A stretch of DNA of 61,616 nt, the filler included, from Squatina squatina (lineage: Eukaryota), in the NCBI GenBank assembly GCA_031763465.1. It is 3 parts of 3 records of this genome, joined end to end, with 100 filler letters (N's around TTAATTAATTAA, not from the genome) between each part and the next. Parts side by side here need not be neighbours in the genome. Positions count along the whole stretch, not along the records: positions 1 to 28,162 come from JARFOE010000115.1; 2 more parts are not named here. The stretch is one strand, 5' to 3'. This document shows, one piece after another, positions 1 to 61,616 of this stretch. Positions within the stretch are counted from its first letter, which is position 1, and each line of letters starts with the position of its first letter. Position numbers and translations under genes: made by a program. The notes beneath the pieces are model-generated. The model was not told the origin of the DNA. It saw nothing but the letters and a program-made list of their open reading frames with translations, and did no database searches.

Positions 1-2385
1 TCTACCCAGTCCCGGCTTCCAAAGAGCATCTGTGCTGCACCAGTTAACAGATCAGCTACACGGGCTTATCTGAATGAAGTTCGCATCGAGCTTTATATCA
101 CAGGGATCTTTTATTTTTAATTCTCTATTTTTATAACCCTATTTTTAACCCCAAAATAGTATTGCGCTTTTTAAAAAAAAGTTTTAACGACATGCACATT
201 TTCAGGGAAACATGTACTTTAACTCTTGTGAAACTGCAATCCTGTGGGGCTATCCTGCACAGCTCAGTAGCCATCACAAGTTCTGTTTTTGCTTTTAACA
301 GATGGTAAATTCTGATACTGTTTGAAGACTTTGGCTTTCAAACGGAGGTCCCAAGCAAGTTCACTGTTGAAAGAATTGCAATGCAGGAATATATAAAGCT
401 TTTTTCAGCCATTACATTAGTCTAAAGGCACCATTTGGCATTATAATGAAATCATCCACTGGTTAATCGACGCTGTACCATTTTAGCTCAAAACACAAGC
501 TTCTTCGGTATAAAATAAGTTCTAGAATGGCAGGTATTTCTCCTTGATAAAAATAACCAGGCAGATGCATTAACTACCTTTAAATTTATTCCACTATTAG
601 ACTGATCTTTACAAAGCAAGGTGACATGCTTTATTAACTGACAGGTCTAGTGATTCATCTCTTACCACACTAAATAAAGTCTATCAAATTTGTTTTAGTG
701 ACATTATTTAGGTCAAGTTTCCTCAGAGCTAATAGAAATCTGCGACAGCCATCAAGGACTAAGAACTGAAATATTAGCCACCTAACACGAGAGATTATTG
801 ACAAGCAGTCCAAAGATTGAGATTTTTTATGAATGTTCTTACAAAGGAGCAAGGGTTTTCCTTAATTGCAATAATGGCATTCCTTTGATACACCCATTTT
901 GTCAAATAATTTAAAAAGGCTTAACTGACTTTCATCATTCCACTAAACATTTACCAAACGAGAGAACGGTAGATTCCATCTTGATAAGAGATACTTTACC
1001 TTTACGAAAAAAATATGCAAATAATGTCACAAACTTTCAACATTCCTTCAAATTTGTACAAATATTAGCTGAGAATTAGTCACCTTGGCAGCCAGTCTAT
1101 TACATTGCTGTTCATTTAATGGGTTCGCTCCTTCAAAAATATAATCTCACTAGAGCCCTCCGAGTATTCTTTGTAATTATGTACAGGCACAAAATTAAAA
1201 AAGTGAATAAAATTACTCCAGCAATACTGCTTAAATACACGGGGTAAACATAAACGGGGAAAACAGAACTAGATCAGGCTTAAGCCACACCACCAAATAT
1301 GCACCATGGGTTTCAAAATAAAACTTTTCCAGTAATAACATTGGACTGTGGACCAAGGCAGTATAAAACAGGTCTTATGCTCATTCATAACCCACTTTCA
1401 ATTTTTGTAAAGACAGCATGACAGGCCAGCATTTCTAACCCTTAAAACAAGACGTGGGGCTCATTCCGAGAAAAGCAAATAACTAGAGGTAAATATCCCA
1501 AACTCAACTTTCTCGTGACCTTTCTCTCCCCACCCTTAAAGCAATCAATTGGATTTAAACTGCAGCTTAATAACTCAGCATTACAATCAACAATACTTTA
1601 CTAGGCCAATTTTAACTAAGACAAATTTACCATCAGCTCCAAATGAGTAAAATCATACTATTTCATGATGAATTGAATCATCCATGTGTACAATCTTCAC
1701 TCCTTCCTCATCAAATATTCACCTAGCTTCTTTTAAATGAATCAATTAGCATACTATCCACTGGTTTGGAGGCAACCTATTTGGCATAATGAGGAAGGGA
1801 AGAGTGAGGATTCTTCCTAATCTTGCTCCCATGTCCTCTAGTTCGCAGGTTACAGTTTCATGCAATAAACTGCTTATATCTACAATGTCCTTCTTTTACA
1901 TTAGGGTATTCAAACTTGTCATTTTTGAGATGCACACCACAGAGCCTCAGCTACAACTCAAGTTGAAGACCACATTCTCATTATTTTACATATAGCTCAA
2001 GCTGCTGATTCTATCAGTTTCTAGGTGACCAGATTTAGGATTTATTCACCAATAAGGCAGCTCTTTCCCAAAGCCACGAGACCCACAAAATTCAACAGAA
2101 CAGATCAGCAAACAAAAAAAATAGAAGCGCNNNNNNNNNNNNNNNNNNNNNNNNNNNNNNNNNNNNNNNNNNNNNNNNNNNNNNNNNNNNNNNNNNNNNN
2201 NNNNNNNNNNNNNNNNNNNNNNNNNNNNNNATCTGTCTTCACTTTGGCGGGCAGATGTAAGAATGTATTATTTTATCGTCACGCCATAATTCAGTTTCCT
2301 TCTTTAACCAAAAGACTGCATTTCAAACAAAAGAAAAAGTCATCCTTTCCTGAAATATGGTACGATCAGTAGAAAAGTAGCCAGT

Positions 2386-2574
2386 ACATAAATTGATCTT
2401 TAACCTGAAGCTGGCGTTACATTACAGATACTGGTCTCAGACCAATATCTGTATGTTGTGTTGCGCAGCCACCAAACTCATACGGCAACCCATTATCGGT
2501 TGCGATGAACTTAGCAACAAAGGGGAGTTGAATACATATCCTTGGGTGCAGGCGTACAGCTCCCCTCTCCCCAG
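2386..2574 (+). other. Candidate non-coding first exon with promoter-like context (possibly GREM2 by synteny)
   Basis: TATA-like TACATAAA near 2386 and a strong donor CCCAG|GTGAGC at 2574/2575. GREM2 normally lies convergent to FMN2, but no GREM2 coding exon is visible, so the identity is only inferred. Confidence 0.25.
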
Positions 2575-3519
2575 GTGAGCATTTTTAAATGCGAGGAGGA
2601 GCACTGTTTCTTCATTGCACTAAAAGTGTTCCGAATAAAGTTTTTTTTTGCTGTCGAAGGTGTCCAGGGCATCCAATTGGACATTTTGAAAACATGACTG
2701 AACTTACAACTGTAGTGCACTTTGGGAATTAGACGAGGACCCAGCAAGAGAATTATATTCTCAGTTTTATATTGACGCAGAGGTCCTGCACATTGGAAAC
2801 TTCAGATAATAAAAAGGGGCACCAACAACCACCTCATTTTCGTTAAGACAGACAATCTGATACTAATTCAAGACTTGGTTTGCAATTGTTCATTTTGTAC
2901 AAGAATCAACAAAATCTCAAAGCAGGAACCTTTTGGACACAATCCAATAGCCTGAGTATTTTTTAAAAAAAATCTGCATCAACTTTGCAAAAATCAAATT
3001 GATGTGGTTGTTTACAGGGATCCAAGTGCCTTTCATTTGGAGACATTTGTGCCAATAAACATTGATCTTACATAAATGCAATATGATATCCCTTTAGACT
3101 TGCATAGAACTCGAACTACTTTCAAAAAAAAGACAATTAGTTTTTCCAAACTGTACTGGTCCTGGAACAAAATTCCCAAACTGCACAAGTAGTTGTGCAT
3201 CTGCCTTACTCTGGCTCCCTCTTTTGGTGCTTGATGTCCAGTCCCCTCAAATCTGACCACAAGTCTTTTACTCCTTTATAAGGCTATCTGAAGTACCATG
3301 AGCTTTGAAGTGTATAATTTGTGGCTCCCTTGGTAACACAATCATATAAAGCATCCACTTCGAGACTCAGTTCATAGCTTTATAAAAAGGGAATCTAAAA
3401 AATACCCAGATATGAATATGCAAGGCTATTTATCCCAAAATTGGCCATTCTTTGAATGAGAGCAAAATAATCATTAAAAATGAAAGATGGGTTTCAACAC
3501 CCCATGCACNNNNNNNNNN

Positions 3520-4187
3520 ATAGAATCATAGAATGTCTGTGCTGGCTCGTTCAAAGAGCGATTCAATTGGCCCCACTCCCCTGCTCTTTCCCCACAGCCC
3601 TGCAATTTTTCCAACCTTCCAAGTATTCCAAGTTATTATTGAATCCGTTTCGTCCACCTTTTCAGGCAGTGCATTCCAGATCATAACTCGCTGCGTCAAA
3701 AAAAACTCATTTTGCCTCTGGTTCTTTTGCTAATTATCTTAAATCTGTGTCCTCTGCTTACTGACACATCTGCCATTGGAAACAGTGTCTCCTTGTTTAG
3801 CCATCAAAGCCATGATTGAACACTGCAATCAAATCGCCCCTTAACCTTCTCTGCTCCATGGAGAATAACCCCAGCTTCTCCAATCTATCCACATAATTGA
3901 AGCCCCTCATCCTTGGTACCATTCTAGTAAATTTCTGCACCCTCCCTAAATGCTTGACATCTTTCCTAACATGTGGTGTCCAGAATTGAACACAATACAC
4001 CAGCTGTAGCCGAACCAGTGACTTATAAAGTCACACCTTCCTGGCTTTTGTCCTCTATTTATAAAGCCAAGGGTCTCCCATGCTTTTTTGTTTTAAGCAG
4101 CCTTCTTAACTTGTCCTGCCATCTTCAAAGATTTGTGTACCCAGATCTACAGGTCTCTGTCCCCACACCCCATTTAAACTGGTGCCA
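3520..4187 (-). mobile_element. CR1 LINE 3' fragment
   Basis: Minus ORF YCVQFWTPH..LGRVQ..RLEKLGLFSMEQRRLRGDLI matches the CR1 ORF2 C-terminus; (ATAGAATC)n-type tail at 3520. Confidence 0.9.
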
Positions 4188-5094
4188 NNNNNNNNNNNNN
4201 NNNNNNNNNNNNNNNNNNNNNNNNNNNNNNNNNNNNNNNNNNNNNNNNNNNNNNNNNNNNNNNNNNNNNNNNNNNNNNNNNNNNNNNTATAGTCACTCAA
4301 TAAGTTTGTTCGGTCTTCCTTTCTTTCCCAGTTCAAATTAGCAAAATGTGCCAACGCAATGGCAAATGATACAAAAATGTCAGGGGTGGGGGGAGCGGAG
4401 AGTGGAGACAAGAATCCCAGAGTGGTAGGCACACTCATTTACTTTCAGCAAATTCATCAAAATTCATGCTCCAGCACTCCTTCAATGAGTGGGAATGTCA
4501 AAGAAAAAACATACAGTAGACAAGTTTCTAGTTGATTAAACTGAACTGACACAAAAGCATCAAGCTTTGATGGACATTTTACAGATGTCACTTCAAAATA
4601 TCAGCAAAGTAGAAGTGAACAAAATCAGTTCAGAGATTCCCCTTTACTCAATTACTGCTGATTAAACACAAGGTTGTTTGGAGGAAGAGGGCTTAAAGTT
4701 TGTTGCTTTTTGCATATAAAGTACATGTTCCTCAACATTGTGGCATGACTATGTGCAATTGTATATTTTTTGTTGCCTCAAAAATTTATCCAAGATCAGC
4801 AGGTTAATGGTACCCTGAAATTGTTAGCACAACAAAGATCAAGAGCACAAACCATAGCTTTTAGACCACAGACATTTTAAATGCTGTCAGAGTATACCTC
4901 CTTAGAATTTTCATATCCATGTAATTATTATATCTGGACAAACTTCAGAAAGCAAGGAAATCCTACACCTCTCAAATGATCAAACGCAAAATTTNNNNNN
5001 NNNNNNNNNNNNNNNNNNNNNNNNNNNNNNNNNNNNNNNNNNNNNNNNNNNNNNNNNNNNNNNNNNNNNNNNNNNNNNNNNNNNNNNNNNNNNN

Positions 5095-5185
5095 AATTTG
5101 GATGATCAGCCATGATCATATTGAATGGTGGAGCAGGCCCGAAGGGCCGAATGGCCTACTCCTGCTCCTATCTTCTATGTTTCTG
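5095..5185 (+). mobile_element. CR1 LINE 3' UTR/tail
   Basis: GATCAGCCATGATCATATTGAATGG..GGGCCGAATGGCCTACTCCTGCTCCTAT..TTCTATGTTT is a typical CR1 3' end. Confidence 0.85.
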
Positions 5186-5450
5186 TCCCTGGGATTGAAT
5201 CCTTCACCACAGTGAACAATCTACCTTGACCAATTTTGTCAGTTGACTTCATAATAATTTGTGTCACGACCTCTGAAGGAAAATATCCAAGCCTTGTACC
5301 AGTCTATTATGTTTCTTGAAAAAACCTGATTATGTAATCAAGTGTTCCAAGGGGTGGGAATACTCTCTGTTGGGACTACTCGCTTCTCCAGCCCTGGGAA
5401 GGATCCACTGTAGGTGAGACCATATGTACCAGAGACTCGGGACTGGGTGT

Positions 5451-5624
5451 GGGGGCAATTTTAACCTAACCCAACCATCGGGATACTGCCAAGATTGAGT
5501 TCAATGATTGTTTTACACCCCACCCGATCTTACTCTCTGTTGAAGTCAAGAAGAAGAATTTTGGGTGAGGTGTAAAAACCGCATTCCACCCAACCCGTGG
5601 AGGAGTTAGGGTAAAATTACTCCC
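5451..5624. mobile_element. ~175-bp palindromic MITE (Harbinger-like)
   Basis: Imperfect TIRs GGGGGCAATTTTAACCTAAC / GTTAGGGTAAAATTACTCCC, internal inverted repeat TTTTACACC..GGTGTAAAA, flanks TGT/TCT. Confidence 0.7.
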
Positions 5625-5778
5625 TCTGTGTGTGAGGTTCATGCACAAGCAATTTTTCCATTGTTGGCAAATTCATCCTATCATATAAAGACGGCAAAAT
5701 AACATCAGTGGTATATTTACCATAAAATTAAGAGGGAGCCAGGAGTCATATTCATGAGCTGAAGCTTGTGTGTCACCT

Positions 5779-6539
5779 CTATGAGGTAAACATCCAGTTC
5801 CTCCAGCTTTTCTTCAACCTCAGCAAAGCTAGGTCAACGTCTGCCTGTTTCATTTTACACACCATCTCCCTGTCATCCCACTTCGCATCCTTCCTCACTA
5901 CCAGCAGACTTGTGAAAATGTCTGGCAGCTTGCCTTCTGAACTAGTATAAGGAGAGGCGGTGTGGAACCAATTATTGTTCTTACAGTTATCAAGAAACTC
6001 ATTCTTTATGGCTGCCACATCAGCAATTTCCACTGCTGCTTCAGATACAACCTGAGCACACGGATTGATTGATGCAGAGCCAGCAATATCACTAGTGCGG
6101 CTTCTGCAGTCCAAAGTGGGTGGTGGCTGGCCCATTCGTTCTACCTTCACACCATTGTCTCTTACAATTGAAGCTGTTTCTTTCACATGACTGCCTACCA
6201 TCACCTCATAACCATCATTGTTGTTCAGTTCCAGGTCCCAGGCTTTTAACCGCTGTGTGGAGACCAAGTTTTGCAAAGCAGTTACTTCTGCTGCTCGTCC
6301 ACTCTCCTGCTGAAACTCAGCAGGTTTTGAAGAGGCCTTGCCCTTCTGTTCAGCTAAGCAAGAGTTTGAAACAGCATTTTCTGCCGCTTCCAATGCATTG
6401 TTCAGGATATCAGCCAAGTCCAGGCTATTGTCTGCCGTCTCACAGGACAGCTCAGTCTCACCTAGCATTTTATCACACACATCTGATGCTCCGTTATGAA
6501 CAGACATCCACAATTTTGTCGGGACTTGCAGAGTTTCAC
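5779..6539 (-). CDS. Large ORF/exon fragment resembling the formin-1 isoform-IV-specific exon, inside the FMN2 locus (5' part lost in gap, ends in TAG)
   Basis: About 250 open codons. 5815-5928 encodes LPDIFTSLLVVRKDAKWDDREMVCKMKQADVDLALLRL, which aligns without gaps to the recalled FMN1 isoform IV motif LPAFFSGLRVLKKGATAEGGETITEIKPKDGDLALLKL. Confidence 0.6.
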
Positions 6540-6639
6540 NNNNNNNNNNNNNNNNNNNNNNNNNNNNNNNNNNNNNNNNNNNNNNNNNNNNNNNNNNNNN
6601 NNNNNNNNNNNNNNNNNNNNNNNNNNNNNNNNNNNNNNN

Positions 6640-7930
6640 CATTGGAAGAAAAGTCAAATCCATTTTGTGAGAATGCCACATCACTCACAGGACCATTGCC
6701 CACCTTCAGGCGGTGTTCAGCAGCAGTTTCTATGGAAACCTGCCTCTCGTTTACTGCAGCCTCTAGACGCTCTGCATTTGCACTAAATCCGTTATATTTA
6801 GCTAAAGTGCTGTAAGGTTCCTCAGTTTTAGTCTCCGTCTCGTCCTGCTCCTGAAGGCTCTCGAGAGAGGCAAGGCTTCCTACCTTGCTGGCCTTTGATG
6901 AGACATGTTCCACATCAGGGACGTTTTCTTTGTTGTCAGTGCCCGCCAGGACTACAAATTGCTCAGTTTGCAGGAGGTTTTCAATTTCTTTCTCCCGTGT
7001 TTGCCGTTTCTCAGCAGCTGCGCTGATTGACCCCTGCTGCAGCTTAATGGCATGCTGAATATCAGAGAGCAAATCCTCATGTTCTGCAGCTGAATGAAAG
7101 CTGTAAATATCTGTATCCGAGCCAGAGCTAACCCTTTGTCCGTCCTGGAGCTCCGAAGCAGCTGGGAGGCTGTCGTTAGTGATGTCTAAATGCTCGGCTT
7201 CAGTGTCCGACAGGCCCCCTTCATCAGCAGAAATGCTTATATCCGGAGTCTTTGTAACCGAATGGATGCTGTCTAGTTCTTCAGTGGGCAGGGCCGGATT
7301 TTCCAATATATCATCCTTTGATCCGCCGGTGCCATTTTTACCCCGTGACAGCGGTTTTCTCTTCCTAATGGAGAAGACCGATCGAGAAGACTCAGATTTC
7401 TTCCGTCTGTTGCCGTCACTTCCCTTGCCGTGTTTAGCGTGTGTTTTCTTCCCTCCCGACCCTTTCTTTGTGCCATCGGTATCCTTGGGCCTAGCATCCT
7501 CCACGCATTCCTGCCCGTCCCCTCCAGCCTTTTTCAGCTTCCCGTCCTGGTTGCCCATGTTGCCGAACGGCCAAAAGCTCTTCGCCCTCAAGCCATGCTC
7601 AGCCTCCCGGGTCCTGTCCGGCAGTGCCGAGCCGTTCGCTGCTCCAGCTGTAGTCTTGGCACCTCCCGGAGAGGCAGGGAAAACAGCCGCTCGCTCGGTG
7701 CCGGAGATTCTCCCATCTGCTGTTGCAATCTTTTTGCATAATGTGGTCCCCTCCTCTGGGACATGCTCAGTGCAGTCAGTGCTTCTGCACGGGCTGTGAA
7801 CAAACAGCCTGGCAGCTTTCCCCACACAAGGGGTGAAGCACTTCTCGGTGATGTTGTCAGTCAGTCTCTCCACTGTGTGAATGGCTTTCATAGTGGAGTC
7901 GGCATTTCTTTTAAAGAAGAGAAAATCCAT
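6640..7930 (-). CDS. FMN2: Formin-2, first coding exon (3' part lost in gap); canonical [12 protein letters not shown] at 7558, upstream in-frame ATGs at 7891 and 7930
   Basis: FMN2 motifs [41 protein letters not shown] and [22 protein letters not shown]. Acceptor (T/C)n-CCAG just before 7990. Same strand as and next to CHRM3, as in other vertebrates. Confidence 0.93.
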
Positions 7931-8606
7931 CAGATGAGGTCAGAGGCACAGGTCTACCAGCTGAAGCTTTGAAATACTGCAATTGTTCTCCTGGAAGAAA
8001 GAAAAAAAAGAGGGGGTGGTGGAAAAGGATTAATTACACACTGCAGAATTAGTTTAAAAATAGAAAAGATAAAAATGCATCTGTAGTTTCTGTTCCCTTA
8101 GAAACAGATTGCAGCCCACAAGGATACAGGATCCCCAGGGAGATAAAAAAAAACAGGCTGCTGAGACGCCCCTCAAACAAAATCAATGGATTAGAAGCAT
8201 CCTTGTCGGTCTTACTGAAAGACCGATTGGTGCTCATCCTTTTGCTTGCACCCGATGACACCAAAAGCTAACATTAAGCAAATGTTATAGCTTTGCTGAG
8301 GCTGTACATTTCCACCTGGTGTTTGACGACAAAGACTTTCCATAGATGCTAACTGCAAATAATAAATCCACTTGATTTTATGACAGGATTACTCCTGCAA
8401 GGTAAAAGCATGTCCTCACATTTAAGAGTGTGCATTAAATTTCTATATGCATGCATTATATTGTAGGAAGCAAGTCAGAATATCAAAGCTTTCAGTTCAA
8501 AATCCTTGTCTTTGACCACAAATTCCTCCTTAGCTCACTTCACCCTACTTCTGCAGCCTCGTCCAGCCCTACAGCGGATCTTGCATTCTCTAGTCCTCCG
8601 AATCTG

Positions 8607-8740
8607 GGCTATTGTGGTCTCCTCTACATAGGGGAGCCCAAACGTAGATTGGGTGACCGCTTAGCAGAACACCTCCGTTCAGTCCGCAAGCGTGATCCCG
8701 AACTTCCAGTCGCCTGTCACTTTAATTCTCCACATCACTC
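8607..8740 (+). mobile_element. Penelope-like element, GIY-YIG endonuclease fragment
   Basis: Translation CGLLYIGEPKRRLGDRLAEHLRSVRKRDPELPVACHFNSPHH (YIG..R..R..EH motif). Confidence 0.88.
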
Positions 8741-8980
8741 NNNNNNNNNNNNNNNNNNNNNNNNNNNNNNNNNNNNNNNNNNNNNNNNNNNNNNNNNNNN
8801 NNNNNNNNNNNNNNNNNNNNNNNNNNNNNNNNNNNNNNNNATGTAAACACCATCCGACACATAATACAAAAGCAGCGTATACTTCAGCCGTGTGCTCACA
8901 ACACTGATAGCCTGTATGCTCTTGACCAAAGCAGTTAATTGGTACCAAACAGAAACAATCACAATCTGATAAATATAGCT

Positions 8981-10556
8981 TCAGGAAGCCTCACAAGGAA
9001 TTCTTTTATGGAAAACAACAGCTTGTCTTGGTTGATACTGTTGTCTGCGCCTTTTTCTCTTTTCCCATTGACAAAGCAGTAACATTTTGAAAGTGTTTCT
9101 GAAGGTTTTGTTGCACAGTGCATAGCACATGGGATTCACAGTGCTGTTGACATAGCACAACCAATAGCCTAGGCGCCACAGTGCTTCACGAATGCATTTG
9201 TCACAAAATGTGTTTACCAGTACCATTATGTTATAAGGTGTCCACGTGATAATAAAGGCAAGTAAAATTGCACTGAGTGTCTGCGCAGCCTTTTTTTCTT
9301 TTACAAGTGACATTCTTTTGCGCTTTGTAGTCTGACTTCTTGTCTTCGAGGCAAATGCTTTAGCAATTGTGGCTTCTCTGAAAGACAAAGGCATAGACGT
9401 GGATGACCTTGCTTAAGATGCAATTCCTCCAGAAGTCTTTGAAGGATGGATTGATGGCATTGACTGAACAGGAAGCTTGCCAAAATGCTGGTGGAAGCTA
9501 TTGCCTTGCTCATCTGAGTCTTTGAACTGTTGTGATCTGAATTTTCTTTCCTTTTCATTAACATCTGCTTTGGCAAGTTCATCACTGCAAAGATCCATGT
9601 TATCTACATTTGTGGATTTAGATAGGCTGGCAGCTGTCTTAAGCCCAGGTAGGTTTAACACAATGGAGTAAATTGCTCTTGTTTCTGATACTGCATCATC
9701 CTCATCAGATGAAGCTGAATGATCCAAAGAGCCACCACCATCATTGTTGTTCCAACTATCACTGCTGCTTGGCTCTTGTTCACCCTCAGTGCTAGCCCTC
9801 CATGTTTTTGTGGTTGGCCAAAAGTGGCACCTTCCATGCCGTCTTCTATCTTTCATTCCTGCCCGCTGCAGTTCGTTGCTGCTGCAACTCCTGGAACTGC
9901 CTGTTTGAGGAACAAAGTGTGTGGTTTCCATGTCACTGGTAGAGGCCTGGAGAGCTGCCAGTTCTTTGGTGCGTTTCTCAGTTTCCTTGTAGATTCTCCA
10001 GTATAGGATTGTCATGATGGTGACAGGCAAGTAAAATGCAGCAATGGCAGTACCAAAAGTAATTATTGGTTCAGATAAAAACTGTATGGAGCATTCATCG
10101 GGCGACACAGTTCTTTCACCAACAAAATATTGCCAGAACAAAATGGCAGGGGCCCAGAGTATAAATGAGACTATCCAAGCCAGGCCAATCATTATTCCAG
10201 CTCTTTTGGGCGTTCGTTTAGCTCTGTAGGTGAGTGGTCGTGTAATTGATAAGTATCTGTCAAAACTTATAACTAGAAGATTCATGACAGAGGCATTGCT
10301 GGCAACATAGTCAATGGCAAGCCAAAGGTCACATGCTACGTTGCCTAAAGCCCATCTGTCCATTATGATGTACGTCGTGTACAGGTTCATTGAGATCACT
10401 CCAATTATCACATCTGCAAAGGCGAGACTTAGAAGAAAGTAATTGTTCACTGTTTTTAATTGTTTGTTCACCTTAAATGCAACCATAACAAGAATGTTTC
10501 CTATGATCGTCACCAAGGAGAGTATTCCTGTGAAGAATGCAATCAAAACAACTTGC
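8981..10556 (-). CDS. CHRM3: Muscarinic acetylcholine receptor M3, intronless CDS (N-terminus in gap), interrupted by an in-frame TAA at 9413-9415; possible pseudogene or sequence error
   Basis: TM1-TM5 (GNILV, LAFAD, DYVASN, DRY, AAFYLP) and TM6-TM7 ([22 protein letters not shown]) lie in one frame. M3-type i3 and C-tail ([21 protein letters not shown]). FMN2 synteny. Confidence 0.93.
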
Positions 10557-10656
10557 NNNNNNNNNNNNNNNNNNNNNNNNNNNNNNNNNNNNNNNNNNNN
10601 NNNNNNNNNNNNNNNNNNNNNNNNNNNNNNNNNNNNNNNNNNNNNNNNNNNNNNNN

Positions 10657-10935
10657 AGATAAAAATAGATAAAGAAGAGGTACAAGAAAGGTTGGCAGTA
10701 ATTAAAGTGAATAAGTCAGCTGGTCCAGATGGGAAGCATCCTAGGTTGCTGAGGAAAGTAAGGGTGGAAATTGCGGAGTCTCTGGCCACAATCTTCCAAT
10801 ACTCCTTAGATTCAGGGCTGGTGCCAGAGGATTGGAGGTTTGTAAATATTATAGCCTTGTTCAAAAAAGGTGAGAAAGCTAAACCTGGCAATTACATGCC
10901 AGTTAGTTCAATGTCAGTGATGTGGAAGTATTTAA
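10657..10935 (+). mobile_element. CR1 LINE ORF2 fragment
   Basis: KSAGPDGKHPRLL..SLDSGLVPEDWR..LFKKGEK..PGNY.PVS, the region upstream of the RT core. Confidence 0.9.
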
Positions 10936-11396
10936 AAATTAATAGCCTCAAGTACAAAATGCACAACAAATCAATATTTAATATACTGTTAGGGGCATGC
11001 GTCATGTTTACGTCAGCTTAATAACTGTGCACTCCATCAAAAGAATATGGCTCCCAACAAAGCAAGTATCTACAGTTTAAATGAGTATAATCAGGTGATC
11101 AGTACAAGATTACATTTTTATTTGTTCACTGTTGCACAGTTTCCTCAAACAGAGATTAATGAATCACAAGGTCAGGCAACTCATGTGCACTAGCAGACAA
11201 TTCAACAGCATTTCATAAAGCCTGGGAATCGGTTTGCCTGGTCATCTTGTCAATCAGGAAATGGTGTATTGCACAAAAGTTGGGTCTCTAAGTGGTNNNN
11301 NNNNNNNNNNNNNNNNNNNNNNNNNNNNNNNNNNNNNNNNNNNNNNNNNNNNNNNNNNNNNNNNNNNNNNNNNNNNNNNNNNNNNNNNNNNNNNNN

Positions 11397-11508
11397 CCTT
11401 GATGTCTTTAGTGTCTAAAAATCTATCTATCTCCTTCTTGAATATACTCAGTGACCCGGCCTCCACAGCCTTCAGTGGTAGAGAATTCCACAGGTTCACC
11501 ACCCTCCA
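11397..11508 (-). mobile_element. CR1 LINE 3' fragment
   Basis: Minus translation VNLWNSLPLKAVEAGSLSIFKKEIDRFL. Confidence 0.88.
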
Positions 11509-11632
11509 AATTAGCTATCGTGTTTCCTACATTACAAAAGTGACTACACTCCAAAAGTACTTCATTGGCTGTAAAGTTCTTTGAGCTGTCCGGTGGTCGT
11601 AAAGGCGCTTTATAATTCCAAATCTTTCTTTC
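11509..11632 (+). mobile_element. Deu-SINE 3' tail (L2-derived)
   Basis: GTGACTACACTCCAAAAGTACTTCATTGGCTGTAAAG..AAAGGCGCTTTATAA; nearly the same sequence occurs at 58980-59075. Confidence 0.8.
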
Positions 11633-12464
11633 ACATCACTGAGTATGAACAGTACAAATTTGGGTTGTTTAGCCACATGACTAGCAGGGCGAGGACTGTT
11701 CAGTCAGTTCCAATCTCGTACATTGACAGGTGTGCAAGGAGTCAGGCGTTTGCAGAGAAGTTCTTCAGTGAAATGTATACGCTGCACGTCATCAGTGCAC
11801 CTGAAGCACCAGTGCAAACACAGCCTAAATAAACACCAAAACAAGCCCTTGGTAATGTCCTGGTCCTACACTTTGCAGTCTAAATAAAAATGAATTATCC
11901 CAGGAATACGAATGATAGCTTCACTGCCAACCAACACGGTAACTCACTGCAGTTAATTAAAATCAAGGGTGCTTGAAAAACAATAGCAATGACAAGCTGC
12001 CGGAGCTCAACTTTGTTCGTTATCATTAGAAGTGCTGAGTGCCACAGACTGCATTATTGGGAGCAACGAGATTGCCGTCATTCACTTTGTGTCACCCTTG
12101 GGCATTACATGTAAATGGTAAATTGATTACACTGAAAGGAGTCATCTGTTTCTCTTTGTTCTGAGTACAGTATTTTGACACAGTCCTTGGCTGAAGGAGA
12201 AGTGTTCCAAATCGAGACAATAACTGGCCTTTTCTCAAGGTCCTCTCGGGCCCCAGTGTTTAGTAAAGTTGGCTCTAGATTATAAAATAATTTGCTGAGG
12301 GAATTATTTCACATGCATCGTGATGATCTGCTCCAGATGATCTGCGGCCACCAGTTTCTATCTTGTTCATGGGAAGGAAGTTCACGATGGTCTCAGCAAC
12401 TCAGTACAAATATTCAAATAGATGAGCAAAAAAAAAACCTCAAGTTCATCCCAATACCCCCATC

Positions 12465-12811
12465 AGTTGTTAGCTGTGCCTCAGTGGGTAGCACTCTCGC
12501 CTCTGAGTCCGAAGGCTGTGGGTTCAAGTCCCACTCCAGAGATTTGAGCACAAAATCTAGGCTGACACACCAGTGCAGTGCTGAGGGAGTGCTGCACTGT
12601 CGGAGGTGCCGTCTTTCAGATGAGACGTTAAACCAAGGCCCCATCTGCTCTCTCAGGTGGATGCAAAAAGATCCCACGGTACTACTTCGAAGACGAGCAA
12701 GTGAGTTCTCCCCAGAGTCCTGACTAATATTTATCCCTCAACCAATATTCGTGAAGACAGATGATCTGGTCATTATCACATTGCTGGGCGCTTGCTGAGT
12801 GCAAATTGCCT
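12465..12811 (+). mobile_element. tRNA-derived Deu-domain SINE (SacSINE1-like), 3' end in gap
   Basis: A-box-like GCCTCAGTGGG and B-box-like GGTTCAAGTCCC, then GCCGTCTTTCAGATGAGACGTTAAACC core. Related copies at 39090-39257 and 58533-59080. Confidence 0.85.
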
Positions 12812-13247
12812 NNNNNNNNNNNNNNNNNNNNNNNNNNNNNNNNNNNNNNNNNNNNNNNNNNNNNNNNNNNNNNNNNNNNNNNNNNNNNNNNNNNNNNNNN
12901 NNNNNNNNNNNCTGATGAGCAAACATCTTGACCGTCAAAAGAAAAGGAACTGATTTTGCAACATTTGTTAGGTATAACATAGTTGCTGATCCGATAGCAG
13001 GGGTTCATATCTAAACTTTAGTAAACTGCAGTCTTGTCAGCAGCGGCACAGGTTGCAAAATCTACATCAAGAACCTTGTTTGGAAAATTATACGCCTGAT
13101 CTTTAAGTTCTTTAGCCGTCACCCAACTAGCAGTGCAACACATTGTACAATCATTATCAACGTCACATTACAATTAAAATTGACTTTTTTTTAAAAAAAA
13201 ACCTTCCACATAGCTGCAGATAACTTAATAAAAAGTGCATCTCTTAC

Positions 13248-13568
13248 CTTTTCCCTGCTGCGCACATGTGAATTGGATGTGAGATGCAGAATAATCAGCA
13301 CGGTAACTTTGCCATTGTTGACATTAATCCCCCAAAAGCTGGTCCAGTTCTAACGAGGGTCCTCTCATTGTGGCGCCCCCACTCTCCCTTCGGTTAGTTC
13401 CTGTGTTAGCACTCTCCACGACAGCCGGCTTTTGGCTTCGAACCTCTGTTTAACTGACTTGTACTGGAATGCCTTCAGGCACTTGTGAATTAGCTGCCGC
13501 CCATGTGCTGGGCTGATTTGTTGCTGTGCTTGTGATGTCATGGCGGCACACCTACTTGATCAATATGC
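13248..13568 (-). other. Candidate 5'UTR exon (probably CHRM3) containing a 58-aa uORF at 13365-13541
   Basis: Strong donor AAG|GTAAGA at 13248; GCCGCCATGA start at 13541 and TGA at 13365-13367; upstream of CHRM3 on the same strand. Confidence 0.4.
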
Positions 13569-14254
13569 NNNNNNNNNNNNNNNNNNNNNNNNNNNNNNNN
13601 NNNNNNNNNNNNNNNNNNNNNNNNNNNNNNNNNNNNNNNNNNNNNNNNNNNNNNNNNNNNNNNNNNNNGGTTCCTCACTACCTTCATTAGCTGGAGGGCC
13701 CAACTTGCACGTTTCAATGCTAAAAGGTGAATTTGTTGAATATTCAACTTTACTGACAATGCCATGCTAACAGGTAGCTTCCAGCAATGACTGCACAACA
13801 TATGAATTTTCATCTTATGGTTAGTGTGTTGTACACCGAATGATGCCAGGTGACAAGGGACAGGAAGAGTGCACTGTAAGGATTTCAGCAGCACGAGACG
13901 TACCAGATGTAATTATCTAAATTACCTTTGTATTCAAGTGGTGCTCAAAGGATACTTGTACTGTAACAATCATAATCAAATGCAAGTTGTAATATGTTAT
14001 TACCCAAACATTTGCATGTATAATTAATGTTCTATATACAAGACTATCCATTTTAATTAATATTGTATTAAATTTGTATTCAAAATATGCACTCGTGAGC
14101 TAGCCTCGGCTTCATGTTTAATTCCTTTGGTACATATTATATTGACCATTTTTGACTGCTGATTAAAACTCTCATCACAGACACTCTCTCTGCCTCCGCT
14201 GATAAATGAGCCACAGGAAGGTCTCACCTTTCATCTTTATTTTGTGCTGAGACG

Positions 14255-14530
14255 GCTGATCTCAGCTGGGCTGGTGGAAGGGTCAGTGCAATTGTATTCA
14301 GTACTTAAACCAATAAGATAGAGGAACAATAAGACAGACTTTACACTCCTGATTGCTGTCCAATTGCCCCTGCTGGAAAGTGCATCTCTGCACACTGGGC
14401 ATCCTATGGTTGAATACCAACGTTCACCACCTGCACGTGAAGAATGGGCACTTGGGTTGAGGTGCCAGAGGACAGTGGCTGCCTGTGGAACTCCACAACA
14501 GCTAAAGTGAGCACTTCAAAACAGGAGGAA
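14255..14530 (+). mobile_element. LF-SINE-like relic
   Basis: CTCCTGATTGCTGTCCA..CCCCTGCTGGAAAGTGC..GAAGAATGGGCACTTGGGTTGAGGTGCCAGAGG resembles the recalled LF-SINE body; related copies at 24975, 27850 and 56500. Confidence 0.65.
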
Positions 14531-15347
14531 GAGTGGGAGAGAAGAAATGCTGATCTGGCTCCGAATAATCTGAAACTTGTGAGCCGTCCAATACTTAAGC
14601 TTTAAACCTTAATAAAAATGCTTCACAGGCAGTCAGTCAGCAGCGCTCTGTATGTGCACTTTGAGTACAAGTACACAATGCTCACTGTCCCTTCCCCGCT
14701 CCCCCCCGCTGCAAAGAAATTGGATGTAGAAGTACGACTGCCTCTCTATTTGCAAAGCTGTTACAATTTCATTAGTGCAGCATTGATTGGTTAGTGTCTA
14801 AGTGCAGTATAAGGAGCTATTCATGACACCCACAAATCAATGCAGGTGTATTGGATTCTGGACGAGTTATTTGCCCCAGAAAATCTTTTCGTGCATTAAT
14901 AATTTAACGGTTGTGGTTGTTCACAATGCGAGACGAGCTGCCTGGATATTTCAATTGAAATGCATATGGTTAACTTCACCTGCACTTGAATGAGGCAGTT
15001 AAACTAAATGGCAATGAACATAGTTTGTAGACCCCACTTTTCTGGGGCTTCAGTAGCAACTCCAAAAGTAAAACAATATAAGTTTCCATCATCATAAAGT
15101 ACTGCCAAGTTATTTTAGCGACAAAATACATTGATAATATTCGTTAAGGACAGTGAGCACCAAAATATTTGTGTCCATTGTTCTATGTCTTCACAGAAAT
15201 AGTGAGAGGGTTCCAGCACATAAGAAGTCTTTATTAACTCGGAACAGNNNNNNNNNNNNNNNNNNNNNNNNNNNNNNNNNNNNNNNNNNNNNNNNNNNNN
15301 NNNNNNNNNNNNNNNNNNNNNNNNNNNNNNNNNNNNNNNNNNNNNNN

Positions 15348-15576
15348 GTCAGCTGAAAACAGAATTGGCCGACAATTTAAGAGGGCCGTTGCAGCGACAG
15401 GTTTTGCAAACAGGCTGTAAGGGGGTTGCCGTTGCGCGGTGCGGGTCAGCATGCTTCTTGATGACGTCATGTGCCAACCCGCCATAAAATTCAGCTGGCC
15501 AGGTGCAAAGGCCTTTGCGCCCCAGCTAAATTTTCTGGGAGGCAAGATGACGCAACAGGAGATGAATTTCGGCCCC
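15348..15576. mobile_element. GC-rich MITE end (Harbinger-like)
   Basis: GC-rich block ending in GAATTTCGGCCCC, the same TIR type as 31036-31589 and 41011-41698; other end in gap. Confidence 0.55.
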
Positions 15577-18500
15577 TAGGTCTATATGCAGCCTAACCAG
15601 CAGTTCTTACAGAGAATGTTGCAGGCCACCAAAAAGATACATTTGTAAAATGTACTTATCTGAATGTGGAGTCGGGAGGAACACGGAACCACCTAATCTC
15701 TGTTTGCCAACCTGCTCCTCACTTTATGAAAAGGGATTCACCAACATCCTTATTTTCTGTGGTACAACTCATTGCAAAACCAATATACTGCCCATATACG
15801 GGATGGCCCTTCTGCCATAGATGTCCTGGCAATTCTGTCCATGGTATGTGAGGAATCAAACCTTTTGAAAAACCTCAGTTGTTACTCCCAGCTAACAGAA
15901 AGCCTGTGTATGGATCACACTTGTGCACAGTCCACCCTTGATTTTATGCACGGTCTTTGTAAAATCCCATCAGGCTCCATCGATGTAGAAGTGGCACCCT
16001 TCAGCTTGTAAGTCCTCAAAACCTGGCCAAAGGTGTGATGTATGCACTGGGACTTTCTGTGAGTAATAGTTACTTTTCACTGTTAATCAAAAGAAAGCTG
16101 AAATCTTTGTTTCTATACGAGGAAACGTGAAATTTCATTAAATCCATCAAACCCAGCTCTGCCACAAACCATCCACAATCAATTTCATCAAGGACTTTAT
16201 CCCAGAGAGCAAAATTCTGGAGAGAAAAAACTCCGATCTTCAAAAAGGTAAAAAAATTTCAAAACAAAAGAATATTCATCCACTTACACATCTTCACTGT
16301 TCCACCATTGCCTGTGTTGTCTGATTAACACCTCCCAGCTCCCTCCCTCCACCTCCACCTCCCTCCACTACTGCCTCTCAAGCACCCAGCTCACCTCTGA
16401 CTGCTCATCCATCAATCTCTCAATTAGTTTATGTGTCAGCTTACCTGGGCGAAGGCAGTGGAACTCAACATCGGCTGCGCTCAGGGATTGGCAAGCCTAT
16501 GACTCTCCTGCCAGGTGACTGCATTTTGAATTGGGCTTGTGCCACGTAGCTGCAGGAGATCTAGCATGAGGAAGCTGCAGGAACAATCACATCTTCATCC
16601 GTCAACTGTGGTCTGTTGCGTATTCCCACAGCAACATACATCCTTTCGAAATCACCAGCACACCAGGAAGCTTTTCCTCGCAACTCCAAGTGGCTGAGAG
16701 GCCGCACAAAATATGTGTAACCAGCAGTAATACTGCACCAACAATTTGCACCTTCAGACACATTTCCTGGAGCCTGTTGACCATATGTATCCACTGTTAA
16801 GAAAAGATAATGTGGATCCGGACTGTCGTTATCTATGTGCATCAGCAATTAACAATAGCAGCACTATTGCACACAAGAGCTTCCTGACTGTGATCTCAGA
16901 CAGTTGTCAAATATTTGCCAACCGAAAATTGCTGTGTTAACTTAGGTACTGCAGTGTTACCATGGCCAACATGGTTCCTGAAAAACTTCCTCAGTTTAGA
17001 AGAAAAAGTGGTTTTATTTGGAAGATTATTAGCCGAAAAGCATTTTCAATTTGAAGCAACACGTTCACAATTTTTCTTCTCCATTTACACAGAGACTATC
17101 ATCCACCTATTTACTGCTTTTCTCAAGGAATCTTCCGTGATTTGATTTGAAAATAACATTCATAATTACAGACTAATGAGAAAACACTTATTTATGAGGT
17201 AACTTCCCAGTATGTTGATTTTGGTAATAATGGAGATTATGTTGCTAATTACTGTGATGGAGCCACTGGTTATATTACTTTTCAGCAATAAAATGTTGAC
17301 CATCACCTACTAACTTGCAGTGATTGCATCACAATTATAAAGCTGGTCTTCAGTGTCNNNNNNNNNNNNNNNNNNNNNNNNNNNNNNNNNNNNNNNNNNN
17401 NNNNNNNNNNNNNNNNNNNNNNNNNNNNNNNNNNNNNNNNNNNNNNNNNNNNNNNNNGTGAAAGCTCACCAATTGGACCCCCTAAATCTAATTTTTGAAA
17501 CTGAAGTCCATTTTTTTCTGAATATTTATTTGCCTTACTGTATAAACAGTATTGGTTATGAAGGTTGAAAAAGGATTTCAATTAATTTTCACCATCAGCA
17601 AATCAAATACCAGACCTCAAGCCATGATCCTGTCCACTGTCTGGTTTTGTATTTAGCAAAGGCTGTACCCTTCCCCCTGTGTTTTAGCTTTACAGAACTA
17701 CAAACATCTTTTGGATCGGTGTTACTTTCATAAAAAGGTCTCCAAGGTTAGATTGTCTACTTTGTAGGTATTAAAAGGAAGGGAAGGATTGAGTTTACTG
17801 TAAAACTGAATGGCACAGCCGCAGAGAAAATTGATGAATTAGTTGTGTTCAACTAATGAGCTCCTGAGCTAACATCAGCTGGAACAAGGGGCCACATCTT
17901 CTATTTCATGAAGTGCGTAACTTGCCAGATAGATGTTCTAGTTCAAAAAGTTAATCCCATATTGGCTGCTGGATCGACAAGTTAGCACAGAGTGTTACCC
18001 TCTGGTTTATCCACATGATTCCAGTGATCACAATTAATAAAACTACAGTTCACTTGGGAGACCAAAGACATTTGCACTTTTGGATGCATTCAGTCCCTTT
18101 GACATTAAATTGTTCTGTCAGTGTAAAGGACATCTTAATCAGCAGTGGCAAGATTTCTTTTGACGTGCACAAATTAATTAGCGGTGGAGGAAATAGAAAT
18201 CTCATTAGTTTTTTTTTAAAGGAGGACAATCACTGTAAAATGGTCTCCGCTAAAATTGACAAATCTCTCTGTCTCAAATATTTGGTGGTCTTGTCATAAA
18301 CTGGGGGAGCAAGCTGAAGACTACTATATCTGGAGTGCAATAGCTGGGGTCTTGGCAGACAGCCAGGCATCCCGAGAAGCAAGTACATAACTGATGAAAT
18401 CGGACTGCACTGGGACTGCATTGTCTGATCAATCATTCAGTTCACATCATCATTTTCAAATGAACTATTTTTGTTCTTGTATAAAACCTGTAGATCATGC

Positions 18501-19674
18501 GCTTGCGGGAATTTGTAATGCGCGATCAGCTCCTAACCATTTAAACGACCCACAACAACATTCCTAAGGGGACATTTTGCTTTGTCCAATCATATTCATT
18601 TGGCATTTGTTCACTATGTGCCCTTGAGAGTCTACATTAAAAGACAGCATCAATAAACCTAAATCTTCCATGAATCAAATACATTTATTGCTTTAGCTTT
18701 ATTTGTCCACTGTGATGTGTATAGTTAGCAGTAACAATAGTTCTTTTTTGCAGTACAGGTTATCAAGTGATTACTATAATCAGATTAAGGTGAAAAATAA
18801 AGTGGCTTTCAATATATTACATGGATCGCAAGGCTAGCGACAGATGATACAGGAGCATAGAATCATAAAAATGGAACAATTTCTAAGATTGGATATCTGT
18901 ACTTTTACTGACATCCTGCATTAATAATTCCAGGCACCTGAGTCAGCAGTTGTATGGACACAATAATGCAATTAGGCTTAGATTGGCTCAACTGATGATA
19001 GCATAAAGGGTTGAGATACGACACTGAAAGGAAACTAAGCTTCATTCAGTTAAAAAAAGGGTATTTCCTGGTAAGGGAACAAAGAGTAGAAATGATAAAA
19101 TTGAAAGGAGGCTCTTGAGCAGAAAGAGCAGTTCAAATTAGTTATGAGATCGTGAGATAGCTTTGTCTTTGAGTCTTCCAAAAAGACCTCAAGCACAAAT
19201 GGACAATAAATTTAAACTATTTAATCTTTATTTCAGGAGATGCAGGTCCCAGTCTATATTACAATGCACGCGTTCAAATTTGAGCTTACTTCCATTGAAT
19301 TTCTCAACAGATTTCCATAGGCTTTGTAGAATTACTATTTTATCTATCATCTAGATGAAACAAATTAATAAAAAGTAATTTAAAACTACCATGTACCCTT
19401 GAAATTTCTTTAATAAGAATCTATTTTTCTTCTGCATCCTTTTTCCTCTGTCTTGAAATAATTATTTAATAAGTGTACATTTCACTTCACTTTCTTTTAA
19501 AATTGTTTCAATTTCATTTGACCTTAAGGAACATGAATATTACTTGGCAATCATTAGGCATTATTTCCAGATTATTCTACTGGCTAATTTACAAAGTGAA
19601 CAATGGTTTGAAACTGCAGCCGTTACAGTCCATTTCTCTCTCTATCTCGAGATGCCCAGAACATCTCTCGAGAT

Positions 19675-19934
19675 TAGAAACATAGAAAATAGGAGCAGGA
19701 GTAGGCCATTCGACCCTTTGAGCCTGCTCCACCCACAATGAGATCTTGGCTGATCGTCCAAATTCAGTACCGTGCTCCTGCTTTCTCCCCATATCCCTTG
19801 ATCTCTTTAGCCACAAGAACTAAATCTAACTCCTTCTTGAATATATTTAATGATTTAGCCTCAACTGCCTTTTGTGGTAGAGAATTCCACAGGTTCACCA
19901 CTCTCTGGGTGAAGAAATTTCTCCTCATCTCAGT
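19675..19934 (-). mobile_element. CR1 LINE 3' end
   Basis: AGAAACATAGAAAATAGGAGCAGGAGTAGGCCATTCG tail and GGTAGAGAATTCCACAGGTTCACCACTCTCTG (reverse of the VVNLWNSLP motif). Confidence 0.9.
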
Positions 19935-20881
19935 NNNNNNNNNNNNNNNNNNNNNNNNNNNNNNNNNNNNNNNNNNNNNNNNNNNNNNNNNNNNNNNNNN
20001 NNNNNNNNNNNNNNNNNNNNNNNNNNNNNNNNNNTTTGAGCACTACACTCAGCCTTTACTTCCTGCGTGCTATGCCACTGGACATTAGCTAATATAATAT
20101 ATAAACATTTCCAGTACCTGAATGGTAAAACCTGATTGTGAAAGCCTGCAGTCTGTATTTGTTCATTATCCCGCAATAAACTATATCACACTTCCCAAAA
20201 ATGTACAGGAAATTAACTGAACTACAAATAAAAAAAGGTAGATTTGGTTGGGATTAACATAGTAGTAATATCAAGTCGCATACGTCCTCGCACGTCAGGC
20301 AAGAGGCATCTGCATATTAATTACAGAGGAGTCATTATGTTAACTGATTGGAGGTGAATATTTAAAACATTTGCCTTATTAACCAGAGAAACTTTTCCAT
20401 GGAATTAGCAGTCAAATTCTGCGGTAGAGTGCACAGAGTAATTATATTTTGTCACTATACAGCAGAAGTGTTTCTGAGGCACAAACCACTTGCTACATCA
20501 AAGGAAAAGAAGAAAGATTATCCAAGCGAAAAAGAGGAATAACAATGTAGAGGGTGGGCCTCTGGAGTGTTGCTTTCATGTTGGTGTGAACAATGTCTTC
20601 TTAAGTGAAGCCTAGAATCCTCAAGCGATATTTCTGGGTAATGCAGGTCGCACTTCTGTCTAAACCTGTCACACAAAATCCTTTTTTTAAGAGAAGGCTG
20701 CGAGGCCTGAGGGAGAAATAGATCTGAGTTAACAGACTTCCAGGTTCTATGTGGTAAAAATGACTGGGGTCTATATTGAGCAAAGAAGGTTAACAACAAT
20801 CCAGAGTGGCAGGTGAGGGCTGATTTGCTGTGGGCAGCTCCGTGCAACGCAATGTTGTTAATGAATGACAGGAAACTGACC

Positions 20882-21152
20882 GAGGGCTGCCAGCTCGCCA
20901 GGATTGTAATGGAGTATCCGGGAATTATAGATTAGTCTGCTGGATACTGCTGCAGGCAAACCTGGAGAAGTATCACAGGGGCATTAAAAAAACATTGCTT
21001 TTTAAATTTTCCTCGAACACTTTTGTTTGTTATTTATAGAAATGTTGGAGATGGGTGGGGGAAGGCTGTTTGACTAGCAGAGCAGTCGGTGGCAGGAGGT
21101 GGTGAGATTAAAAAGAAAATCCAGGAATATGTTTAACCAGAGTTGGCAACTC
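20882..21152. mobile_element. Degenerate hAT-like MITE
   Basis: Inverted ends AGGGCTGCCAGCTC..GAGTTGGCAACTC; no clear target-site duplication. Confidence 0.45.
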
Positions 21153-21639
21153 ATAGAATCATAGAACCATAGAAAAAAAATACAGCACAGNNNNNNNNNN
21201 NNNNNNNNNNNNNNNNNNNNNNNNNNNNNNNNNNNNNNNNNNNNNNNNNNNNNNNNNNNNNNNNNNNNNNNNNNNNNNNNNNNNNNNNNNGGTACTGGAG
21301 GGTGCCAAATGCCAATTGAAAGGTACCCACTGAGGAATCTGCCTTGGAGAGAGGAAGAGAAGGGAAGAAAATTGGCAGGAAAATAACAAGGGAGAAATGC
21401 TGAAATAAGTAGATGTTAATCTTTTTATTGTAATTCATTCAAATTATCTCACTCTTTGAAAAGTGAGTTCCTATTTCAACTTTTACCTGAAACCCTGTTC
21501 GTATGTGCTGGTTAGCTCAGTGCAGTCTTCTAGTCATTTTGCACATGTTGACTGGTTTATTGACAAGTTCCTTTTCCATTTTTGTCAACTAAAATACAAG
21601 GTGCCCCAAAACACAAGGGCATGACTATCGGTGATAATG

Positions 21640-22220
21640 GAATACTCTGTTACAAGAGGTATAGAACATAAAAGTTGAGATGCAATGATAAATCTATATT
21701 AAAGTTTAGTAAGATCCCAGTTGAAGTACTGTGCAGTTTTGGGCTCCACGCTATAAGGAGGAGGTTGAGACAATAGCGATGGTATAGCACAGAGTCACTA
21801 GGATGCTTCTTGGTATGGGGAAATGCAAATATGAAGAATTATTAATATTATTTTCATTACAACAAAATAAATTACGGGGTGATTTGATAGTGTTTAAAGT
21901 TATGAAGATTTAGCACAGAGTGAAATAGACTGTTTACAGTGAGGGGCCTCGAACAAAGGGACATAGATACAAGATTGAATGTAATAAATTTAGGACAGAG
22001 AGCTGGAGAAACTTTTTTTTTTAACAAAGACTCTGCTCTACCGGAGCTGGTTACGAAGCAGAGTCAACACTTAAGTATAGGTTAGATAGGTAGTTAAAGG
22101 AAAAGGGATATAGGAGCAGGGCAGGCACATGGGATTAGGACAACTGTTTGTGTGGATGATAAATACCAACATGGACTGGTTGGACTTGATTGTTTCCATA
22201 TTGTAATTTCTGTGTGATTT
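21640..22220 (+). mobile_element. Old CR1 LINE 3' fragment
   Basis: Degenerate TTGAAGTACTGTGCAGTTTTGGGCTCCAC (LEYCVQFWAP) and TTACGGGGTGATTTGATAG (LRGDLI) motifs. Confidence 0.75.
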
Positions 22221-22333
22221 TATCAAATGGTCTGATAAAAGGATAACTTTCTAAGCTCTATGTACTTAATGACAATCAAATTACTGCAAACTATAGTTCA
22301 ATGTCTGAATTAACTTTTTTTTTCCCATTGCAG

Positions 22334-22475
22334 CACTTTCTTGTACCTTAAATTCCTTGTTGTGTGGGCACTGGTGTTGCTGGCAGATTTTGTCCTCGAA
22401 TTCCGCTTTGAATATCTTTGGCCTTTCTGGCTCTTCATCAGGAGTGTTTATGATTCCTTCAGATACCAGGGTCTG
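22334..22475 (+). CDS. MACO1: Macoilin (TMEM57 family) internal exon, equivalent to exon 2
   Basis: 142-bp exon between TTGCAG| and |GTAAGT encoding (S)TFLYLKFLVVWALVLLADFVLEFRFEYLWPFWLFIRSVYDSFRYQGL. Orthologue versus paralogue is unresolved. Confidence 0.9.
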
Positions 22476-22629
22476 GTAAGTTGGTTAGAGACTTCTGATG
22501 GTTTCTAAAATATACCAGTTCTGTCTGTTATGATATATGTAACACCCACCACTACAATAATCTTTGAAAATGGCACTTGATTTAGAAGCTTTGATCAAAG
22601 CCTTTATTTTATTTCTTTTTTTAAATAGC

Positions 22630-23350
22630 ACAATTTTAGAGGGGTTGCAGGATCAGAGAGTCCCGGAAGTGTGTGTACACAAGTCTTTTGAAGGTGGCAG
22701 AACAAGTTGAGAAAGCTGTGAAAAAGGCATGCGGGATTCTTGGCTTTATAAATAGAGGCATAGAGCACAAAAGCAAGAAAGTTATACTGGATGTTATAAA
22801 ACACTGGTTAGGCCCCAGCTGGAGTATTGTGGCCAGTTCTGGGCACCACACTTGGGAAGGATTCAAGCTTTTAGAGATGGCGCAGAGGAGATTTACTGGA
22901 ATAGTACCAGGGACAAAGGACTTCAGTTATGTGGAGAGACTAAAGAAACTGGGGTTGTTCTCCTTACAGCAGAGAAGGTTAAGGGGAGATTTCGTAGAGG
23001 TGATCAAAATCTTGAAGGGTTTTGATAGAGTAGATAAGGAATGGCAGGAAGGTCGGTAACCAGAGGACACGGATTTAAGGTAACTGACAAAAGAACCAAA
23101 GGTGACATGAGGAAAAGAAACCTTCGCAGCGAGTTACGATCTGGAATGCACTGCCTGAGAAGGGCGGTGGAAGCAAATTCATTCATAACTTTGAAAAGGG
23201 AATTGGATAAATATTTGAAAAGGAAAAAATTGCAGTGCTACGGGGAAAGAGCAAGGGAGTGGGACTAATTGAATAGCTCTTTTAAAGAGCCAGCATAGGC
23301 AAAATGGGCCGAATGACCACCTTCTGTGCTGTATCATCCTATGATTCTTA
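22630..23350 (+). mobile_element. CR1 LINE 3' fragment with tail
   Basis: ORF KAVKKACGILGFINRGIEHKS..ERLKKLGLFSLQQRRLRGD; 3' hairpin/tail GGGCCGAATGACCACCTTCTGTGCTGTAT. Confidence 0.92.
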
Positions 23351-23619
23351 AAGCAGAATGCATTTTTTCTTTAACAAAATGGGGCAAGTTTTTTCTCAGA
23401 TGAATGGTGATTTTTGAAGAATCCCTACTTAGCAGAATCTTCATAGTTTGGTATTTGCATTTTTAGATTTTATAGTCAAATCTGATGTAACCAGAAGATA
23501 TCTATACCAGCAAAACAGACTCAAAATTTTCCTCCACTTGCATTCTACATTAATGGGCTATTGGAGCCAAATGTAAGCTTGTTAAATTTTTGGATGGCAC
23601 AAAAATACAGGCAACAGTA

Positions 23620-23920
23620 GATCATCATAGAATTACAGAAAGCAGCCATTTGGCCGATTGCATTCGTCGTGTTGCTAGCTTGTCAACTGGAACGATCAAC
23701 TCTAATCCCATTTCCCTGTTTTTTTCCCCCCATAATCCTTTAACGTTTTCAAATACCTATCCAGTTCCATTTTATCTATCTGCCTCAATAGCCATTTGTT
23801 GCAAGAGCATTCTATATCCTAAAAATGTATGGAAAAAAGATCTCGCTTCCCCTTCATTCTACTATTGATAAATGCTGTGTCTCTGACCCCTTTTTACTGA
23901 TTTGGAAGCTTTCTTTCAAT
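23620..23920 (-). mobile_element. Degenerate CR1 3' fragment
   Basis: ATCATAGAATTACAG..GCCATTTGGCC tail, similar to 3520-3790. Confidence 0.6.
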
Positions 23921-24020
23921 NNNNNNNNNNNNNNNNNNNNNNNNNNNNNNNNNNNNNNNNNNNNNNNNNNNNNNNNNNNNNNNNNNNNNNNNNNNNNNNN
24001 NNNNNNNNNNNNNNNNNNNN

Positions 24021-24252
24021 CCCTGATTTATAATCGCTCAACCATTGGTTGCCGTGCCTTCTGTTGACTTGGCCCTAAGCTCTGGAACTCCCTTCCCAAA
24101 CCTCTCTGCCTCTCTTTTCTCCCTCAGGATGTTCCTTAAGACCTGCCTCTCACCTGCCCTAATTTCTCCTTATGCGGCTCGATCAAATAAATACTCCTGC
24201 GAAGCGCCTTCACTACTTTAAAGGCGCTATATAAATACAAGTTGTTGTTGTT
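24021..24252 (+). mobile_element. L2 LINE 3' end
   Basis: CCATTGGTTGCCGTGCCTTC..CTCTGGAACTCCCTTCC..AAAGGCGCTATATAAATACAAG(TTG)n; homologous to 34500-34735. Confidence 0.8.
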
Positions 24253-24974
24253 GATTTGGTGCCTTTAACTCCTTCAAGTACCCGCAAAAGAAATTGAATA
24301 ACTAGGGGGCAGTGCAGCTTTAAAAGCATCAATGTCTCAGCTGGTGCTGTGTACCTTGCAGTACTGCAGCCTCGCCTCAAGCACTTACTCTGACACTGAG
24401 TGCAGCTGCAAGACAGTGTCGGTCATAACAATGGAGTGTTCGGTTACTCGATCTGGTTGCTGACAGTAATCTCTCAAAAGTAAGCAAGATCTCTCCCTTC
24501 ATCTGACACTTTCCATTCTTTCTGTGGTGTTGCTTCAGCTAATGTGGCCTTAAATTTAGCAACAGTGTGCGTGTAGGCTTTTGAATCAATGACAAAGCAC
24601 GTGTATGTAAGCAGGAAAGGCCAACAAATGCCTGAGCTAATATAGATGGAGAGCTCTGTTGCAGCTCAATTAATTACTTGCCGTAGTTCTTGTGATTTTT
24701 TTTTAATGTTATCTTCATAATGGTCATGAACAGGATCCATAAAAACTCAATTTAAAAAAGAGAAGTTGCTCTCAAATTGAGTATAATATGTCTTGTGGCC
24801 TATTATTTTTGGCAGGTGCCAAAAAAGCACCCGAAAATTCCGTCAGATTAATTCTGTCACCTACATTTGCAAAAAAGTGTATAAAAAGGAGCCTGTGGCT
24901 GGATTTTTTTCTGATGTTTTCGCTGAGACGGTGAGATCAGTGCTTGATTTTGTCTGAAAAGTCTTTTTGGATGG

Positions 24975-25110
24975 ACCAGTGACTGAGCTGGCTAAACCAA
25001 TGAGAATTGGCCCATACAGACACAGGAAGATCCCATGCTCAAGCCCCAGTCTGTACTGAGTCATCCAATCTCAGCCAAGGTAGTCGTTGTGGTGCTGCAA
25101 TTGACCTCGG
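24975..25110 (+). mobile_element. LF-SINE-like 5' relic
   Basis: CCATACAGACACAGGAAGATCCCATGCTCAAGCCCCAGTCTGTACTGAG..ATCTCAGCC resembles 56500-56630. Confidence 0.5.
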
Positions 25111-26794
25111 GCGGAACTCTCTCTGCCCTGCACCCCACCTGCCCCGAACTTCTCGTGCTAAAATTGACCCCTCTGTTTCCTGGCCGGCAACCGACCTTTA
25201 CTCCAAGCACCANNNNNNNNNNTAAGCTGCTGGACTGCAGGAAAAGCAACAATCGTATGGTTCCGCGTGTCAGCACAGTGTGTCAATTCCACTCAGAAAA
25301 ATAAACTGCAAAAGTCAAACCATCTAGCCCTGCTAAAAAAAAGTACTTTAATTCACAGTTGCATGTAAACACCATCTGCTTACCTTCGTTGGCCCGTTCA
25401 CACCTGCAGCAGTCGTCTCAGTTTTCCTATCAGACTGTGTGATTCCTATCAGACTGCAATGTCTGATCCAGGTCCAGGCTGAACGAAGCAGTTCTGATCC
25501 TAATAAAGACTGGGCACCAGTATTTCAGTACCAGCAGAGTACAGCTACCCTTCGTTACCTTAGAAAACCGTTAACACAAAGTGCGCAATACTGTAGTCTT
25601 CCTGACAGCAACCATTGGCCATGTCTTTAAATTGCAGTGGGCAGTTTGTTCGTAGGCCGCAACATAAAAACAAGAGAAATCATCCGAGTGCCACGTCATC
25701 CTTTCCAGGACCATTTCCTCAACAGTAAGTGGTCTAGTTCCCAATTTCCATCTGTTGGTGTTTGCTGAAGCAATCCAGCTGTAACACTGGGTTTTGCTTA
25801 ACTCTACGGATTTGCTCTCTCAATGCTCTCAACAGCGTTTCCTTTGCAGTCTATGAATTTTATGCTGCACCAGTCACCTCTGTGGCAAGTCAGGTCTGAC
25901 AAAAGTTGAATCAACATGAGAGGCTGTCAGCAACTCAGGTTTCTGAACACTGGGGGGGACTTTCTGGCTTGATGTAAGCGCCTTAGCACCTCTTCCATAC
26001 AGACCGTAAGCAAATGTGGCTGTCAGGTTCCCCAGAGGAGAAACAGAAAGGGAGAATGGGCAAGGAAGATAAATGAAAGGAATAAGCAGTTTGTCTGGCT
26101 TGCTTGACATTCTGATGCACAGTCCAGCCACATTCCTGGTTTAGCGTTTCTGTGACATCCAGGTGATTTTCAGTTTTCACGACACAATTAAATCTAATAG
26201 CATAATGTCTGGGGCTGGTTATCATCGGCACAATATAAATTATTGAAAGACAGTTACATGACGCATCCCCTGTCTCAGATTAGGCACTCACAAATAGCTC
26301 ATAACTACTTTTGCAGTCAAATGAATCACACATGACAAAGACAAACTCTGCAGCCTTTTCTCTTCTGCCAATGTTGGGCGGCATAGGTAAGACAGTGTTG
26401 ATGTGTGATAGAAGCATAGAATTAGTGTGAGAGCTCAGGAGACACCTGAAAGGAGTATGTGCCACCGAGCAAAAGTACAGCAACTGAGCACAGAAAAAGC
26501 CTTTAAAATAATTGCGGATTATTTCACAAGGGCATTTCCCCCACTCATCAGGCATAAGTTTGGTGGAAGAGTCGTGGATACCCCAGAAAAATAGGATGTT
26601 TCTCTGGTCTCTGTGCCTCATCTGTTAAAGCTACAGTGAACGAGTCGGAGAATACCTCCTTGGTGTGTACCCTTAATACACTGTGGCACCGACACACTCT
26701 ATATAGTTATCGAGTGATGCACTGCTTTAGTGAGAGGCAGAACCTGGCACATTTGACCCAATCCGGCCAGTCATTGCCCTACAAAGCTGGAAAC

Positions 26795-26992
26795 ATTGCA
26801 TAGGTTGGGCCTATACTCTCTGGAGTTTAGAAGAATGAGAGGTGATCTCGTTGAAACATATAAGATTCTGAGGGTAATTGAGAGGATAAATGCTGAGAGA
26901 TTGTTTCCCCTGGCTGGAGAGTCTGGAACTAGGGGCCATAGTCTCAGGATAAGGGGCTGGCCTTTTAAGACTGAGATGAGGAGGAATTTCTT
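26795..26992 (+). mobile_element. CR1 LINE fragment
   Basis: RLGLYSLEFRRMRGDLVETYKIL..TRGHSLRIRG..EMRRNFF. Confidence 0.92.
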
Positions 26993-27849
26993 TAAAAGGC
27001 AGAAACGGCTTAAAATTGCATTTTTTAACTAGATTTTAATTTGTTTTGCTTCAGGGTGTTTGGCCCCTTTAATTCTCAGATCTCTTCATTACCCATAATT
27101 CCTTGCGAGCGCCACAGCCTCAATTTCAGAAACTGTGGGAAGCTGCAAGGCCGCACCAGAACAGAAACTTCATCTCAGACACCTCCAGCAACGCCACCAG
27201 GACGGCATTGCATGGAAGGTAAGCGCTGCGACACCAATCTCCATGCCCCCCAGACCAATTTTGCTCCATTAACGTTGTGGTCATTTTCAGCAGCTGTTAA
27301 CTCACCAGCATCTTTGCTGGCAAACACAAATTCCTTCCCCCATATGTTTTCTATCAGAAAACAGACTAAAATACCCAGAAATCAACCAGCAGTCTAAATA
27401 GATAAACCAGCAATTAACCTGTATGTAACAACACTGCTAAAGTGTCCTTTCCGCCTGTTAGCACCACGAGTTGCTGAGCACATTGATCACATGGTGCGTC
27501 AGTTGCTGGGGCAGACCAATATCATAAAAGGCTCCTACGAGAGTCGGACCATTATTTAAATGTTTTAATTAATGTTTTACATACTTCCGGCACACGCCCT
27601 GGGTGCCTACGGAGCAGCCCGATCCAATATGACGCGCAGCACACTTCCCACGTGGAATAAGCGCGTACCTGCCACTCGCCATATTAGATTCTTAGGTACC
27701 CATTTTGCACCTGAAAAACAGTGGTGGCGCCAACGAGTTTCTAGGCCACTCAGTACTCACAAGATTAATCAGTCTGCTTGCATTACTATTGGAAATGGGA
27801 TGCCCCTGAGACTTCTGTAGTGGCTCAGTTGGCAGGTACAACATGTAGC

Positions 27850-28010
27850 ATGAAATGTGCTCATGGACATTGGGTAAGGGCAGGAACAGGCTGAGCTGTG
27901 GTGTCTCCCATGATATAATAGCTTGCTAACATTCTGGACTCAGAGATAAAGAGTAGTCACTTGAGTGAGGTTTTCAGATGCACATGGAACCTATACCCCA
28001 GCAGGAGTCA
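27850..28010 (+). mobile_element. LF-SINE-like 3' relic
   Basis: GGACATTGGGTAAGGGCAGGAACAGGCT..CACTTGAGTGAGGT..TGGAACCTATACCCCAGCA. Confidence 0.55.
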
Positions 28011-28162
28011 CACATTCTTCAAAAGAAGAGAGAACGTTGGACGTAAAGGGCACCCAATTCGGGTTTTGGGCATTGGTAGCGCCAAGCGCTGGAAATGGGA
28101 CTCTTTGAAATTTTTCCTTCAAGCCCCCAATTAGTCACTTCAGAATTTGAGCGTTCAAACAC

Positions 28163-28262
28163 NNNNNNNNNNNNNNNNNNNNNNNNNNNNNNNNNNNNNN
28201 NNNNNNTTAATTAATTAANNNNNNNNNNNNNNNNNNNNNNNNNNNNNNNNNNNNNNNNNNNN
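28163..28262. other. Artificial scaffold-joining linker
   Basis: N44-TTAATTAATTAA(28207-28218)-N44, a six-frame stop spacer. Confidence 0.97.
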
Positions 28263-30428
28263 TGTTAAAGGCGTTATATAAATACATGATTTTGTTTTTG
28301 CAAAATGGAGTTTAAAGTAAATCATTTTTATTATTTGCTGTAGTGAAATAAAATAACCTAGACCAGACTGGAGCATCTGAATTGTACAATGCTGTCACAA
28401 TTTGTAGGTAGAGGGCAAGAACATTTCAATTTGTTTCACCTTTCTGAGAAAGGAGAGCATCTTTTGAGAAGATGGAAAACTTAAAGTATCAGGTCTTCAA
28501 ATAACGGTCCATCTTTACAAATTTTATTTTTTAAATGAAGAACTGCTCTATTCTGCAAACTTTAATCTAGCCCAGTGTGTAGCTGCCATAGTAGCTGAAA
28601 TATTTTTCTACGGCAATGGAAGTTCATAATGGCCCGCATTTTGCTGTTCGTGGTGAAGGAATGGCGCTGACAGTTGCTCAGAGTTTTCGCAAACTGCTCC
28701 GTGTATATTTCCCCAGATCCTGCATCTTTCTAGCGAGGCACCCTCTGCAGGGGATCTGCAGCGTCTGTAAGCAGGAAAAGAAACTAGGTTCTTCAACCAA
28801 TCGATTGAAGGATCCTTAATTAGACATGCATAGTCCAAATCAGGAAGTATAAAGCAGGAAATATAAATTGGATTTAAATGATGTTCAGAAAGCAAAATAA
28901 AGATTGGGAAATACAGATAGGATTAAGGGAGATAGGTAAAAGAGATGGACAGAAAAAGTTTTTAAATATATTTTAAAATCTCCAACACTAACTTTCTTTA
29001 GAGGGAATGAGACTCCACACTTATAAAATTAATTTTTCAGGGCCAGAAAGGTTGTCCAGCAGTAATTTTCACTTATTACGCTGTTTAAAAACTCACCCAC
29101 TCCTGAATGCACCAGCCCTAACTTTCAGCCATTCTTGGTGCAGAACTAGTGGGTAAGTACAGCAAGTTCATGCTGTTGAAGTCATTTCAATAGAGTCTAT
29201 TGGTGAGGACTGCAACAGCGCACCCTGTGGGGAAGCAGGGTATCTGACATCTACTTCCAGATTTTCGTCTTTAATTGCACATGTGCGGACGCCAGAACTT
29301 GCTATCCAATTTAGCCAGTAATAACCGTGAGAGCCTCATGTTATTACCGCAAACTCCAAGCCATTATATTGAGCATTTTAAGTGAAATGCCGGTGCTGCA
29401 TGACAGCTGTGCAACAAATGCACTGAAGAAAGCATTAAGTATCCATTTCTTCCACATCACGCTCCTAATTGAGCACTTTCATATTAAACAATATTTGGCC
29501 TCTAACTTGAACTTTTCTTTATATACAGCATGCGAATTCTGAACAGTCTGATTTTCCTGAACCTGTTCTGGAGCCTTCTGTAGGACTGGAGGAACCTTCT
29601 TCTAGTGTAGCTGTTAGTGCTGATAACATTTCCAGTTCGACTCCCTCAGAGAACTCCTCATTCTCACAGCATAGGCAAGTGTCCTACTGTATCATTACCA
29701 AAAATGCAGGACTAGCTGCATTTNNNNNNNNNNNNNNNNNNNNNNNNNNNNNNNNNNNNNNNNNNNNNNNNNNNNNNNNNNNNNNNNNNNNNNNNNNNNN
29801 NNNNNNNNNNNNNNNNNNNNNNNTTGTATATTTTTGTGGGTATTCCCATTTACACTAATAGTAATTCTGAACGTATGGAACTCACCACAAGTGCAAATGG
29901 GAATACCCTGACTTTGATTGGTTGGGCCGGCCCATGTGACCCTAGGTATGCTTGCGAAGTGCCTCCGTCCCTGGGATACATGGGACTCTACGTAGGCCGA
30001 CACATAGAAGCCCAGGACCGCAAGTATCTGAACCTCCCGGACCACCAGGTACTTTTGTAGATATTTTTCAGGTCGGAGGCATCTGCCCGCAGGAAGCCTC
30101 CAACTGCAATTTCCGGGTCATTTGAATGGCTTGTTAAAAATATTGACAAATATGTTCAGAAACACTTCCTTGGAATTAATTAATGCAACTATGATATCCA
30201 GACAGGAATATAATTAATGTGACTTAAATGCAAGTGATTTATTATTGTGTATCAAAGCAAGTCAGACACCATATTTAAAGGTTATTAGTACAGTTTATTT
30301 TTAACTTCCTTCCAATTCATGGAACTAATGTAAAGTTCAGCTGCTTAAACCGTTTACAAATGATTACTGTTCATTGTCTAATCAGACTCAAGTAGATGGG
30401 TATATCTCAATATGTTTTCCTCCTTCAG

Positions 30429-30584
30429 GTGCAATTTTTGAGGAAACTGCCAGAAAGGATGACAAAATGTTTCGATTAGCCGTGGCTGAAATGAACATGA
30501 ATGAAGAAATATTGCAAAATGAAAAGATAACATTCTCTGTCAGATTTGTTGATTCCAACAATCCTTTTCAAGCTGTTCAAGAGG
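30429..30584 (+). CDS. Delta-type glutamate receptor (GRID2-like), exon 2 equivalent
   Basis: 156 bp, AG/GT bounded; [52 protein letters not shown]. Confidence 0.93.
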
Positions 30585-31035
30585 GTAAGGCAGCAGTTTC
30601 TCAGCTATTTATCTCATTAACCTTTAAATTGGGGAGACTATTGTAGTCTTTCTCATCTTTATTATTGTACATATTTTAAGATTTCCTAACCTGTGGGCTT
30701 CATTTTGATTACGGAAGTCAATTCTACTGAGGCTAAAGGTTAATTTTGTGCTGGAAATTGATTATTTTTGAAGCAATTGTTGGGGCATTGAATATTCATT
30801 TTCATAGTCAGTCAGAACTGTTTAAAATTCCTAGCTTTGTGATTCTGTGGCTCTCACTTTTTAAAAGAAAATCAATAGAGCTTTGAAACAAAATATAGTA
30901 ATCAATTAACCTTTAGTACGAACATCCATGCGATCATCTAGTCTTCCAGAACTTAGGTAAAAGTAAGTTCTATTGTTATTGCTGTAAGCTTCCTACTTAT
31001 CTTAATTTGCTGCTGTGGTGAAGAATAAACATTGT

Positions 31036-31589
31036 GGGGGCAAAATTCCTCACCGGGATCCAGAGCCGGGTCACTTACCGCCAGCCCCGGATCTCTTGGC
31101 CCTGGCACGGAATTCCCAATACCGCCCCGGAAATGAGGCGGAACGACGTCCGCCTCACTTCTGGCGCGGCATGCCAGCGTCTGGCCATTCATGTCGCCAG
31201 CGCCACTCTAGCGACGTCGGGGCACCATGTCTACACACCGTGCACAATGACATCGGACACTGCGTGCTGATACCAGACGTTCCATCCCTTAAAGAGAAGG
31301 GCCGCTGGCCATCCGAATGGCACCCCGCGGCCCGCCACTGGGCCACCAAGGTCCTCAGTGAATGGGCCACCAGCGTGGCACACTGGTGGGTATGCCTGGC
31401 AAGCGGATGGCCCCAATGTGAAATCCCCCGGCTGATGTGCAAAGGGGCTTTGCACCTTGGGGACCCTCTGGGGAATGTCCCGGGAGGCGAGATAGCCACT
31501 TCCCGACGTCATTTTTTTTTTCCTTTTTCGCCCTGTTAGCACTCCTCAGAGGTGCTAACAGGGCAAGAAAATTGGAGAATTTCACCCCC
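31036..31589. mobile_element. Complete GC-rich non-autonomous DNA transposon (Harbinger-type MITE)
   Basis: TIRs GGGGGCAAAATTC / GAATTTCACCCCC with a 3-bp duplication TGT at 31033-31035 and 31590-31592. Confidence 0.85.
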
Positions 31590-31599
31590 TGTAACTATT

Positions 31600-31778
31600 T
31601 TTAATAGTACTCGGCATATTTCCTTCAATTGAACTCTCTGCAACGTTTGACACAGTTGACCACACCATTCTTCTCCAGTGCCTCTCCTCCCTTGCCCAGT
31701 TGAGTGGGAGTGCTCTTGTCTGGTCCCACTCATAACTAGACAATAGTAGCAAGAGAATCTCCTGCAATGGCCCCCCTT
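31600..31778 (+). mobile_element. L2 LINE RT fragment
   Basis: CTCTCTGCAACGTTTGACACAGTTGACCAC (LSA.FDTVDH); homologous to 33570-33720. Confidence 0.8.
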
Positions 31779-32089
31779 NNNNNNNNNNNNNNNNNNNNNN
31801 NNNNNNNNNNNNNNNNNNNNNNNNNNNNNNNNNNNNNNNNNNNNNNNNNNNNNNNNNNNNNNNNNNNNNNNNNNNNNNTATTCAATATTGCATGATTTAA
31901 TTTATAAATTTGGATTGAAATGTGTTTTGTGCTGGATTTTATTTTTGCATTGTGGGAAAAAGGACGATGTGATGGTCAGTGACGGAGGGAAGGCAAGGTG
32001 TGTGGGACTGTTGGTGAATGGGGAATTGAGGTTGAGGTTACTAGAATCGCTCTTGAATCATTTGTTCATGTGGGGCCCGGACAGAAAGG

Positions 32090-33150
32090 GGCTCTCTCGG
32101 TTGTAGCCTCCCTTCCTCATCCTTCTCCTATGCCTACTCCTCTTCCACATCCTCCTACTCAGTCTCCTCTTCCTCCTCCTCCTCATGCTTNNNNNNNNNN
32201 CTGCTCAGCTGAGTACTGCAGGGCACCTCCAGAGTCATCCAAGCAGCAGAATCATTGCTTCAGGGCACCTATGGTCTGCTCTATCACATTTCTTGTGGCA
32301 GTATGGCTCTCATTATATGAATGCTGCACACATGTGCATGGGTTGCGGACCAGAGGCATGTGCCATGTCCTCAGTGGATAGCCCTTATCACCTAGTACCC
32401 ACCCTTTGGTTTTCTGTGGTGGTTGAAATACAGCTGGCACAGCGGACTGGCACAGAGGACTACCTCAGAATTGTGACTACTGCCAGGATACCAGGCATTG
32501 TCTTGCATGATGCACTGACTATGGTCACACACTAGCTGCACATTGAGGGAGTGGAATCCCTTTTGGTTCAGGTACATGGCAGAGTTGACATGAGGTGCAT
32601 GTAAAGCAATGTGCAAGCAGCCAATGGCATTCTGCACCATGGGGAAGTCTGCAATCCTAGAGAACCCTTGTGCTTGCTCCGCCTGCTTCTCTCTGTCAAG
32701 AGGGAATGAAATGAAGTTACCTCCCTTTGCGTAGAGAGCCTCAGTCACCTCCCTTCTGCAGCAGTAAACTGCCAACTGCGATATTTTGGTAATATCTCTA
32801 GCAACAGCCTGGAAGGAGCCAAACGCACAAAGATTAATAGCCACGGTCACCATCACAGCCACTGGCAATGCAGTCCTTGCCCTACTTTGAGGTTGGAGTT
32901 GAGTCTGCAGCAGTTGGCAGATTCCAATGACAATCTATTTAGTGAAATGCAGACATCTCAAACATTGGTCGTCACTGAAATTCAGGTATGAGAATGGCTC
33001 CCTGAAGACCCTGGGCAGACATGGCCTCCTGCTGAGAGTCCTTCTCCCCCTCTTCCTCCCTCTTCTAGCAGCTTGTCCTGCTCTGCATGGCCTCTCTTCA
33101 TTCTCTCATTCATGCTCAATTCAAAGAGGAAGGCCTGCTAGGCCACCCAT
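32090..33150 (-). mobile_element. Decayed PIF/Harbinger transposase (HARBI1-like DDE)
   Basis: Frameshifted motifs GSFQ, FPMVQNAIGCLHI, NQKGFHSLNVQLVCD, YPGSSHNS, WVLGDKGYPL and TRNVIEQTIG, plus an acidic tail. Two conserved Asp positions appear changed. Confidence 0.92.
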
Positions 33151-33522
33151 GTCTGCAAGCATTTGGGTTCAAATCATGCCTTTAAGTCGCCAAAACAGTA
33201 CTTCAGCACCAGCCAGACCACTCCCTGAATTGGAACTTTAGACAAGTGTGGAAAAGCTGCCAAAATGCATAGAGTTGCATCAGCAGCCAGAAGAAATAAT
33301 CCAGCAACTAACCTGTTAATGATTCCTTTAAATAATGCTGATGGGGGGTTGTTTATGCTGTTTAATGATATGTTCAGCTGTGCGAGGTCAAGGGAGTGGG
33401 TAAGCTGTAGCGTGGAGCTCCANNNNNNNNNNNNNNNNNNNNNNNNNNNNNNNNNNNNNNNNNNNNNNNNNNNNNNNNNNNNNNNNNNNNNNNNNNNNNN
33501 NNNNNNNNNNNNNNNNNNNNNN

Positions 33523-34735
33523 CGAACTAAAGTTTTGAATGACATTCTCTGTGACATTCTCTCCTTACCCTCCTTGACCTCTCTGCAGCCTTTGACACAT
33601 TCGGTTACATGGCCCTCCTCCAATGCCTCTCTTCCGTTGTCAAGTTGAGTGGGACTGCCCTTGCTTGCCTCCACTCTTGCCTAACCAGCTATAGACAAAG
33701 CATCTCTAGCAATGGCTTCTCTTCCCACCACTGCACCATTATCTCTGGAGTCATCAAAGGATCCATTTCTCATTCTCATCTACATGATGCCCCTTGATGA
33801 TATCATCCATAATAATGGGGTCAGCTTCCACTTGTATTTGGAGAACACCTGTTGCACCTCCCCATCTCCTCTCCTGATCTCGCCACTGCTGTCAAATTTC
33901 TTGTCTGAAATCCAGTCTTGGATTATTCATAACTTCCTCTAGCTAAATATTGGGAAGATCAATGCTAACCCTACCACAAACTCTGTACCCTTATCAGTGA
34001 CTGCACACCCAACTCTGGCCACTGTCTCAGGCTGAAACAAACTATTCACAATCTTAATATCCTACTCAATGCCAAGTTGAGTCACCAACCTCATATCCTC
34101 TCCAATATAAAGGCCACCTGCTTTCACTTTCATATATATCATATCTGCATTGTTACTTCTGCCCATCTGCCACTAATATCATCAATCATACCTTCATTAA
34201 CTCCCGACTTGATTACTCCAATGCTTTCCTAGCCGCCCTCCCATCCTCCACATTCTATAAATTGCAGCTTATCCAAAACTCTGCTGACTATATCCTATCC
34301 AGAACCAAATCATGCTCGCCCATCTCTTCCATCCATGCTGACTTAATTTGACTCCTGGTTGCTAGCTTCTCGAAATTAAAATTCTCATCCTTGTGTTTAA
34401 ATCCCTCCATGGCCACACCTCTATCTATATATCCTCCTCAAACCGTACAACCCATCCCTATACTTTCTGATCCTCAGAGTCCATCCTCCCTCCCTTCACT
34501 CCACCATTGGCAATTGTGCCTTCAGCTGCTTAGGTCACATTCCCTGGAATTCTCTTTGTAAAACACACTGCCCCTCCACTTCCATTCCCTATAAGATGTG
34601 CCTTAAACCCCACCCCTTCTCTCCAATTTCTCCTCCTTTGGGTCAACATCTATTTTTCCTTTGGCCTCTGTGAAACGCCTTTGGGTGTTGGCCTACGTTA
34701 AAGGCACTAAATAAATGCAATTGCTGTTGTTTGTT
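33523..34735 (+). mobile_element. L2 LINE, RT to 3' tail, decayed
   Basis: LLDLSAAFDT-like (CTCCTTGACCTCTCTGCAGCCTTTGACAC), SRLDYSNA and LQLIQNSA motifs; tail AAAGGCACTAAATAAATGCAA(TTG)n ends just before an exon acceptor. Confidence 0.9.
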
Positions 34736-34773
34736 GTTGATTACATTAATGGAAAATGTCTTTCTTTTTTCAG

Positions 34774-35058
34774 CCTGTGACCTTGTGTCACAAGGGATTT
34801 TGGCTCTTGTCAGTTCCACGAGCTGCACACCTTCAGCCTCACTGCAGTCCTTTGCAGATGGAATGCATATTCCTCACCTCTACATTCAGCGTACGCCAGC
34901 TGGAACTCCACGTTCTCAATGTGCTATTGCAAGGAATACAAGAAACAATGATTACACGCTTTCTGTCCGTCCTCCTGATTATTTCAATGAAGTCATTCTT
35001 AAAGTAATCACGGAATTTTCCTGGCAGAAGTTCATGATCTTCTATGATGATGCATATG
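34774..35058 (+). CDS. GRID2-like, exon 3 equivalent
   Basis: 285 bp, AG/GT bounded; [42 protein letters not shown]. Confidence 0.93.
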
Positions 35059-36702
35059 GTAATAACAGAATCTGGTTTTCCTTTTAACTGTCAAGTACAA
35101 ATAACTGTACTTGAATTTATAGCTTTAATACTGATGTAAAACTCACAATTCTTCAGATTAAAATGATTTGTTTGATATACATTTGAGCAAAATTATATTT
35201 AAGGCAAATCAAGCCAAACACCTGAGATAATGCCCATGTTATAATTTCTNNNNNNNNNNNNNNNNNNNNNNNNNNNNNNNNNNNNNNNNNNNNNNNNNNN
35301 NNNNNNNNNNNNNNNNNNNNNNNNNNNNNNNNNNNNNNNNNNNNNNNNNNNNNNNNNNNNNNNNNNNNNNNNNNNNNNNNNNNNNNNNNNNNNNNNNNNN
35401 NNNNNNNNNNNNNNNNNNNNNNNNNNNNNNNNNNNNNNNNNNNNNNNNNNNNNNNNNNNNNNNNNNNNNNNNNNNNNNNNNNNNNNNNNNNNNNNNNNNN
35501 NNNNNNNNNNNNNNNNNNNNNNNNNNNNNNNNNNNNNNNNNNNNNNNNNNNNNNNNNNNNNNNNNNNNNNNNNNNNNNNNNNNNNNNNNNNNNNNNNNNN
35601 NNNNNNNNNNNNNNNNNNNNNNNNNNNNNNNNNNNNNNNNNNNNNNNNNNNNNNNNNNNNNNNNNNNNNNNNNNNNNNNNNNNNNNNNNNNNNNNNNNNN
35701 NNNNNNNNNNNNNNNNNNNNNNNNNNNNNNNNNNNNNNNNNNNNNNNNNNNNNNNNNNNNNNNNNNNNNNNNNNNNNNNNNNNNNNNNNNNNNNNNNNNN
35801 NNNNNNNNNNNNNNNNNNNNNNNNNNNNNNNNNNNNNNNNNNNNNNNNNNNNNNNNNNNNNNNNNNNNNNNNNNNNNNNNNNNNNNNNNNNNNNNNNNNN
35901 NNNNNNNNNNNNNNNNNNNNNNNNNNNNNNNNNNNNNNNNNNNNNNNNNNNNNNNNNNNNNNNNNNNNNNNNNNNNNNNNNNNNNNNNNNNNNNNNNNNN
36001 NNNNNNNNNNNNNNNNNNNNNNNNNNNNNNNNNNNNNNNNNNNNNNNNNNNNNNNNNNNNNNNNNNNNNNNNNNNNNNNNNNNNNNNNNNNNNNNNNNNN
36101 NNNNNNNNNNNNNNNNNNNNNNNNNNNNNNNNNNNNNNNNNNNNNNNNNNNNNNNNNNNNNNNNNNNNNNNNNNNNNNNNNNNNNNNNNNNNNNNNNNNN
36201 ATTGTCTGCTTGTTAAAGTACTAAACTGTGATTATCACAGCTGAGCTCTGATTCGTTGGCTTAAATTTCTGCATAGTTGCAATCATGATGCTGCCAACAG
36301 GAAACTGCAATATTTGGAAATTGAGTGGCTTGCACATTTATTTTCCATTATGGAGACTTACAGACATCGTCATCTCCGCCACCACTGGTTTTTCTGTTGT
36401 TTACTTAATTATCTACCAATCAGTTCATCTGGCAGATATATTAACACAAAAAAAGAATTGAAAATATTTCAATCTAATTGGTTCGTACCATAAGAGGCCA
36501 CTCATTTTCTCCAAATTAAAAATATTTAAGGAAAATAGGTACTGTTTTTATTTTGATGTGTGAATGGTGGATACTTGTGGTTATTGTTTGCAGCATGGTC
36601 ATAAAGCAGTTAATAGGACAACTATCATTTGTTCCTTATAATAATACATCAATCAATGTACTGAATGAATTCTCATACTTCATTTTTTGAACATTTGAAC
36701 AG

Positions 36703-36908
36703 ATATTCGTGGGATTCAAGAATTCTTGGGCCAGGCTGGTCAGCAGGGAATAGAGGTTTCACTACAAAAAGTTGAGACCAGCATAAACAACATGTTCACA
36801 GGCCTTTTTTCTACCCTTGGGTTTGATGAGCTGAGCCGTTTCCGAGACATGCTTCGAAGAGCCTTACTTTTCCTTAACCCACGTACTGCAAAGACCTTCA
36901 TTAGCGAG
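36703..36908 (+). CDS. GRID2-like, exon 4 equivalent
   Basis: 206 bp, AG/GT bounded; [47 protein letters not shown]. Confidence 0.93.
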
Positions 36909-49933: not shown

Positions 49934-50501
49934 TTAAAGAACCAAATGGGTGTAAATCCTCTTACTCTGCGCAAAACCAGTTAATAGGAATTTATTTTAG
50001 AATCTAGAAAGATGAGCNNNNNNNNNNNNNNNNNNNNNNNNNNNNNNNNNNNNNNNNNNNNNNNNNNNNNNNNNNNNNNNNNNNNNNNNNNNNNNNNNNN
50101 NNNNNNNNNNNNNNNNNCTTAATCCAGTCTTTCTTTCCCTCTGTATTTCTTTTTCTGTATCTGATTTGACATTCAATTTACCCCCTCTAATTCACTTTCC
50201 TTCTCAGTCCTTGCACTCTTTATTTCTCAATCCTGTAATCCTATTAGTGAAGGAGATGCACTGTTTGTTCCATTGTTCACCAGGCTCCCAGGTGCCTGGT
50301 TGTCCTCACGCCATTAGCAGCTCGCACTTCCAGCAAGTTAGTGAGCAAAAACTGTTAAAACCTAAACGTGCACGAACGGTGCAGGCTCCGCTCCAGCAAA
50401 ATCTGGGCCAATGCGACATCTTATCTCAAAATGGCTACGATCATTTTTTTTAATCATTTGGTGACTCTTTTTAATGGTAATTAAAAAATGTATGTACTTA
50501 C

Positions 50502-50827
50502 AGCCAACCATCATCATAGCCACAGAAAATATCTTCTCCCCATCCGTCGTAGGAGCAATGTTGCCAAATCCTATTGTGGTAAGGCTTGTCATGGTAAAGT
50601 AAAGGGAAGATATATACAGTGAATCCTTTGTGGGTCCCCCTTCCCACTGTCCGGTGCCACTGGCATTAAAGTGGTAGGGTGTTCCAATACTTAGTCCCAG
50701 TTGATAGAGCCAGCTGTCTGTTTTTATTCTGTTGGTGACTTCATCGATGACCTCGTAGTCCCCGATACTGTACCATATGCAGGCGAGCCAATGAGCCACT
50801 AAGCCAAAAACGCAGACCAGGAGTACC
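50502..50827 (-). CDS. KCNH5: KCNH5, exon 7 equivalent (5' part in gap): S5 and pore
   Basis: [49 protein letters not shown]; donor GTAAGT. Confidence 0.95.
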
Positions 50828-50929
50828 NNNNNNNNNNNNNNNNNNNNNNNNNNNNNNNNNNNNNNNNNNNNNNNNNNNNNNNNNNNNNNNNNNNNNNNNN
50901 NNNNNNNNNNNNNNNNNNNNNNNNNNNAC

Positions 50930-51322
<393 letters not shown>

Positions 51323-51439
51323 CTAAAATAAAGGAAAAGAGACAGTAATAGCACATTATCCAAACATTTGATAACTTCGGAAAGTATAATGCATTTAAAT
51401 TTAAACTTCCCTACGATCCAGATGCACGTAGCAAACTTC

Positions 51440-52157
51440 TCAAAGGAAAAATAAGGCTAGAAGCCAGGAACGCGCCCTCTCCTCCCGCCACCCCATCTCA
51501 CTTACATTGTATTATCAGTCCTGCACCTGTAGGTGTTGGCCAAGCTGCGCCCTCCCAGGAATGTGCCTGAAATCCCAAAGGGATGATGAAGGGGAGGAGG
51601 TGAGGAGGGGAAGGAGGTACAATTGTCGGACCTTGCGAATGATGTGGCAAGAATCATCGGCGCTGAGATTGGTCAGTCAGTTGCAAGGAGTGTGTGATGC
51701 TTCCCACTGACGTTGAGGGTGAGTGACATGGCACTGACTTAACAATGACTATTCCTCCTTGTTTTGTCCACATGAAGACCTTTGCTGTGGTGCTCTGGAG
51801 GGCTCACGACTGAGACCTGACATGGGGCCATACTTTTATGTAGCTTTTATGCCATTGTGTCTTTCAGATATGCCTTCATCTCCTGAAATGGAAGGCCCAG
51901 CTGAGGAGGGGAGCAAATCACCAGATGGCTCGAGAGATCCTCAGGCAGAAGCTGTACAAATGCAGGCTGCTGAGGAAGAGGCTGCCGCCGTGGAGGAGGG
52001 GTGGNNNNNNNNNNNNNNNNNNNNNNNNNNNNNNNNNNNNNNNNNNNNNNNNNNNNNNNNNNNNNNNNNNNNNNNNNNNNNNNNNNNNNNNNNNNNNNNN
52101 NNNNGGGCAGGAATCCGCACAGAAGAGTGCAAGAGTTTACACCAGAATTTCCAGCCC
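51440..52157. mobile_element. Probable Harbinger-derived fragments
   Basis: GC-richer block with acceptor TCTTTCAG|ATATGCC and an acidic ORF, then a TIR-like end GAATTTCCAGCCC followed by TAA. Confidence 0.4.
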
Positions 52158-53597
52158 TAAATGGTGTCTCCATATAACATTTGCTTGATAATTGTTTATA
52201 TGATGTACAATAGCTAAGCAAGGTAGTTTAAAAGTCTGGCTATGTGTGTAGGTATGTTTTAAATCCACACATTAAATGTCATCTTATTGTACTAATGAGC
52301 GAAATTTAGTACTTAAAAAAAATCACTTGGCACAAGGAGATGAACCAATAAAACAGCCTTGTGGAGGAGGCTTTTTAATAAATCTTCAAAATAGACTTCA
52401 TTCCATAATCTAACCCAAATAGCTTGCTAAAAATAAACACTGTTTGTTAAAGAAGAATATCGCTCAACAGTCTAAAATAAAACAGGTATTATTACCATCC
52501 AATATATCAGCCAAAACAAGGTAGACAAGCACTTACAGTGGCAAAATTATTTTTCATATCATGGTATTTCAGCTTGAAGATAGACTGCTAACTGAACAAT
52601 ATTACTTTCTGTACCAGCATTCTACGTATGCGGGATGCAGTATTATTGATGTGTTCTCCTCACCAAGGTAGATATCAAAATATCCCAGTCTACTCATATT
52701 TAGATTATTGCTCTTTTAGTTCAAATTTCACAAAAAAAAACTGCCTCATGGCAATTTTAAAAAAATTTCAGAACCACCAGAGTTTGTTTTTTCCAACCTC
52801 TTCATGTGAAAATCATTTTAACTTCCCATTTAAAAAATCATTTTCAATATGCACTATTCCAAAACATGCTTGAAATTAGCCACAGGGCAAGGCACTCACG
52901 CGGTGCTAAAATAAAATAGACAAGCTGAGCAGCTGAATAGTAGATCATAATGCCAAGCCTACAAATACAGAGCCAAGTGGATGTGATTAGAGCTTTGCAA
53001 TTTCATCCAATTTACCGATGAAAAGTTTTTGTTGAGGTGAGCAGAATTTACTTGGGCTGTTCCACATTACACGTTACAGTCAATGGTACCTGCAAGTGTT
53101 TGAGAATCGGACACAACTCTAGGTTTCAGTTACACTAAATGCTGGGAGTGGTTGGGCACAGGGTCTTCCCTTGGTGATGGTGGGGCGTCTAGATGGGCAA
53201 AGTCGGTGGGTCAGGAGCCTCATTGAGCGCTGGCTCGGTAAGGCTTGGGCAGTAAGTAGCCACTGGAGATGCTGCTGAAGGCATTGACGAGGAGGAATAT
53301 CCCCGCTCATTCAATTAAGCTGGCTTTTATTTGGATCAGTGAAAAACTTAAATTGGGATGAAATTAAAGCTCAGTAAGGAACAGATGGTTCTTAATGGAT
53401 AAAAACAAGCTATTCTGACTCTAAAGGAGTCTTTGTACTCACAAAAATGTTCAAAAACAACTGACATAGTAGAGAAATGCATGAATCCGTAATTGAAGAA
53501 GTGGAATTACTTTATGGACATTTGTAAACAATTACCATTTCAAATTAATCCCAAGAAAAATCTTAAGATATTTGGATTTATAATTGAATTATAATTA

Positions 53598-53735
<138 letters not shown>

Positions 53736-54729
53736 CTATTTTAGAATGTCACCTACCTGTGTTTTTGCAGGCATCATGCCCCTGGTCTTAATTAGCTTTG
53801 TGCTAGACTGCAACCATAAGGGAAAGCGATATTTACTGTTGGGAATCACCACATAAATGTTGCACTAATTCATTCAATAAAGGTAATCTGTAAAGAATAT
53901 CTTGTGCACCTTAAGAATATCTTGTGCATGTTCTGTAAAATAAAGTTGTGAGAGGGAGTTGTAGCATTTGTTATAATGCCATAGTTGGCAACTGTCTGCC
54001 TTTTTGTTGATAGTCAGCATTTTGACCTGTTATCTGTGCTTGTTGGAACTCAACAGACATTCAAATTTCCCACCCTCTTCCAAGGTTGCCCCATGAGTCA
54101 CCGTGGTTCAGTAGCGCTACTCATGTATTACAAGCAACATGTTTCCCATGGTTGGTGGAACAGGTCAGCAGGCAGAGGGGAAGAGAGCCAGGCAAGAAGT
54201 CAGGAAGAGATCACAATTACTTCAGCACGCTGAGGCCACACACTCGAGTATGGTACTGAGGGGCCTGGTGCTCAAGACAGGTCAACCTCTGTTGAAAACA
54301 TAAAAGGGGCACTGGTTGCAAAGAGGAGGAGGTAAATCCTGGAAATGGGGCTGAAAAGAGCCGGGACAGAAGGCATAATTCAGTGAAGCATGAGTAATTT
54401 GGTCTGAGCTTATGGTAACATCAGAAGAGCAGAGAAGTGCATTCACAAGGTGAACCTTATGATATTATTAAAAATGTCTTGTTTCAAAAAATAAATTGTG
54501 AGCTTAAGAGCTCAAAGGCAAGCACTGCAGGATGCATCAATGCCAACCGTCTGCGTTTTACGCAGTCAGCCTTTCAGACCCAGTGTTTGCTTGTCTGTGT
54601 TTGCTAATGAAGAGCAGTGGAGACTCAATNNNNNNNNNNNNNNNNNNNNNNNNNNNNNNNNNNNNNNNNNNNNNNNNNNNNNNNNNNNNNNNNNNNNNNN
54701 NNNNNNNNNNNNNNNNNNNNNNNNNNNNN

Positions 54730-55010
54730 TCACCCTGCAGCCATGTCTCCGTAAGCGCAACTATATCATAACCGTTTACCTCTATTTGCGCTGTTAATTC
54801 ATCTACCTTATTGCGAATGCTTCGGGCATTAAGATACATTGCCTTTAGACCTGTCTTTTTAACATTTTTAATCATCGTAACCTTTTTTTGTACTATGGCC
54901 CTATTTGCTTCTCGCCCTTCTTTTCCCTGCCTTCCACTTTTGCTGTCTCCTTTTCTGTTTTTCATTTCTATCCTTGTTTCCCACTCCTCTGTCTCCCTGT
55001 TCAGGTTCTC
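54730..55010 (-). mobile_element. CR1 LINE ORF2 start (AP endonuclease)
   Basis: YLNARSIRNKVDEL..YDIVALTETWLQ. Confidence 0.92.
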
Positions 55011-55517
55011 ATTTTGGACAAGGCTGTAATGAGGTCTGGAGCCAAGTTGTGGTCGTTGCCAAGCTACAAAAAAGTCCCCGCTTTGCCAAGCAGTTCCTAA
55101 ATTCAGCAGTACATATAAAATAGCTTTGAAGTGTTGTTGACATTTAATTGATCATTATTGCTTTGCCAAGTGGAAAATATTTAAGCTGGAGTGCTTGCAA
55201 AAGGTGCATTTGCATCCCTTTTAAGCTGCCTTGATACGGCATTTTCTGCACCAGTGCTACGAGACTAGCAAAATGGCAATATTATTTCACACTTGTGGGC
55301 CTGTATCCGATGAACTTAGAGCACCGCCAAAACATGTTTTTGCTTCTACTGGCAGCAGCAGTCTTCTTGCTGGTGTTACTGCAGTCTGGGTTTCAATTCA
55401 ACCAACTGATCCCACCAGCTCTTTTAAGAAATTAACTTTAACCAAATGCTGGGGAGCAGCACACCATTATTGAGTGTGCATGAGCAACAGTGCTATCAGT
55501 GAACATTAAAACATTTA

Positions 55518-55679
<162 letters not shown>

Positions 55680-55834
55680 TTATGCCATTCAGTACTGCAT
55701 TTGATGGGCTACATTTTGGATGTAGACGTATTGAAAATATTTATATAAGTACGGCATAATTACTATTCATATGTGTAAAACAATTATATCTTCCACAAGA
55801 TCATTGGGTTAACTTATAATTTCACCAAGATGAT

Positions 55835-56202
55835 TTTCTACGTAACATAGATTCTGAAACAGTTCCTGCAGATTGGAGAGTGGCAAATGTAACCCCACTA
55901 TTTAAAAAAAGAGAGAAAACAGTGATATACAGACCGGTTAGCCTAACATCAGTAGTGGGGAAAATACTAGAGTCTGTTATAAAGGATGTGATGACGGAAC
56001 ATTGGACAGCATTAATGGGATTTGACAAAGTCAACATGGATTTATGAAAAGGAAATCATGTTTGACAAACCTATTGGAGTTTTTTGAGGATGTAACTAGT
56101 AGAATAGATAAGGGGGAACCAGTGAATGTGGTGTATTTGGATTTTCAGAAGGCTTTCAATAAGGTCCCACACAGGAGGTTGGTGAACAAAGTTAGAGCAC
56201 AT
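55835..56202 (+). mobile_element. CR1 LINE RT fragment
   Basis: VPADWRVANVTPLFKK, YRPVSLTSVVGK and QHGFMKRKSCLTNLLEFF..YLDFQKAF. Confidence 0.93.
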
Positions 56203-56499
56203 NNNNNNNNNNNNNNNNNNNNNNNNNNNNNNNNNNNNNNNNNNNNNNNNNNNNNNNNNNNNNNNNNNNNNNNNNNNNNNNNNNNNNNNNNNNNNNNNNN
56301 NNGTGCAAATGATTCACTGCTGATCTCCAGGGTTATGCCCTCTGTGTCATGCTTCCATGACTAATGTTTTTGCTCTCTCTCTGCTCTGTGGAGTGCCAGC
56401 AGTCAACAGGAAAGATTTGAATGGACATGCCTACTGAGCCCACTTTAAGGTGCTGGCTCTTGTAAAAGTGAGCTATTAAAACCTAATTTTGAGGTTTTC

Positions 56500-56754
56500 T
56501 GATGGCTCATTTGTACAATACACTGTTCAGTGTGGAATTGAGCCATACTGATTGGAAGGTCCTAGATTCCTAGTGTAGACTGGTTTAATTGATCTCCACT
56601 AGGGTGATGATTGGAGCATGACAATTGATCGATGTAGCCAAGCTTTAAAAAAAAATCTTGAGTTCCTGATTCTTATTCAGTGATGCCTCCTGGAAAGTGT
56701 CATATGTAGCAATCAGGTGAGAGCTTGCATGTGACGCCCATCGCTGTTGAATAG
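56500..56754 (+). mobile_element. LF-SINE-like relic
   Basis: TGAGCCATAC..GGAAGGTCCTAGATTC..TTCCTGATTCTTATTCAGTGATGCCTCCTGGAAAGTG. Confidence 0.55.
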
Positions 56755-56980
56755 GGGAACGGTAGAGTATTGGTTATGTTACTGGATTAGTAATCCAGAG
56801 ACCTGGACTAATAATCCAGCATGGCAGTTTGAGAATTTGAATTCGTTTTTAAAAATCTGGAAATACAAAGCTGGTATCACCATGAAGCTGTTGTAAAAAC
56901 CCAGCAGATTCACTAATATTTGTTAGCAAGGCAACCTGCCTGACTTATATGTGACTCCAGATATACATAACAACTCAGGA
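56755..56980 (+). mobile_element. Degenerate tRNA-derived SINE of a second family
   Basis: GGTTATGTTACTGGATTAGTAATCCAGAG..GTTGTAAAAACCCA..TGTGACTCCAGA resembles a recalled common elasmobranch SINE. Confidence 0.55.
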
Positions 56981-58174
56981 GGGCATACACCATTGTAACA
57001 CATTCCCAACAATCCAGTATCGAATGGTGAATATTAAAAACCACTATAAATGTATATTTTATACTTAAACGGTCTTTATAAACTTAAGTTCATAACATGG
57101 CCAGACTGTTCAACAGACTGCCTGGGCTTCACATTAGACTCGAGTCATCTTCCATCCAGTGCAAAACCAGAGAGAAATGAAAGTAGCTGCTGCAATTGTT
57201 TCGCTTCTCTGTAAAAATGTGCATGTTAGACATTAAACTGACACCTCAGTCATACCATTGATTTTATGGTGATGCAAAATAGAATACACTTTGCAATGAT
57301 TTCAAAGTGGTACTATATCTAGCCTAGATCTTGAATCAAAGATACATGACATTCTTTGAGAATTCTGAGTATGGAGCTAACAGAAATAGAACTGTCATGT
57401 TCAATGCTCACTTCACATACTCACTTTCCTCTTGCAGAAAAACTAGCACAAAGCGGACACTGCACTTCAGTATAATTTTATTCATAACCTGTTTCCTTTA
57501 AATCAATGCATTGTGGAATATGGACTGAATTGCGAATGTTTTAATGTTTTGCATTTCTTCCGCTATGATGAGCTTCTGACGAATAAATAATCTCGCTTTC
57601 ATTATACAGTACAATAACTGTATTTACAAACCATCTCCTTCATTTGAATTTCAAAGACCATCTAAAAACATCATTCAGCAATTGAGTGAATACAAGAGGA
57701 TCAAAGAAATCAATAATGTAGAATTGAACAGAGTATAACATTAGGAATTTCACTGATGAAATAAAAATATACATAAGAATGTTTTTTTTTTCACTGGGAT
57801 AATAACATTTAGGCTGCATTCACACAACGGTAGTGCTGGCGCAAAGCGAAGTGAGACTCTCTGCAGGAGGACAGAATCTTACTCCACTTCACCACAGTTT
57901 CAGACCACTCCTTGAATCCAGATTTGCACTGCAGCTTCTTTGTGTCATTGTAAAACCACCTTGTGTAAATGCAGCCTTCTGCTAAATATATCAACATTCG
58001 TAACACTTTTAGCAATGCTGATTTAAGAAGATAATTGAATTACAGATTTTAATGCATATATTTTGACCTGAAAANNNNNNNNNNNNNNNNNNNNNNNNNN
58101 NNNNNNNNNNNNNNNNNNNNNNNNNNNNNNNNNNNNNNNNNNNNNNNNNNNNNNNNNNNNNNNNNNNNNNNNNN

Positions 58175-58345
58175 AAGATGAAGCAGACTTGCTTGACCCC
58201 AGTTTGCACTTGTATTGGGTCTGTGGTGGATCCATTGATGAGAATCATGGCTTGCATGTGATCGTGGAGCAGGCAGAGGATGGTGACGAATTCTTGCGGG
58301 CAGCCAAATTTGAGACGGACACTCCATAATCCGGAGAGCATCACT
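58175..58345 (-). mobile_element. RTE-clade LINE RT fragment
   Basis: GLWSV.LKFGCPQEFVTIL.LLHD.M.A..NGSTTDPI.VQTGVKQ.C. Confidence 0.88.
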
Positions 58346-58532
58346 CTAACAGATCTACAACACACACTGTTACAGCCCATAAAAATCTGCGATCTCTGGT
58401 TATGTATGCACACTCGTGGTTCTTTTGCTTTGAGGCAGATTAAGATGCTTGGTGAGAAATGCTGTTGCATTCACTGTTGTTGATATAAGATAGAGGAGAG
58501 GAAAAGGAATGATGCTTTATTTGGACATAGTG

Positions 58533-59080
58533 TCAGCTGTGGCTCAATGGGTAACACACTCACCTCCCAGCCAGAAGGTTGTGGGTTGTGCCATCCACCT
58601 CTTACATCGAGTCTACAGTACTGAAACAGGCCATTCAGCTGAATTGGTCTATGCTGGCATTTATGCTCCACACAAGCCTCCTCCAACCCCTCTCCCACTC
58701 CAAGCGCATATAATTCTTGGCTGACACTCCAGTGCAGTGCTGAGGGAGCACTGCACTTTCAGAGGTGTTATTTTTCAGATGAAAAAACTGAGGCCTTGTC
58801 TGCTCTCTCAGGTGGACATAAAAGATCCCATAGCACTATTTCGAAGAAGTGCAGGGTAGTTATCCCTGGTTTCCTGGCCAACATTTATCCCGCAATCAAC
58901 ATAACCAAACAGATTATCTGGTCATTTTCACATTGCCGTTTGTGGGAACTTGCTGTGTGCAAATTGGCTGCCATGTTACAACAGTGACTACACTTCAAAA
59001 GTACTTCATTGGCTGTAAAGCGCTTTGAGACGTCCAATGGTCGTGAAAGGCGCTATAGAAATGCAAGTCTTTCTTTTTTT
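58533..59080 (+). mobile_element. Near full-length Deu-domain SINE with nested CR1 3' fragment (~58588-58693)
   Basis: tRNA head, Deu core and L2 tail AAAGGCGCTATAGAAATGCAAG(T)n; the head is interrupted by ACAGTACTGAAACAGGCCATTCAGC, an antisense CR1 end. Confidence 0.85.
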
Positions 59081-61436
59081 TCCTTTCATACATGGAAATA
59101 ACTTTAACTTGTGCTTTATGATTGTAATGAGCTATAAAATAGGCCACGATGCTGAGTGTTTAGATCTTGCAGAGTTACTAACTGTTATACACTACTGCGC
59201 ACTATAGTAAGCTAATATTAGTTTTTTTTTGATTCCTGCATATCTAAGTATTTTGAGTTTATGAATCATTAAAAATAAACACAAAGTGGCTTATCAGTGA
59301 TTCCAATTTATTTCCTACTGATGAAGTGGATTTAGCTGTCTTGGTGCACCTGGTGGGATTTTGTGGTATTATGGTGTATGGTACACATTGCATACAGATC
59401 TTTATTAATTAATTTTCAATAAAAGACGCTGAATAATATCGAAAATGACACGCTGCTGCTGAGGCAACTGCAATTCAAAGGTGTTTCATAGTTTGCAATA
59501 TACATTTATGCCAGTCAGGCTTATGAACTTTGCACCTATGCCGTACCATTTCAATCTCAAGTCTGGCTTATTGTTCCAAGCCCATAGCACTAAGGAAATG
59601 ATTAATTTGTAATAAAATATTAATGCATTTGTTTTTTAAAAGTCTAGTGCATATTAAGTTGTATATAAAGTGCTATGAAATTAGTTAATCTTTTTAAAGC
59701 TTCACCGTCATGGCATATGTGACTAAAACCCTTTGGGCTAAAAATTTGATTGCCCCCCCCCAAAAAGGGACACAGGGATTGCGATACACAATCAACTCGC
59801 GCCTATTCAAAGCAAGCTGCCTGAAAGAGTGGTGGAGGCAGGCTCAATCACTGTTTTCAAAAGAAAGTTGGAAAAATAGCTGAAAAATGGCCAAGCAAAC
59901 CACCAAGTTTACACCTAAATCTGTTTCTAGGATCTAGATTTAAACAACCTATCTGGTTCCATATTGAATTATTTGATTTCGACCCACTTTCCCATGGTTA
60001 AAATAAGATATTGTTTAACTTCCTGTTTCCTTTACAAGTTTTGTTTTTAGACAGCAAAAGTGGGGACGGGCGGATTAGTTATCTGCACGAGTAAGGGATG
60101 ATCCTGTAAGGACTCTGTATTTTATGTCCGTCAGTTCTACTCTTAAAATAAATATTTACACATCAAAGAAAGTTCCACTGCCCTTGAATACAGTATCACA
60201 GGAAACAGCAGTCCGGAAAACAGACACTGGACCCTTTTCAATGGCAGTGGGGTTTTTTTTGTACGAAAACAATCACATACTATAACAGAACCAAATCTAA
60301 TAATCTATGTATGAGATCTGAGACATGTATGAGAGATGACAACGAATCCTTAGAAGTCGATCAAACAAATAATTCATTTTTAATGGTTTAATCATAATAT
60401 ATATATTCATGCGTGATTCTCAAGCAATTCACCATTATTACTGCCTAAAAAAAATCTAAAACGGAAACTTACAACACTGCTTTAGTGTATGTTACAACTC
60501 CAGTTTTAGATTGCACTCTGTTTTAGAAGGACTGAAAGTTTATAAGCATTTTATACTACTTGGCTCAAGAGACTTGCAAAAATGGTTTTCTTTATATACA
60601 GAGGCCAAATAAGAAGTTTGTTTCTAATTAATGTACGATATTTATTAACAAATGCATGTAGGTCCTCTTGGCAATTAAGGTACCAAAATATACAACAGTG
60701 TATCTAAATGAGTAATGAAACACTCTAAATTTGAACATACAATGTATAAAATTGTCCTTTTGCACAAGTCACAGATCGTTAACAAAGAAGCTCATATTTC
60801 ATAATTTTTCCAACACAATATTTTGGTGCTTGCAGGCCATAAACCCCACAAGGATATCTGGATTCGGTTGTGGTCGGAATATAACTCCAAATAAATCGTT
60901 TAATTAACATCTTAACTAGCACATTATCAACAACATTAACAAAAGGTTGACAATTTTTCGAGTTTCAAATCATGTATTATAAAAAAAATACTTTTTTTGA
61001 TCGAATCAGATTTTTTTTAATCACATTTAATTAAGTCACGCTCGTAAGTCTCATGGGGATCTAAATTACAAAACTGCATATTGCTTTACAATCTTCCCGA
61101 ACTCCAGACTTTATTTGCTCCCCCCGCCGCATTGTGCACATGAATTATCAGATTACACCAACTTTCTCTAAATGCAATGAAAGCCCGCATTCCTGCATCA
61201 GCGAATAAAATCCTGATTTAGGACGGTCGGAAGATTGAGATTGTTGTATTTTTTTTTTAATTTAGAGACCAGGTTTGAGTATTGCGTTTGCAGTTTGTTA
61301 TTGAAAAAAAAAATTTGGAAGGAAACAGACGCTCTTGGGATTTAGCTAAAAGATCCTGGCGCAGTTCCGTGACACACACACACAGCTCCCATTGTATTCG
61401 CTTGCTGCTTTTGCACATCTCCTAATTTGGATTTAC

Positions 61437-61616
61437 CGGGAAACTCATTTCCTGAGGCTGGAAGAGGGAGCGCGGGCTGGAGAGGCGGCAGGGACCGAGT
61501 GACGGACAGCGGCCGTCTCTCGATGGCGAGCGGCCGGCACTGAGGACGATGCCGGGGGCTGGGAAAGAGCAGCAGCAGCAGCCGCAGAGGCCCAGGGAGC
61601 AGAGCAGCAGCAGCAG
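61437..61616 (-). other. CpG-rich candidate first exon/promoter region running off the window
   Basis: Abrupt GC/CpG rise, (CAG)n runs and donor CCG|GTAAAT at 61437. It does not encode the canonical KCNH5 start MPGGKRGLVAP. Confidence 0.45.

Follow-up and report, generated by a model that had tools for sequence, protein, structure and literature searches.

A predicted alternative first coding exon of FMN2 in Squatina squatina, related to the N-terminus of FMN1 isoform IV and cut short in the assembly

An ORF on the minus strand of the Squatina squatina window (the whole stretch of 61,616 nt that was analysed) appears to be most of an alternative first coding exon of FMN2. The exon would lie between exons 2 and 3 of the gene, as a paralogue of the first exon of FMN1 isoform IV that was inherited from a pre-duplication formin, and it is cut at 5808 in this assembly. 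We give this reading, which was drawn from sequence comparison, a probability of about 0.75. In cartilaginous fishes and bichir, such an FMN1-IV-like second start of FMN2 is a real and probably undescribed variant. In the portions of the literature on FMN formins that were consulted (PMC2423616, PMC11231147, PMC3459857, PMC5047451, PMC12159680, and PMC8533766), no description of the exon or the motif in FMN2 was found. The alternative exon is already latent in automated gene models and is shortened in this assembly.

Orthology of the ORF to an FMN2 exon

The window is a series of contigs of 0.3-3.4 kb, mostly linked by gaps of 100 N. Since the contigs are merely joined in this way, distances in the window are not real. 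Along the minus strand, KCNH exons come first and CHRM3 next; the 5' part of FMN2 exon 1 follows, separated by a gap from the ORF-carrying contig 5095-6539. The features were as follows.

5809-6539, minus strand: main part of the predicted alternative first coding exon of FMN2; codons start at 6537 and the orthologous part ends at 5808
5815-5928, minus strand: 38-aa motif common with the FMN1 short-isoform (IV-type) N-terminus; 39 bits with the FMN1-only profile
5779-5808, minus strand: breakpoint 5808/5807 and non-orthologous read-through to the TAG at 5781-5779; both relatives diverge here
5606-5772, no strand assigned: DNA matching other contigs of relatives C and D, not their exon contigs, in the alignment of the relatives' contigs
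6540-6639, no strand assigned: 100-N placeholder gap separating the ORF contig 5095-6539 from the FMN2 exon-1 contig
6641-7558, minus strand: the 306 codons at the 5' end of canonical FMN2 exon 1, which is truncated at the gap; four shark FMN2 proteins are 80-86% identical
7559-7930, minus strand: in-frame codons upstream of MGNQDGK that other cartilaginous fishes also keep
8987-10556, minus strand: CHRM3, the upstream neighbour; best solved-structure match M3 with 231 bits vs. M5 with 179 bits

CHRM3 adjoins FMN2 in other vertebrates. The CHRM3 gene is open except for an in-frame TAA at 9413-9415 (minus strand) in the third intracellular loop, which is a base-call error or a nonsense allele and suggests errors in this assembly. 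Three exons of an EAG-type potassium channel at 49643-51322 (minus strand) matched KCNH5 best, with 185 bits compared to 177 bits for KCNH1, and KCNH1 rather than KCNH5 would be expected on an FMN2 chromosome. Since this gene is slightly nearer to KCNH5, the scaffold order cannot be taken on trust.

Counted from MGNQ, exon 1 has 306 codons here compared to 500-518 in all five relatives compared. Exon 1 and the alternative exon were the only FMN2 exons present; exons 2, 3 and later ones were found nowhere in the window. The gap at 6540-6639 must conceal the predicted ATG (7 nt in), about 205 exon-1 codons, intron 1, exon 2, and more.

The earlier note had described an ORF of about 250 codons on the FMN2 strand, past the first coding exon, with a stop soon after the motif. 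Both were found. Across the 100-N gap from exon 1, the minus-strand ORF is open for 251 codons from the gap edge at 6537 to 5785, and is followed by TCA and a TAG stop at 5781-5779. It was 56-58% identical over 233-255 aa to the FMN2 models of bamboo shark and whale shark and 37% identical to those of chimaera and skate, while the likeness of shark FMN1 to the ORF was confined to the motif.

A single-sequence search of 1.84 billion representative proteins gave three hits, namely a bamboo-shark protein, a chimaera FH2 protein, and a contig product nearly identical to part of the skate model. The cluster mate of the bamboo-shark hit is the RefSeq fmn2b isoform X2 (XP_072436673.1, Chiloscyllium punctatum). 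This protein and chimaera A0A4W3J5D1, the best hits, both start in the exon and are joined to the exon-3 peptide. The exon is also carried by whale shark XP_048457305.1 (314 aa), skate XP_032882262.1, and bichir KAG2467518.1. Moreover, a region search with the bamboo-shark isoform matched 15 of 79 candidates, all of them cartilaginous-fish FMN2 and none FMN1. A word-based search of the ORF among longer proteins gave no match in 3820 candidates, Pfam assigned the ORF to no family, and the protein atlas held no usable match.

The FH2 domains linked to the exon were compared. A profile search gave 261 matches among 2959 candidates, the best 120 of which split into five on the FMN2 side and 115 in the FMN1 set. 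About 27-30 bits in its E-values (measured on FMN2) stem from an FH2 row that served to enlarge the pool of candidates. These E-values were therefore not taken as evidence for the motif, and the FMN1-only profile described below takes their place. The FH2 anchor was present in 126 of 133 long proteins, 16 FMN2-like and 110 FMN1-like, and bichir was classed separately as FMN2. Pairwise identity was used instead of FH2 trees, in which midpoint roots were misleading and the bichir branch was long from a non-homologous C-terminus. The FH2 domains of the bamboo-shark, chimaera, and skate models were 88-91% like the FMN2 references and 57-58% like FMN1, and that of bichir was 68-71% like FMN2 and 60-61% like FMN1. 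An FMN2-type FH2 was joined to the exon in all three full-length cartilaginous-fish models and in bichir.

The bamboo-shark and chimaera models begin in the exon with MCG (MCGG/MCGE). Their reading register agrees with that of the opening codons of the contig, which would place the ATG here 7 nt inside the gap; the whale-shark model starts later than MCG. In the skate and bichir gene models the exon lies between FMN2 exon 2 and exon 3, so that two of the five named FMN2 models make it internal rather than first, all isoform structures in the relatives being automated gene models. These results indicated that the ORF is, on sequence grounds, the orthologue of an FMN2 exon in bamboo shark, whale shark, skate, chimaera, and bichir, and we regard this orthology and the linkage to FMN2 in gene models as established.

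The contig could otherwise be a mis-scaffolded piece of FMN1, or the remainder of FMN2 exon 1 beyond the gap. It is linked by a placeholder gap only, exon 1 is open at this gap, and the KCNH5-leaning match makes the scaffold order doubtful. However, the ORF resembles the FMN2-linked models over its whole length and shark FMN1 in the motif alone, and a separate FMN1 copy is present in six sharks and rays, clustering apart from the FMN2 copies. The genuine remainder of exon 1, known from 14 relatives, is unlike the ORF. Both possibilities were rejected and are very improbable, short of an error in every one of the public FMN2 models. An origin of the contig 5095-6539 in the FMN1 locus, which the earlier note had named as fatal to its reading, is not the case, the orthologues being linked to an FMN2-type FH2.

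The 38-residue motif and the ancestry of the exon

The motif corresponds to residues 204-241 of the ORF (5928-5815). A gapless match of this block to the N-terminus of FMN1 isoform IV, as noticed in the earlier note, was seen again in 14 of 14 FMN1 proteins tabulated, with 15-20 identities of 37-38 to the FMN1 short-isoform N-termini. A profile was built from 99 of the 115 FMN1 N-termini with no FMN2 sequence included, and with a slight bias since the FMN1 set was gathered through the motif itself. Only one of 2594 translated pieces of the window matched it, which was the ORF (39 bits, E 6.6e-11), and 20 shuffles reached at most 5.3 bits. The same profile gave 34-38 bits with bamboo shark, 34 with whale shark, 16-21 with skate, and 11 with bichir, whereas the chimaera model had no score and none of 14 canonical FMN2 proteins exceeded 0 bits. 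The profile alignment spans positions 295-360 of 511 and is reliable for the motif alone. No other conserved FMN1 block aligned in the ORF, and the homology is limited to about 40 residues.

Among the matches listed, all 115 FMN1-set proteins paired with the motif, with E-values of at most 0.003 in a set of 138 proteins. The single-sequence search of 1.84 billion proteins had no FMN1 among its three hits, so that by itself the motif falls short of significance in a database of this size. The significance on which the earlier note had staked its match was thus upheld by the FMN1-only profile but not by the single-sequence search. By its profile score, the 38-aa motif is a case of true homology to the FMN1 short (isoform-IV-type) N-terminus, and we count it as such. 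According to the part of PMC2423616 consulted, a mouse Fmn1 exon-6 primer encodes KFSMKS. The pattern FS[MV]K occurs within the first 80 residues of 19 of the 115 FMN1-set proteins, and the two together tie the FMN1-set forms, indirectly, to isoform IV.

Identity in the motif alone does not tell the paralogues apart (skate FMN2 21/38, tarpon FMN1 20/38). In a motif tree of 39 columns the 14 FMN1 copies formed one clade (99) with the five FMN2 copies outside; the matches listed (120 of 261) included nothing from lamprey, amphioxus, or mammals, and this tree is therefore unrooted. The distance from the motif to the shared xxPG was 37-58 aa in FMN2 and 92-161 aa in FMN1. The order MGN[QE][DE]GK, motif, shared exon was found in seven FMN1 and two FMN2 gene models, as models and not as genomic DNA. 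Furthermore, as in FMN1, the xxPG..Q..WPP block is preserved in exon 3 of FMN2 from cartilaginous fishes and bichir, and in bichir GLKYTEAE is as well, so that the shared exon is visibly homologous in FMN1 and FMN2.

This common layout, which we also count as established, would fit an ancestor with two N-termini. The earlier note had proposed such an ancestor, and the motif homology and the layout speak for it, but that the exon was retained from this ancestor rather than transferred early between the paralogues is what we infer. A transfer of the motif exon from FMN1 to FMN2 by conversion or duplication after the genes split would agree with the mere 40 or so residues in common, with the rootless tree, and with the lack of the motif in all 14 canonical FMN2 proteins. 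It is nevertheless quite improbable, as the shark, skate, and bichir FMN2 copies group together outside the FMN1 clade, which would put any transfer before cartilaginous and bony fishes diverged, and the position of the exon before the homologous shared exon is identical in both genes.

The second N-terminus, which the earlier note had proposed for shark FMN2, reaches further, at least to skate, chimaera, and bichir. Mammalian FMN2 is not known to have such an exon. The description of the exon as live or decaying splits by lineage, since the frame is kept in the relatives and the 3' end is missing here. The chimaera model leaves the exon midway along the motif and includes an additional short exon, which is a model error or independent erosion, and the bichir model contains only a short piece of the exon. 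A broader account has, in our estimate, an even chance of being right: the founding vertebrate formin would have had two N-termini, both inherited by FMN1 and FMN2, cartilaginous fishes would still express an FMN1-IV-like short FMN2, the motif, retained by the two paralogues from before the jawed-vertebrate split, would be an unrecognised regulatory or targeting element of the isoform IV N-terminus, and its repeated erosion in FMN2 (truncated here, reduced to half in the chimaera model and to a remnant in bichir, and not known from mammals) would record a division of work between the two genes.

The break at 5808

Contigs from 4 of 12 listed sequencing runs were aligned to 5560-6539. The DNA of two relatives (C and D) covers 5808-6539 and is about 87-89% alike, with one replaced stretch in D; each relative has 753 nt compared to 732 here (net +21 nt), and the frame is kept. 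The contigs of both relatives match the window as far as 5808 and diverge exactly there. A hand translation of the 30 bases that follow in them keeps to the main frame and is similar to the tails of the bamboo-shark, whale-shark, and skate models, and beyond 5808 the contigs extend for 1.5 and 1.8 kb unlike the window. The relatives' contigs that match 5606-5772 have 0.9-1.0 kb of unlike DNA before it, and a stretch of about 35 nt at the junction is matched by the contigs of neither side. On this comparison, the exon appears cut at 5808 here, with the last 30 or so codons and the donor missing, through a real deletion or a mis-join.

A shifted frame leading to a donor near 5777 had been suggested as the continuation of the exon, and an indel in the A-run at about 5808-5814 had been suspected. 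The sequence does contain both the peptide of the shifted frame and the AG|GTGACA site (GT 5776-5775), and GT 5776 is phase 0 in the shifted frame. But they are not supported as the true end of the exon, since the relatives use the main frame and the shifted frame scored at chance against orthologous tails (P 0.13-0.99 overall): P was 0.17-0.83 in local alignment with four tails, and 0.13, 0.17, and 0.99 in frameshift-aware alignment with three. No likeness to the orthologous tail above chance was found in any frame past 5808. The suspected indel was not confirmed either, for the relatives read through the A-run in the main frame with no base missing (12 of 18 indels shown), and the rescue by a shifted frame was rejected. 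By eye, the shifted frame faintly resembles the lost tail and ends near GT 5720, at most 2 nt from the orthologous length, and it may be a heavily decayed tail. The donor-like GT 5720 lies within 5606-5772, and GT 5776 just outside.

Most likely, the exon was cut by a deletion that spanned at least 2.4 kb and brought it next to downstream DNA. The isoform was probably lost here with this real lesion, at odds a little better than even. Distinctly less probable, but a serious competitor, is an exon that is intact in the animal and broken at 5808 by a mis-join or local error of the fragmented short-read assembly. The small contigs, the in-frame TAA of CHRM3, the 251 open codons of the exon body, and the two relatives that keep the frame and continue normally are in favor of such an error, while the junction lies within a contig and not at a gap, no repeat is common to both sides, and the 35 or so unmatched nucleotides would fit a repaired deletion. 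Moreover, 8 of 26 changes listed as common to C and D were silent, which does not depart from the 25% expected under neutrality (P 0.5), although these are a weak, selected sample, picked by the tool from 141 places; at 7 of 18 replaced sites both outgroup sharks agree with the relatives. Continued use of the exon through another donor is unlikely. Candidates exist in the phase-0 GT 5901, 5898, and 5862 within the motif and in the shifted-frame GT 5776 and 5720, the first of the latter in phase 0, and the chimaera model likewise leaves the exon inside the motif. However, 5776 and 5720 come after the main-frame stop, the relatives read the A-run in the main frame, and the internal donors would cut the sole conserved motif.

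The predicted isoform and known formins

In the relatives a second promoter would, we infer, drive transcription of the alternative exon. Translation is predicted to start with MCG at the exon's own ATG and to run for about 285 codons, followed by a phase-0 splice to FMN2 exon 3. The product would be a shorter formin with the coiled region, FH1, FH2, and tail, in which the canonical N-terminus is swapped for a disordered one, with the 38-aa motif as its sole conserved feature. The exon would go back to the one formin that existed before the duplication, and would have survived in cartilaginous fishes and, in part at least, in bichir. The structure prediction of the exon product was disordered (pLDDT 51), with the first half of the motif and one helix as the best-defined stretches (about 71-73). 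A predicted complex between the motif and the FH2-tail dimer, for which the alignment was not used, scored 0.00 and is uninformative. The motif could be a short binding element that sets the placement of the isoform or how it is held off, a proposal that we consider evenly balanced. Contigs of putative RNA cover only the repeat at 5561-5596 and not the exon, and contigs cannot show absence; those of another run cover 5576-5726 alone and are uninformative on expression.

The closest known counterpart is Formin-1 isoform IV as described in the consulted part of PMC2423616, likewise an alternative first coding exon after long N-terminal exons and before the shared exon, with the 38-aa motif in a disordered context. 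In contrast, the exon here belongs to FMN2 and would have about 285 codons compared to about 400-700 in FMN1, one motif is in common, and the stretch from the motif to the shared exon is about 100 aa shorter in FMN2. The five models named above (XP_072436673.1, A0A4W3J5D1, XP_048457305.1, XP_032882262.1, and KAG2467518.1) are direct orthologues joined to FMN2 exon 3; they are automated models labelled 'uncharacterized' or plain formin-2, and have the 3' tail and donor that are missing here. Canonical FMN2, which starts with MGNQDGK in exons 1-2, is the same gene and identical from exon 3 onward. Residues 275-734 of mouse FMN2 were reported to be autoinhibitory (cited second-hand in the part of PMC12159680 consulted), and the alternative isoform would omit exons 1-2 and so part of this region.

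The N-terminus of Drosophila Cappuccino is similar by description, as an FMN-family and largely unstructured region, and it autoinhibits in Cappuccino. In the passages of PMC3459857 consulted, Capu-NT has no predicted motif, FMN N-termini are called poorly conserved, autoinhibition is reported for Fmn1 and Cappuccino, and N-terminal control in formins of the FMN family is described as open, partly as these regions look unconserved. Mouse Fmn1-IV has known kidney and cell-spreading phenotypes, and its presence at adherens junctions is disputed (both from the consulted part of PMC2423616). The 38-residue block kept in both paralogues would be a precise target for deletion and pull-down work in mouse Fmn1-IV. 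The exon is also a clear example of how an alternative first exon can be retained through a genome duplication and afterwards disappear unevenly, and it would allow public FMN2 models of shark, skate, and bichir that miss, split, or fuse it to be corrected.

In addition, about 124 in-frame codons precede MGNQDGK at 7559-7930 and are kept in several shark and ray FMN2 models, and a catshark protein aligns from its own residue 1 at window position 7930. Ahead of the same MGN[QE][DE]GK motif, bichir has 141 residues and seven FMN1 models have 100-117. A Tim10-like Pfam match in 7559-7930 was weak (E 0.17) and not significant. Inverted repeats of 27 nt, 120 nt apart, were found at 5451-5624 and match several contigs of the relatives, as in a MITE-like element. 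A 90-nt repeat common to 5095-5184 and 19676-19764 (88% alike) is probably the tail of a SINE or LINE.

What the first reader, a model, noticed from the sequence alone, without database searches (positions are those of the whole stretch)
7558..7990. FMN2 has an open N-terminal extension resembling the FMN1 N-terminus
Seen: 124 stop-free codons precede MGNQDGKLK, with ATGs at 7930 and 7891 (A at -3) and a splice acceptor at 7990, so an unseen exon lies upstream. From 7891 the frame reads [19 protein letters not shown], matching recalled human FMN1 MEGTHCTLQLHKPITELCY (M...H....L...ITE.C[FY]). The offset to MGNQ is 111 codons, the same as I count in recalled FMN1 to its internal MGNQEGKL. Mammalian FMN2 is annotated as starting at MGNQ. 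Inference: an ancestral extension is retained, and start-codon choice could switch between a long form and a Gly2-exposed, potentially myristoylated form.
Basis: partly seen in the sequence, partly recalled or inferred. Interest (0 to 1): 0.72.

Follow-up and report, generated by a model that had tools for sequence, protein, structure and literature searches.

The report
Conserved long form of formin-2
A shark formin-2 gene carries an extra front piece of about 110 amino acids, also present in gene models of bony fish, a snake and birds, which would hide the protein's membrane-anchoring tag and so could make a second, unanchored form; its kinship with formin-1 could not be tested.

Summary
In detail: on the minus strand an open frame runs from ATGs at 7930 and 7891 into MGNQDGKLK (7558), behind an acceptor at 7990. 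It is not shark-specific: homologous extensions precede MGNQ in FMN2 models of rays, sturgeon, gars, teleosts, a snake and a bird. In a search keyed on a mid-protein region, 13 of 15 proteins had it. The 7891 Met is kept in 23 of 24 aligned sequences. A relative's contig is joined exactly at 7990 to an exon at about 8448-8505, so the upstream exon is in the window; an in-frame TGA makes it non-coding. Four out-of-frame ATGs and a CpG peak over MGNQ favour promoter choice over start-codon choice. FMN1 homology is untested: no tool returned an FMN1 N-terminus, the extension profile hit no FMN1, and the '111-codon' match is coincidental (offsets 96-158). The extension is already in automatic gene models, but my paper searches found no discussion of it. 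Verdict: a real, probably translated long FMN2 isoform that cannot be myristoylated at Gly2; new variant of a known kind.

The parts
8448..8505 (-). Upstream non-coding exon (minimum extent) of the long FMN2 transcript. Its 3' end in this genome is unresolved: about 8439 by homology with the relative's contig, or 8420 at the nearest canonical donor.
   Evidence: X1 record 4 joins 7990 to 8448, with 58 letters on that side and 15 other letters between; donor-like GTGAGG at 8419; the position homologous to the contig's exon end is followed here by TT, not GT.
7991..8030 (-). Polypyrimidine tract and AG splice acceptor; the exon begins at 7990
   Evidence: sequence; joint exactly at 7990
7940..7942 (-). 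In-frame TGA just upstream of the first ATG; nothing upstream can add to the frame
7892..7930 (-). 13-codon leader from ATG 7930, shared with Scyliorhinus, Hemitrygon, Mobula and Amblyraja models, absent from the three orectolobiform models, different in Mustelus
7835..7891 (-). Conserved start block from ATG 7891 (19 residues), likely amphipathic helix
   Evidence: Met in 23 of 24 aligned sequences. Hydrophobic moment 0.55, reached by 7 of 2000 shuffles. Helix 3-31 in a low-confidence model, pLDDT 53.
7559..7891 (-). 111-codon N-terminal extension with conserved blocks (start block, CTEH, LC..A..G, HGL) and variable linkers
   Evidence: 52-74% identity to the other 9 chondrichthyan sequences and 20-44% to the 16 bony-vertebrate sequences scored.
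7538..7558 (-). MGNQDGK start and N-myristoylation motif of the short form
   Evidence: 10.1101/347310 (passage) names these 7 residues as the N-myristoyl domain of mouse Formin 2; PMC7359353 (passages) shows myristoylation, blocked by G2A and by an NMT inhibitor.
7141..7740 (.). CpG-rich block over the MGNQ start; candidate promoter of the short transcript (inference)
   Evidence: CpG observed/expected 0.75-1.06 in five 200-nt windows, against 0.23-0.36 at 7641-8040 and 0.37 for the whole window
6641..7558 (-). FMN2 coding sequence from MGNQ to the assembly gap
   Evidence: tblastn 80-86% identity over about 306 aa to three shark formin-2 models; FH2 domain in the full-length homologs P0002 and P0006
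5800..6492 (-). Further FMN2 exon across a 100-N gap; matches the isoform-specific N-terminus of Stegostoma formin-2 isoform X3 (candidate alternative first exon, a third N-terminus)
   Evidence: 56% identity over 241 aa, E 9e-75; also internal in the Amblyraja model; here the frame stops about 10 codons after the matched part.

Best explanation
This is the 5' end of an elasmobranch FMN2 gene that can give at least two N-terminal forms, chosen mainly by promoter. (1) A transcript from an upstream promoter splices a non-coding exon (about 8420/8439 to at least 8505) onto the acceptor at 7990. Ribosomes start at 7930 or 7891 and make a long FMN2 with a 111-124-residue extension. Gly2 of MGNQ is then internal and cannot be co-translationally myristoylated, so this form should be cytosolic or be targeted by the extension's short amphipathic motif. 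(2) A transcript from the CpG-rich block inside the exon starts downstream of those ATGs, begins at MGNQ and gives the myristoylated, membrane-bound form known from mouse. The extension dates at least from the last common ancestor of jawed vertebrates. SHOWN: open frame, acceptor, conserved motifs and start Met across clades, and a spliced joint in one relative's contig. INFERRED: translation of the extension, the internal promoter, coexistence of both forms in one animal, and their localisation. NOT TESTED: homology with FMN1; I put it at about 0.6, on recall only.
For:: 8 of 13 hits carry the extension (57-77% identity), all elasmobranch formin-2 models; a shark/ray profile against 1.84 billion representatives gave 13 hits at E<=1e-3, 7 of them FMN2-extension sequences (Hemitrygon, Rhincodon, Mesitornis 4.7e-11, Acipenser 1.2e-10, Lepisosteus 1.7e-8, Zonotrichia 3e-6, Pseudonaja 3.2e-5); with a query from residues 783-830 of gar FMN2, which does not select for the extension, 13 of 15 proteins have it, including both Megalops atlanticus duplicates; start Met in 23 of 24; 21 of 24 have no in-frame Met between it and MGNQ; lengths vary from 96 to 158 codons while staying in frame. 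S. canicula, which has Thr at the conserved Met, keeps the upstream Met in frame; joint at exactly 7990; the listed indels just upstream of MGNQ in a second organism sum to +9 and -3 nt (9 further indel rows not shown); four out-of-frame ATGs and the CpG block; a separate isoform-specific N-terminal exon shows this gene uses alternative 5' ends. PMC7359353 (passages): blocking Gly2, or capping the N-terminus with GFP, makes FMN2 cytoplasmic and changes its activity.
Against: All long proteins are computer gene models; no peptide, ribosome-profiling or TSS data were seen, and protein databases cannot show lineages where the frame is broken. 10 of 56 stored MGNQ-containing proteins start at MGNQ: Carcharodon, Heptranchias, Cetorhinus, Pristiophorus, Hypanus, Chaetorhynchus and Amia appear only in that form, although 3 of the 10 come from species that also have long models. 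The Zonotrichia extension sits in a model not joined to MGNQ. The splice evidence is one low-depth contig of another species in a run only guessed to be RNA, and the homologous donor position reads TT rather than GT here. The extension is less conserved than the following 170 residues in 24 of 25 comparisons. The modelled upstream exon carries four short uORFs. No dN/dS could be computed. No mammalian, amphibian or coelacanth extension was returned by any search.
Confidence: 0.6

Rival explanations
1. One reading: one transcript through the 7990 acceptor makes both forms by leaky scanning or reinitiation.
For: ATG 7930 lacks a -3 purine and ATG 7891 lacks +4 G, while the MGNQ ATG is strong; no in-frame Met lies between in 21 of 24 sequences; the last out-of-frame ATG (7596) opens only a 2-codon uORF, which would permit reinitiation.
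Against: A scanning ribosome must pass 2 in-frame and 5 out-of-frame ATGs (7905, 7764, 7739, 7716, 7596), three opening uORFs of 42-58 codons. The CpG block offers a simpler route.
Confidence: 0.12
2. The long protein is the main or only exon-1 product in non-mammals; MGNQ is usually internal, and the myristoylated start became dominant only in some lineages such as mammals.
For: 46 of 56 stored MGNQ-containing proteins have the extension (redundant isoforms, partly selected for it). The only spliced contig seen supports the long transcript.
Against: MGNQ is invariant in all 24 aligned sequences, and far better kept than the extension. It has a strong initiation context and lies inside a CpG block.
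Confidence: 0.16
3. The stretch is conserved promoter or 5'UTR DNA that happens to be open; gene predictors extended the ORF and it is not translated to any useful degree.
For: It is GC-rich and overlaps a candidate promoter; lower conservation than the core; no fold (pLDDT 53, pTM 0.13); several genomes are annotated from MGNQ.
Against: Open frame with lengths from 96 to 158 codons in 23 genera; Met kept at one motif position; conservative swaps (V/I, K/R) in the start block; the best-conserved block lies outside the CpG peak; chance openness 21 of 5000.
Confidence: 0.08
4. On origin only: the extension is an FMN2-specific feature and the likeness to FMN1 is chance.
For: No FMN1 among the 13 hits or the 6 hits; offset identity is coincidental; positions 5, 10 and 18 are not kept in bony-vertebrate FMN2; PMC7359353 (passage) says FMN1/2 N-termini contain no conserved sequence motifs.
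Against: FMN1 isoform I also has its N-terminal peptide encoded by exon 2, with a separate isoform-IV start exon (PMC2423616, introduction and passages), the layout seen here. A 20-residue motif could not reach significance in a 1.8-billion search.
Confidence: 0.4

Closest known systems
Mouse/human FMN2 (FMN-subtype formin, starts at MGNQ, N-myristoylated)
   Same: Same gene: MGNQDGK motif and high identity to named formin-2 models; muscarinic-receptor gene upstream on the same strand, as in the gar CHRM3-FMN2 fused model P0038.
   Different: Mouse numbering starts at MGNQ (10.1101/347310, passage). Here a 111-124-residue open extension precedes it; no mammalian extension was returned by my searches.
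RefSeq/Ensembl/GenBank formin-2 models of sharks, rays, gars, sturgeon, teleosts, snake and birds
   Same: They already contain this extension.
   Different: They are automatic predictions, inconsistent between and within species (long and MGNQ-start models both exist for three species), with no Pfam family.
FMN1 isoform I (exon-2 N-terminus) and isoform IV (separate first exon)
   Same: Paralog with alternative N-termini; isoform I's N-terminal peptide is encoded by exon 2 and binds microtubules (PMC2423616, introduction and passages).
   Different: Sequence homology not tested. FMN1 is described as cytosolic and lacking the N-terminal glycine (10.1101/2024.07.22.604638, passages).
Drosophila Cappuccino isoforms A versus D/E/F/J
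   Same: One FMN-subtype gene gives non-myristoylated and predicted myristoylated forms by alternative N-terminal exons, with different localisation and function (10.1101/2024.07.22.604638, passages).
   Different: In the fly the first exons are alternatives; here the long form contains the short form's start. No sequence relationship was tested.

Membership tests
FMN2 orthologs (FMN-subtype formins) | N-terminal region homologous to named formin-2 proteins | tested here: met
   92-94% identity over the 170 residues from MGNQ to four shark formin-2 models
FMN2 orthologs (FMN-subtype formins) | FH1-FH2-FSI C-terminus | tested here: inconclusive
   Those exons are not in the window (tblastn); FH2 confirmed only in homologs
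FMN2 orthologs (FMN-subtype formins) | Neighbouring CHRM3 on the same strand | tested here: met
   muscarinic-receptor exon at 8981-10552, 70% identical to the CHRM3-like part of gar model P0038; separated by a 100-N gap, so true distance is unknown. The CHRM3 name and human synteny are recalled.
N-myristoylated proteins | Gly exposed at position 2 after initiator Met removal | not testable with these tools
   Motif present at 7558 and demonstrated for mouse FMN2 (PMC7359353); use of this ATG as a start in this species not shown
Conserved alternative N-terminal proteoforms | Upstream in-frame start and open frame conserved across species | tested here: met
   13 of 15; Met in 23 of 24
Conserved alternative N-terminal proteoforms | Purifying selection at codon level (dN/dS < 1) | not testable with these tools
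   No vertebrate DNA collection available; no genome held
Conserved alternative N-terminal proteoforms | A transcript that contains the upstream start | tested here: inconclusive
   one spliced contig from a relative in a run guessed to be RNA
Conserved alternative N-terminal proteoforms | Translation from both starts | not testable with these tools
   Needs ribosome profiling or N-terminal proteomics
FMN1 isoform-I N-terminus homologs | Significant similarity to FMN1 residues 1-30 | tested here: inconclusive
   No FMN1 N-terminal sequence obtained; no FMN1 hit at database-wide thresholds
FMN1 isoform-I N-terminus homologs | Fixed spacing from start Met to MGNQ | tested here: not met
   Spacing in FMN2 orthologs is 96-158 residues, so the exact 111 carries no weight

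The most novel reading that the evidence does not exclude
The vertebrate FMN gene, before it duplicated into FMN1 and FMN2, already had a three-way 5' design: a non-coding exon leading to a long N-terminus, a nested myristoylatable MGNQ start under its own promoter, and a separate downstream first exon. FMN1 and FMN2 then each kept all or part of it. The textbook contrast (FMN2 myristoylated, FMN1 cytosolic, N-termini unrelated) would then be a difference in promoter use: most jawed vertebrates make an unanchored long FMN2, mammals may have lost or hidden it, and FMN1 may have an overlooked myristoylated short form.
Probability: 0.3. Interest if true: 0.72.

Novelty: new variant of a known kind. 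Interest (0 to 1): 0.5.

Why it matters
Localisation sets what FMN/Spire actin networks do: un-myristoylated FMN2 is cytoplasmic and rescues melanosome dispersion better than the myristoylated form (PMC7359353, passages), and fly Cappuccino uses alternative N-termini to the same end (10.1101/2024.07.22.604638, passages). A conserved long FMN2 would be a natural version of that experiment. Published statements that FMN N-termini have no conserved motifs (PMC7359353) or are uncharacterised (PMC11231147) would need revising, and fish and bird studies would need to know which form their constructs and start-site reagents address. Interest is tempered because the extension already sits in public gene models, alternative N-termini that toggle myristoylation are a known device, and the FMN1 link is unverified.

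Tried and rejected
Own-genome search: none held. Exact look-up of the window protein: not in the collection. Sequencing runs: 6 listed, none on record as RNA, all with 0.05-0.07 of the words; this blank is no evidence on expression. Contig depths and contig ends near 7620-7760 were not used, since contigs cannot show starts or levels. Attempts to get an FMN1 N-terminus all failed: Mustelus extension query, 6 hits of 142 candidates, all FMN2; profile search; mid-protein gar query, 15 of 15 candidates, none named FMN1; DNA pattern in metagenome contigs, 24 loci, of which 15 translated to the motif and none resembled a formin; supplements of PMC5047451 (2 files; the FMN1 rows shown were FH2 alignments, the one MGNQ hit was unrelated), PMC11231147 (5 files, no hit) and PMC555941 (none readable). 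Six of the 13 hits (P0017, P0022, P0024-P0027) were dropped as repetitive or unrelated: no MGNQ, no FH2. Pfam: no family for the extension; a Tim10 match at E 0.17 is below cut-off. PDB sequences: best E 0.0036 to a designed helical protein, rejected. ESM Atlas: no usable hit twice. AlphaFold model too poor for a fold search. The sigma-70 scan does not apply to a vertebrate. Earlier findings: none. Literature: 10 searches; I saw no paper describing an FMN2 extension, judging mostly from listings, and subscription journals and bioRxiv supplements are not covered.

Full report
WHAT IS THERE. The window is an elasmobranch assembly of short pieces joined by N runs. The piece 6640-8740 is unbroken and holds, on the minus strand, the 5' end of FMN2: from the MGNQ ATG at 7558 the protein is 92-94% identical over 170 residues to four shark formin-2 models. 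Upstream the frame is open for 127 codons to a TGA at 7942-7940, with ATGs at 7930 and 7891. The acceptor ends at 7991|7990. The other two frames have 4 and 5 stops, and 21 of 5000 shuffles stayed open.

THE UPSTREAM EXON. Four public runs with small shares of the sequence were laid on 5700-8700 (4 of the 6 listed). One 352-nt contig of run X1 aligns without gaps over 7719-7990, then joins to 8448-8505 with 15 other letters between. The joint falls exactly on the predicted acceptor. It cannot add coding sequence, because of the in-frame TGA. Caveats: one contig, depth 4.5, another species, RNA only guessed. The position matching the contig's exon end (about 8439) is followed by TT in this genome; the nearest canonical donor is at 8420|8419. 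With that donor the leader has four short uORFs, all ending before 7930.

CONSERVATION. A search with residues 1-160 returned 13 proteins: 8 elasmobranch formin-2 models with the extension and 5 starting at MGNQ; Amblyraja was added. A profile of 7 shark and ray sequences (A1) against 1.84 billion representatives gave 13 hits at E<=1e-3. Seven are this extension, from Hemitrygon, Rhincodon, two birds, a sturgeon, a gar and a snake; six were repetitive or unrelated. A search keyed on gar residues 783-830, blind to the extension, returned 15 proteins, 13 with it, most from teleosts. In an alignment of 24 sequences the Met equal to 7891 is present in 23, followed by blocks at CTEH, LC..A..G and HGL; linkers vary, giving offsets of 96-158 residues. 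A chondrichthyan-only HMM without MGNQ scored 9 of 15 bony-vertebrate extensions at E<0.1 and 4 at E<1e-3 (database size set to 20,000; those 4 had been found with a similar profile, so that part is circular). Over all stored proteins with MGNQ, 46 of 56 have the extension, in 23 genera (redundant, partly selected); 3 of the 10 without come from species that also have long models, so an MGNQ-start model does not prove loss. No mammal, amphibian or coelacanth sequence appeared. Word-based searches are insensitive, so this is not evidence of loss.

STRUCTURE. No Pfam family, PDB relative or Atlas hit. The AlphaFold model is low-confidence (pLDDT 53), with a single helix at 3-31. The first 18 residues are amphipathic in the window (7 of 2000 shuffles), Stegostoma (9) and Acipenser (5), weaker in Mesitornis (45), and not clearly so in gar (131) or Megalops (175). 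The extension looks like a disordered segment with short motifs.

THE FMN1 CLAIM. I could not obtain an FMN1 N-terminus, so the central resemblance remains recall. What can be said: the equal offset of 111 is chance, given the range in orthologs. In 17 bony-vertebrate sequences His5, Leu10 and Cys18 occur 1, 0 and 0 times, Glu16 14 times, and position 14 is Leu or Ile 14 times. Either sharks keep an ancestral state or part of the match is luck. Gene layout adds indirect support: FMN1 isoform I's N-terminal peptide is encoded by exon 2 and isoform IV starts in another exon (PMC2423616; introduction and passages read). Here the long form likewise starts in a second exon, and a further exon at 5800-6492 matches the isoform-specific N-terminus of Stegostoma formin-2 X3 (56% over 241 aa, E 9e-75). 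From recall only, the end of that exon resembles the FMN1 isoform-IV peptide; I did not test this. I put homology at about 0.6.

MECHANISM. Co-translational myristoylation needs Gly at position 2 (established knowledge). Mouse FMN2 is myristoylated there, and G2A, an NMT inhibitor or an N-terminal GFP makes it cytoplasmic and more active in melanosome dispersion (PMC7359353 and its preprint 10.1101/314153; passages read). A long form would therefore be unanchored (inference). From the 7990 acceptor a ribosome must pass two in-frame and five out-of-frame ATGs to reach MGNQ, three of them opening 42-58-codon uORFs, so leaky scanning looks inefficient. CpG observed/expected is 0.75-1.06 over 7141-7740, against 0.23-0.36 just upstream and 0.37 window-wide, as expected of a promoter island at the MGNQ start. 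I favour two promoters (0.6) over a long-dominant gene (0.16), start-codon choice on one mRNA (0.12) and an untranslated relic (0.08). No transcription start or translation was observed.

COMPARISON AND NOVELTY. It works like fly Cappuccino, whose isoforms differ in a myristoylatable first exon (10.1101/2024.07.22.604638; passages). It is a member of the FMN2 family. The extension is present in many automatic models, but ten literature searches showed no paper describing it; most results were seen as listings only. Papers read in passages call the FMN N-terminus motif-free (PMC7359353), uncharacterised (PMC11231147) or 'X' (PMC5628938); PMC5047451 (passages and supplements) and 10.1101/347310 (passages) added nothing on an extension. 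Subscription journals and bioRxiv supplements could not be seen and may bear on this. Verdict: real and conserved across jawed vertebrates, probably a translated isoform; new variant of a known kind; interest 0.5.

Noticed in passing
window 5782-6537, minus: Open frame matching the isoform-specific N-terminus of Stegostoma formin-2 X3 and an internal part of the Amblyraja model; no Pfam family. Here it stops about 10 codons after the matched part, short of the relatives' joint, so a frameshift or assembly error is possible. This supersedes item (b) of notebook entry 4.
   Followed up: partly
window 8981-10552, minus: Muscarinic acetylcholine receptor exon (7tm_1; CHRM3-like) with an in-frame TAA at 9415-9413 in the third intracellular loop: sequencing error, allele or pseudogene.
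   Followed up: partly
P0038 (Atractosteus model): Chimeric gene model fusing the muscarinic receptor to the FMN2 extension; an annotation artefact that records the synteny.
   Followed up: partly
P0053, P0055, P0057 (Paramormyrops models): Isoforms differ by one residue shortly upstream of the conserved Met, which suggests a tandem splice acceptor and a spliced upstream exon in a teleost too (inference).
   Followed up: no
P0021 (Zonotrichia): An 'uncharacterized protein' that is the FMN2 extension detached from MGNQ.
   Followed up: no
window 30329-30646, 34674-35087 and 50362-51322: Exons that look like a delta-type glutamate receptor and an EAG-family potassium channel (names from recall). 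The window is stitched from short pieces with N spacers, so distances across gaps are not real.
   Followed up: no
window 8528-8740: High-copy repeat immediately upstream of the non-coding exon (very deep contig cover); it could contribute the upstream promoter.
   Followed up: no

Follow-up and report, generated by a model that had tools for sequence, protein, structure and literature searches.

A lone in-frame stop in the CHRM3 gene of Squatina squatina, most likely a consensus error in a fragmented assembly

In this report we analyse the muscarinic receptor gene CHRM3 in a 61,616-nucleotide stretch of the Squatina squatina assembly GCA_031763465.1 (the whole of which is called the window below), where the coding frame is interrupted by a single in-frame stop codon. 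The most likely reading, to which we give slightly better than even weight, is that this stop represents one wrong consensus base, T read as A, in a fragmented assembly. Such an error would have struck a leucine codon, low read depth presumably standing behind it, and the animal would likely make a normal full-length M3 receptor; in all likelihood the species itself does not carry the stop as a feature. An earlier note on this DNA had named the gene, the stop and three alternatives, i.e. loss, a split receptor and a consensus error, and was right to do so; its suggestion of a gene decaying under relaxed selection is not borne out, the receptor core being strongly constrained and the substitutions it listed being common to intact genes. 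The weight given to each of the five readings discussed here is our judgement and was not computed.

The CHRM3 locus and its stop codon

On the minus strand of the window a muscarinic receptor frame of 524 codons with a single in-frame stop runs from 10555 to 8984 and is closed by a terminal TGA at 8983-8981. The span 8981..10556 given previously does contain the gene, only its start at 10556 being one base out of frame. The gene-bearing contig (8841..10556, 1,716 bases) is bounded by two 100-N gaps, and the N-terminal 75 codons lie outside the window, past the contig end, the tblastn alignment beginning at residue 76. One CHRM3 copy is found within the window. The top solved chains for the frame are those of M3 (616 bits vs 523 for M5), a search with the i3 loop returned named M3 proteins, and the nearest named protein is the M3 of Heptranchias perlo, with 94% identity across 524 residues. 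In a tree of 23 M3 proteins, made of M3 rows only, the window sequence is placed among sharks and rays (100/99), in one group with Heptranchias and Pristiophorus within which the order is left open, so that it probably belongs to a squalomorph shark. At the TM3 Asp, DRY, ECL2 Cys, WxxYN and NPxxY the window residue is, in every column, that of 141-143 of the 143 other M3 sequences, and the TM3 Asp, DRY, WTPYN and NPxCY are all retained, as had been claimed. By these sequence comparisons, the gene is the ordinary M3 receptor gene of the shark, orthologous to CHRM3.

The part upstream of the stop (9416..10555, minus strand), delimited by the frame and the M3 matches, comprises 380 codons, which encode TM1-TM5 together with the greater part of the i3 loop. 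The TAA follows at 9415-9413 as visible codon 381, which corresponds to residue 447 of the 590-residue mammalian M3, and its surroundings on the minus strand read GGA ATT GCA TCT TAA GCA AGG TCA TCC ACG TCT ATG CCT TTG, exactly as first described. Past it the frame was said to continue intact through TM6-TM7, and there is indeed no further stop or frameshift in the 524 codons. On the same strand lie a K383R change (9407..9409), six bases from the stop and recognised by comparison with relatives and M3 proteins; M388, the earliest in-frame Met past the stop (ATG 9392..9394); and M415 (ATG 9311..9313), the counterpart of mammalian M481, from which an open frame (8981..9313) encodes 110 residues, that is TM6-TM7 and the C-terminal tail, up to the normal stop. 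The initiation contexts ascribed to these codons were read correctly: weak for ATG 9394 (T at -3), and with A at -3 for ATG 9313.

The stop was seen in the assembly consensus, which was compared across the whole contig with sequencing runs of relatives, X1, X6, X7 and X8. As X1 resembles X6 and X7 resembles X8, these four runs stand for about two lineages; a further comparison, of X6, X7, X11 and X16, covered 9880-10556 only. All difference counts given below are minimum values, drawn from 40 of 82 rows for X1, X6, X7 and X8; differences at the stretch ends fall outside them, and changes of the relatives' own are included. At the stop site, which in each of the four runs is over 255 letters away from the ends of the contig, all have TTA (Leu), and Leu occupies this position in 24/24 cartilaginous-fish M3 proteins (22 named, 2 unnamed). 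The stop is one T>A change away from the ancestral TTA and is peculiar to the window sequence among those compared. It lies mid-contig, 573 and 1,142 bases from the contig ends. When 24 sequencing runs were screened for the words of the stretch, none of the 24 reached half of them, the best value being 0.44, and none therefore appears to come from this species. Run X11 has four silent states in common with the window vs X6, X7 and X16 (9880-10556), and on this basis is likely the nearest relative among the runs compared. Two particulars of the runs may be recorded. X1 and X6 miss 3 bases in the i3 loop at window position 9691, which are present in the window, X7 and X8. X11 (677 bases) has three amino-acid changes of its own (at 9935, 9954 and 10099) vs three silent ones, among them A201V, where 11/12 orthologues have Ala, too few to call relaxation.

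Several other genes are represented in the window. As regards the conserved neighbourhood of CHRM3 with FMN2, what looks like an FMN2-like exon sits on a contig near that of CHRM3, although the contig order is possibly reference-derived. The minus-strand segments 6640-7939 and 5779-6539 are what we take to be an FMN2-like first exon; it is cut by a gap, and the frame stays open for 125 codons further upstream of a usual-looking start. Delta glutamate receptor-like exons are located on the plus strand at 30329-30646, judged by eye, and at 34674-35087. The latter, scoring 149.8 bits vs GluD2 and 110.9 vs GluD1, is clearly distinct from GluD2 and may be either GRID2 in diverged form or an additional paralogue. 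Two KCNH5 (Eag2) exons are found on the minus strand at 50928-51322 and 50362-50827, the second of which starts mid-coding at residue 350.

Constraint on the receptor frame

Counted were the differences common to all compared relatives and the four silent sites shared with X11, some of the changes belonging to the relatives' stem. In the receptor core (codons 1-195 and 415-524) we noted at least 3 non-synonymous vs at least 15 synonymous differences (pN/pS 0.08), and for the differences listed neutrality of the core is rejected with p of about 2-4e-6. Without the four X11-shared sites the counts are at least 3 vs at least 11 (p about 1-2e-4), which gives a range of 0.08-0.11 for the core pN/pS. 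Non-synonymous and synonymous differences number at least 2 and at least 10 in TM1-5, at least 1 and at least 5 from M415 to the end, at least 10 and at least 8 in the i3 loop before the stop, and at least 4 and at least 4 in codons 382-414. In the beginning of the 3' UTR (8841..8980, minus strand) 1 of 140 bases differs from X1 and X6 among the differences listed (p 0.002). The end branch of the window sequence is ordinary in length (0.028 vs 0.019-0.032 in the three nearest tree rows). Signs of a unitary pseudogene other than the single TAA, namely a frameshift, a second stop or relaxed selection, were absent from the 524 codons. From its substitution pattern the core of CHRM3 is here under strong purifying selection, and the decay reading is unsupported.

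Five substitutions had been put forward as marks of decay: DRYL, TVS, ECS, SQT and CIR. All five are present, but the positions are not conserved against them, each residue occurring in intact cartilaginous-fish M3, and an alignment with 24 such proteins shows the listed substitutions recurring in intact shark CHRM3. DRYL is found in 24/24 and CIR in 13/24 of them, with His in the remaining 11; both are accordingly ancestral rather than damage. TVS, ECS and SQT are each seen in 4-5/24 intact orthologues (S151, S156 and T409 in 4, 5 and 5 of the 24, respectively), and these three residues are new on the window lineage vs the compared relatives. As all five recur in intact cartilaginous-fish M3, we rejected them as decay evidence.

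Missense residues absent from all 24 cartilaginous fishes are confined to V288A and K383R, and other species have 0-12 such unseen residues each, at otherwise invariant columns. Position 383 is K in 24/24 cartilaginous fishes, and R383 is found in 24/143 vertebrate M3 proteins. A wholly neutral path would be expected to give about 55 unseen residues vs the 2 observed, so that a dead-gene phase could take up no more than about 11% of it; were the window branch half of the path, the bound would be about 23%.

Origin of the stop codon

The 61.6-kb window is broken by 39 gaps, of which most are 100 N long; its contigs average 1.4 kb and do not overlap one another; the CHRM3 contig and one KCNH5 contig start within coding sequence. 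Identical 12-base spacers at 28207-28218 and 44278-44289, which have stops in all six frames and are each flanked by two 44-N runs, are artificial contig joiners left in the scaffold. A Lander-Waterman estimate, a rough inference that assumes 150-base reads, puts the depth at 5-14.5. In the CHRM3 frame 4.7% of single-base changes create a stop; if errors occurred at a rate of 1e-4, an assumed value, 30 Mb of coding DNA would hold about 140 false stops. With many false stops expected per genome, a scan hunting oddities will meet them. A consensus error asks for nothing more than one T>A at a codon that is Leu in all four runs and all 24 proteins. It also agrees with the lack of any other lesion, the constrained core and 3' UTR, the short-contig scaffold and the presence of CHRM3 in all vertebrates examined by Pedersen et al. 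(PMC6298421), a paper in whose accessible text 'shark' is mentioned once.

Several observations pull the other way. The stop stands mid-contig, more than 570 bases from both ends, and in a control, the KCNH5 exon 50928-51322, 128/130 residues equal human chain 7yid with conservative changes only, so that errors do not seem to be frequent. Depth and error rate are both assumed values, and repeats or scaffolder trimming could also shorten contigs. Purifying selection is equally compatible with a stop that is real but very young and with a split receptor that functions, and the segment between the stop and ATG 9313 is richer in differences than the rest of the loop (8/99 vs 18/555 bases, differences listed, p 0.04). 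Illumina errors tend to copy the preceding base (PMC8002175); the stop base and the K383R base both copy the preceding plus-strand base, and so do 13/42 of the differences listed (p about 0.1). A stricter run-edge pattern matches only 9408 and 9414, having been defined after those sites were seen. As an error signature of the stop, copying of the preceding base is weak. On balance we take the stop for a wrong base rather than an allele.

Next comes the possibility, unlikely yet to be taken seriously, of a real stop that is heterozygous or rare, one recessive loss-of-function allele having been kept by the assembler in a species which retains working M3. The same pattern would be predicted, one lesion without relaxation, and the mid-contig position is compatible with it. 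In humans, people heterozygous for CHRM3 variants show no clinical abnormality (PMC6899476), which implies that such alleles can segregate, although nonsense alleles should, by inference, be rare in so constrained a gene.

That the stop has become fixed, and only very recently, so that M3 is just lost or left as a weak remnant, seems to us improbable. A fixed stop would yield a TM1-5 protein and perhaps a few percent of rescued receptor. Since the CHRM3 coding region is one exon, the stop-bearing mRNA would likely evade nonsense-mediated decay; such escape has been argued for a human CHRM3 frameshift (PMC6899476). The mid-contig location would suit fixation as well, and so would the changes P151S, F156S, T407S, I409T, V397I and K383R, which set this lineage apart from the compared relatives. 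However, five of these six residues are found in intact cartilaginous-fish genes and the sixth, R383, in 24/143 vertebrate M3; there is no second lesion and no relaxation, and the neutral phase is bounded at about 11% (or 23%) of the path. Homozygous CHRM3 damage also leads to disease of the bladder and pupil, in humans as in mice (PMC6899476, PMC6470263). Carriers being normal and homozygotes diseased in humans, a heterozygous allele is the more plausible of the two and fixation the less. In the literature searched on CHRM3 loss or pseudogenes and on shark CHRM3 evolution, no report of CHRM3 loss was among the matches listed; of 232 papers matching on loss, the 15 listed do not mention CHRM3.

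A third way of accepting the stop as real, which we hold to be quite improbable, is a selected two-piece receptor: normal translation would supply TM1-5 and the loop, internal entry of ribosomes at ATG 9313 (or 9394) would supply TM6-7, and the two pieces would assemble in the membrane, with selection maintaining both halves. Reassembly of M3 from TM1-5 and TM6-7 fragments is, as the earlier note stated, published (PMC11093360). In the same work M3 with a stop at 273 retained 52 vs 1120 fmol/mg of sites (4.7%) with normal affinity, and an inositol phosphate response of 89 vs 183%, 49% of maximal. Binding was lost when a further stop was placed at 503 but survived a frameshift or hairpin, and the authors assign the rescue to an internal start at M481 (PMC11093360), a mechanism that the earlier note did not cite. 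ATG 9313 is aligned with this M481 and yields the same 110-residue tail with an open TM6-7 frame. Given the rescue of the stop-273 receptor and the same restart codon and tail, a real stop would by analogy be more likely a strong hypomorph than a clean null. The TM1-5 and TM6-7 halves are both constrained here, and K383R falls within six codons left untranslated under either start, its clustering with the stop having p of 0.02-0.05; that clustering carries less weight, R383 being shared with other M3 proteins.

Against a split receptor speak the start codons themselves. The M481 counterpart is Met in only 14/24 cartilaginous fishes and Ile or Leu in the other 10, all intact orthologues; M388 is Met in 24/24, but its ATG has the weak context. 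The stretch between the stop and ATG 9313 moreover looks constrained. In codons 382-414 three of the four changes give residues that intact genes also have, a result that free drift would seldom produce (p 0.012), with no indel or stop, and the non-synonymous rate is not above that of the rest of the loop (p 0.14). Release from protein constraint between the stop and ATG 9313 was not seen, a restart at 9394 being outside the reach of this test. The published rescue, seen in COS-7 cells after transfection, restores some 5% of sites, and the M3 tables in the accessible part of that paper contain no stop so close to the start Met (PMC11093360). A special RNA fold for an internal start was not detected (z -0.19), no shark tail-only M3 protein was present among 51 short matches (best identity 83%), and an exact look-up of four fragment proteins returned no match. 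The case for long-standing split-receptor use, as far as sequence can tell, is thin. Two non-shark M3 tail predictions that begin at the M481 counterpart, P0148 and P0149 (110 and 109 residues, on contigs of 1-2 kb), are probably products of broken contigs.

Bypass of a real stop at the RNA level, by a cryptic in-frame i3 intron, readthrough or editing that would restore a one-piece receptor, we regard as scarcely credible: teleost muscarinic genes have acquired introns within the i3 loop (PMC6298421) and a fair acceptor, a pyrimidine tract ending in CAG at 9378 (9378..9397, minus strand), is the best such site past the stop, 35 bases from it, but the upstream donors all score at most 0.7 bits. 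The best cryptic pair, 9830 to 9378, would remove 453 bases; the scan used an approximate matrix, without control sites. The relatives have no difference at 9378-9397 among those listed, so the acceptor-like site is not new, and their contigs, one possibly from an RNA run, contain no splice joint. Editing of UAA to Trp requires both A's to be changed, and the stop is predicted to lie in a loop, not in a helix. The context is UAA-GCAA, not the leaky UGA-CUAG, and as a conserved readthrough context UAA-GCAA is absent from all four compared relatives; of the stop codons, UAA gave the least readthrough in either of the two contexts examined in PMC4132726.

Significance and known counterparts

Should the stop be an error or a stray allele, which taken together is rather probable, it stands only as a warning against counting isolated stops as gene losses in shark assemblies that are fragmented. 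If it were fixed, which is doubtful, CHRM3 would be disrupted in a vertebrate, the gene being present in all vertebrates examined in PMC6298421. M3 is needed for mammalian bladder and pupil contraction. A fixed stop would allow a direct test of whether internal restart in i3 sustains M3 signalling in an animal, and a split receptor, if true, would be a natural in vivo case of internal entry, known for M3 so far only in transfected cells.

Closest to the window gene are the M3 receptors of Heptranchias perlo (XP_067844393.1, P0002) and Pristiophorus japonicus (P0123), with 94% identity over 524 residues in gapless tblastn alignments and the same DRYL, binding and activation residues. They differ from it at the stop and at Arg383, where they have Leu and Lys, respectively, and the window is without the first 75 codons.

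A human CHRM3 frameshift, that of Weber et al. 2011, is reportedly located in the i3 loop. The homozygous human frameshift resembles the window gene as a natural truncation in a single coding exon, with predicted escape from nonsense-mediated decay and normal carriers (PMC6899476), and is set apart by the bladder and pupil disease that it causes (PMC6899476, PMC6470263).

The engineered receptors M3stop273 and M2stop228 (Fasciani et al. 2024, PMC11093360) share with the window an i3 stop, an open TM6-7 frame and a downstream counterpart of M481. M3stop273, however, was overexpressed, and its stop is near the loop start, 208 codons before M481 vs 34 in the window; the accessible text of PMC11093360 describes no natural case of a split receptor. 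When an M3 trunk (1-272) and tail (388-589) were co-expressed in that work, the pieces reassembled to 114 fmol/mg with normal affinity, but they were supplied on two plasmids, and the tail was about 90 loop residues longer than the one from ATG 9313 (PMC11093360).
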